Positions 1-64,000 of a stretch of DNA of 64,000 nucleotides are shown in pieces (the stretch's first letter is position 1; the number at the start of each line of letters is the position of its first letter). Below the pieces are notes generated by a model. The model was not told where the DNA came from. It saw nothing but the letters and a program-made list of their open reading frames with translations, and made no database searches. The stretch spans positions 76,632,001 through 76,696,000 of the forward strand of contig OZ024741.1 in NCBI GenBank assembly GCA_964016885.1, read 5' to 3'. This stretch comes from Eledone cirrhosa (Eukaryota). The position numbers and the translations under genes were made by a program.

Positions 1-1
1 C

Positions 2-541
2 TTAGAATTTGCATCACCAGTCTGGAACCCCTATCTTGCTCAGGACATTGACCACCTGGAAACTGTTCAGAGACGTGCAACCAAGCGAATACCCTCCATC
101 AGGCATCTACCATATTCTGAGTGCCTTGCTTCCCTGGGCATGGATTCATTGAAGCTCCGACGCCTGGCAACTGACTTGGTAAACACCCACAAAATTGTTA
201 ACCATGTTGCCAACAACAACCCTGAGTACCTTTTCGATTTCCATGTGTCTAACACACATGGGCATGCCCACAAAGTAAGAAAACAGCACAGCTCCCATGA
301 CTTTCGGAAACATTTTTTCACGCTCAGAGTTGCTGAAGCATGGAACAAACTACCTGCATCAGTTGTTAGCTGTCGAGACACTGCATCCTTTAAGGCCTCC
401 ATGCTTCCCGAGATCCGCCAACAGAACAGCTAACACATACACACATGTACTTCCCTGACATTTGTGTATTATTCTATGTACTATATTGACAAGTTGTAGT
501 GCACCTGAGCACTTTACACAATAATTTCATTATTATTATTA
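2..541 (+). mobile_element. 3' end of a CR1-clade LINE (RT C-terminal region, 3' UTR, (ATT)n tail)
   Basis: Frame from 2 reads LEFASPVWNPYLAQDIDHLETVQRRATKRIP...RKHFFTLRVAEAWNKLP, stop at 433; ATT repeats near 529-541. Confidence 0.85.
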
Positions 542-760
542 TCCTGGTTTCATAAGGCATTAAATGACTGAGAATACAAGGTCCCCACACCATCCTGGTT
601 AGGACACCAGTCTATCACATGGTTAACCTCTAGCTGCTGCAGCTGGTACCCATTTCTTTTCAGTTGAGTTGGTTGGAGCAATTTGAAATAAAGTGACTTT
701 CTCAAGGATACTATCACCTTACATGAGCACAACATCCTAATTACTATGCCATATACCTTT

Positions 761-807
<47 letters not shown>

Positions 808-813
<6 letters not shown>

Positions 814-1145
814 CAGGAAAGAAGGTTTACATGGTTTGCTATACAAAAAAGTTTTTAATCACATAGCTTACATTTGTTTCACTGAACTGGTATGTCTAGA
901 GATCGCTATCCGCTTAATTTTGCGTTACTCGATCGCCAATACAGAATTATAACCAGTCAGATCTTCGGAGCATGCGAGAATGCTCCGAAGATCTGACTGG
1001 TTATAATTCTGTATTGGCGATCGAGTAACGCAAAATTAAGCGGATAGCGATCTCTAGACATACCAGTTCAGTGAAACAAATGTAAGCTATGTGATTAAAA
1101 ACTTTTTTGTATAGCAAACCATGTAAACCTTCTTTCCTGATTTAT
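808..1145. repeat. Perfect fold-back palindrome, 166-bp arms, 6-nt loop; likely an inverted Penelope-type pseudo-LTR
   Basis: 808-973 is the reverse complement of 980-1145; it starts at a (TA)n tract and the related sequence runs on to the next (TA)n near 1286. Confidence 0.92.
982..1087 (+). ncRNA. Type I hammerhead-ribozyme-like motif with long stem II (mirror copy on the minus strand in the left arm)
   Basis: gct-CCGAAGA-t-ctgactggt...accagttcag-t-GAAAC-aaat-GTA-agc; the core has U4->C. Confidence 0.55.
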
Positions 1146-1283
1146 TATTACTCCAAGTGTTTACAACATAGGAATTACGCCATACCCGCAGCATCACTAT
1201 GAAAACGCCTTGTTGAGTCAAACCAAGTCAAGCGTTAATATCATCCACTACCTGGAATACCATAACTGGACTTCACCTAATCC

Positions 1284-1321
<38 letters not shown>

Positions 1322-1789
1322 TAAAATAACAGATTAAAGTTTAAGCAAAGAATCGCTGCTTTCACCCTTAACGGGATCTCCTGAAACTAACAAAGTCAAT
1401 CTGTAAACGCAGAAGTGGATATTTCAAAAAACGTTGCAACCGGAGGAAGACAGGAAGACGATACTTTGGTTCGTGGAAACGTTCCCTGGCAAAGAACGGG
1501 AAAAAGCGAATATAATACGTCATTAATAGGAGCGGTGAAAAACAATTACACGCAAAGACAGAACCACGTTTATGGTATAAAAGAGGTCGTAGACTAATGT
1601 TCTCTTAGGTGGCTCATGGAGACGTTCTCTGGCAATGAACAGAAAAAATGGTGATAATACGTCATATGTGGAGCATGGAGAACCATATTTGCTCTACGGT
1701 TCTTATATATTTGATATATATTTATCCTTATCGAGCCCTCTTTGGATTTTAGTCTTCAAATTTATTATTATTACTATTATTATTATTAT

Positions 1790-1850
<61 letters not shown>

Positions 1851-1867
1851 TATACATACACACACAC

Positions 1868-1934
<67 letters not shown>

Positions 1935-2272
1935 TATACATACACACACACGTATATATATATATATATATATATATGGATGTTATGGAGATGGTGATGA
2001 TGGTGATGATGGTGTGTCTGTATGGAGAAAATGCATAAAAAAATTAATTCAAACAAATCAAGGGAAACTAAATTTATCTGCAAACATCATTTTCTTTCTT
2101 TTTTTATTTTTATTTATTTTGAACCATATATATATAGTTTTTTTTAAACTTTTTGTTGAGGTTTTGATTTTTTTAAATTATACATTTGTTTTACATTTTC
2201 ATTTTTTTCTTTTTTTGTTGTAAAGGACCTGGAAGGAAACACTGTTATGTAATTAATAAAATTTGATAGCAA

Positions 2273-2328
<56 letters not shown>

Positions 2329-2499
2329 CAAACAAACAACAAACAATTAATCAATCAGACAGACAGAATGAAGAACACAAGACCTGGAAAATAGTTACTT
2401 AAATATAGCCATGACATTAATTTCATTACTTTGGATAAAAGGGCAAAGTCAACACTTGTGAGGTTCGCGCTCAGAATAGTGCAAATAATAATGCAAAAA

Positions 2500-4960
2500 T
2501 GAATAAAATAATAATTTCTAACATAGGAACAAGACCAAAAATTTGAGGGTAGGTGTTTGTCAGCTAAATAAATCTTAGTACATGACTGGTACTTTATTTT
2601 ATTGACCTTCAAAGGATAAAAGGCAACATTGTCTTCAACTGGATTTGAAACATGACAACATATTCCAAGGAATTTTGTCTGATACTCTAAAGCCAAAATT
2701 TGGGTGAGAAGAACAACCAATTATATGGACCACAATGGAAGGATAAAAGGCAAAGTTGACCACAGCAGGAATTAAACACAAAATATAATTTAATTATGCA
2801 AGGTATTTTGTTCAAAGCTCTAAAGTATCTACTAGTTCAATAATAATATTAATAATTATTTCTACTTTGAGTACAAGTCCAGTAATTTGAAGGGGGGAGA
2901 GGAAAGTTGATTAAATCGACCCCAGTGTGTTACTGGTACTTCATTTTAATAATAATATTAATAATGATTTTTTATATAGGCACAAGGCCAGCAATTTGGG
3001 GGAGGGGAAAGTCGATTAAATCGACCCCAGTGAGTGACTGGTACTTTATTTTATCGACCCCATAAGGATGAAAGGCCCAGTTAACCATGGCAGGATTTGA
3101 ACTCAATTAATAAAGGGCCGTAACTCTATGCTGCAAAGCATGGCGTCCAACTCTCTACCGATACTGCCAATCCATCGCCCTATAATAATAATAATTTTAA
3201 AAATTACATTGTGAAATGGTCATGTAAGCAATTAAAAAACACACACATAAAACAGTTACATTCATTTTGACTATTAATCCAAAGCCTTAACAATTCTGCC
3301 TATTTGTCAATAAATGAAGTACCAGTCCAGTGGTAGGATCAATTCTTCCTCTATCTTTCTTTACCACTTTCTCTCATCATCTCTCTTTTTCTTTCTCTAG
3401 AAATCATGCCTGTGTTATGACCTGGAGAGGGATTGGCTCTACTAGGTTTAAAATATTCAAGGTATGACATATTTAAGGATGGGATCCTACACCTCCGTTT
3501 GGTGTTAAGATCCCTTTACCCTTGCCACTTCACTTTGTATATGATAAAGTGTAAAAAAAAAATAATGTTTTGTCACGCTTTTGTGACTTGGTCCCTGACA
3601 CAATTCCAATTCTAATATGATTCTTCCTTGGCAATGTAACTACATCAGTTTCAACACACTGATCGAAGTTAGTGTGTCTTCTCAAACAAGAACAACTGTG
3701 GAACAATAATGATTTATTTATCTATTTTTATCTATTTATTTATTATTTCTATAATAATAATAATAATAATGTTTCTACTTTTGGCACAAGGCCAGCAATT
3801 ACCCCAGTGCATTATTGGTGCTTTATTTTATCGACCTCGTAAGGATGAAAAGCAAGGTTAACCTCGGCGGATTTGAACTCAGAACATAAAGGGTCATAAC
3901 TCTATGCTGCAAAGTCTGATGTTCTACCGATACAACCAAACCAGTTTCTGATTCAGGCACAAGGCCAACAATTTTTTTGGGGGAATGGGAAAGTTGATTA
4001 AATCGACCCCAGTGTATTACTGGTGCTTTATTTTATTGACCCTGTAAGGATGAAAGGCAAAGCTCACGTCAGCGGGATTTGAACCCAGGACATAAAGGGC
4101 CATGATTCTATGCCGCAAAGCATGGTGTCTGACGCTCTACTGATACTGCAATAATAATTGTTTCTACTTTAGGCACAAGGCCAGCAATTACCCAGTGCAT
4201 TACTGGTACTTTATTTTATCGACCCCGTAAGGATGAAAGGCAAAGTCAACCTCGGCGGGATTTGAACTCAGATCGTAAAGGGACGTAACTATGCTGGAAA
4301 GCATGGCATCCGACCCTCTACCGATACTGCCAATCCACCGATACTGCAATAATAATGATTTTGTGCAAGTTTCTCTCCAAAATAATACATACAAATATAT
4401 ATATGCACCCAAACATATACACACACTCACAGGCTGTAAACTGAAATTTCTGGATTATTTTAGCAATTTTATAACTACATGGTATATCACCTCTTAACAT
4501 TGATGAGCTTGCTGTCTCTTGACATTTCTAGTTGAGACATGGGAGCAGCTCGTACAAACAAAACAAAGGCAAAACTTAACAACTGCAATAATATTAATAA
4601 TAAAGATTTCTAATATAGGCACAAGGCTAGTAATTTGGAGGGAGGGGAAAGTCGATTAAATTGACCCCAGTGCATGATTGGTACTTTATTTTATCGACCC
4701 CGTAAGGATGAAAGGCAAAGTTAACCTCAGCAGGATTTGAACTCAGACCGTAACTCTATGCTGCAAAGCATGGTGTCCGACTCTCTACCGATACTGCCAA
4801 TCAATAATAATAATTTAAAGCCACAACAATAATAATCGTTTCTAACATAAGCACAAGGTCAGAATATTGAGGGAGGGGATAGTCAATTAAATCAACCACA
4901 GGACATGACTGGTACTATATTTCAGCAATCCCAGAAGGATGAAAAGTAAAGTTTAATTTC
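2500..4960 (-). mobile_element. Cluster of about 9 full or partial copies of a tRNA-derived SINE (Nin/Deu-like central domain)
   Basis: Repeated unit; the minus strand has A box TGGCAGTATCGGT, B box GAGTTCAAATCC, the block GCCTTTCATCCTTACGGGGTCGATAAAATAAAGTACCAG and an (ATT)n tail. Confidence 0.88.
3401..3461 (+). CDS. Candidate internal exon of an unidentified plus-strand gene (NHACVMTWRGIGSTRFKIFK)
   Basis: Long polypyrimidine tract plus ctctag, donor AAG|gtatga; only one frame is open (phase 2-0). No family recognised. Confidence 0.4.
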
Positions 4961-5268
4961 ATGAGAATAACAACAACAATAGTAACAAAAATAAAATTAG
5001 GTACATTCCACAAAATTACCATATAATTGCAAGGATCTGTAAATATTTTACAGTGAATTCTCCCATAATAATTGTTAACCTTGAACATATTTATATATGT
5101 TTTCCAAGATACACTGAATTATTTTTTGAAGAAAGGAAACTCTTGACATATTTCTTTAACCACCAATAACAAAAGTAATAATTTCTCACAATGACACAAA
5201 ACCCACATATGTGTGTAAGTATATATACATATATGCTATTGTTACATAATTTTTCAGGAAAGAATATT

Positions 5269-5352
5269 CTTGCCTGAAAGATAAGCAACACTACCATGTA
5301 CAGAGTCTCAATGACCTTTGCTAGAGTAGGCTTTGAAACCTTAGGTAGCAAG
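5269..5352 (+). ncRNA. Type I hammerhead-ribozyme-like motif with long stem II
   Basis: Stem I cttgc/gcaag, core CTGAAAGA (one extra A), stem II aagc..ctac/gtag..gctt, GAAA, stem III acc-tta-ggt, GTA cleavage triplet. Confidence 0.6.
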
Positions 5353-5459
5353 CAACTGTGTTGAGAAATTATTTATAGTTATATTTTGGCTCTGTATTTA
5401 ATATATATATTTTTCCTTTATTCTACAGAAACCCATGACACTACCCTACATTACACCGG

Positions 5460-5557
<98 letters not shown>

Positions 5558-6284
5558 TATGTGTATATATCTAGGATGTCTGTCTGTACATATATATATA
5601 TATATAGTCTGAGACTATGGTAGATGACATTTGCCCAAGATGCTGTACAATGGGATTGAACCTGTTACCATGTGATTGTAAGACCTATTTCTTAACCACA
5701 CAACTCTACCTTTGCTTTTTATTCTCTTGGTAATTAATAAAACAAGTCCTAATAATATACTAGGGTATGTTTAATCCACAGTATACCCCCTTCAAACTTT
5801 CTGTTCATTAACTGACATTAGAAATAAGTATTTAAAAAGAACAGTAGATTGGAAGAATTTAGTAGAGTACCAGATAAATATGCTTTCTGATATTTAGTTG
5901 TTACCCTTTACATTCACAGTTTGAATCCAGTCGACTTTGCCTTTTATTCTTCTGGGAGGGTCAATTAACTGGGTACCAGCCAAGTACTGTTCCCTTAATA
6001 CAAAAAATTGACACACCCAGCCTTTATTAGAAATCAATATTAAAGATTAAAGAAAAAAATGAAGAAATACTAACAGTAACAATAACTAAATATGACAACA
6101 AACAAGATGATAATGATACCATTGTATGAAATAAATGTAGAAATTGTAAAATTCATGAGCAAGTGAACATGGGATATGAAAAGAAAAAGAAAAACAAGAA
6201 GAAGAAAAAATAACAGAAAATAGCCATGATTATTGAGGAGGTTTAGAACTGAAAATAGGCATGATTGATTATAGGATGGCTTCA

Positions 6285-6790
6285 TTACTGAAAAATAGCT
6301 ATGACCATAGGATACTTTTATAACTGGAAAATAGTTATGACCATAAAATCATTTTATTACTGGAAAATAGCCATGACATAAGGGTAGTTTTATTACTGGA
6401 AAATAGCCATGAGATAAGGGTTATTTTATTACTGGAAAATAGTCATGGCATAAGGGTTATTTTATTACTGGCAAATAGCCATAACATAAGGGTCATTTTA
6501 TTACTGGAAAATAGCCATGCCATAAGGGTTATTTTATTACTGGAAAATAGCCATGACATAAGGGTAATTTTATTACTGGAAAATAGCTATGACATAAGGG
6601 TCATTTTATTACTGGAAAATAGCTATGACATAAGGGTCATTTTATTTCTGGAAAATAGCCATGACATAAGAGTAGTTTTATAGCAAAGTACAAATATAAC
6701 AATAGGTAGTTGTTTTCAGTAGAAAATAGCCATGACAATACAGTATGTAGCTTTACAGTAGAAAATAGCCATGACAATAGGGTTGATTTT
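6285..6790. repeat. 36-bp minisatellite (ttttattactggaaaatagccatgacataagggtNa), about 11-13 copies with degenerate ends
   Basis: ctggaaaatag recurs every 36 nt (e.g. 6360, 6540). Confidence 0.9.
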
Positions 6791-7784
6791 ACAACAATAA
6801 CAACAACATATTTTTAATTTGTAGTCACTACAAAATGACAATTTTGATATATTGAGTTTCAAATTATTTATCCAAATTAGGAAGCATTGAAGATAAAAAT
6901 TGTTTCTTTTTTATTCGTTTTTTTAAAATCATTATTATTATTATTATTGTTAGTATTACAGGCACAAGTTTGTTTCTCCCCCACCCTTTTATTTTACAAT
7001 AATGATTAAAAAAATTGTTCCTAGTAAAATACAATGATAGGAAATTAAAAAGATTGTTTTAAAAAAATGGTTTACAAATTTTAAGGCTTTAAGAAGAATT
7101 ACTGTACCAAGGCATTCCAAACTTTTGAAAAAGAAAAGAAAAAAACAGCCTTGTATTTGGTATACGAGATAAAATGCCCACATATATATATATATATATT
7201 TTTTATACATAGCTCAGATGGACAAAATTATCTTGACAAAATGCCAAAAAGTCCTTTGACCACATTGATATAACATACTAGACAAACCAGCCAGAGAGAG
7301 AGAAAGAGAATCAGTATATGTTTTTGTTTTCTTCGACTATTAGAAATAGAAGCCAAATTTCCATTGAATCACACTCTAACACCTTAAAAATATAAGAATA
7401 CATGGAATAATGTAATCCAGTATACACTGTGCTTAGAAAGAAAGAGAAGACAGATGGTTATGGCAGGAATGTCTGTCTGCTCAACCAGGACCAACTTAGA
7501 GCTAAACTCACACCAATTTGTATTATTGTATTTTTTTGTAGAATACAATTTTACTGGGTGTTTAGAAAGCCAAACAAAATCCCATAAACTATTTTAATTT
7601 AAACAAATCGTTATCATAAATAATATTTACAATGTGTTTTGCTTTTCAATTAGAAACAAGAAATAAGGCAAAAATGTTCATATGAACTACCCCAAGAAAA
7701 ACAAGCCAAAACTTAAATATATAAAAGAGTATTTAAATCAGCTGAAGTTATGTACACCTTACCATATATTTTATATATATATAT

Positions 7785-8393
7785 ATATGAATGAAAATAG
7801 ACCGAGAAACAGGAATGTTCATCCTCAGTAGTCTGCTGATTATCATTGGTATTTCTTCGCATTAAAGGCTAGATACCTAAAATCAGTGCGAGCAATAACT
7901 AAATAAAGTTATCAGGACAGAGCGAATTGGAAGAGGAAAGTGAACAAACAACATGGTAGTAATGCAACGTAAAGAGAGGAAAAGAGAGACAAGTCAATGA
8001 ATCTTGTGGGCTTAAGTCCGACAAATCAAATGACGAGAAGAGGCAGACACGTCCGAGCCACGTGAAAAGTGAGAGAGAAAAGAATTTCACACATTCTTTT
8101 CTCTCTCACTTTTCACATGGCTCGGACGTGTCTGCCTCTTCTCGTCATTTGATTTGTCGGACTTAAGCCCACAAGATTCATTGACTTGTCTCTCTTTTCC
8201 TCTCTTTACGTTGCATTACTACCATGTTGTTTGTTCACTTTCCTCTTCCAATTCGCTCTGTCCTGATAACTTTATTTAGTTATTGCTCGCACTGATTTTA
8301 GGTATCTAGCCTTTAATGCGAAGAAATACCAATGATAATCAGCCGACTACTGATGATGGACATTCCTGTTTCTTGGTCTATTTTCATTCATAT
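7785..8393. repeat. Near-perfect fold-back palindrome, 301-bp arms, 7-nt loop
   Basis: 7785-8085 is the reverse complement of 8093-8393 with about 5 mismatches; flanked by (TA)n tracts. Confidence 0.92.
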
Positions 8394-8434
8394 GTTCACA
8401 TTCACAACAACGCAGCACGCCATTTTTTCATTCA

Positions 8435-8488
<54 letters not shown>

Positions 8489-8574
8489 TATAGATATACA
8501 TATATATATATACACACACACACACATATATATGTATATATAATAGCTAATACAGGACTAGAACTGTTTTATTC

Positions 8575-8634
8575 AAATGGCTTTCCTGATGATTTCCTTT
8601 GAATGAAACAGTTCTAGTCTTGTAGAAGCCATTT
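8575..8634 (+). ncRNA. Type I hammerhead ribozyme motif
   Basis: Stem I aaatggctttc/gaagccattt, canonical CTGATGA (8586-8592), stem II ttc-cttt-gaa, GAAAC, GTA triplet at 8622-8624. Confidence 0.72.
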
Positions 8635-9589
8635 CTATATTAAATATTGTATATACTCTACTATGTATTGAGTATCTTAATGATTTGTATTCACGTTTGC
8701 CACTGTCCATCTCTATTTGGGGGTGGAGTTATAACTTGATTGATAGGTGGGGAAATATATTGGAGAAATGGAAGAAGGTAACAACAAAACCAAAGTAAAA
8801 ATTTAAATCAGAATAATAAAAATAGATGTTGAACATTCAATAGAATTAATAAAGGTAAGGATAAAACAGTCATAGAGTTGGTGTGGTTAAAATTCTTTTT
8901 GTAGAAACAATCACTAATCAAGATTGTATTTTATGGGTTGGGAGCTTGAGATATCATGACGGCAAATGTATTTGTGCCTCTATCTTAACTGGCTAGTGTA
9001 TATGCCTATGTCTTTGTTCTAAGATGTGGATCTAAGTATGTTGCCAAAAAAAGATTATATGGAAATGCATGTTTTCTTGGGGTTGTATTTGTGTGTGTGT
9101 GTGGAGTGTGTGTCTAATTTGCATAATAGTGTTTCTCTTTTTGGAAGAATATTCGTAACATAAGGTAAGTTTCTGTATGGATTATTACATTTGTATTATG
9201 GGTGTATGGCATATGCATTTAGTGGTGTGTTGTTTCATTTGCTAATGTTGAAAGGTGTAAGTATTAGTGTCTAGGTCTGTGGTATCAGCATATTTATCAC
9301 AATGTATACATTACTCTAAAAGCAATTTTTGGGCATTCTAATTGGTGTATTACAGTATGTGGGGATGTATAAGTTCTATAAGGTATGTAAAGGTGGTAGT
9401 AGTGGGGGTTGCTTTCACTTAGGTACCATGCGTGATGTTGGGTATGTATTTAACATGACATGTGTTTAATTTATATAGGCTATGGGTTTTAGGTAGGTTT
9501 TTGGTATGTTGTGCTTGCGAGCATAATAGTTACAAAGTTTCTTACCCTCTGAGACCATGTAAGAATTGTATGTGGTTACGGTATGATTT

Positions 9590-9800
9590 GTATATCCAGT
9601 GTCTACATGTAACAAATTGGGAATTTTTACTTAGGTTCATTGGTGAGCAAAATATTTATGGCTTTTTCAAAGCAAAGGTTGCATGGATGGTGTCCATCAA
9701 TGTAAGGTTTAGTCTTAGTGAAGATATTCTATTACAACTTGAAAGATGTATTTTTCACACAATGTAGTTCAAACGTGGTGCTGTGCTTTTAAGGGCTAGG
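9590..9800 (-). mobile_element. Degenerate Penelope-like element, C-terminal part of the GIY-YIG region
   Basis: Minus strand reads ...TKPYIDGHHPCNLCFEKAINIL...SQFVTCRH, resembling the KPY..CNLC..EK..IL...CRH signature; frameshifted. Confidence 0.65.
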
Positions 9801-9827
9801 TTATGAAAGGTGTGTTTTATATATATC

Positions 9828-9879
<52 letters not shown>

Positions 9880-9924
9880 CATATATACACATTTATATAT
9901 GTGTATATATGTATATTTGTACAT

Positions 9925-9997
<73 letters not shown>

Positions 9998-10074
9998 TGT
10001 TTTATAAGTTTGTGTAATAAATACAAAACTAAGTAAAAGACCTATATTATTTACTGAGTCAAAAAAATATAAAA

Positions 10075-10535
10075 ATATTAAAAGTGACTGTTTACTTTAA
10101 AGTTTTGCCAAGATTACTGGATTTTCCAACAATACTAGTGAAATGAAACTTTCCCTATATATAGCAGTAATTAAGTTGAAGTAAGAGGTAGTGAGTAGAT
10201 GTAGTAAACACTAATACAAAGTGTGGGAGAGATTTTATGATGTAGGAAGGGCTAAAGTAAAAGTGAGGCTAACAAGCAAAAAAGAAATTGGTGTGAAAAG
10301 TATTAGCCCATGGTAAATAATTACTACACCTATTTCTTCTATGCCCAACTTCTCTTTAGCTTGAACTATAACATAACATTCCTCCTTCACCCCTTTATGT
10401 CGGTGTTTACAAGAGCTACCTACAACCTCTTACTTAAACACCCATTTACTGCTATATACAGGAAAAGTTTCATATCACTATGTTTTGAAGTTTGTTTCAG
10501 TGAAACTTCAAAGTAAACACTTACTATTAATAATA
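10075..10535. mobile_element. Old diverged fold-back / MITE-like palindrome centred near 10310
   Basis: Collinear inverted blocks: gtttactttaaag/cttcaaagtaaac, tagtgaaatgaaactttccctatatatagcagtaa/ttactgctatatacaggaaaagtttcatatcacta, aagtaagagg/cctcttactt, aagaaattggtgt/acacctatttctt. Confidence 0.7.
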
Positions 10536-11707
10536 TTATATCCACACACATATAAAGATATATTCTGAGATACTAACAGTTAACTAACATGGCTATGAAC
10601 ATAGTACAGTGAATAGTAACACGATGCAGTGGTTCCTACTTACAGCTAGGTAGAAAGGGGTATTGAGCATCAAGTGTCTTTGTTATGGTTAAAGGCAGTA
10701 CTTATCTACAGCTAGGTAGATTTGGCTAGCAACAGTTAAGCATGTTTATAATTGATAATACATAGATTTAAAATCAATGCAGATGTTACCAGTTGCAAAA
10801 GAATGGCAGCATGCTGCTGCTCTTTTGACTTAAGAAATGATTGAAATTTAGGAAAATACATATATTCATCTTCAAAAATAATGGTAGATAAAAGAAAATA
10901 TTTGCTTAATCCCAACATTTCCAAGGATGTTACACACTGTACTCTGATGAGCAGCAATCTGTTATAGATCAAAGTGAGCACCAATTTTAATTATTTTTGT
11001 AATAAAAGGCATGTATAAAGTCATTGTTAGATTCAGACAGCTAACTTTTCACTTGTAAGGTCTCATACAAATTCCTACAGGAAACAAAAACATAGACAGG
11101 AAAGTGACACGTGAATCCAAAGATGAAATCTCCAGTGGCATGAGTAAGAGCGAGTAACAAATAATCAAATACACAGACACAAAGCTAGTTGCTCTTAACA
11201 GCTTTTTGGGTATATAAAAGTTTGAATAACCATTTAAAACACACATACATTTACATTCACCTTATAGTATTTTTTGCCAGTATTAAAGTGTTGACATGTT
11301 TTGTTATATGTCTATGGCCTGATCATGATTCCACTACATTGTTGAAAAAGATGTTGCCTGAAGGATTGCACATAGTGAGAAACTTTGTGTAATGATGGCG
11401 CAAATCATCAGCTTTGAACAAATATATATCATGAACATCATAGTTTTATGGCTGATTTTTTATGCTGGCATGGGTGTGAGGGAAACTATTTTTCTTGAGT
11501 GGGTTTTTCTATGGCCAAATGCATTTCCTAATGTCAATTTTTAATTTTATTATATACCATTCACATCTTTGATGATTGCTATGCTGTGGGACATATATAT
11601 GCAGAACATAGACATACATACACACACATGTATATTATATATATATATATATATAATATGAAACCCATGCAAGCGTGGAACACGGACGCTAAACCTGATG
11701 ATGATGA

Positions 11708-11753
<46 letters not shown>

Positions 11754-12669
11754 GTATGTATGTATTACGCATTGGAACCTGAAACCACTTTGATGCAAAG
11801 TGAATTTCTTCACCATACACATGTGTGTGAGTCCACTGACTGGAACCAATAAAATAATAAAAGTATATATATATATATACACACAATGAGTTAAAGACTT
11901 TGTTGATATGTAATCAACTGAGTTATATTCATAACAGATACGAAGCACTCAACAGTTAAAATTTATTTGGAGTATTATGATAATATAGTAATAAACGAAA
12001 GATATAATAGAGATGCTATATATATATATATATATATATATCCACTTCTCAAGTTTTCTTCAAGCAGTGAGCAAAATACAGAATTTGTAGATATTAATAC
12101 ATGAAATGTTCAATGGGTGTGAGGAGGAGAGGGGTTGATTTATTTATGAGTTTAAAACCACATGGAATTTAAATTCAGAGTGCAAAGAGACATAATCAAC
12201 TAATATCAAGGTACTTAGAATGATGCTCTAACAATTCTGCCATGTATGTGTAACATGTGAATGACACTAAATGAGAGACAGAGAGAAGTCAGTGTAGAGT
12301 TTTATAATATATTATATACACCCAAATGAAGACTGAGGCGCAAGAACATCACATGGCTTAATATCATATACGACTTTACAAGGAATCATTTAACTTTATA
12401 AGATGTCACATAACTTTACATTACATTATAAGGTATTATATGACCTTACATCACATCACAATGACATCAGTCATTCACATATCTACAGGGGGGGGGGGGG
12501 GGGGGGCAAATTCTGCCTTTGATGCTTGGAAAGAGGTTTATAGTGGTAGGGTTGAAGGTTATAGTTGATTGAATCAACTTTAAAATATGACTGGTACCTA
12601 TTTTATTTGGCTTAGAGTCACGAAAAGTAAAAATCAACTGCAGTGGGATTTGAACTCAAAAAGCAGGAC

Positions 12670-13057
12670 AAAACTAAATAATTGTTTCTACTTTAGACAC
12701 AAGGCCAGCAATTACCCAGTACATTACTGGTACTTTATTTTATCGACCCCGTAAGGATGAAAGGCAAAGTTAACCTCGGCAGGATTTGAACTCAGACTGT
12801 AAAGGGACGTAATTATGCTAGAAAGCATGGAGTCCAACCCTCTACCGATACTGCCAAAACTAAATAATTGTTTCTACTTTTGGCACAAGGCCAGCAATTA
12901 TCCCAGTGTATTACTGGTACTTTATTTTATCGACCCCATAAGGATGAAAGGCAAAGTTAACCTCGGCGGGATTTGAACTCAGACCATAAAGGGCCGTAAC
13001 TCTTTGCTGCAAAGCATGGTATCCGACCCTCTACCGATACTGCCAAAACTAAATAAT
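12670..13057 (-). mobile_element. Head-to-tail dimer of the same SINE
   Basis: Two copies of about 187 bp, with aaaactaaataat at both ends and at the junction. Confidence 0.9.
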
Positions 13058-13653
13058 GTTATCTGTTCTCACTGGCTATTTCCACTTACAATAAGCCACC
13101 AAGGGAACTTCTATGTAGTTGCTTCACCTGCTAGATAAAGTAGCTAAATTTTCCTAAGATGACACCCCACTACCTTGAAAAGGCAGGTTGATGTTGGTTT
13201 TGTAATCCTAGAGAGTTATCACTTGAGACAAGTAGGAAGTAGTCATGCTTGGAACACTTTTGATCATAAGTCTACTCAGTGAAGGTTGACCAACAAATGA
13301 TAATGATAATAATGATTTATAACATTTGACAAAAAAGACAAATGCAATGGAGAGTTGATTAGATTAACAGTTGGGACTTTACTGGTATCTATTTAATTGG
13401 CATGAGGGTTGGAAATTTAGTTTGACTCCAGTGGGATTTATATAAACTTCAAGGCATTTAGTCCATCACTTTGCCATCCAGAGTAACAACAACAATGCCA
13501 AAAAAGGAGTTCATGATGAAACCACTAATCCCTAAATCTTCCAATTCCCTTGATGAATTCTTACTTTACCACTAACCTATATTGAGTTCTCAATGTTAGA
13601 AGTGTTAGTACTAAGTACACACTTATCAAATTATATTATATATATATATATAT

Positions 13654-13699
<46 letters not shown>

Positions 13700-13853
13700 C
13701 AGTGTCTCTACATATTGTAAGAGGCTACTAAAAGAGTTGAGGCCAGGAAGGCATCTGTCTATAAAATCTTGCCGCAAAAAGGACCCTATCATGAAGTCTT
13801 CTAGGCTAACCCCTGCTTTTGTGGGGAAATGGCCTTAAAAGGCTTCTTGTTGC

Positions 13854-13886
<33 letters not shown>

Positions 13887-16191
13887 CAATAGCCAAATTG
13901 CCAGGTGTATTTCTGACCTCTGTGAAAAGTTATACATCTCTGAGTCAAACTGTTAATACAAATTACATGATGATTTATGCCTATAGTTAATCAGCTTCTT
14001 TGCTAGGCAATAGTATTTATGCATTGCCTCCATTAGACCCAATTCTGCACTTATTGTTTGAATATCAAAAGCTGTAGTTTCAGATCTATCTTGATACTGT
14101 CTTGTTACCTCTCTATTTCTTTTTCTTGGGCCTTGAAAATCTTCTTTGAATACTCAGTAGAACATATATGTCCCTAACCAATGAATGAAATGGCCAAAAC
14201 AACAGAGTCAGCACTTCTGGGTGACTTGTATAATTGTCATATTGACTACCAGCTCGTCTTTTACTATGTCATTTGTTTTACTGTCTCTCAGTGTTACTAT
14301 TGTTGTAAACGTTAGACATTACATCTCAAAAGAGCATAGTCTATTTGGATATATTGAAATTGATGATTCAGTCCATCACCACTCTGAGTTTTTCTGTGGC
14401 AATCCAGTATATTTTAGGTACTTATTTACTGACTGCTCCAATGTATGAAAAACAAAGTAGAGCAAAATTTATCTCAGTGTGATTTGAGCTCAAGATTTAG
14501 GCAGAGGGATGGAGAAGTGAGATGGCTTCCATGATCCAAGATGACTTCACATAGAAGTCAATGTAAATGTGAGAAATATAAAAGAATAATCTACAGAGGC
14601 AAAGTGTTTTAGGTTTGTCTACAGACATTATTCTTCAGCAATCAATTTCATCAGAAAACAACTTTAAAATAGCACCTGATAGAAAAAACTCTGTCAAAAT
14701 GCATTCAGCAAAAGTAATTTTGGTACAGTCTTTAGAAGTAATTTTGGTACAGTCTTTAGAAACTTTGAAATATGAACTCTATATAAGGTATCTGAAAAAA
14801 GGAATTGTGCTAAAATGTACCAACTGGAAGAGTTGCACAAAATCTTACTGTAGTCCTTCAAAAATGTCACAGCAATAATTCTAAAAGTGCATCTGACACA
14901 AGGATTGTGCAAAAATGTATCAACCAAGAACATTTTGCACACAAAAATTCTCACTGCCTTCAAAAATTCAGAACAAGAATTCTAAGTGGGCATCTAAGTG
15001 GAATTGTACTAAAATACATTGAATCTCTTGTAGAAGTTCTTACAAAAATGAGAACTGTGTAAAAATGCATTTGATATAAAAACACTGTGCTAAAAGGCAC
15101 TTGATATAAGTATTTACCTGAACACAAACAAAAGTAAACAGACAACATCTTCTGATTGGGATTCTGAGACAAAAGAAGGGAAATGAAAGTGAGGAAAGAG
15201 AAAGAGAGAGAGGGAAAGAGATGAGATAAAACCCTTGTTGTTAATTAGTCCCAAGTCAGCTCTGATAAAGCTAAGATGAAAGGTGTTCCAGCCAGGGTAA
15301 TTCTTGGTTTGTATATCAAGGACTATATTGTCCAATGTGTCTTCTTTTTAAGATAGTATTGTGTGATTTGAGGGAGATTTGGCAGCTATTTTTAGCATGT
15401 TGAGCAACCAAGTAGAAGTTCCCCTCATTGGTGCTCTAGCATGAGAAATCAGTTTCCAATGTGTGAAAATGTGTCGATATGTATTTGCATACGAATATGT
15501 ATGTATGTGCATCTATGTGCATACATGCATATATATGTATCTATGTATGCGTATGTGTTTAAGTATATGTTTATGTCTAAATATTTATGTGTGCATGTGT
15601 TATATTAAACTTCATAAAACTAACATGTCTTTTCTCAAAACACCAAAAAGAAAAACAAACGGAAGACAGGAATATGACAGTATAGATATGTGTATGTTTA
15701 TGTATCTGTGCATATGTATGAATGTACATGTATGCATGCATATATGTATATGTGCATATGTATGTTATATCAAAGATTACAAAACTAACATGTCTTTTCT
15801 GAAACACTGAAAAGAAAAAGAGAAGGAAGACGGAAAGGTTAACTATCACTCACTCATTATCATCACTGGAAGTGGCACTATCATCATCATTACCATCATG
15901 ATCTTCATCATCTCCACCACCACCATCATCATCATAGTTATAACTATGTAATAATTTTTATTGCTGTGAAGGTTAGGAAAAGGAAAGGGCCTAAACGCAC
16001 AGCATATCTTCCTTCAATTATCTCAAGATTGGTTCCTGTTATGTGTAAAAACCTCCCAATCTCAGATTTAATCTTTACCAGAACTTCTAGGGTCTTCTTG
16101 TATTCACTGGACTGCTTATTTTATCTAATAGAAGCATTCTAAATCAATAAGTATAGGCACACACACATACACATAAATCAAATATCCACAT

Positions 16192-16542
16192 GGAGGCACA
16201 TGGCTTAGTGGTTAGAGCATTGGCCTTGCAATCGAAAGGTTGTGAGTTCAATTCTCAGACCGGGTGATGTGTTGTTTCCTTGAGCAAGACCCTGTATTTC
16301 ACATTGCTCCAGTTTACTCAGCTGTAGAAATGAGATGATAGGACTGGGGTCCCTATCATTCCACTGCAAAATGGTCGTGGAGGTGCCACGGCAAAAAAGC
16401 ACCCAGCACTCACTGTAAATGAGGTTGGTGTTAGGAAGGGCATCCAGCTGTAGAAATCAAGCCAGAATCAGTTCCCGTCCCCACCCTTGCAAGCAGGGAA
16501 AAGTGGATGTAAAATGAAATGATGATGATGATGATGATGATG
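16192..16542 (+). mobile_element. Second SINE family: tRNA head, Meta-like domain, RTE-derived tail, (GAT)n
   Basis: A box TGGCTTAGTGG, B box GAGTTCAATTC, gtgttgtttccttgagcaag..cattgctccagtttactcagctg, tail aggaagggcatccagctgtagaaa...(tga)n. Near-identical copies at 26780 and 47989. Confidence 0.85.
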
Positions 16543-17323
16543 ACACATTACATGTCACATACAACACACACACATTGTGAAGAAACATAGCCTAATGGTT
16601 ATGTTGCTGGGCTCACAATCATAAGATTGTGTGTTCAATTCCCAGGGGCAATGTGTTGTGCCATTGAGCAAGACACTTTATTTCACGTTACTTCAATCCA
16701 CTTAACTGACAAAAATATGTTATACCTGTAATTCAAAAGGCCAGCCTTGTCACACCATGCCACATTGAGTCTCTCTCTGACAACTACATTAAGGGTAGGC
16801 ATATCTGTGGAATACTCAGCCATTTACATGTTAACTGATAGAGGTCCAACATACACAAACACATTGAAGGAAATTAGTGGTGGTCTGCACCAGCAAAACA
16901 TGATCCCTAAAACTTTATAAATAAAAGTGAAATTTGAAGTGAGTTAAATTTACCAAGTGGAGTAGGAAATGTCTGATCATAGAATTTTTCAACCCTTGCA
17001 GCAAATTAAATTACATTTCTACAAACTTTTTATATATCAAATAGACACATGTACATCACACACACAAATACATACATACGCAAAATCTTAATTCTTATTC
17101 TGAGTAAAAATGAGAAAAATGGAAAAATACAAAGACAAAAAAATAAAAAGATATTCAAAGTAAAAGTACTTTTGTATTTACATCCCATAATACTTCTTAA
17201 TAAGTATTAAAGGAGAAAAATGGAGGGTGGTGTTACATTCCATGATGCATCTGGATAAGAAATAGATGGCGAAAAAACGAAGAGGGTGGTTGTTACAACA
17301 CATGATACATTGTTATTTTTCAG

Positions 17324-17359
17324 TGGCTTAGCAAGGGAAGGAAGGGGAAGCAACCATGA
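17324..17359 (+). CDS. Candidate terminal exon of the same plus-strand gene (WLSKGRKGKQP*), followed by a putative 3' UTR
   Basis: ttatttttcag acceptor, phase compatible with 3401-3461; followed by about 1.1 kb of TE-poor, T-rich sequence and AATAAA near 18469 and 18511. Confidence 0.3.
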   Translation, partial: WLSKGRKGKQP

Positions 17360-19784
17360 CTTTTTGCACTCTCCATGACTTGGGAAATGGAGGAAGAAAC
17401 TTTAGACTGGAAATCTGGTTCAAATGCTTGCAACAGAGTAGACATGGCTAAAAGTACCCAAGAGCCCAGCCAATTATGTTAAACCAGGCAATGGATTGGA
17501 TGAATAGATTTTTTTGAAAAATGTATGGTGCTGTTGGTGGATTTGGAAAACAGAAAATTTAGGTTTAATATATTTTCAAGCATGAAACCAATATCTTTCA
17601 GTGGAGAAGTCAATGGTGGTGTTTGGGTGTTACTATATGAGAGGTTTTTTTTTTTGTATATTTTTTCATTTAATGTCCAGTTTGTTTCTTGTTATTTTAT
17701 TTGTCCTCTTTTCTTTATTTTTTTCTTTCTCGTTTAAACAATTTGTATATCACTGTTATTTATTGAAATCATATATAGATTTCACCAGTTCAATTGAGGC
17801 GATGTTCAGGGCATCTTTTGTGTGAAATGTTATTAAAAAATTGAGCACTGGTTTTGTAAAGAGATGATATAGGACACGTGTGACTTTAATATTTCATAGA
17901 ATGTGAAAATATTTTTTTTTCACATAGTCTGTTTTACTGCATATCAGAAATTTCCTTCTTTTATTTTTTTTTGCTATATATATATATAAATGTATATATA
18001 TAATATATAAAGAGAGAGAGAGAGAGAGAGAGAGGGCGATAGGGCCAGGGAGAGGTGGAGGAGAAATTCATCATTAAGGATCCATAGTAATTCATATTTT
18101 TATACAAAAGAGATAAGGATTTAAATGAGCAGACCTAGTGAGAATGAGAAGGTGAAATAGAGAGAAGCAGAGAAAGAAGTGGAAAACGGGAGTGAGTTAG
18201 AGAGAGAAAAAGAAAGAGAGAGAATAAACATATGAAACAAAGAAAATACAGTAATGTATCTAAGTTGTAATGAATGTTGCCATGGTAAATGCTGTACATA
18301 TCAGTGCAGACTTTTTCAACCACTGCACTGCATGATCCACAGCACAGGTGTACTGGGATTTTCTGAGGAAAGTCAGAAAATGCCAGAATATTTAGAAATC
18401 TTGAGTTTTTTTAATAGACTGTATATATATTCTTTTGCAGCAAAGTGGAATGCATGTACTCATCTTTGAAATAAATCAATCTTTATACTCGTTTTTAATA
18501 TAAAACCTTTAATAAAGAGCTGATAGTGTGTCATAAGACATTTAACAGCTTATTCAGTGTACTGTGGATCTAATAGGGTTGAAAATTACTGTGCTAATGT
18601 ATATATATAAGACAATATTCAAAGCTATAAAAAAAAAGCATTGACAAAATAAGCAGTCTAAAATGTAAATATTTGAATTTGGAAATAGAGAAAACATCTT
18701 CAAGCATAATGGCCAGCATGTGGGGGTTGTTGTTGTTTATCGCCAAGTCAGCTTTGGGCAAGCAGATCTATGATCTAAGTTATTCTAGCCATAGCCATTT
18801 GATTATTACTTTTTTTTTTCATAATGAAACACCATCATTAACACCATGAAAGTTGGATGATAAAAATGAGGGCAATAAGCTATCATCAAACAGTTCTCTC
18901 ACACACACTCTCCCTCTCACAGAGCTAGATGCTTCATCTTGTCAGAAGATAACCATCATTTTTCAATTAAAATCTGTTCACATATTGTACAGCCATGTGC
19001 TCTGATATGACTTTTAACACCAACTGATGATTTACAAGGTCTAGAAAAAGCATAACATAGCAACAGAAATGGTTGGGTGTGTCTGTGGAATGTCACTTGT
19101 GTAGGGTGTTGCAGTTCAGCTTTGAACTTACACTTTTTGATGCACATCACACAGGCAGTGTTTTACAGATATGGAACTAACAGATTGATATCCATAGATT
19201 GTTTGTGTGATTATGTGTGCAATTTCATATAATTAGTTTGCACACAATACACACACACACACACATATATATATAGTTATAAAGGAAGTAAAGTTCCATA
19301 CAAATCAAAAATAAAAGTGAGAATGCACAGTTTATTTAAAGAATCTCTTTTTCTTAACTCCAACAAAACAAATATTTCTATATTTGGTACATCATATTTG
19401 TTTCGTTGGAAAGGGATTCTTTAAATATATTTCTGTGCTCTTTTATATAATATATATACATAAATATAAAAGAGCACAGAAATGTATTTAAAGAATCACA
19501 TTCTTTGTGTGTGTGTATGTGTGTATATATATACATATATATATATACATATACACACATATACATACATATAGCTCATGGAATTGAGGATGAGTTGATA
19601 CCTATGTGAAAAAGATTTCTTTAAAAACATTTTCTTTTTTGAAGGTTTGCCTCTGGCATACAAATAGTTGATGTCAATTACATTCAACTTTTGCAATAAT
19701 ACAACATAGTCTCTACTTAAATTGACTATTAATTAATAAATTAAATTTAAAAAAAACATTTTAGCCACTTGTATTAAACGTTAG

Positions 19785-20165
19785 TGCCCCGAAGGGTCTT
19801 TGGAGTAACATTACTCGATAGAGTGCGTGGCTCGGAGATCAGAGAGTCACTCCAGGTAGAGGTACTATTTTTCCTAATTGAGAGATCACAGCTCCGATAC
19901 TATGGGTATGTAGTTAGAATGTCTTAGGAAAGAATTGCTGGGCAGATTTTACGGGCAAAACCAACCGGCAGGAGACCCAGGAGTAGACCCCAAGCAAGAT
20001 GGTTGGATAAAAATCCATGAGCTTGGCTGGTCTTGTTTGGAGATCCAGCTGGATCAGTTGGAGATGGTTGCTTCTAACAGGACCTGCTGGAAGGAGTGTT
20101 TAAGGACTCTGCCCTAACGAGCCTCTCAGGAATAAGTGGTTGAAGAAGAAAAAGAAGAAGAAAAA
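19785..20165 (+). mobile_element. RTE-clade LINE 3' fragment
   Basis: GVTLLDRVRGSEIRESLQV...RSQLRYYGYVVRM*ERIAGQILRAKPTGRRPRSRPQARWLD, then a (GAA)-rich tail. Confidence 0.8.
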
Positions 20166-21798
20166 CCCAACAATGTGTTTAATATTATAGACTTTAAAAA
20201 ATCCAAGTTATCAAATATGTCATATATCCTATGATATGATTTTATAAATATATATGATGGACTGGACAGGTTTCAACAGCATGACCCTTGTGTATTTGAT
20301 GGAGAATGGGGATCAGTGGCGATTGTTGACTGACATAGCCTCTAGTGTGGCCCCCACCCAGTGAATGGTTGCGTCAGTAACAGGAAGATGATGATGTCTG
20401 TGTATAAATATATGAATATACATGTAAGTATATATAAATATGTGTGCATATATATATATATTTAAGTTTGGTGGTTTACCACTGGATAGAACTGGTCATT
20501 CCGTATAGTTAACCATGATTTGCAACAATAAAACTTTAAGGGAATTTCACCAGTCTGACTTCCTGTCATTTTAATCAAACTAATATATATATATACTTCG
20601 TTTTTGAATTTGTTTTGCCAGATTTCTTATCTGAAAACTTGAGTTGAAACATATTGTTATACTTTATATAACAAAGTATAACAATATATATATATATTCA
20701 TATATAAAGAGAGAGAGAGAGATGGGGGAAGAAGAGAAAGGGAGAGAGATACATACATACATACATAGACAGATAGATACACATATATATATATGAGTAA
20801 AGAAAAAAGTTTGAATCTAGGTAAAATAACATCATTATCTATATAACGAAATCTTATAATTAACATTGGGAAAATTATTTAAGGTGTAACATAAAACAGT
20901 TGATAAAAATGAAGGAAAACAATCTATCATTAAGTAGTTCATACACAGAAATGCATCATATAAGGACATTCACATATACACACAAACACACATACAAACA
21001 GACATTCACACATACACAAACATGTAAAGAAATAAACAAGAATCCAAGGAGAAGCTAATGATGGTCTGTTTAGCACATTTGAACATGAACCTATTTCACA
21101 TCATCATCATTCTCAATTAACATCTATTTTCCACGTCTTGCTCAGATGATCTGTTCTTTTGGCTTGGTTTTCTATGGTTGGATGCCCTTCAGAAATTTTA
21201 TACACATACATGTATATTCAATCGTGATATTATTTTCATAAATTCTACATACATACATGTATATTCTATGTTGACATTATATGGTGACAGCAGTAATAAA
21301 TTTCATAGATGGTAGGCTTGTAATGTTACAGACTAGGAAATCAGCATTATAATGGGAGGAAAAGAGAGGGGTAGGGGCAATAATCTGAAAAACATAATCA
21401 GCAAAGCATAGAACCAATAATCGAACAATGTACCCGATTTTTAAAAACTATTTTTGGGCTTTGTAACTCTTTTTTGTTTTGTTTTTTTATCTTAAAATTA
21501 GAAATAAAAATGAATCCAATATATAATTTAATTCAAAATATTTTCTTAAAACTTTAAAATTGAATAAAAAGGATAAAAAGATTTTCTTTTTAAATTCAGA
21601 GAAAGGAAGAGTGAGAGATAGTGAAACAAAGAGAAAGAGAGTGAATGAGTGAGTGAATGGAAATCTGAGATAGAGATGAGAGTATAGAGAATATGGAGGA
21701 GGATGTTTAATTAGCATTAGTTGCTGCACATTATATTTATATGAATGAGAATTGGAAATAAGTCACTGAGTGAGCAGTAGACATCATCATCATATATA

Positions 21799-21858
<60 letters not shown>

Positions 21859-21885
21859 TACATATATACACACATATATATATAT

Positions 21886-21932
<47 letters not shown>

Positions 21933-21966
21933 AATATGTATGTATGCAATATAAATTCCAGTTCAT

Positions 21967-22170
21967 TTAAACCCCATTAGTAGATTTCTGGTCCCGGTTT
22001 TTACTGAGGTTGAAAGTTTCTTGTGGTCCTGTGTGACCAATATCTTGCCAGGTGCTCAAGTTCATTTCTTGCCTGAACAACTCCCATCTATCGTCATCTG
22101 ATTCATGAGTAAGATATCGACTGCCTACTTGAGATTCAAGGACCCGGAGGTCACACCATGTCTGATAGTC
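21967..22170 (-). CDS. PRKD: Protein kinase D probable last coding exon ([29 protein letters not shown]...KSTNGV*)
   Basis: ttttcag acceptor, phase 0; DYQTW.DLR.LE and RY.THESDD.RW motifs; open to TAA at 21967-21969. Confidence 0.9.
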
Positions 22171-23331
22171 CTGAAAATAAAAAATAAAAAAAGAATTATA
22201 ATGATATAATAATTCTTTCTAACATTGGGACAAGGCCAGTAATTTTGGGGAAGGGGAAAGTTGATTATATCAGCCCCAGTACTTAACTGGAACTTTATTT
22301 TATCAACCTCGAAAGGATGAAAGGCAAAGTTGACCCAGGCACAGGCAGGATTTGAATTCAGAACATAAAGACCTGGAACAATTACTGCCTCACATTTGTC
22401 TGATGCTCTAACAACTCTGCCAATCCATTACCTTAATAATCATATAGTAGTAGTAGTAGTAGTAGTAGTGATGGTGATGATTTATTTTATTTGCCACAAG
22501 GGCAGCAAATGAGGGGGACATTACAGAGACAAATTACATAAAGTGCGAGGTTTTACATAAAATTAGATGAGAAAAAAAAGTATACATAGTATATATGATG
22601 TTGATAAACCCATGCTAGCATGGAAGATAGACGTTAAACGATGATGATGATGATGTCTTTCTAATACAGGAGAACCTTCAATAGGGACAATCAAAGAACC
22701 CCACAAATCCATGGTCAATTTGACCATCACAGTTTTCCTTTTCAAACTTATAGATTCTTGATGAAAGTAGAACCATTAATTCTTGCCATTTTTGCTTGCC
22801 ACCACCTTTTATATAATTCACTGGATGAGAGATTCCCCTCTCTATTCTCATACTTCTTTTCAAGTAGAAGTTATAAAAGTTGATGAGAGCTTGATTGAAG
22901 AGGCAAGTGTTAGTACTCAGTCATCACGACTTTGTTCATCATACAACCTATTTTGTTATAGCCCCCAGACAAAAAAACCCCATCTACCCACTCTTCCCAG
23001 TTAAAGAAAGAGTGGTGGTGTAATCTCTATGATGGACTCGACAGATAGCCTGATTCATCTTACATGTGACAGAAGCTGTTTGACATAACTCCATAGTCAG
23101 TAATACCTAAACATTGAATGAATGCATGCAGAATGGTCAGCTGATGACAAAGCCATTAATATATATTCCAGCTCTCTATGTCTTGCATTCAAATCCTTGA
23201 GATCAACTTTGCTTTTAATCAACTACAAATAAGAACCTGTAGTCCTTAAGGCAGTTCAACATTGTCTTCCACTTGATCCTGGCAACGTTTTTAATGTAAA
23301 ATATTTGAAGGAAAAGCCGTTTCCTATTTTC

Positions 23332-23392
<61 letters not shown>

Positions 23393-23544
23393 GCATCTGC
23401 ACAGTTTCCAACTACCAAATTTCAATTAACAAGGCATCAGTTAACCAGAGGCTAAAGTAGAAGATACTTGCCCAAGGTGCCACACAGTGGGGCTGAAACC
23501 ACAGGTTGAAAATGGTACATAAACAGAAAAATAGATAAGTTTAC

Positions 23545-23630
23545 CTGGAGCCAGACATGGGCTAATGACTTATCCACAGTAAATCGCTTCCTCATGTTTA
23601 CTTGCAGCAAGTTATTAATCAAATCGATGG
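23545..23630 (-). CDS. PRKD: Protein kinase D exon ([29 protein letters not shown])
   Basis: 86 nt, phase 1-0, aacag/gtaaac. Confidence 0.96.
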
Positions 23631-24735
23631 CTGTTAAATAAATTATGGAAAGAATAAAAGTTTAGGAAGTAAAGGGAAACAATCCTGCAATAACTAATAC
23701 ACAAATACATACGCATGCAGATACATATCTTTGTATACACTTCAAACAGAGCACTCTCTTCGTATTTTTGCCTCAAGCCTTTGTTGATACACATAATCAA
23801 TGTATGATTTCATTCCCATTTTCTTATATATACTTAGTGGTATTTTAGTCTTGCAAGCTTGTTAAATGAATATGATTCACTGAAAAGATCTAATAAGATT
23901 GAAACCAAATTGGTCTACTGATAAGGATCACTCCAACAGTATAGTCTAAAATTGTGCAATCTTGGATCAGCTAGGCAATAGGAGTTCTCTCTCTTGCTCG
24001 TTTCTCCTGATCTGAACATCCCTGAAGGAGTTTCAGTCTTGAAATTGAGAGGATAATCTTAGTTGATTAAAGATTTTATTTTTCATTCCCCATATTCAAA
24101 ATATGAGATTATTTGTATGTATATGTATGTACAAAAAAGAGCCAAGCAAACTCTTTAATCATGTCAAGAACACAACTTTTCTAGTGTTGGGGGTCAACAT
24201 GACAAATGCATCAAGTACATTCTATAAAGTGGAATAACGAGTTGGAAAGACTCTTCAGTCATGTCAAAGACATGACAACCTAGTGTTGCTAATCTACACA
24301 ATACTTGGTAGAGCACAAGAATGAATGTAAGCAAGATGTGGGCCACTGACCCATCCAAGCACATTGTAGGGTTTTAGAGCAGATGTAAGAGAGATGTGGG
24401 CCACTGATCTGTCAGAGTAGCTCATAGTGCATGGGAACTAATGTAAGAGACATGCGAAACCTGCCTGTCTGAAAGGTTAATATCTCCACTTGCATGCTGA
24501 CTTGTTTGTAATAACCTGTATAATCCTTGCCTTCAAGGAAAATGGACATTAAATGATAATAATGACTATCGTGATATATATATTGAGTGACTTAGAAAAT
24601 TTGAAATTTGAAAATATATTAGTCACAATGCAGGTAACTATATTTAAATAATTGTCAACTATTATTATAGTGATCTGCATTGTGGTGAATATATTTTCAT
24701 ATACATTTCATCATTTAACATCTGTTTTCCCTGCA

Positions 24736-24797
<62 letters not shown>

Positions 24798-25209
24798 ATA
24801 TAGGCAAAATTCCAGACATGGGGGCTGGAATCAAGGGGCCTAATAGTAAGCTTGTAGAACAGGATCTTGATACTGTCAAGGAAGCAACCTTGTACAATGT
24901 TAAAGAGGAGTAGGCAGAAGTTCAATAAGGTGCACACAATGTAATCTATGGATGCACAAGAGATGTAGTGGGATTACAGGCAGGTTGACGGAGATAAACT
25001 TTGTAAGTTGTGGATGCATGGGAGAAGTAAGCACTTGGAGCACATGGGAAATAGATTTCCTCAATTGTTCCCTAGAGGTTTTTGATGGCTTTTGTTGCCC
25101 GGGTGGTATAATCATTAGTGGGGGAGGATGCTCTGAGAGTGTGGCAGCTGGAGTGTGAATAATTTGCAGAAGTTTAGGGAGCTAGTACTTCTGCTGACAA
25201 TAAGGAGCT

Positions 25210-25700
25210 TCTCTCTCTAACCAACCATTCTTTCACTCCTATCTTCCTCCATGTTCATGTCATGGAACCCTACCAAACGTTTTCTCTGGATCAATAATCC
25301 CGTGAAAGTAATGTTTCCTCGTCTTGGTATTTCTCCTGCAACTACCTTACAATAAAAATTGCATCAGTTATTTCTTTTCTGGTACAAATCCAAACTGCAT
25401 TTCAGCAATCTTCACTTTTTTCCTTTTCTTTTCTAACACTTTCCAATACCTTAATTCCATATTCCAATAGCTTAATTGCTCTATACAAGGTCACTGTGTA
25501 GAAGAGAGCCTTTCCCCTTGAACAAAGAAATGAGAGTAATCAATTCTCAATTCTCAATCCAGTGGAAAGTCTTCTTTCATCACCAATTTACAGATCTCTC
25601 ATTATTTTTATACCCCAACTTCCCACTGTCTTGAACATATCTCTCACAACTCAACTATCAGCCCTCCTACTCTTCCACTCTTCATCTTCCTCAAGTGTAT
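25210..25700 (-). mobile_element. Degenerate RTE reverse-transcriptase fragment
   Basis: Minus strand reads IAEMQFGFVP..TDAIFIVR*LQEKY...EKTFGRVP; homologous to 61274-61762. Confidence 0.75.
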
Positions 25701-25731
25701 ATGGGTGTAATAACATTATGACAGACCATAC

Positions 25732-25838
25732 CTTCTTGTGATATATCTTTCCAAGGGTTTATTGGGTACATGAAAGAAGCATTTTGAATTTGATCACCAA
25801 TGTCTTCATCTTCATTGAATGGAAATGTGCCGCTTAAA
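25732..25838 (-). CDS. PRKD: Protein kinase D exon ([35 protein letters not shown])
   Basis: 107 nt, phase 2-1, ctctag/gtatgg. Confidence 0.96.
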
Positions 25839-26779
25839 CTAGAGTTAAATGGAATTAAAATCAAAAATAGTTTTTAGATGCTGAAAATCTAATGATATGT
25901 AAGTATATATTTATTTAATTTAAAGATATATAGTCCTTGAAAGAAATATTGAGAAGATTTCAACTGCAAAGAGGATTCAATACATAATAGCAGAGTATAC
26001 ATTAATTTATTAAGAATCAAATATTTTAAAACTCTACAAATGTTTCAATACATTGGTATTTCTTCTTCATAATACCTTTGGAAAAATACTGATGTAGTAA
26101 AACAGTTGTACACATGTAAGATAAATTCATACATATATATTATGCAAACAAACTGAATAAAAAAACAGTTTGAGGCATATATTAATTAAATCACATATGC
26201 ATTTTACTAGGACATGCCATGTTTCTTTAAAAAGTACAGCCACAAGTTTTCATCAGTTGGAATTAAATTATTCCATATTTTATATACTTGTTGACCCAAA
26301 TTATTCCATATTTTATATACTTGTAATGGTAAACGATGAGATATCAAAATTCCCAGAAAGGGTGATAGGTACTGCCCTTCCTTCTATAACTAAGTGATAG
26401 AAAAAATAACCATGAATAGATAAATAAACTTAAAATATTATTTTTATTTAAAGATAATAATTATCACCTTAACACCTTCAACATTGTGCACTCAATGAAA
26501 CTATTTAAATACTAGGATATTTTTCAACACGCGGAAGTGTATGTATGCATATGTGTATATGCATACATTTATATATATATGAGTATATAAATATAAATGC
26601 GCAAACACATACATTCACAAAGGCAGCAGATATAAAGAGAGAGGAGTAGTATGAGGTAGTCAAACTACTCCTCTTTCTTTTATGTGTTGTGACAGAATCG
26701 CAGAAATTTGTATATAGATAATAATAAAATGAATATACAAATAACAATGATATATATATTAAAAAAAAATATTATTCAT

Positions 26780-27173
26780 GGAGGCACATGGCTTAGTGGT
26801 TAGAGCATTGGGCTTGCAATCGAAAGGTTGTGAGTTCAATTCTCAGACCGGGTGATGTGTTGTTTCCTTGAGAAAGACACTTTATTTCACATTGCTCTAG
26901 TTTACTCAGCTGTAGAAATGAGATGATAGGAACTGGGGTCCATATCATTCCACTGCAAAGTGGTCGTGGAGGTGCCACGGCAAAAAAGCACCTAGCCCAC
27001 ACTGTAAAGTGGACGTGTAGGCGCCACGAAAAAAAAGCACCCAGCACTCACTGTAAATGAGGTTGGTGTTAGGAAGGGCATCTAGCTGTAGAAATCAAGC
27101 CAGAATCAGTTCCCGTCCCACCCTTGCAAGCAGGGAAAAGTGGACGTAAAATGATGATGATGATGATGATGAT
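26780..27173 (+). mobile_element. Copy of the second SINE family
   Basis: Highly similar to 16192-16542, with one extra internal unit of about 44 bp. Confidence 0.85.
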
Positions 27174-27629
27174 GTTCTATAATAAAAATAATATATTTTA
27201 ATATAAAAATACCTTGTCCACTTACTATTTCTAATCATCCAATATCAATACACTTCAAATTTACATTAGTAATTCTCTTTATTGAAATTAAAAAAGGATA
27301 ACCATATTTTTCTATTAAATCAATAAAAAATATTAAATTTTTACCTCTTTTCTTAATGTATTTACTCTAAATAAAATGATCAAATGAATGCCAGTTATGA
27401 TCATACTATCTTATTTTCAGATAATGCATCCAATTCTATTATCTAAATTGTGTCCTTTTTTTAAATAAGATATTAGAGAGTGACTTAAAGTGGAATTTGA
27501 CTGGTTTTATAAGCAAGTTGGGCCATCATGTAAAGGCTACTTTGTTGGCTCGCAGTTTTCCAGTGGGTGTTGTAACTCTGTTTCTTAATAGCGACTCATA
27601 AATATATGATATAAAGAAACTATGCTTAC

Positions 27630-27705
27630 CTTACATATACTATGACACCAACAGACCACATATCTAGCGATCGGTTATATCCTTTACTTTTCAATACTTC
27701 AGGAG
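27630..27705 (-). CDS. PRKD: Protein kinase D exon ([26 protein letters not shown])
   Basis: 76 nt, phase 1-2, tttcag/gtaagc; APE and DMWSVG motifs. Confidence 0.96.
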
Positions 27706-28285
27706 CTGAAAGAAAAAGAAAAAAATAAGATTTAAATTAACAGCCAGTGATACTTGTTACATCAGCCACTCTACCTCACAGGGCTCCTTCCACAGGTTGG
27801 ACGGACACCTTCATTTTTATTAACCTGTTGATGATCATATTTCTAATGAAATACTTAATGCTTGAGTTTTAATTTTGAAAAAATAATTTATTATCTGCAG
27901 ATGAATAAACGAGAAAGAAAATGGAATTAATTTATTTTTCTTCAACACCAAACAAATAATTAATAATATTACAATCGTTGTTACACTGATATATCAATAT
28001 ATAATTATTGTATTTTTTCTTTTTTTTTTTAATGTCAGAATGAATGAAAGAAAATTTTAATCAAGAACTTTGACAAATTCAGCAAAATAACCATTTTTTT
28101 TTTTCATTATCAAGTTGGTGTTTGGAACTTAAGTAAACAAAAGGTTCTTATATCATCTCCCCCTTCTCTTCCTCTATCTCTGAAACATAAAGAGAAGTGG
28201 AGATAGCAGAAGAGGAGGGAAGGGGATGATGAAAGGTTTTAATTTATATATTAACATTTCAAAATGGAGGTGGAGGGGGGGGGGA

Positions 28286-28372
28286 GAAGAAGAAGGAGAA
28301 GGAGAAGAAGAAGAAGAAGACGAAGAAGAAGAAGAAGAAGAAGAAGAAGAAGAAGAAGAAGAAGAAGAAGAA
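28286..28372. repeat. (GAA)n microsatellite
   Basis: Direct reading. Confidence 0.95.
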
Positions 28373-28479
28373 GGCCGTGATGACGACGATGAAGATAATG
28401 TTGTTGTTCCTGCTGCTGCTGTTGTTGTTGTTGAGGAGGAGGAGTGAGGTTTATGAATATTCTAAGATAATAAACTTAC

Positions 28480-28564
28480 CAAGATATGCCGGTGTACCAA
28501 CAACAGATCTCCGGAAGGATTTCTCACCAATGATTCTTGCAAAACCAAAATCACACAATTTAAC
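28480..28564 (-). CDS. PRKD: Protein kinase D exon ([28 protein letters not shown], activation loop)
   Basis: 85 nt, phase 0-1, polypyrimidine plus aag acceptor, gtaagt donor; DFG and both activation-loop serines are present. Confidence 0.97.
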
Positions 28565-28855
28565 CTTGAGGTAGTGAAGGAGAAGTTGAAAAGAAAAGAA
28601 AAAAAAACGAAAAAGAATAATTTCTCACAAGATATATTGGTGTGGTGTGGGGTAAACAGTGGATTATATAGACCCCAGTACTTGATAGGTTGTATATTTT
28701 GTCAACTCTCTCAACCCCAACTCCTTAAGGATGAGAGACAGGGCTGAACACCAGCAGGATTTGAACTCAGAATATCAAGAGATACTAGTAAAATACCCCA
28801 AAATAATTAATTCACTTTGCTGTCTGGCAATGGAATTAGTCGGTCTACCACTCAA

Positions 28856-29300
28856 GAAAAACAAACTAATAATTGTTTCTACTTTTTGGCACAAGGCCAG
28901 CAATTACCCAGTGCATTACTGGTACTTTATTTTATCGACCCCGTAAGGATGAAAGGCAAAGTCAACCTCAGCGGGATTTGAACTCAGATCGTTAAGGGAC
29001 GTAACTATGCTGGAAAGCATGGCATCCGACCCTCCACCGATACTGCCAATCCACCGCCTTTTGTTGAAAAACAAACTAATAATGGTTTCTGATTTATGAA
29101 CAATGGTAACAATTTTTAGGGGGAGGGAAAATTGATTACATCAACCCCAGTGCATTACTAGTACTTTATTTTATCAACCCTGTAAGGATGAAAGGCAAAG
29201 CTAACCTCAGCAGGATTTGAACACAGAATGTAAAGGGCTGTAACTATATGCCACAGGGCATGTTGTCCAACACTCTACCAATGCTGCCAATCCACTGCTC
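28856..29300 (-). mobile_element. SINE with an 18-bp target-site duplication, plus a second adjacent copy
   Basis: gaaaaacaaactaataat flanks the first copy at about 28856 and 29066. Confidence 0.88.
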
Positions 29301-29452
29301 TAAGGGAAACTAATAATGATGATAATAATTGTTTCTATGATAGACACAAAGCCAGAAATTTAGCAAGAATGGGTTAGTCAATTCTATTTACCCCAGTATT
29401 TGACTAATATTTTATTTTATCGACCTGAGAAAATATAAAATTGACCTCGGCT

Positions 29453-29757
29453 GATTGTAAGTCAATGGTTGTCCCCAGTTGTAGGTCAACAGTAGCTCAA
29501 TTGCAGGTCAATAGTAACCCAGTTGTAGGTCAACACTAGCCCAGTTGTAAGTCAACAGTAGCTCAATTGTAGGTCAACAGAAGCCCAGTAATAGGTCAAA
29601 AGTAGTTCAACTGTAGGTCAATAGTAGCCCAGTTGTAGGTCAATACTACCCAGTTGTAAGTCAACAGTAGCTCAATTGTAAGTCAACAGAAGTCAGTTGT
29701 AGGTCAACAGTAGACCAACTGTAAGGTAACAGTAGCCCGGTTGTAGGTCAACAGTAA
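29453..29757. repeat. About 22-bp minisatellite (gttgtaggtcaacagtagccca), about 14 copies
   Basis: tgtaggtcaa/tgtaagtcaa recurs every 21-22 nt. Confidence 0.88.
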
Positions 29758-30532
29758 CACAGATACAAATAAGTGTACACAGGCATGGCTATATGATTAA
29801 GATTCACTTTGTAATCATGAGGTCCCATGTTCAATCACAGCATGGTATTTTGGGCAAGTGTCTTTTAACACAGCCTCATGATGACCCAAATTTTGTGAGT
29901 GAAACTGGGAAAACAGAAACTCAGTGGAAGCCTGTTAGATGGAGTGTAGTTTTAATTCAAAAGGCTAGGTTTGTGACTCACTGTATCACACTGATTGTGA
30001 CTGAGGATTACATAAATGGTGCATATGTCTGTGGAATACTCAGCCACTTACACTGAATAGACAGTTTGGTTGATTAAACAACTGAATGCCAATTGTTAAA
30101 ACTGATAGAGAATCCATATCTGTAAATTACTAGTAACCCAGTCATAAGTCAGTGGCTGTAAGTGGATTTGCTAGTCAACAGGGAAGTCCCCCATTATTCA
30201 CAAGGAGCCAAGCTCTTGCCATATCTGGTTACCTCATTTGCCCAGTCCAGAAGTCTTTAAAAAGTTACAAACACAGTTCTGATGTGTTTGGATTTTGTGT
30301 GATCTTTGTTATAATAATATAAAAAAAAAAAAAAATTCTATCCTTTTATCCATTTCATCAGTGAAGAAGAACCTTACATTTCTACAAGTTAGACTAAATT
30401 TCTATAAAAATGTTACCTATAGATCAAAAGTCAGCTTTAGTAACTAAACTTCAGAGATGCATGTAGAATGGTTTTCTCACAATCGATCAGATAATCAATC
30501 AATCAATCACCATTTCTTGATCTGAAATTTAC

Positions 30533-30631
30533 CTGTGGAAATGGGGATTCTGAAGCAAGTAGCACATTCTCAGGTTTCAAATCACAATGAACAATATTCT
30601 TCAGGTGAAGATGTCTCAGAGCAACAAGGAC
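30533..30631 (-). CDS. PRKD: Protein kinase D exon ([33 protein letters not shown], catalytic loop)
   Basis: 99 nt, phase 0-0, tttag/gtaaat; HCDLKPEN catalytic loop. Confidence 0.97.
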
Positions 30632-31399
30632 CTAAATGACAAAACAAACAAAAGTAAACAAGCTGGATGAACAACAACAATAATTGTTTCTAATTTAGGC
30701 ACAAGGCCAGTAATTTAAGGGAAGGGGAAAGTTGATTATATCAACCCCAGCATGTGGCGATGGGGGATGAGGTGGAGAGTCCAGGTGTATCATTGATACC
30801 GTTATGTGTGTGCAGATGGAATGCATTTTGTGGGTGTGCTTCATTTCTCCTTTGTGTGTGTGATTTGTGTACCATTGATAGAAGTGTGTGTATGTGTGTA
30901 TATCTATGTGTATGTCTGTACATTTTTAAAGTATTTTTTTTGTGTTTGTATACACAAGCATATGTATGTGTATGTTTATGTATGTGTGTGGGTGGGTGCG
31001 TCTTTGTGTGTGTATTCATGTGTGTCTGAATTTTTTATGTACTTTTTATAAGCATGTGTGTATGAGTATGCTTATGTATGAGTGTGTGGGTATGTTTAGG
31101 CAACTTTATGTGGTTATTAGTTTGTGTATGTAAGTGTGTTTATGGATGTGCGTGCATAAGCTTATATGACAGTCTGTATCTGTGTGTGGTAGAATCCAGG
31201 ATTGAACTCAAACTATACAAGAAGGAATGATGAGTAGAAGTGAAAAACTGCTATTTCAGAAAGTGTCCAGAGGAGGGGATTGTGAGTTGGTTGTGTGTAG
31301 CACACAAAGAACAGAAGTGGTATGGCGTGAAGGTATAGTGGCACAGAATAAGGGAGTAGGGTAGATACAAGGGTCACTGTGAGGGTGACCTGTTGTGCC

Positions 31400-31905
31400 T
31401 AATTGTTGTTGTTGTGGTTGTGGTGGTGGTGGTTATGGTGGTGGTGGTGGTGGTTATGGTGGTAGTGGTGGTGGTGATAGTGATAGTGATGGTGGTGGTG
31501 GTGGTGGTAGTGGTGGTAGTAGTGGTGGTGGTAGTGGTGGTAGTAGTGGTGGTGATGGTGATAGTGATGGTGGTGGTGGTAGTGATAGTGATGGTGGTGG
31601 TGGTAGTGGTGGTAGTAGTGGTGGTGGTGATAGTGATGGTGGTGGTAGTGGTGGTAGTAGTAGTGGTGGTGGTGGTGGTGGTAGTGGTGGTAGTAGTGGT
31701 AGTGGTGGTAGTAATTGTTGTGGTAGTGGTGGTGGTGATGGTGGTGATAGTTGTGGTGATAGTGATGGTGGTGGTGATAGTGGTGGTAGTAGTGGTGGTG
31801 ATGGTGGTGATGGTGGTGATAGTGGTGGTGGTTGTAGTTGTGGTATTGGTGGTAGTGGTGGTGGTAGTGGTATTGGTGGTAGTGGTAGTGGTGGTGGTGG
31901 TGGTG
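31400..31905. repeat. (GGT/AGT/GAT)n trinucleotide low-complexity tract
   Basis: Direct reading; it produces the spurious poly-Val and poly-Gly ORFs. Confidence 0.95.
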
Positions 31906-32329
31906 TATGTGTGTACTGATAGTATAGGGGTGTAGTGTTAATGTTTAAGTTGGCTGTGTTAGTATAATCAATTAGTTAATTAGTAGCATTAGTAAAATTA
32001 AACATGTATATTTATCTATGGTCGTGTTGGTGTGTCTACATACTCGTGTGAGTAGGTGTGTTGGTGAAAGTGGTCAAACGGTGCTAGGTGTAGTGCATGT
32101 GTATTGGCGTGAGAGTGTCTGTAAGTATAATTGGTAGCATTAGTAAAATGGAATGTGTATATGTATCTATGGTTGTGTTGGTGTGTGTGTTGTTTTTTGT
32201 ATTTATGTGTGTTTGTGTGTCTATTTACATGTATGAGTGGGTGTTGGAGAAAGTGGTCAAATGATGCTGAGGGTAGTGTATGCATGTTGGTGTGGGAGTG
32301 GATGGAAGGTGGGTGTTGGAAAAGAGCAG

Positions 32330-32539
32330 GCTAAAGGAAGAGAGTCAGGGCATTTAGGCTGTTTCCAGTAAAGGTGTGAAGAGAAAAAGATAATGTGCTG
32401 TTCTCTTCTGAGGTATGAGTCCAGGGTAAGCAATGAGGCCGAAAACTGTGAGGTGGTAGGTGGAGTGTCTGGTGGAATGGAAATGTTGAGTGACTGCTCA
32501 GCAAACTTGTTGTCCGCTAGTCAATGACCGGTTTGTCCA

Positions 32540-32541
<2 letters not shown>
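32330..32541 (-). mobile_element. Degenerate GIY-YIG endonuclease fragment of a Penelope-like element
   Basis: Minus strand reads IGQTGH*LAD..FAE...TVFGL...REQHIIF...SLN, with frameshifts. Confidence 0.6.
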
Positions 32542-32573
<32 letters not shown>

Positions 32574-32810
32574 CTTGACCAGCCACTCTCCAAGATGGCC
32601 GACTGAATACGCACGTGTTTTTTTCTCCCCTTTTTTTCCCTTCATTATTCCCTGTTCCTTCCTTTTATCACTCTTTACTTTCTATTAATCTTTTATTTCT
32701 AAATCTATCTTCAAGCATTTACCAATATATTGCTTCCATCTACTGTGCCGTTTGTTTTGTTATTTCTGTTTACCTTTTACATATATATATATATATACAC
32801 ACATATACAT

Positions 32811-32850
<40 letters not shown>

Positions 32851-32854
32851 GAGA

Positions 32855-32900
<46 letters not shown>

Positions 32901-32992
32901 CCTCCTCCACTTCCTCCAAGTGTGAACCTAATACAACTGTGTAAATTTGCCTCCTGTGTTTTCTTTGTTTCATTTATTAACTATATATATAT

Positions 32993-33023
<31 letters not shown>

Positions 33024-34193
33024 GGGGGGTGTATAAAACAATGTACTCCTGCCTCTCTGAACTTGCTGATTCAGTGCCATCCTTATATATAATAGCATCC
33101 CTTAAAACTCTTTGGCTTCAATCTGCTTTATTCCTATTCTTCACTCCCAACTAAATATTTCCAACACCTCCCACTAAACAGCTTTAACTAAACTTTTCCA
33201 ATTAAACCTCCAAATAAATATCTCCAGCTAAACATCATTGAACCAATAAGCCAACCAATCAACCAATAGACAGATCGGCCAACTGATCAACCAACCATCC
33301 AAATGAAAAAAACCTAAAATGGTCAGTGATTATTTCATGCTTCATAAATATGAATGATCGATCAAATGGCAACATGGTGCATTGGTGTGGTACTATTTTG
33401 AACATATCAAAACAAATTACATTTATTTACAGAGAATATTTAGCAACAAATAATTAAATCAAATAAATAACTGTTAAGAAACAGTCAATTAAAAAACAAA
33501 ACAAAATAAAAAAAAATGTATTAAACAAAATATTAGATATCTAAGGAAAGAAAAATTATATTTCAATATTCCTTTAGTTCATTTGCTGTGTATGAATATA
33601 TACAAGGAGTGGTACTTGGTTGATAGATTACTTGATATGAGATGTTTTAAACCAATGCAATTGTGGAAGGATAAGTTCAGCATTTCAAAAAACACATAAA
33701 AGTTGTTGAATATACATTACTTTTATATCCTAATGTAAAACATTTTCATTACACTGTCTGTGACATGGTCACTGACAGAGTTCCAATGCTATGAAAATTT
33801 ATTACACCAGGAAAAAAATTATAAATGTAAAGTTAGCTTTGTTAATAGGTAAAATGACTCTTCATTAATGGAAAACAGGAATTATTTCAAAAGTCTTGTA
33901 TGGAGCATGAAAAATTAAAGAGGCCTCTCCATAAGACTCTACACTAGTCATGGGAAAACTGCAGCCCACGAACCGCATGTGACCAATTTGGCTTTCTGAA
34001 TGGCACCGCCTAATTTCAAAATTGCCTGGAATTTTTAGTAGCGCGGCCTACTTTTTGATGAGTCACATCCAATGTGGCCCACTGTCCCGAAATATATGTA
34101 GATTCTTCCACTCACCTATGTGAATTTATATTATTATTACAAAATAATAATTAAGTATAATGTAATTGTGAATTTAATAGAAAACTTCAGTAC

Positions 34194-34298
34194 CTGTGAT
34201 ATCACATATTTTGTGACCCGTTCTCCCAGTTTCTTCCGAGGGGTGGACAGAATCATTTCAAGCATATCCCCTTTTAATTTCTCCATCACAACAAAAAT
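34194..34298 (-). CDS. PRKD: Protein kinase D exon ([35 protein letters not shown])
   Basis: 105 nt, phase 0-0, ttttag/gtact; [16 protein letters not shown] motif. Confidence 0.96.
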
Positions 34299-34369
34299 CT
34301 AAAAAGAAAATAAAAAAATGAATAAATAAGATAAATAATTACATTTTAAAAAAACTATCTCTGTAAAGT

Positions 34370-34665
34370 TATGTTGGTACCACAACATCCAGTCCAAACT
34401 AATGAGGTCGTGTAGGTGTCATGAGAAAAAAACACAGTCCACGCTGTAATGTGGCCGTGTAGGTAACACGGTAAAAAGCTCCCAGTCCACACTGTAAATG
34501 TGGTTGGTGTTAGGAAGGGCATCCAGCCGTAGAAAACCTGCCAGATAGTCCTGTATGAGCAAGACACGATCACGCAACCAATCTTGCCTCAAGTGGGACA
34601 ATTTCCGTCTAACCCATGCTAGCGTGGAAGATAGACGTTAAACGATGATGATGATGATGATGATG
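34370..34665 (+). mobile_element. RTE-tail-derived repeat with a (GAT)n tail
   Basis: ggttggtgttaggaagggcatccagccgtagaaa...acccatgctagcgtggaagatagacgttaaacgatgatg. Confidence 0.75.
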
Positions 34666-35223
34666 AATATATTTAAAACTAATGTAAGATTGAAAACAGA
34701 ACCTATTTATATAGTTTCAACTAAGTGTGGATGTGGATGTTATGATGAAGGACATATAAGATAGAATCAAAAAGTGAGCAAGCACTGGGAATCTAAAGAA
34801 AATAATGGTTTCTAATTTAGGCACAAGGCAATTTGTGTGTGTGTGGGGTGGTGGGGGGATGAGGGAATATCAACCCCAATATTTGACTGGTATTTTATTC
34901 TATCAACCCTGGAAGGATGAAAGGCAAAATTGACTGCAGTAGGATATGAATGCAGAATGAAAAGTGAAGGAACAAATACTGCTAAGCATTTTATCCAACA
35001 CTAACGATTCTGCCAATCCACTACAAAATAATAACTTCTAACATAAACACAAGACCAGATAATTTAAGGTAGGAATTAATCAATTATATCATAGCACATT
35101 TTGAATCAACTCTCATCTCCAAAAAAGCAGAAATGAATATTTCATTATGGCAGAATTTGAACTCACAAAGCAATTTACAGTATTCCGTGTCCTACTGATT
35201 CTACCAGCTACCCTAATAGCCTT

Positions 35224-35621
35224 CTAATAGATGTATCAATCCCTACAGACGACAATATATCTTCCAAGGAAATAGAGAAACTCTCCAAATATAAAGATCT
35301 AGAGATAGAAATAACTCAAATGTGAAAAATGAAAACAGAAACAATACCTATAATAAAAGGTGCTCTGGGAATAATAAAAAATACACTGACAAATACATAG
35401 CCAAAACCCAGGACTTACAAATATATACAGCATACATAAGATAGCACTACTAGGCACTGCACACACATATTACGAAAAGTACTATCAATACAATAGAAAC
35501 AACACCAGCAAAAACTACGTTGCTCATACCCAAGGTACACAGAGCTGAGCTCAGTAAAGCAATAATGATGCACAATAATAACAATAATAATAATAATAAC
35601 AATAATAATAATAATAATAAT
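35224..35621 (+). mobile_element. 5'-truncated R4/Dong LINE 3' end with an (AAT)n tail
   Basis: LIDVSIPTDDNISSKEIEKLSKYKDLEIEI..M*K..TIPIIKGALG...IALLGTAH.ILRKVL, the typical RLE C-terminus. Confidence 0.85.
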
Positions 35622-38600
35622 CACCGGTGGTTATGTAACCATGTAACCATACATTCACCAATCCTCGATAAGAGTGTTTAAATGTCGAACCTAAACAGTC
35701 GAATAACGGTGAAGTGGAGACTAGAATGTCATGTGACAGACTCTCACCCAGCAGGTGCTCCCTGGCTCAGCAGCAGGGACCTGGCTGTCAACCAAATACT
35801 GCTGGTGCCGGTGGAAGAAGAAGAAGGAAAGGGACCAGAACCAACTGGACGAAAGAATTGAATAGAACTGTTATGCAATGTTACCTGAAGAGTAACCCCA
35901 AGGAGAAAGGCTATAGGAAACGGATGCATAACATCTGGAACGAGATTGGTCTATTTAAATTAGATGAACAAAAATTGGCCGGGCAGGCTCGGGTAATAAG
36001 AACTAATGGGTGGATAAGCGAGCTGGAACTGGAGGAACTGAGCAGAGAGATTAGCTTGGAAATGGAGAGTGGAGTATGCCAGGCAAACGAACCAGTGGGA
36101 AATGAAGGTGAAGAGGGTGAGAGAACGGAGGAACCATCCGAAGCAGACAATGATCTGAATGCTGAAATAAATAATACCTGGAACAAAGATACGGCCATTG
36201 AGGAGATGAATGCTGACGGGCTAGAACAAGATTTGGTTGATATCCTAAACTTAGTGGTAGATGAATTGAACAATGATAGTGGGAAACCTATGAACCTAAG
36301 ATTTGTAGACAGGAAAAAGTTAAAAGAAACAACAGCTAAGGTAAACAAAGTCATCCCATACCTTGAGGCGAGGAGCCTTCACCAGTGCAACAATATCCTC
36401 AAAGCAACAGCAAATGCAGTGAGGAAATTACTTGGTATAAAAGCGAGAGGAAACAGCAAACAAGAAAGATCAGAGCCTTGGTGGAAGAAACGACTGAGTG
36501 GTCAAATCAGGGAAATGAGAACTGACATTGGAAAGCTTGAGTCCCTACTGAATGGGACATTAAAGAACATAGACACTAAAAATAGACTGGAAATAAAGTA
36601 CAAAACTAGGAGGAAAAAGCTAAATATTATCATAGAGGAACTGAAGCAACGCATTGTAGCAAAGAGTGCAAAAATTAGGCGATACGAGAGCAGAGTCAGT
36701 CAGTATAGACAGAACCGCATCTTTGACAACAACCAGAAGATGCTGTTTGGACAGCTTGAGGGGAAAGAAAGAGGCAACGACTTGATCCCTGAGGCGGAAC
36801 AAACTAAAACATTCTGGAGAGGAATATGGGAGAAGGATGTTAAACATAATGACCAGGCAGTGTGGATTGAGACAGTACAGAAGGAGATTAGTGAACAGGC
36901 ACACCAACAAACTGACTTGAGTATCACAGTTGAAACTCTTAAGGGGCAGGCCAAAAAACTAACCAACAGGAAATCACCAGGCCCAGATGGTGTGCAAGGG
37001 TATTGGATTAAAAATATAACATCCCTCCACCCGAAACTGACAACCATGTTCAATGACTGCTTGATGTCAGGTGAGGTACCAGAGTGGTTGACAAAAGGTA
37101 CCACAGTTCTGGTAATGAAGGACCGAACCAAGGGTAATGATGTTACCAACTATAGACATATCACATGTCTGTCCGTAATGTGGAAACTGTTGACAAGCAT
37201 TATGTCTGAGGAAATCTATCATCACCTCCATACAAACAACTTGTTACCGGACGAACAGAAAGGATGCCGAAAGAAGTCCCGTGGTACAAAGGACCAGTTA
37301 CTTATTGATAAGATGGTAATGAGGAATTGTAAGAGGAGACACATTGGTCTTGCCATGGGATGGATAGACTACAAAAAGGCATTTGACATGGTGCCTCATT
37401 CTTGGATCACCAAAAGCCTGGAGATCTTCAAGGTGGCAGATAACATCAGACAGTTGTTGGGCAAAAGTATGAAGTCCTGGGAAACAGAGTTAACATCAGC
37501 TGGAGAATCCTTGGGAGGCGTGCAGATCAAGAGAGGTATCTTCCAGGGAGATAGTCTGTCCCCTTTGTTGTTTGTCCTTGCCCTGATGCCCCTGACCATT
37601 ATACTGCGAAAAGTGAGAGCAGGATACAAGTTTGGAAAGGGAGAGCTTACCATCAATCACATCCTCTTCATGGACGATCTTAAGCTCTTCGGGAAGAGCG
37701 AGAAGGAGTTGGATGTGCTTGTTGATACTGTCTGTATTTTCAGCAATGATATATGTATGCAATTTGGTATTAGTAAGTGTGGAGTCCTTGTGATGAAGAG
37801 GGGTAAATTGAGCAGAAGCAACGGAATCCAGGTGCTAACAGGTTAGATGATAAAGGAAATTGACACTGAAGAAGGATACAAGTATTTGGGTGTTCTGGAG
37901 GCTGATGACATCAAGAACAAAAAAATGAAGGAATTGATAAGAAATGAATACATTTGGAGAGTAAGGAGCGTATTAAAGTCACATCTGAACAGTAGGAATG
38001 CCATAAGTGCAGTAAATTCCCGAGCTGTGTCTATTATTAGGTACAGTGCGGGAATTCTGAGATGGAATGTTGCTGAACAAAAAGAAATGGATAGGAAGAC
38101 TAGGAAATTATTGACTATCTACAACATGTTCCACAAGAGGAGTGATGTCGATAGACTCTACTTAAGGAGATCTGAAGGTGGAAGAGGTCTTATCAGCATA
38201 GAGGACTGTGTTCAGATGGAGAAAAACAACCTACACAAATACGTGACTGATAGTAAGGAGCCAATGCTCAGAACTGTACTGAAGGAGAGGACAATAGACC
38301 AGGGGATGTCCAGGGAGGAAATAACAACAAGGAGAAAGAGCAGCCTTCAGGAAAAATCCCTTCATAGTACCTTCTTTGAGAAAACTGAATTCAGAGATCC
38401 ACAGACATGGAACTGGTTGAAAAGAGGAGACCTTAAAAAGGCTACAGAAGGAATGTTAATGGCTGTGCAATAGCAGGCCCTCAAAACGAAGTGGTTGAAA
38501 CACTATATTTACAAGGAGGAGGCTAGCCCACTGTGCAGGATCTGTGGAGAGAGAGAGGAGACTGTGGCTCACATTGTATCCGAGTGTAAACACCTAGCCC

Positions 38601-38892
38601 AGACTCACTATAAGGGCTGGAGACATGATGTGATGGGCAGGGTGATCCACTGGCACCTATGCAAAGTAAACAATTTACCACATTCTGAGAAGTGGTATGA
38701 GCATAAGCCAGAGTCGGTGATAGAAAACGATCAGGTGAAGGTGCTATGGGATTTTAGGATACAAACGGACAAGAAACTGGAACACAATAGGCCTGACCTG
38801 GTGGTTTTGGACAAGGAAAAAAGATTGTGCGTGATTGTAGATGTAGCCTGCCCATTTGACACAAGAGTGCAAGAAAAGGAGAGGGAGAAAAT
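35622..38892 (+). mobile_element. R4/Dong-clade non-LTR retrotransposon (RT, CCHC zinc knuckle, restriction-like endonuclease), 3'-truncated, two in-frame stops
   Basis: The ORFs at 35714, 37847 and 38495 share one frame, split by TAG at 37844 and 38471; motifs KSPGPDG, IDYKKAFD, GIFQGDSLSP, FMDDLK, CRIC..ET..HI..C, RHD, RPDLV..D. Confidence 0.93.
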
Positions 38893-38894
38893 TT

Positions 38895-39146
38895 TTTCCC
38901 ATTCCTCAAACTACAAACATATATTCAGAGCGGTCCCATCACTCAGACCATTCTCGCTACATTCACCCACCTTTCAACAAACTTGCTAGAAGACAGCACT
39001 TGCCTCTCCACCCTGATTTTCCTCTTCAAGTGAAACTTGAAAAAGTTAATCAGGGATTCGCCGAAGAGGAAAGTGTCTGTCTTTAACCCTTTCAACCTTG
39101 TCCACCACACAATCTCTTTCGCCATGGCCACCAGGCAGATGAAAAC
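38895..39146 (-). mobile_element. Probable L1/Tx1-type ORF2 C-terminal fragment
   Basis: Minus strand reads VFICLVAMAKEIVWWTRLK...KIRVER...KFVERW (AK..IW..R and F...W pattern). Confidence 0.5.
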
Positions 39147-39359
39147 CGCAATGATGATGATGATGATGATGGTGATGATTTAGGCACAAGCCTTAAAATT
39201 TAGGGGAAAAGTGTAATTGATTTCATCAACCTCAGTACATGACTGCTACTTATTTTACTGATCCTAGAAGAATGAAAGTCTAAGTGGACCTTGGTAGGAT
39301 TTGAACTTAGATCATAAAGGCATGTAACTAAGTACTGTAAGGTTATTTCTCTGACACAC

Positions 39360-39512
39360 TACTGCAATCACGAGCCACATGCGGCCCATTTGACTTTCTG
39401 AATGGCATGCCTAGTTTCAAAATCACCTTGAATTTTTCAATAGTGTGACCCGCCTTATGATGAGCCACATCCTATGTGGCTCACTGCTCGAAAAAGGTTG
39501 CCTATGCTTGCT
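39360..39512. mobile_element. hAT-like MITE remnant nested in a SINE (related copy at 33945-34120)
   Basis: Shared block ccacatgcggccc..ctttctgaatggca..gatgagccacatcc.atgtggc.cactg; the end aaggttgcctatgcttg resembles hAT TIRs. Confidence 0.55.
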
Positions 39513-39640
39513 CTACTGATTCTGCCAATTTACTGTCTTCAATAACAATAATAATATTTCTTTCTTGTCATATCCACAGAATGGTGATGAAAGGAATAGT
39601 GGGACCACAATGTGAATGCTTTAACTCCTTCACACAGATG

Positions 39641-39714
<74 letters not shown>

Positions 39715-39722
39715 AGAGAGAA

Positions 39723-39754
<32 letters not shown>

Positions 39755-40413
39755 GAGAAATCGATAGTCATACTTGATAGGTACTATATTTAATGACCCT
39801 CAACAGATGAAAGTGAAGTTGATCTCAACATTAAATGCAAAGTACTGGAACAAACACTGTAACACATTTCATTTGATACTCTAATGGTTCTGCAAAATCA
39901 ACCACTTTAATAATGATTTCTTAGTGTAAGGCATTTTATGAAGAGGTAATAATTGATTATATAATACCAGTATTTGACTGATGCTTATTCTATTGATTCT
40001 CATGGAAGATTAATAAACCAACTTCAGAGTTCAAGAAAATAGTTGCATATAGTTGATTGGATTCAGTATTTGAGTACTACTTATTTTATCGACCCCCAGA
40101 GAGATAAAAGGTAAAGTTAACTCTGGTAAGATTCAAGTTTATCTCATACCATAAAGCATTTTGTCTAGTGACTTACCTATATTGTACCTGATTTTGTCTG
40201 TATATAGATAGAGAGAGAAAAGGAACACCATTTGTTTAAAGAGAGAAAAGATTATGTCAACCTCATATATATAGAGAGAGGAGGGACCACTTAGCGTTCA
40301 TAGACAGACTTGAATGAAAATTGTTCAGTAAAGGAGACAAACGGTGAATTACATTTATGTTTAATTAACTTCGTTTTACAATACTTTATTCAATTTGAAA
40401 TTTGTATAACTCA

Positions 40414-40622
40414 TTGAACAATAATTGTTTCTACTTTAGGCACAAGGCCAGCAATTACCCAGTGCGTTACTGGTACTTTATTTTATCGACCCCGTAAGGA
40501 TGAAAGGCAAAGTCAACCTCGGCTGGATTTGAACTCAGATCGTAAAGGGACGTAACTATGCTGGAAAGCATGGCGTCCGACCCTCCACCGATACTGCCAA
40601 TCCACCGCCCTTGAACAATAAT
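40414..40622 (-). mobile_element. Full-length young SINE with a 12-bp TSD
   Basis: ttgaacaataat at 40414-40425 and 40611-40622; A and B boxes intact. Confidence 0.92.
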
Positions 40623-41621
40623 GATAGATAACAGAATACATTTGATACATATAACTCATTAAGAACATTAGAGTTTCACGTGCTCAGCTTTTTTATAAAA
40701 TAAAATTGCCTCCTTGCCATTTGCTCATATCCAGATGCTTCGGAAAAGATGGTCTTACACTGATTCTTTGAACAGGAAAATCATTGAGAACTTATTTTGC
40801 ACGGGCAACTAGTAATAACATAATATAACCAGTCTAACCTGTATGCTGTACAATACATATTAATTGAGAATTAATGTTGACATATAGGAATGATAAAATA
40901 GAAGATAAAATAAAGTAAAATTAAGTTTGAAGATAGATGGCCATTAAATAAATAAGGAATAAATCACAAGTGAAAAGTAAGAGTAAATAGTACAGAAGCA
41001 GAAACAAAGGACAGAAAAAAAAACAAAACAAAAAAAAAACAAGAAGAACAAAAAGGTGGGATGTGCGAAATGTACCATGATTAGACTATACCTATGCCTA
41101 ATATGTATCAGAAAATTAATAGTCATACTGAGATAAAAAATATACTAAGAAACATAAGATTTCTACAAGCATAGAAGAAAGGGGTATTCCTAGTATTATT
41201 ATGTAATCAAATTTTTTTATTTTGCTCAAGGTTAATACAAGTGTTACTACACCAAAGATCCTGGCACAATCCTCAGGTGTGGGTCTGATTCCTGAGGAGT
41301 GGGGGAAACTAACCAGCCCTCACAATAGGTCAAACTGCACTGCCTTGTGGAGTCTCACACTGTGTATCCAGGATAAGTGGTTGGAATGCCTGAGGGAATG
41401 CATGTAGTGAGGTAAGGCATGAGTCCCACTTAGAGGTTAGAGTGGCCCTGGGATGTAGTTAGAGACTAATAGAGACAAAAAAAGATAGAAACAGGAGGTG
41501 GGGGTGGTCCATACTGCAAAAAAATCTGGTCTGCCATACAGACTTATTGAATTATGTGGGAAATACTTTGTAAAATAGAACATTTTTAATGATGCTGCTT
41601 GAAATATAAAAGAACTCTTAC

Positions 41622-41678
41622 TTTGGCAGGAGTTTCAAACATCTCTTCCAAGTTAACCACACCAGGATGTTGCAAACT
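41622..41678 (-). CDS. PRKD: Protein kinase D exon (SLQHPGVVNLEEMFETPAK)
   Basis: 57 nt, phase 0-0, tttgcag/gtaag; HPGVVNLE.MFETP motif. Confidence 0.95.
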
Positions 41679-41725
41679 CTGCAAATAAATACATAAAGAA
41701 ATTAATGAGTAAACAAACTACAAAA

Positions 41726-41770
<45 letters not shown>

Positions 41771-42339
41771 GTAAATATAGAGATACATAGAAAGAAAATG
41801 AGGAACAAAAAAGGACTAAGATATACAAGTAATTAGTGTTAGCAAGATGGCTAGAAGTCCTATACAATCTACATGATCATAAATTTCATGAGACTTCTTG
41901 AAGAAATGCTTTATGATCAAATGCCCTTCCTGATGCCAACTATTTTAATCACCTTTTGCAACACAGAGATAAGGTGTAACTATTCTTAAAACCAGGGTAC
42001 ACACAAGACATAGGCAGACAGACAGTCAGACAAATTTTATTCGTAAACATACCGTATATCATTAGATATACAAAATTCACATAGATAAATATATATAATT
42101 GGTGGTATTGGTTAATCAGTGCATGCCCAATATTCAATAACGAGAGTATTAAAAGAGCTAACTGCAAATAATCATGTGGTGAAGAAAAAATGATATCACA
42201 CATCCTTAATAATATCATTTTTGATTTTGTTAATCTCCTCAGCAAAGCTTATATTTCATTGTAATTGCTGAATGATGAGACAAATCAGGAAATAGATGTA
42301 CAATATTGTACAGTAGTAGGTGCAGAAAACTAAATTTGT

Positions 42340-42714
42340 TTAACCCTTTAGCATTTACATTCTTGGCAGTATCGGTAGAGGGTCGGACGCCATGCTTTGC
42401 AGCACAGAGTTACGTCCCTTTATGGAATGAGTTCAAATCCCGTCGAGGTTAACTTTGCCTTTCATCCTTACGGGGGGTCGGTAAAATAAAGTACCAGTAA
42501 TGCACTGGGTAATTGCTAGCCTTGTGCCAAAAGTAGAAACAATTATTTGTAAACACTTCATCTCACATAATATCAAATCTATGAGATTTTGATATTATTT
42601 ATTGAGAGAACGATACCTTAACGTCGGTTTCAGCAGCTGGGTATAGCCAATTTGAACAGAAAGAAGTGAGAGAATTCTGGCCGAATACAGCAGGTTTAAA
42701 TGCTAAAGGGTTAA
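42340..42714. mobile_element. piggyBac-type MITE with a nested plus-strand SINE (about 42365-42545)
   Basis: TTAA TSD on both sides, TIRs CCCTTTAGCATTTA / TAAATGCTAAAGGG. Confidence 0.85.
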
Positions 42715-43096
42715 AGAATATAAACATTCAAAAAGAGATTGATAAGTAGGCAGACAAATAGACACTTAGGAAATTATATAAATAGATATAAAGTGGAAGC
42801 TGCTTATTGTAGTTGCTTGGAACAGAACCTTTTAGATAACAATAACCTACTGATAACATTAAGCAGAGGATATAACAATATCCTGAGCGCGCTGTCCCAC
42901 TAATTTTGGTAATAATAACCATTTGAAAATATTATATGTGGTTATAATAAGTGGCTTCCAATATATAGGTAGGTACACAAGAAATTAAGGAAGGAGAGAA
43001 GGAAGGCAGCAGACAGAGAATCAGTACAAATTGGTTGGTAATGTTCTGCAAGGCAATAAAATGTAAAGAGGAAGGAATGAGTGAGGAAACATTTAC

Positions 43097-43203
43097 TTGT
43101 AATATAGAAACTTCATTCTTCAAGCGAGCCTCCTGCTTGGTTGGGAATCTCACTTTGTCGATAACTTTTATCGCAACAGGTAGCTGTGACTGTTTATTGT
43201 GAC
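43097..43203 (-). CDS. PRKD: Protein kinase D exon (GHNKQSQLPVAIKVIDKVRFPTKQEARLKNEVSILQ)
   Basis: 107 nt, phase 1-0, tag/gtaaat; contains the VAIK lysine and the alphaC glutamate. Confidence 0.96.
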
Positions 43204-43590
43204 CTACAAAATAAGAGGAACAATATAACACAGCATCCAGAAAGGATATAAAAACAGGACCCTGAGAGATAGAAAGATGGAAACAAGGAGGTAAAAGGTT
43301 TGCGGTGGAAAATCCTAAAGACTGAAAACTAAAAGATTTATCTCCATGTGGTGATGATGATGGTGGTGCTAGATTTGATGTGCTGTTATTGTCATTTAAT
43401 CACAGGTCAGTCCTGATTGAGCTGACATATGACTAAGGTGTTTGAGCCATGATCATCCCTCTTTTTGTATATCCATGAGTACTTTAGCAGATTGATTGAA
43501 TGCACACATTTCAAGTCTGGAACTACATTGTCTAATGTGTAATTTCTTTTTAAGATGGTAGAGTGTGGCTTGAGAGATATTTAACTGCTA

Positions 43591-43801
43591 TTATTATGAA
43601 GTCCGGTGGATTGGCAGTATCGGTAGAGGATCAGACGCCATGCTTTGACGTATAGAGTTACGGCTCTTGCCATTCTGAGTTCAAATCCCGTCGAGGTTAA
43701 CTTTGCCTTTTATCCTTACGGGGTCGATAAAATAAAGTACCAGTAATGCACTGGGTAATTGCTGGCCTTGTGCCAAAAGTAGAAACAATTATTATGAAGT
43801 C
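43591..43801 (+). mobile_element. SINE copy in plus orientation with TSD
   Basis: ttattatgaagtc-like sequence on both sides; A and B boxes on the plus strand. Confidence 0.88.
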
Positions 43802-44972
43802 AAACGATGGCATAAAGTCTCCCTTGTCAACTGGTAATGTTAGTGCCATTGGTGAATTCTATTCATGGGAAGGCTGAGCATAGTACAATACTGCTCCCCA
43901 CCCAACAGCATCTAAAATCTTGGTCATGTGCATAGGTATTTTGTGTGTCGTGTGATGTATATAGATGTACATATATATATAATGACAGCTTTCTGTATAC
44001 ATATTTTTTCAAAATGGCTGACTAACATGTTCTTTTCACCTGTTTTCTTTTTGTCTCTTATCTGTTTTCCTATTTCTTCTTTTCATGTGTGTGTGCGAGC
44101 ATGTGTATGTAAAAAGTAAACAGAAATAACAAAAATAAAACAATCAGCACAGTACATGGAAGGAATATATTAGTTTGACGTTTGAAATAGCATGAAGAGA
44201 GTCTTAACGTTTTGGACGCTGTATATATCATTGCCATCATTTAATGTTTGCTTTCGTAGTTAGAAAGGGTTGGATGGGTCTTCAGAGACTGAGTCAGTAC
44301 TAAAGCGGGTCTACTGACCTTTTATCTCACATTAAGTTCTACATTATACTAAATGTATTTTATCATAGTACCAGCACTAGGGAAAAATGTTATGTCCTTG
44401 ACACAGCTGATGGGACCACTCAACCTTTTGTTTGGCAAGCTTTCTATGGCTATGTATATGCATCAGCATATATTTTTATATTTATTATTTTATACCACAT
44501 TTTATAAATACTAGCTTTGTTCATTCACAATCATGAGGTCTCAAGTTCAATCACGGTGCATGGCATCTTGAACAAGTGACTTTTATCAGACTCAAGTCAA
44601 CCCAAACAATGTAAGTAAAATTGGATAGACAGAAACTGTGTGAAAGCCCATAAGATTGACTGCACATGTAATTCAAAATGTCAGCATTGTCATGCAATGT
44701 CACACTGATTCTACTTGATAGTTATATTAAAGGTATAGCCACTTATACTATAATATAGATGAATGAACAAAAAGATAGCCAGCCTGTTAGTTGGTTGGGT
44801 GGGTATGTGGATGTATGAGCAGATAGATGGATGGACAGATGGATGGATATATGGATGGGTAAATAGATGGAAAAATAGAAGGTTGGATAGACAGATAGAC
44901 TGATAAATAGATAAATTGATAGAAATAGGCATAGATACAACAATGGATATAGAAATAGAATGATAGACTAAA

Positions 44973-45050
<78 letters not shown>

Positions 45051-45614
45051 TTCATTGTATTGAGTTCTTTGTTATATAGTGTTGTTTACATGAGGAGAGG
45101 GAGGGAGATAAAAAGGAGGGGAAATAGAGGGAGAGGGTAAAGGGTAAAAGGAGAGATGGTGAAGAATGTAGTTTGCTGATTAAATTAATATATAAATTGT
45201 TTGTATTAAAGCTTGACAAGGAGCAGATGAGCATGAAGTATTTGTTCAAAGCAATATCAGAAATAATGGCTCTACAGAACATACATTGAATAGACGATGA
45301 TTAATCAGCAGAGAGAAAAAGAAATGTAAAGAGAAATAAGGTGGAAACAAAACACATGAAGATTGATCTGTAACAATTTAACTTATTATGTTGTTGATGT
45401 TTAGCCCCAGGTCAGACTTGATTACACAAATCTATTATAAAAGACATTCCAGTAATGGCCACCCAGTCATTTTATGAATAAGACTACATTATCCAATGTG
45501 TCAATTCCTTTCCCAAAGGAGTAGTGTGTGATTTGAGTGAGAATCGGTTGCTGTTTCTAGCAGATAGAGTGACCACATGAAGTTTCCCTTATATCATTAT
45601 TTTTGTTATTGTTA

Positions 45615-46360
45615 GGGCAGTGGATTGGCAGTATTGGTAGAGCACTGGACATCATGCTTTGCAGCACAGAGTTACGGTCCTTTACAGTCTGTGTTCAAAT
45701 CCCACCAAGGTTAGCTTTGCCTTTCATCCCTACAGGGTTGATAAAATAAAGTACAAGTAATGCACTGGGGTCGATGTAATAGACTTTCCCATCCCTTCAA
45801 ATTGCTGGTCTATAGTAGAAATCATTATTATTGTTATTGTGGGATTTGAACACAGAATGTGAAAGGACGTAACTATGCCACAAAGCATGCTATCTGATGC
45901 TCTACTGTTACTGCAAATCCACCACACTAATAATCATAATATTAATGGTTTCTGATTTAGGAACAATGCCAACAATTTTAGACGAGGGAAAGTCAATTAA
46001 ATTGACCCCAGTGCATTACTGGTACTTTATTTATCGACCCATGTAAGGATGAAAGGCAAAGCTAACCTCGACGGGATTTGAACTCAGAACGTAAAGGGCC
46101 ATAACTCTATGACGCTAAGCATGTTGTACGACGCTCTACCGATTCTACCAATCCACCACCCTAGTAATAATAACAATAATTGTTTTTACTTTTGGCACAA
46201 GGCCAGCAATTGTCCCACAGCATTACTGTTGCTTTATTTTATCGACCCCGTAAGGATGAAAGGCAAAGTTAACCTCAGCAGGATTAACTTTGCCTTTAAT
46301 CCTTACGGTGTTGATAAAATAAAGTGCCAGTAATACTCTGGGACAATTGCTGGCCTTGTG
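45615..46360. mobile_element. SINE cluster with mixed orientations, ending in a SINE fold-back (46196-46360)
   Basis: Plus copy 45615-45830, minus copies 45840-46160, then two SINE halves in inverted orientation centred at 46278. Confidence 0.85.
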
Positions 46361-46724
46361 TCATAACAACAACAACAATAACAACCTATTATTGTGGTGG
46401 ATTAACACAGTCATTAAAGCATTGGACAAAATGCCTCTTTATGTTCCAAGTTCAAATCCTGCCAAGATCAAATTTGCACTTCACCCTTGCTAGATCTATA
46501 AAATAATGTGTGACTTATGAACTAGGGTCAATTTAATTTATTAACAATTGAACCCCCAAAATTTCTGGCCTTGTGATTATTTTAGAAAAAAAAAATTATT
46601 TTTAAGGCAGGGGATGAGATAATCAGTAGAGTGTTGAACAATGTGCATTGTGGTATTTAGTTACATCTGAGTTCACTTTGGGGCTCAGTAAAATAAAGTG
46701 CTAGTAAACAATTTTGGTTGATCC

Positions 46725-47195
46725 AGCATTTGTAGCTTTGAGATTACATCTCTACTTCCACACTTGTGGTTTTGACACCATACTTCTTCCTTCACCTTTT
46801 ATGACCTTAAACTTACACTCCTTCCAAAATGTGACCCTCAGCCTATACCACTTCATCCAACTTTGTACCTTCCTCTAATATTTGCAGCCTTAAACCTAAG
46901 CCTCTCTTTTCAATTTTTGTAGCTTTGAAACTACATTGTTCTTTCCAATATAGCCCTTCTATCCAGGTTTTGTGGACTTTAGATTATGATTCTTTAACAT
47001 TTGCGAACATGACATGATACTACCCACTCCAACATTTGTGGCCTTAGCATTACATTATTCCTTCCCTACCAACATTTGTGACTTTGAGCCTGTGCATCTT
47101 ACCTACCAGCATTGGGATCTTGAGACTATGCCACACCCTCAGGCAATTTTGGCCTTAAACCTGTAGCCTATCCCCCAAAATTTGTGACCTTAAGC
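46725..47195. repeat. Degenerate minisatellite of about 35-40 bp (caacatttgtggccttaa...)
   Basis: Recurring aacatttgtgNcctt / tttgtagctttga. Confidence 0.6.
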
Positions 47196-47906
47196 CAAAG
47201 AAAAAAAATTGCAAATATTTGTATTAGTGTACAGACAGCTGTGAAGCAAGGACTGCAAAGATATACAATGATATATTAGATAGCAAACTGGCAGTCGATG
47301 GAGAAAATGCCTTGTGGTATATGTTCCAGCTCTCTGAGTTTAAATCCTGTTAAAGTTAAGTTGGCCTCTCATCCTTTAGAGGGAAATACCATAAAGTAAA
47401 ACTGGATTGACACCATTGCTAGACCATTGGACAAGATGATTGAAAATGTTTTTTCTGGTCTTTGCATTCTGAGTTCAAATGCTGATGTGGCCTACTTGAG
47501 TAATAGACTTAATCTGTTATCTGATTTTATACCACCACCTTCAGTATCTTTAGTGGAGTCCTCCCTATTGTAAGCATTTGGGCCAGATCTTCAGTTTGAG
47601 AGCACCTTCTTTCCTCTCTTCTTCTCACCAGTTCCAGAGGCCCTGATTAAGCAGTAAAAAAAGACAAGTTTCACCCAGGCTCGTGTTACATCCCTAAGGA
47701 GACTGAGGTTCCGTTTGCTGACACACTGGATCCTATGATAACCTTTCTGCTAAGGAGAAATGTCAATGCAAGTCAATCAAATAAAAACTAAACAAAGTAA
47801 AGTAAGGAAAGAAATATTCAATATCTTTATTGCCATAACCTTCTAACACACTTTATATATATATAAAGAGTGTTAGAAGGTTATGGCAATACAGTATATA
47901 TATTCA

Positions 47907-48263
47907 TATCATCTCATTTTTACAGCTGAGTAAACTGGAGCAATGTGAAATAAAGTGTCTTGCTCAAGGAAACAACACATCACTCAGACTGGGTGATGTG
48001 TTGTTTACTTGAGCAAGACACTTTATTTCACATTGCTCCAGTTTACTCAGCTGTAGAAATGAGATGATAGGGACTGGGGTGCCTATCATTCCACTGCAAA
48101 GTGGACGTGTAGGTGCCACGGCAAAAAAGCACCCAGCACTCACTGTAAATGTGGTTGGTGTTAGGAAGGGCATCCAGCTGTAGAAATCAAGCCAGAATCA
48201 GTTCCCGTCCCACCCTTGTAAGCAGGGAAAAGCGGACGTAAAATGAAATGATGATGATGGTGA
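47907..48263 (+). mobile_element. Headless copy of the second SINE family with a 5' inverted duplication (81-bp-arm palindrome 47907-48069)
   Basis: 47907-47987 is the reverse complement of 47989-48069 with about 3 mismatches. Confidence 0.88.
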
Positions 48264-51119
48264 TAATATTCAACAATACAACACTCTTCTACGTAAACGA
48301 TAGGTTCCAAAGAGACTAGCCTGCGTTGGTAAAAAATTATACAAAATGGTATAATTTTCTCAGATGAAGAGACAGTCATAAAATGTCAGTTTCTTCTTTC
48401 CCCTACAGTACAATCATTTAACCAAACACACAAAATAAAGCAAGGCAAGAGGAAGCAGAGAAAGATGATAAACTTGCTACTCCCTACCCATACACTTCTG
48501 TTCCCAAGAAGCCCACAACAAGATATGGGCAAGAACTGCAAGCTGCAAACAACAACTACTCTGTCTCTATATGTTAAAATGGAATTCATTCCCAGTAAAC
48601 AGTGATGTAGAAAGCTGCACTACTATAGGGTTAGCCTGAACTCTGTAGTCTTCCTACAGGAGGCATGTAAGTGTGTGTGAACATGTGATTGTGTATGTGC
48701 ACATGTTAAACTAAGAGTGAACATGTGTGTATGTGTGCATTTTTACATATATGTGTGTACATATGTTTGTACATGCTTATATATGTATAAAAGTATGATG
48801 ATTGTAGGAAATTTTACTTGTGCTTGCATATATGTACATGAGAATATATTCACATGAGTGTACATATGTTTATATGTGCTTCTGCATATTGTGCATCTAT
48901 GTTGTTGTATATATTTATACATATGTATGTGTTGGATAGATGATAGTGTGCATTTGAGTGTCCATGCATGTATAAGTATGCATGTGTATGTGTGATGTGT
49001 GTATGTATATGAATATAACTATGCAGACATATGTGTCTACAGTTTGGATGCAGGCATGTTTAAGTGGTTAAGAAGTTTATTTTGGAATCATGAAGTCCTA
49101 ACATCAATCCTAATTGTAGCATCTTGGGAAAGTGTCTTTTACTATAGAATCAGTTCAATCAAAGCTTTGTGAATAAAGTTGGGCAGATGGAATTGTGGAA
49201 GCCTGTTAGATGGAATGTACCTGCAATTAGAGCCTTCTTACACACAGGATCATACTGATTCTGCCTAAGGATTACATTAAGGGTAAAAGTGGTACTTACA
49301 TCATAATTCAATAAGTAGGCAATTCAGTTGATCGAAAACCTCAAATACTCATTGACAAAACTGATGGAGATACATTTACTTTCAGACATTTGTGAATTAT
49401 CACTGCATTTTCCCATACATTAGATGAATTCTATTCCATATTTATCACGTAAACTAATTTATTATTGTTAAATATTTATCGACCAGTTTGTGGTATTAGG
49501 CGTCATATTGGGCCAGTCAGAATGTGATATGTCCAGCACATGTCAACATCATTGTTGTTGTTGTCCTAGCCTCCTTTTATTTTCTATGTTTATTTAAGAC
49601 TTTTCACACTCTTTCAAAGTTTCTACTACCATGAAAGTAATGCAAAACACACTGTAAAACATTGCCTCAAAAAAGAACTCCATGATGAGATTGATTAACA
49701 TATATGCAGAGTAGAGCCCAAAGTATGCTGTATGTGGTCCCTGCATTTTCTTGTAAAAAGATGAGAAACCCAATGAAAACAGCCTCCAAAATGACAGAAT
49801 ATCTTAATAACAAGTAAAACCAGCAAAATTTCATGATGATGATGATGTAAACATTCTCCCTTTCCTATGATAACATTTTCAATGTATTTTCTTCTTAGTA
49901 TAAGTCAACGCATGTGGAACTTCTCAACACACACACACACACTCATGTACACACGCAAACACACACACACGCACACACACACATACATACACATACATAC
50001 ATGTAAAATCATTGAAAGGCATTCCATTAAAACAGAAACAAACCACAATTCCTAATCATTATCATCATCATTTAATGTCTATTTTCCTTGGGTTAGATGG
50101 GTTGTTACGTACTAAGGCTCATATACTCCATTTACGTGCTGCTCACATGCTCCATTTTTGCTCCTTTGTTTATTTTGCCAAATTTCACTTTGCTTCAATG
50201 GGATATTCACATCTACACTACATTGAGTTCTGATAGGATTGTAAGTTCTACCTTAATTGAGTAATGTATTAATGTATGTGTATATATATATAACACTCAT
50301 TCATTACCAAGTGCATTAAAGCTCAATGCGTTTAATCACTTATGGAAAAACACAGAGCATAATAATTCAATTTAGGTGAATAATTAAAAATTTTATAGTT
50401 CAAGTCAATTTCATTTCTACGATCATTTCAATTTATTGAAATGCAATTGTAAATATCAATAACGATTAATTAAATCAACAAAGATGGCAATTACATTTCA
50501 AAAATCTGCTCAGGAAATAAATTTTTAGATTTGGGGAATAATAGTCCCAATAACCAGGTAAGCATGCGATAAAACCAAATTACAGAAACAAAATTTTGAA
50601 AAACATTAATATTTAGCATTACATAATGTGATTTAAGCAACAAAGAAGTATAATGTGTGAGAATATAAGTCCACATGCTGTAATTACTGTCCCTGTATCC
50701 AAATACAAGTATAATATACTTACAGAATGCTGTAGCACATTTGTTTGAACATGTAACGTGTTTTTTTAAATAAAGCTTAAAAGTGATATTAACAGGTGGT
50801 GTATGAAAAGACATCCGAATCTTCAACATTCGGTATTCAATCACAAACTCAGCCAATGTATGTTTTCATACTGTAAATTAGATGGTGACCATCAATATCC
50901 TATAAGGGTTAATAAACTTATCTATGTATCTGAGTGTAAAAAAATCTGTGTAGATCTATATATAGTTAAAGAAACTTCAGTGGACATAATTCTAATACTA
51001 GTGTCACAGGACTCAATTGTTTTAGAAATATGTTGCGTGTTATGAATATGGGTAGGCTGGATGTAAAGAGCCTAAAATGATTATTAATTTTTTATCAATT
51101 GTTTATTAAGTAGGGTCAC

Positions 51120-52740
51120 ATTTATAATAGTAAAAAGAATAGGAATTCCTGTGTGGGCACATTGAAACTATTTCCAGTTTCCAATTCAATAAATTTAGAT
51201 GAAACTTAGTTATTAAGAGACACTCAGTTAAACACAAATTACATTTTAGGTTACCTGGCACATAGGACTTTGCAGCTTTCAAAACAAACTAAGAAAGGGA
51301 GTAAATGACGTTAGAATTTTTTAAATCCTATACATAACTGGCAAGCGAGGTTGAATTCTTCAGTTTTACATTCCTAAAAGAGTGAAGGTGGGTGTAGTAC
51401 CATGATTTAAAACTATTTGATGTTGCATCGATGTAAGTTTTAGTGCCATTAGGTGTGGAAACAGTGCACTGATATACTATGCTAGATACAAGGCAATTAC
51501 CATTTAGAGGGCATCCTTCCAGGTATCTGCAATTGCAGTTCTGGTTAGTTATTGGGTTAGCCTTAGCATTATATACAGTATTAAGGTTATTAAAAGGGTT
51601 TTCACTTTGACAAGGGTAAGTCTTACTCCTAGTTTTCCATGTAGTTGTTTTGATAGAGCTAGCTAAATTGTCTGATATTATATTATACTTACTCAGTTTT
51701 GCACTGTTACTAGAGGCTAAATAATCTGCTAAATTAAGAGTTGTTAAGAAGCAAAGTTTAATAGTATTTTTATTTAGTAATTTATGGTACTTATGTGATT
51801 GGGGAAGTTTTTAATCAATTATACTAAAGAAACATTTAGGTATATTTGAAGCTATATGCTTACTATAAAGTGGATTAAACCATGTGGTGGGCTATCTACA
51901 GTTTGTCTTACTACCTAAAGTTGAGGTATTAGTATCTAATGGTTGGAAGTTGACGGATGGAAAGCGAGAGTTCAGTTCATTTTTGTTGCTATAAGAATTA
52001 TTATTAGATTTAGGGATATTAAGGAGCGTACTGGAGCTTATCACATGAACTTGTGTCAAATTTGAAAATTTATGTGGGTGAAGTCTATGCAGTATTATGC
52101 CTCTCCATCTATCCTTATTTAAATTCTTATCTTTACAGTTGTTTTGGTTACTACTAGTTATATTTCTGTTATTATTCTCATTCATATCTATTGTTGTTAG
52201 CATATATGCACTCCTTCATACTCATACTATCCTTATTTGTGTTAGATGTGATAATTACACTCTTAATAGAAGAAGCATTAATTTGGTCAATAGCTTTATT
52301 ATTATTGGTTCGATTCAATATTTTGATCATACTTAGATCTACATAATGTGCTATTGTAAGTAATTATATTTTAATTTCTACTTCTACAGTTATTATTATC
52401 TATGTTGTACTGGATTTTCTCATTATAACCTGATCTAGTTAACTCCTCATTGTAATATTGGGCATTTTGGTTAAATGCATAGTCTGAAGATTCTATTGGA
52501 TACATTTTTTTAATTATAGAGTTAAGTATAGACTTAGGGTGGTTTGAGAAGTTATTTATATAGACTAGGTTCTTTACCTGGATTAAGGTAAGGTTTATAT
52601 AGCCTGGTATTTAGTTCAAAGGTGACATCTAGGAAATTAACTACTTTATTATTTATATCTATGGTTATATTTAAGCCACCATCTTTAAAAAAGCCCATGT
52701 AAGTGCTTCTTTGTTCTTTCTGGGCTTCTACTATTACAGT
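51120..52740 (-). mobile_element. Decayed Penelope-like retroelement (RT thumb, linker, GIY-YIG endonuclease)
   Basis: VNFLDVTFEL..LYKPY, SNHPKSIL, TWFNPLYS..SNI, CNC....CPLNGNCL..SIVYQC...TYI, CNLCLTE...CPH; contains stops and frameshifts. Confidence 0.9.
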
Positions 52741-53678
52741 TAATTGTGAAGAGAGCATGGTCAATTTAATTAAGAAAATGTAAAAATGGTGGTGAGAGGA
52801 TGCTGGAGTGAATGAAGAAAGTGGGATATGGATATAGAGAGCAGGAAGGAGGATGGAAGAAGAGAGAACGCAGTGGAATGTGAGAGAAAGATATATACAG
52901 AGATAGATAAATGAGAGGAGGGAGTGGTGATAAGAAGAATGACAGAGAATTGAGAGGGTTACTAGAATGGATTCAGAGAGGGGGGAGGGAAAGGAGGGAA
53001 AAGGTAGAATGAAAGAGTAATGAGGTGGGAGGGAGGAGTTAAGTAGAATGAAGAAAGGGTATAAGTAGAATGATGGGAAAGAACAACAGAAAGTAAGAGA
53101 TAAGTATAACAAGAGAGAAAAAAATGAAAGAGATTGAAAGAAGAAATAAGTAGAAAAGTAGAATGAGAAAGAGAGAGAGGGAGAGAGAGAGATTTATATA
53201 GCATTAGGGATTAATTATTTGCAATACAAGAAAGAAAAAAGCAAAGGAAGATGCTAGTGTAATCACAATCAAATTTTATGGATGCTTGCATGAACATGAA
53301 GATATTTACACCACAACAAATTAATGTTTGCTAAAATTGTTGTAAAACACTCCACTCCATTTTATTTATTTTTGTTTGGATTTATTTATTATTTTCAATT
53401 CATGTCTTTTTATTTCCAAATCTTTAATATGCTTTCTTGTCAAACAATGAAATCTTGAAATTGATCCTGTTAGGTGCAAGCATGGTTGAATGGCTAAGAA
53501 TTTCATTTTGCTATTATGTGGTCTCAGGTCCAGTCCCACTGTGTAGCTATGCCAAGTGACATGGGCTATAGCTTCCAGCTGGCTAATGTCTTCTGAGCAA
53601 ATTTGAGAGATGGAAACTATGTCAAAGCCCATTCATATCATCATCATCATCATTACTTTCTATGAGTACATGAGTATA

Positions 53679-54435
53679 TCTGTATATATATAAAGACAAA
53701 GTTTTCTGTATGTGTGTGTGGACAATTTTTAATGAGGGCTCATATATTCTAAACCATTCATGCGATTTCTTTGAAATTTTTTACAGAGCTTCTCCTTGCA
53801 CAAAACCTGTACATGATCTACAAAGGCTTTCAAAAATCGATATCGGGGCCTTTGGAGACATTAAAAAAGTTTCGGTTATTTGTGTGAATTTTCGTGATTA
53901 AGTAAGACGAGAGTTATCTTTAAGTAAGACAAGAGTTATCTTTCGTAATTCGGCTCATTCGGATTTTAATTTGCTCTTTGTACTTGAAACAAAAGGTAAG
54001 CTTCCTTGAGCCTAACAATATCATTTTGTATATTTCACAACCAGAAATTTCTAACAGATTACTAAGTTAAGTTATAGATTTGACATTCTATAATTTATCG
54101 TTTCAAGCTTGATGTTCATACATTAAGTGATGTCATAACTTTTACAATATTATGCTTTGTACATAATAGTGTCTATTATTCACTTGACTTCTCTATTTCA
54201 TGATGCGCTTTTACTGTTGTCAAAAAAATGTATACCTAGACTGGATTTCTGTTGTTACATGGTATAACGGATGACACCAAGCTCACATATTAATTATTTC
54301 GCTGGAATAGTGCCTAAGGTTCTCATGTTTACATAAAGTACGTTTTTCTCCTATGTATTCAAATTTACTTTGTTTAGTTTAATGAGCTACATCGAAAGCT
54401 ATTTGAACCATCCAAAGGACGGGTAGTTTAGCTAG
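53679..54435 (+). mobile_element. Non-autonomous Helitron
   Basis: Inserted between A and T, 5' TC(TGTATATATATAAAG), subterminal hairpin ccatccaaaggacggg, 3' CTAG. Confidence 0.78.
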
Positions 54436-54467
<32 letters not shown>

Positions 54468-55599
54468 CACACTATAAAGTGGTCATGTAGGTGTCATGAA
54501 AAAAAGCACCCAGCCCACACAGTAAATGTGGTTGGTGTTAGAAAGGGCATCCAGCTGTAGAAACCAATCCAGATATGAGCAAGATATGGTCATCTGGTCT
54601 GGCTTGTCTCACAGGGGGCAACTTATCTAACCTATGCTAGCATGGAAAAATGTCCATTAAATGGTGATGGTGATGAGGATGATATATATAAAGAGAGATT
54701 TCTTGGCTGCAGATCACAATGTATAGCTTTCAATATGTGTGTGTGCGTGTATTGGATGGATTTTATTGTGACACCAGCACTACCACTTTACAAAGTGTAT
54801 TGGGTATATTATATTGTGGCAACGACACTAGCTATATATATATATATATATAACTAGTGTTGGTACCATGATAAAATGCTTCCAGCAAACATATATACAT
54901 ATACACATATTGACAGCTATACATTGTGATCTGCAGCCAAGGTAAGAAATCTATAATACTTTATCTCAGAATACAAACACATAATTATTTTAATACCAAC
55001 TTGCATGAGACTGCCAATAATAAACTGTTCATATTTAGATTAAAATTTTAATCAAAATCTCCTCCAAAAATCTTGATTACATTGAAAATACATTGAAACA
55101 CAAAGACAATCACACTCATAAGAAAATGACTCAATGAAAAGACCTGTATATGGTCAATTAACCTTTTTTTTTACTCCATAGCCAAGGAAAGAAAGGACAG
55201 TGCAGAAGACATTTTATTTTTATGTTTTTAAGATCTCCAAGGGGGAAGGTGTCCTCAAATGGAAGACCTCACCAGGATGCTTGAACAGAGTGAACTCTGT
55301 TAAAGGCACAAAAGAACAGGTGATGGTATTGAACTGAGCAATGGATAAGATCTACCACCCAAGAACATAGAATACAAAAAACTGGAACAAATACTGCAAA
55401 GCATCTTGCCCAACATTTCTGCAAGAAATAGATGGTAAATCCCCTCAATAACACCCAGCCACCCTTTTGGTACTGTTTATGTATTTTAATTAATTTTGAA
55501 AATAATAAAAAATTTGGAGAAATTTAGAAAAATAAATAACTTTTTCATAATCAAGTTGATATTTGAAACATTACTTAACGAAAAATTCTTAGATAAAAT

Positions 55600-55795
55600 T
55601 ATAATTGTTTCTACTTTTGGCACAAGGCCAGCAATTACCCCAGTGTATTACTGGTACTTTATTTTGTTGACCCCGTAAGGATGAAAGGCAAAGTTAACCC
55701 CAGCGGGATTTGAACTCAGAATGGCAAGGGCCGTAACTCTTTGCTGCAAAGCATAGCGTCTGACTCTCTACCGATACTGCCAATCCACCGCCCTA
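55600..55795 (-). mobile_element. Full-length SINE (same family)
   Basis: Same consensus as 40426-40610. Confidence 0.88.
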
Positions 55796-56083
55796 TAATG
55801 GAACATTTTACTGTAAGGAAGAAAACACTTATAAACAGACAGTTTTATATCACCAAACCATGGGGGCTTTCAAGTGGGTTGGTATCAAAAGGTTTTAAAA
55901 AGAATGCTTAGCATTTTGTGGTTCTTGATACAATATATCTGAAAAAAGAAAAGATAGGAAGGATAGTTGTGGTTGGAATGCTTTTGATATTAGGAAGCAG
56001 CTTGATCATGACCAACTTGAGACCAAACAACAATACCTCATAGAAAATATAGTCAGGAAATAATGAAAGAATAACACACTTAC

Positions 56084-56156
56084 CTCCATAAACAATACCA
56101 AACTGGCCTGAACCAAGGACATACTCTGCACATATTGAGTACATTAAACTTATATC
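56084..56156 (-). CDS. PRKD: Protein kinase D exon (DISLMYSICAEYVLGSGQFGIVYG, Gly-rich loop)
   Basis: 73 nt, phase 0-1, tttcag/gtaagt; VLGSGQFGIVYG is the PKD subdomain I. Confidence 0.96.
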
Positions 56157-56918
56157 CTGAAAAGAAGGAGGAAAAGCAAATTTAAAATATTTTTTTCTTT
56201 TTTAAACATTATTTAAAATTAAATGAAAATTATGTTTATATACATATTTGTCATTTCATGTTATGATTTTTTTAAAAACCAAAAGCATTTGTCTTCATTA
56301 AGACGAAAATCAGTTATAAAACCAAATGTGTGCATGAGAGAGAGAAGGCAAGAAGGAAATAAAGCAAGCATGCTTCAGTGGATGTCTAATGATTGGTGTA
56401 GTATAGGATAGAACAGTCTCTTCAGTTAAATCAAATGACCAACATCCATAGTGCTGGCACCACAATAAATTGTACCTAGTATACTTTGTAAACTGGTTGG
56501 TGTTGGGAAGGATATCCAGTTGTAGAAACCATGATAAAATGATCAAAAAGCTTCTTCAGTCACATTACAGACATAATAACCTGTCTTGTGTTGGTGCCAT
56601 GAAAAATGCACGCAGTACACTTTGTAAAATGATTGGCATTAGGAAGGGAATCCAGCCGTAGATGTCTTGTCAAAAAAGGGGTTGAGAGGACTCTTTACTT
56701 GAGTCAAGGATATAATAACCTCAGAATAGAGGTGTATATGAAAGCATATACAATATTTTTATGTATAATAAGTCTTGTTGTGGGTATTTCAAGCAGTGAT
56801 CATGTCACAGCTACCTTAGTAGCCATGTGAAAATGCCAAATACTAGTATTTCAGCTTATTTTATCTGAAGACCCATTGAAGATGGATAAAAATCTGGAAA
56901 TACTAGTATAATACTTAC

Positions 56919-56950
56919 TTTTTTTTCATGGAGAGAGTCAGCATTATACT
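56919..56950 (-). CDS. PRKD: Protein kinase D microexon (EYNADSLHEKK), PH-kinase linker
   Basis: 32 nt with a strong acceptor ttgttttcttcttcacacag and donor gtaagt; its phase 1-0 is exactly what is needed to join the flanking exons. Confidence 0.8.
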
Positions 56951-57329
56951 CTGTGTGAAGAAGAAAACAATTATATTTCAAAAAGCAAATACAAATATAA
57001 CACATAATTTAGTAATTAATTATTTAATATTTACTTTCCCAAAATGTGATTTTAAATGCCTAAATCATACATACAACTACAAATGCTTAAATATATGCCA
57101 ACAATTATACATATACATTTGTAGATAAATAGTTATGCATATACAATTGTACACACATAACTACATAGCTACAAGGTTTTTATTTTGTGTCTCTCCTTTG
57201 TTCTGTCCTACACCATCTTGATGGTGTAGGACAGAAACACAAAATAAAAACCTAGTCACTGAGGAGGTTACAGAATGTGTGATGAAAGAGCTTTGACAAT
57301 ATATAAACAACCATCCGGTTATATAGCTA

Positions 57330-57705
57330 CAGTTATACATCAACAATTATACACTGAAAATTATATATCCACAATTATACATCTACATTATACACCTCTA
57401 ATTAAACACCTATGTCTATACATCTATAATTATGCATATACAATTATGTATTCACAATTATACAGTCACAATTACATATCTACAATTATATATCTATATT
57501 TATACATCTATAATTATGCACATTATTATACATTCACAGTTACAGATTTATAATTATTCATCTAAAATTTAATGTTCGCACTTATACATTTACAAATATA
57601 ACTTTACAGTTATACTTACACACACATCGTTATACATCTACTGTTGTAAATTTATGTCAACATCTAATTACATATCTACAATTATACATTTACAATTATA
57701 TATAT
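57330..57705. repeat. Degenerate tandem repeat of about 14 bp (tacaattatacatc)
   Basis: Direct reading. Confidence 0.75.
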
Positions 57706-58073
57706 CCAAAGATCATCCCCAGGACTTGAGAGCCTCATGGGAGGCTTTTTTTGAGAGCTGATGCTTAGCTCAGGTTTTCTAACATAAAATGGTCAAGACA
57801 AATATACTGTGTACTGCTCTGTGATAAAACACCAGTCTATTGCAGGTTGGCATGCACTAAAGTTTTGTAACCTATTTCCCAGGTAGCAAAGTGAACTGAG
57901 GAAATATAGAATAAATTGTTGTTTCCAGAAATTCAATGAAAGACTAAAATAGAAATAAAGACTCTATCTTCACCATCAAGGGTTTTCTCTGTCTGAAAAA
58001 TTAGTCCCTATCTCATCTTGCAGTAAGACAGATGCTAATCAGACTTTAGTGTTTGAGTTTGATTTACAAATAA

Positions 58074-58635
58074 CTAGCTGATGTACCCTGCTTTGCCTAG
58101 ATAAATAAATGATAAGAGAAGACAGATAGAAAAGAAAGCGACTGTATTGGATCTGTTGTCTGGTTTACAGTATGAGGCAAGACCATGATGTGTGTGTGTG
58201 ACAAAAGAAAAAAAAACAGTAAAAAAATCTTCCAGATACACCAGATTCTTCGTTTTACTGCTCATGCATAGTATATAAAGATTTCTAGGTGTTCCAACTC
58301 GTGAACAACCTACATATAACTGTCCATGGGTAAAAAGTGATTCTCTTGTATTCAATCCTACAATTTTGAAACTCTGAGCCGTGGCTTTATTTACAGTCAT
58401 AGCAAAACTGGCTCTAATAGGGAACAGAACTCTCTAGAATTTGAATGGCAGCTCGGTAGAGGATAAGAGGAATCTTGGGAATTTTCTCCCCAATGAATAG
58501 CCTGCAAGAATAGTAACCTCTAGGAGATGGTTCATCCTCTGCCTGACTGTAAAGCATGTGTCATTGCATAGACATGGTTGGTCCAGATTTCTCAAAAGGA
58601 TGATGTTAGTGCCAATCTTCTATATTATATATAGA
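58074..58635 (-). mobile_element. Internally deleted Helitron retaining the PIF1-helicase C-terminus
   Basis: 5' TCTATATATAATATA, LLRNLD..LCN, FAMTVNKA..QS...FTHGQLYVGCSRV, degenerate subterminal hairpin and 3' CTAG. Confidence 0.88.
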
Positions 58636-58680
58636 TATAATGTGTGTGTGTGCAGGTTGGTGTGCGCATGTAAGTGTAAA

Positions 58681-58939
58681 CTAGCATTCAAATTGGAGAC
58701 ACTGGCCATGAAACATGAACATCATTGACAACGAACACGCAGAGAGAATCCCTTATGGTTGGCATACTCGGGATGTTTTTCTTCTTCTTTGATGTTATAT
58801 TATTTATAACAATAATCCTTCCTGGATATATCCTTATTCCATTGCTGTACTTACTTTTCGATTGATACTTTTCGTTTTTGTGTGATGCGTGAAGGAACCA
58901 ACCAACAAACAAACATCTCTCTTTTATATTATGTATAGA
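58681..58939 (-). mobile_element. Short non-autonomous Helitron-like piece
   Basis: 5' TCTATACATAATATAAAAGAG..tgtttgtttg and CTAG at the other end; hairpin unclear. Confidence 0.5.
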
Positions 58940-59482
58940 TTGAATAAGAAAGAGAGGGACAATTTTGACTTTAACTACACCAAACCTGAACTAGACCAAA
59001 ACTAGAATCCTTTGGTTGACAGACACATCTGCACTTTCTAGCAAGTTTAGCTCCAAAAATAATTTTTTGATGTCAAAGACAATTATACATTAAGTGTGGT
59101 GAATTGGCAGGGTTGTTAGAATACCAGAAAGAATGCTCTGTTGTATTTGTTTCTGTTTTTTAAGTTTGAATCTGCCAAGGTCAATTTTGCCTTTCATCAT
59201 TTCAAGGTTGATAAAAAAAAGCATCAGCTCTGTACTAAAGTCGATTCTTCCTCTATATCTCTTTCCCGCTTCCTCTCTCTCACTCTGTCGCTCTCCTTGT
59301 CTGAAGGAAATTGGCTGTGTTCAGACTTGGAAAGGGGACGGGCTCCACCAGGTTTAAAGTGCCATAGCCACACTATGTCATGTCATGACAGCGATCCTAT
59401 AACTCCATCAGAAGTTACAGCCCAAACAAACATAATTATACATTCTTCTGCAGATTTAATTAAATCAAATGAGGTACTTTAC

Positions 59483-59747
59483 CTTCTTGGGCATTTGTTG
59501 AAGTGACAGGCATCAATGCTTGACGAATAGCTATTTCCCAATGTTGTGCCTGCTCCAAGCCAACACCACTTTCAGCTGAAGACAGCACACTGTCTGCATT
59601 ATCTTTTCCATAGCCACTATCTTCTCCAACATAGTAGAGAACAGTAGAAAACCTAAACTCAAACACATGTGGCTGAGATTTATCAAATGCAGCTATGTTT
59701 TCTGGTTTGGCTTGTTCAATAGAAGATATCTTTTCCAATGGAATTTC
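59483..59747 (-). CDS. PRKD: Protein kinase D exon (PH domain, EIPLEKISS...YYVGE...WEIAIRQALMPVT..QE)
   Basis: 265 nt, phase 0-1, tag/gtaaag boundaries; PKD motifs EIPL, YYVGE and WE.AIRQALMPV. Confidence 0.95.
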
Positions 59748-59779
59748 CTATATAGATAAATAATTATAATTATTTATAG

Positions 59780-61762
59780 ATCAGGAGAGATTGCAGAGAT
59801 GCTAGAATGAAAGAAAATTGATGTGTTGTGTACAAGAAACTAGATGGAAGGAATGTCAGCTAGATTCCTTATGGGGGGGAAAAAACAATGCTACAAATTT
59901 TTATGGGTAGGAAATGACAACAGGCTGGGTGGAATTGGTAATAGATAAGGTAATTGCTATAAATAGAGTGGACAACAGAATCATTAAACTTAGACTAGTC
60001 CTAAATAGAACAGCTGTAACAATTATATCTGCATATGCACCTCAATCTGGACTGTCAGATGAAATAAAAGACAGGTTTTATGAATCCCTAATGCACACTA
60101 CCTCCCTAATAAGTCACAATGACTTCATAATCATTGCAGGCAACTTTAACAGGCATGTTGGGCAACATTGTGATGGCTTCTAGAGTCCACAGAGGTTTTG
60201 GGTTTGGCACTAGAAATGAGGAAGGTTTCAGATTCCTGGAATTCTGTGATGCCAATGATCTATCTATCTGTAACACAAAGTTTAAAAAACCAGACAATTA
60301 CTTGATCACCTATGGATCAGGTGAGTATGCCAGCCAGATAGATTTTATCTTCAGCAGAAGATGAGATAGAGTGACAGTTGTAAACACTAAGTCCCTCTCT
60401 GGTGAGGAGTGTACATCCCAACATAATCTAGTAGTTAGCAACCTTATAGTTAGAGTGAGACAAACTGAGTGACAGAGGACAACATGGAGGAGAAGAATAT
60501 AGAAGTTAAAGGACCCATCAGCCAGTAACAAATTTAGAGGTATGTTGCTTGATGCTTTTGACAGAAAGGAAGAGCAAATAGAGATATACAATATAGAGAA
60601 GAATGTGAATTACTGAAAGATAATCTGCTGAAGGCAACAAATGAAATCTGTAGCTGGAGCAGGTCTCTAGGGAGAAGGAGAGTGACTTGGGAGTGGAATA
60701 ACAGGGTGAATAAGATGATTAAGGCTAAGAGACAGGCATGGAAAGAATAGCAAAATGAGGGAAGCAGTGAGCTATACCAAGTGGTCAGGAGAGAAGTTAG
60801 GCGGCAAGTATACTTTGCAAGGAAGGAAGCAGAAAATATATATGCATGTTTTGCAACATGAGAACCAAAGACATGAGGTGTTCATGATTGCGAGACAGTG
60901 TGTCCGAGATGATAATGGTGCACTATCCCTCACTGAAGCTGAAAAGAAAGTAGCATGGAAGTACCACTATGAATGGCTACTGAATGAGGAGAATCCATGG
61001 GGAGAAGATAGTTTGCTCCAAATAAACCCAACAGAGGGACCAGCCATACAAGTGAGCTGCAGAGTAGTAAATAAGGCAATTAAGGATGTGAGGACAGCAA
61101 AGCAGCTGGACTTTTGGATATAGTTGCTGAGCAGCGGAAAGTATCTGGGATGGTGAGTCACACCGTAACCACCCATATTGTAAACAAAGTGACACTAAAT
61201 GGTGACACACCCAATGACTAACATAGCATCATCACCATCAACAGCTACAAGGGCAAAAGAGATTAACTAGACAGTGAAAACTATAGAGTTGATTGACCAG
61301 GTCACGAAGATCACAGAAAGAGTTATAGCACAGCTGATCAGGGACAGATTTAACCTAGATGAGATGCAGTTTGGATTAGTGCCAGGTAAAAGTACCACAG
61401 ATGCCCCCTTCCTTGTGAGGCAGCTACAGAGGTACCTAGTTAAAAGTAAACCGCACTATTTGGCATTTGTTGACATGGAGAAAGCTTTTGACAGAGTCCC
61501 CCATTCCATTATCGGGTGGGCTTTTAGAAAACTAAGAATAGATGAGTGGCTTGTGAAGGCAGTACAAGCCCTGTATAGAGAAGCAGTCAGCAAGGTTAGA
61601 ATTAACAATGATGATAGTGAAGAATTTAGCATGCAGTTAGGTGTCCATCAGGGTTCCGTTCTTAACTCTATCCTGTTTATTATCATCTTGCAGGATATAA
61701 CAGAAGAGTTTAAGACTGACTACCCATGGGAACTTCTATATGTAGATGATCTAACACTGTAA
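59780..61762 (+). mobile_element. Decayed RTE-clade LINE (APE endonuclease plus RT)
   Basis: VQETRW, IISAYAPQ, IAGNFN.HVG, RNEEG..LEFC, QIDFI, QFG.VPGKSTTDA, FVDMEKAFDRVP, GVHQGSVL, LLYVDD; many frameshifts. Confidence 0.92.
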
Positions 61763-62655
61763 AGTGCTCATTTTAGTGACATGACAAAAAGCACCCAATC
61801 CCCACTGTAAAATGGTCATATTGGTGACATGCCAACAAGCGCCCAGTCTATATTGTAAAGTGGTTGTGATGGTAGCACAACAAAAAGTGGCCAGTCCACC
61901 CTGTTAGATAGTCATTTTGGTGTCAGGACAAAAAATGGTCAGTCCACCCTGATGGTCATTTTGGTGCCATGATAAAAAGTACCCAGACCACACTGTAAAT
62001 GTAGTTGGTGTTAGAAAAGGCATTGAGCTATAGAAACCAAGCCAGAAACAGTTCGATATGAGCAAGACATGGTCATCTGATCTGACTTATCTCACAATGA
62101 GACAACTAGCCTAACACATGATAGAGTGGAAAAATGATGATAATAAATAAACACACTCACACACACATACATGTATGTATATGTGCGTGTGTTTATATAT
62201 ATATATACATCATCGTTTAACATCCATTTTCCATGCTAGCATGATTTAGATGAGCTATCCCATTGTGAAACAAGCCAGGTCAGAGGACTGTGTTTTGCTC
62301 ATACAGAACTGATTTTGGCTTGGTTTCTACGTCTAGATGCCCTCCCTAATGCCAACCACATTTACAGTGTGTACTGTTGTGACACCTACTCAACCACTTT
62401 ATAGTGTGGACTGGGCGCTTTTTATTGTGACTCCTACATGACCACTTTACTATGTGGACTGGTTGCTTTTTGTTGTGACACCAACACGACCACTTTACAG
62501 AATGGGGCTGAGGACTTTTTGTTGTGTTACCTACATGACCACTTTACAGTGTAGGCTGTGCGCGTTTTGTTGTGACACCTAAACGATCACTTTACAATGT
62601 GGACTGGGCATTCATTGTTGTGACACCATGGTGACCACTTTATAGTGTGGATTGG
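61763..62655. repeat. Two RTE-tail-derived repeats with about 40-bp internal tandem units, in inverted orientation
   Basis: Plus copy 61763-62140 (cccagtccacactgtaaagtggtc units); minus copy 62210-62655 (accactttacagtgtggactggg units). Confidence 0.75.
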
Positions 62656-63465
62656 GGACTTGGGTGGCGGAGATGCATTGGGATGGAGGAGGTAGGTGTA
62701 GGGGGTAGGGTGTTAGGACGTGGGTGGTATGATTACAATGTGGGAGGTGTATGTGAGGGGTGAAGGGAGGGAAGGTGGTGCATACTGGATGTATGTCTCA
62801 ACCCCTGCATATGGGAACGTGGGTCTTCTGTATTACTGCATAAAATATATATATATGTACAAACACACACACATATATATGGAAGGTTCTGAGATTGAAC
62901 CTGTAATTCTGGCTTAAATACTGTGAGCTTTAAATACTTGTTCAATGTTCAGTCAAGACTATATAATACTCACAACTACAACATAATACATACAAAGAAA
63001 CAAAGATAAGTATTGGTTTATTGTAAATGCATGTGTCTAATAAAACTAAAATGTATAACCAGATAATCTGTCATAAAATGTTTTTAAATTTTATTGAATT
63101 TTAAATCTTTTGAAAATTCATACTTTTCCATCAATTTAACTGATTAAAAAAAACAAAACAACAAAAAACAAAAATGTATTCATTTCTATAAAATTTAACT
63201 AGAAAAGATAAAAATGAAAAATGTAGACATTTCTGTAGAATTTAATTCTTTGAAAAGAACAAAAGAATGAAATATTTATACATTTCCTATCAAATCTAAC
63301 TATTTTAAATGAACAAGAAAGAGAAAAATTTATACATTTCTATCATCTCTAACCAACTGAAAAGAATATTCCCTTGTTAGCGAGAAGAACGGATGTTGAA
63401 TGAATGAAATGATGATTTGTTTTGTTTCTAAATCCAATAGATAGAAAATTCTGAAGACATGTTAC

Positions 63466-63543
63466 CTTAAAATATCGCGTGGTTTCTTTGTTTTGGTAAA
63501 GAGTGATAGTCTTTGTATCCAGTCTCCAGTAATGACGCTTCCG
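63466..63543 (-). CDS. PRKD: Protein kinase D exon (PH domain, RKRHYWRLDTKTITLYQNKETTRYFK)
   Basis: 78 nt, phase 0-0, flanked by tttatag and gtaac; matches the PKD PH motif RKRHYWRLD. Upstream exons lie outside the window. Confidence 0.95.
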
Positions 63544-64000
63544 CTATAAAAGTAATGGAAAGTTTACAATGAATTTTATCGTAACACATGTTTTGTTGTA
63601 TTAATTGATATATTTAAATTGTATAATAGAAGTGGATAAAATGCCAGTTTATCACAGGTCATTATTCACCAAACATTGAAGCAAGTCTGAGTGAGTGACA
63701 AAGAAGTTAGCACACCCACACTCATACACACACATATATATAAAAAAAGTTGAGAGGACACCCAAGTCATGACATGGCAGCTTTTTTAATGCTGGTGTCA
63801 CCCAGTACACCCTGTAAGGTGACTAGTGATAGAATAGGCATCCAGCTGTAGAAACCATGTAAAATAAAGCGCTAAGAAGACTCTTCAGTCATGTCAAGAA
63901 CATAGTCTCTTTAGTGTTGGTGATCTACATGATAAATTCCCCCAGTACATTCTGTAAATTTATTGTTGATACACAGAGCATCCAGTTAGGAAACCTGTCA

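Follow-up and report, generated by a model that had tools for sequence, protein, structure and literature searches.

Introduction

Previous descriptions of Penelope-like elements (PLEs) include truncated copies in inverted orientation, tails on one side only and targeting of TA, and the closest described systems are the Hydra-clade PLEs, including Hydra-1_Obim of Octopus bimaculoides. In the available text of Craig et al. 2021 (PMC8557442), this clade is defined by the RWK, DKT, CxCX5C, GIY-YIG, CxxC and CxH motifs and by the absence of GxKF/Y. The sequences analysed here share with it the protein motifs, the (TA)n targeting, a hammerhead in the pLTR, a near-palindromic stem III, inverted truncated copies and a one-sided tail. 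The families described below are new compared with those set out there. Their unit measures 3.5 kb (family 1), stem II reaches 78 nt, U4C or U4A is fixed, and the tails range from about 65 to 180 nt. The motif of Hydra-1_Obim carries an extra G and has an A-U pair, unlike the U·U found here. The minimal PLE hammerheads treated in the accessible text of Cervera and De la Peña 2014 (PMC4209133) are likewise type I, pLTR-borne and mostly dispersed single motifs, with a palindromic stem III, probable activity as dimers and opposite-strand pairs. That text stresses a conserved G10.1-C11.1 pair in metazoan PLE motifs, with an extra nucleotide after A9, and the present genome departs from this picture.

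Hammerheads with U·U at the base of helix II are known. Natural U10.1-U11.1 hammerheads are reported in the available part of Perreault 2011, where U·U is the most active mispair. The axolotl retrozyme hammerhead HHR_Amex2, with about 60,000 copies, resembles the present motifs in its U·U and two-pair helix III, and its monomer cleaves to 22%, its dimer more efficiently; unlike them, it lies in head-to-tail 350-bp repeats that yield circular RNA and contain no ORF (available text of PMC7229834). By our count, 14 of the 25 Hydra-clade families in File S2 of Craig et al. 2021 list U·U, judged by a T at the end of the first core column and at the start of the second (two share one motif), and in the material available these motifs are headed 'canonical' and the U·U passes uncommented. 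Poseidon_Ac of the green anole, as presented in the available text of Frangieh et al. 2024 (PMC11167929), has two internal reverse transcription start sites and an AT-rich target, and both strands are cut and extended in vitro, with uncleaved RNA as template. It belongs to another PLE clade, and its hammerhead overlaps the start codon, whereas that of family 1 below lies ~380 nt upstream. The available text of a 2026 octopus repeat annotation reports recently active Penelope families and contains neither 'ribozyme' nor 'Hydra'.

In this study, the hammerhead folds in a 64,000-nt stretch of the Eledone cirrhosa genome (the window) were investigated using a structural descriptor, shuffled controls and searches for related copies. 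U·U hammerheads cleave in vitro elsewhere.

Materials and methods

The descriptor comprised stem I of at least 3 pairs, a relaxed core, any base at 10.1 and 11.1 (all 16 combinations treated equally) followed by at least 3 Watson-Crick pairs, GAAA, stem III of at least 2 pairs and a UH site. Controls were 40 local dinucleotide shuffles of the window. A genome sample of 1 Mb, made up of one hundred 10-kb stretches at fixed round positions, was compared with 20 shuffles of the whole Mb. Families were searched in the species' own genome (3.0 Gb), and 40 candidates were scored per family. The first-look candidates numbered 1600, 421, 1879-3284 and 385 for families 1, 2, 3 and 4, which are not copy numbers.

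Results

Hammerhead folds of the window

Five type I hammerhead folds were found in the window by the descriptor, representing four families and one inverted twin, and all five carry U·U at 10.1/11.1 (Table 1). In the 40 shuffles, 2 folds of any type arose, neither of them U·U. The type I architecture, with three helices round the core, GAAA and a UH site, is present by descriptor, by comparison with shuffles and by covariation between subfamilies, and the 10.1-11.1 pair of that architecture is replaced by U·U in all four families. The consensus core C3 U4 G5 A6 N7 G8 A9 occurs in one of the four, family 3 (fold 8579-8631, or 8582-8628 by descriptor, plus strand; CUGAUGA; predicted cut after the GUA ending at 8624). 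Family 1 has U4C (fold 982-1087, plus strand; CCGAAGA; long stem II; predicted cut after the GUA ending at 1084) and its fold 971-866 on the minus strand is the exact inverted twin. Family 2 has one extra core nucleotide (fold 5269-5352, plus strand; CUGAAAGA; predicted cut after the GUA ending at 5347), and the window copy of family 4 has U4A with A6G (fold 1388-1338, minus strand; CAGGAGA; site CUU). None of the 150 Rfam matches listed, out of 196 for the window, is to a hammerhead family.

Table 1 Features of the window that bear on the hammerhead-carrying elements
Feature	Position	Strand	Basis or remark
Family 1 inverted arm, short 3' end, twin hammerhead 971-866	808..982	-	166-nt perfect inverted repeat
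Family 1 direct arm, pLTR 3' end, hammerhead 982-1087, long tail	980..1284	+	Descriptor, genome copies
Family 4 arm, short 3' end, hammerhead 1388-1338	1322..1687	-	Descriptor, genome copies
Family 4 opposite arm, tail only	1685..1792	+	Matched to 1762; end at AT-rich tract read from sequence
Family 2 copy, hammerhead 5269-5352 and tail	5265..5445	+	Descriptor, genome copies
Family 3 inverted arm, truncated, decayed	8526..8578	-	82% to family-3 3' half; folds back on direct arm
Family 3 direct arm, short subfamily, starts at stem I, part of tail	8579..8679	+	
(TA)n target tracts	766..810, 1285-1321, 1793-1977, 5469-5606, 8438-8542		
Broken Hydra-type reverse transcriptase/endonuclease relic of another family	51121..52710	-	tblastn 37-54% to family-1 protein, E 5e-43

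An earlier note on this DNA had proposed type I folds at 982, 5269 and 8575 and a fourth on the minus strand. The descriptor recovers all of them, with no U·U fold among the shuffles, and the note's fold coordinates and three GUA sites are correct, as is its reading of U·U in place of G10.1-C11.1, which holds in five folds of five. The inverted twin 971-866 escaped that note and was found by the descriptor on the minus strand. The fourth fold (1338-1388), which the note took to be degenerate, is not a decayed copy, since the same core is common to copies that are 98-100% identical. Of the checks that the note named, the comparison with dinucleotide-shuffled sequence places the real folds far above shuffles in both the window and the 1-Mb sample, and covariation among copies is seen as stem I pair swaps and compensatory changes in stems I and II.

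Mismatches at 10.1/11.1 across the genome sample

The 1-Mb sample contained 40 distinct folds, against 5 in its 20 shuffles, none of the 5 being U·U. Positions 10.1/11.1 were U·U in 18 of the 40, C·A in 5, A·G in 4, A-U in 4, U-A in 3, A·A in 2, G·U in 2 and G-C in only 2, so that 29 of 40 were mismatched. Scaled up from this sample, the whole genome would hold on the order of 10^5 folds, half of them U·U. Short stems and a loose core definition might have been expected to produce chance folds in AT-rich DNA, an explanation of negligible probability that is refuted by these counts, and every fold of the window maps to a repeat family. A different register, with an extra nucleotide after A9 followed by a pair, was also considered and rejected (0 matches with stem III and 1 minimal match in 1 Mb).

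About 20 unrelated hammerhead families occur in the sample, and most of the others are not linked to ORFs. Many have a palindromic stem III too short for closure as a monomer, which points to dimers. Tiny families with a four-base palindromic stem III (GUAC, CUAG, UGCA, CGCG), closable only as dimers, were observed at L176 (2826-2897), L134 (2705), L289 (2599), L307 (8750) and L319 (881). At L153 (5505-7952, minus strand) and L161 (937-3333, plus strand), the 3' end of another Hydra family was read by eye as a C·A hammerhead whose stem II is long.

Families 1, 4 and 2

Families 1 and 4 are young, their best copies being 98-100% identical, and families 2 and 3 are older. In family 1, at least 27 copies are identical over 171 nt, and the same exact motif, with U4C and U·U, is present in 80 of 90 arms. 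Relatives at about 70% identity show compensatory changes in stem I and basal stem II. The inverted arm in the window is 98% identical to the pLTR of an intact element (L103). A C-terminal endonuclease ORF lies upstream of most copies, and 808 open codons are seen in many copies recovered by the protein search. In the copies examined, the hammerhead precedes the start codon by ~380 nt and recurs ~740 nt past the stop codon, thereby flanking the ORF at both ends in a unit of about 3.5 kb, above the size of <3 kb that is a tendency of the Hydra clade in the published description and not a strict limit. The single ORF encodes a 794-aa protein with, by motif, a reverse transcriptase followed by a C-terminal GIY-YIG-like endonuclease (YRDD at 351; LVY..YIG at 673-690). 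RWK and DKT are present, GxKF/Y is absent, and the CxCX5C linker, CxxC and CxH lie at 654, 752 and 780. The protein gave no matches in Pfam or PDB, so that the clade assignment rests on these motifs and on likeness by eye to published Hydra proteins.

U·U was present in 66 of 66 family-4 arms, with U4A in nearly all of them and A6G added in the youngest subfamily. A Hydra endonuclease lies upstream on the same strand, in the expected place, at 6 of 30 loci (L197, L217, L213, L196, L195 and L199), and inverted pieces of it occur in other loci; CxCX5C is also found (L197). Such relics stand ~0.9 kb upstream on the same strand in both families 4 and 3. Copies of family 2 are 79-89% identical to one another, extend at least 550 nt upstream and carry U·U in 27 of 28 arms. 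Its link to a Hydra ORF is weak and consists of a single locus (L065, 39% over 56 aa).

Family 3 and its short subfamily

Among 128 anchors, placed on the 3' half alone, U·U is seen in 82 of the 86 in-register family-3 arms. Stem II is the same in 73 arms, loop II has 20 sequences, and pairs of stem I are swapped between subfamilies. Longer parent copies exist, with a decayed endonuclease ~0.9 kb upstream at 2 of 30 loci; a view of family 3 as a wholly short element was overturned by these parent-length copies. The long 3' end (8655-8679 region; L233) finishes in a small GC hairpin, a candidate start site for reverse transcription.

In the short copies, the 5' end lies at the outer edge of stem I, and the tail is a variant of their own. 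The table of short form against tail variant reads 11/0/5/37 by eye and 9/2/3/39 by automatic parse (p 2.4e-6), in which four rows were misread, with targeted sampling on both sides. Among untargeted copies, 28 of 39 have 5' ends that pile up at stem I, a count confounded by diverged subfamilies, and the argument for a short form therefore relies on a query without upstream sequence, for which 1 of the 30 best matches (direct arms) continues into the family-3 parent. The indication of a cap from an extra 5' G is no more than suggestive, since many cases are explained by microhomology at the junction. The start at stem I, the tail variant and the result of the query without upstream sequence suggest that the short subfamily was amplified separately from an RNA of ~140 nt beginning with the ribozyme.

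The fixed 5' end of this form would also be expected if the folds were non-LTR retrozymes replicating through small circular RNAs; retrozymes derive from pLTRs, and HHR_Amex2 makes circles with the same U·U (available text of PMC7229834). We regard this as very improbable. Head-to-tail tandem monomers without an ORF, which characterise retrozymes, were not what was observed: 86 of 106 family-3 arms are head-to-head, ORFs lie upstream in three families (1, 3 and 4), and one exact pattern for a family-3 head-to-tail junction had no match in the genome. The retrozyme reading is thus largely refuted for families 1, 3 and 4. A circular-monomer model for the fixed 5' end was set aside on the same missing junction, which favours a promoter at stem I over a circle.

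Insertion anatomy

The family-1 insertion at 808-1284 is a head-to-head pair with a 3-nt overlap, a short 3' end on one arm and a long tail on the other, and 1322-1792 and 8526-8679 are similar pairs. In 39 family-3 pairs, the tail was on one arm in 37, on neither in 2 and on both in 0; the queries favoured one tailed arm, and only the absence of two-tailed pairs is therefore informative. A one-arm tail is expected from two priming sites with extension on both strands. Ends at the cut site were found in 0 of 39 untargeted family-3 copies and 3 of 45 untargeted family-4 copies, in a survey to which very short post-cut copies are invisible. The location of 5' ends away from the cut site is consistent with uncleaved templates. 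Standard insertion anatomy of PLEs accounts for the palindromes, the (TA)n targets and the tail on one side only.

A fifth head-to-head element, at 7785-8432, has 301-nt arms, a 40-nt tail on one arm, TA flanks and 3059 candidates in the genome. Its copies recur as partial tandems. The element has a CUGAUGA half core followed by a hairpin but lacks GAAA, and the 1.5 kb around it yielded no ORF; its anatomy is PLE-like without a recognisable hammerhead.

Discussion

The folds of the window are best explained, with a probability of roughly 0.8, as pLTR ends of Hydra-clade PLEs, 5'-truncated in (TA)n, whose U·U is probably inherited and tolerated rather than a new core. This explanation starts from the family identity of the folds, their linkage to ORFs, the head-to-head arms with one tail and the fixation of U·U within families. 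The (TA)n sites, pLTRs, inverted truncated copies and tails agree with the published clade. Against it stand the length of the family-1 unit, the single locus that links family 2 to a Hydra ORF, the two decayed loci that do so for family 3, and minimum-energy folding, in which most monomers fail to adopt all three helices. The earlier note's description of ribozyme-bearing, TA-associated, Penelope-related sequences is upheld, and the contexts that it considered unrelated are truncated 3' ends of related families. The set that it called non-autonomous is mainly otherwise, one family having intact ORFs, and the short form of family 3 fits the term. Of the Penelope relics that it placed at three sites, that at 51.1-52.7 kb is Hydra-type, and those at 9.6 and 32.4 kb gave no match with three PLE-like protein queries. 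The U·U core, suggested there as possibly undescribed, is already in Perreault 2011, the axolotl retrozyme and File S2 of Craig et al. 2021.

Under the Hydra-clade explanation, insertion might proceed as follows. The element's endonuclease would cut both strands of a TA tract, and reverse transcription would begin from each break end at two different internal RNA sites, paired priming being our inference; mostly uncleaved RNA would serve as template. The two short cDNAs would then be joined by microhomology into a palindrome. Self-priming on an antisense template is a published alternative for PLE palindromes, according to the available literature text. Least certain is the role of the hammerhead. 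In tandem pLTR-ORF-pLTR transcripts it might cut slowly, either as a dimer or together with the protein that the element encodes. The palindromic copies of the window would form long hairpins and would not cut.

The fixed U4C, U4A and A6G could mean that the young families no longer cut. The same elements might then carry the hammerhead as a non-cutting structural signal, a protein-binding or promoter-linked fold, a proposal that we consider rather doubtful. It would account for U4C in 80 of 90 family-1 arms, for U4A and the added A6G in family 4 and for the 29 of 40 sampled folds without a pair at 10.1/11.1, and insertion in the anole PLE assay did not require cleavage (available text of PMC11167929). 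U4C lowers activity in vitro, yet it permits viroid infectivity (available part of Perreault 2011), and the viroid ribozyme with this change thus remains sufficient in vivo. Moreover, G5, G8, A9, GAAA, UH and a palindromic stem III are kept over about 20 unrelated families, which argues against a purely structural role.

The U·U pair and the palindromic stumps are already known and are not discoveries. Three findings were not encountered in the literature: the range of mismatches at 10.1/11.1, fixed U4C or U4A in the youngest families (U4A being outside the literature search terms), and the ~140-nt family-3 subfamily starting at stem I. Published supplements may already contain some of the core variants. 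A wider interpretation, offered tentatively and more apt to fail than to hold, is that the Hydra clade escaped G10.1-C11.1, with U4C or U4A also fixed in the families active most recently, activity restored by the element's protein or by dimers, and the family-3 subfamily of ~140 nt acting as a 'mini-Hydra'. About 20 families, with ~10^5 hammerheads, would then have U·U, C·A, A·G or A·A at the base of stem II, and the 'mini-Hydra' would propagate itself, with a transcript starting at stem I, as a head-to-head non-autonomous class unlike tandem retrozymes. These families bear on the role of PLE hammerheads. Protein-assisted cleavage could be studied in the young family, which combines many intact ORFs with fixed U4C and U·U, and the natural core variants, roughly 20 in number, amount to a free mutagenesis panel. 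About three quarters of the motifs would escape descriptors that require pairing at 10.1-11.1.

Other features of the window

The 3' end of a LINE-type reverse transcriptase ORF occupies 1-430 (L031). A very abundant short interspersed repeat, probably an octopus SINE, occurs often as tandem or inverted pairs (2839-3180, 3770-4350, 4610-4810, 12669-13057 and 45596-46366), and an inverted repeat of a different repeat, 81 nt at 96%, lies at 47907-48069. A tandem array of a 36-bp unit, with 11 copies and 88% matches, spans 6284-6681.
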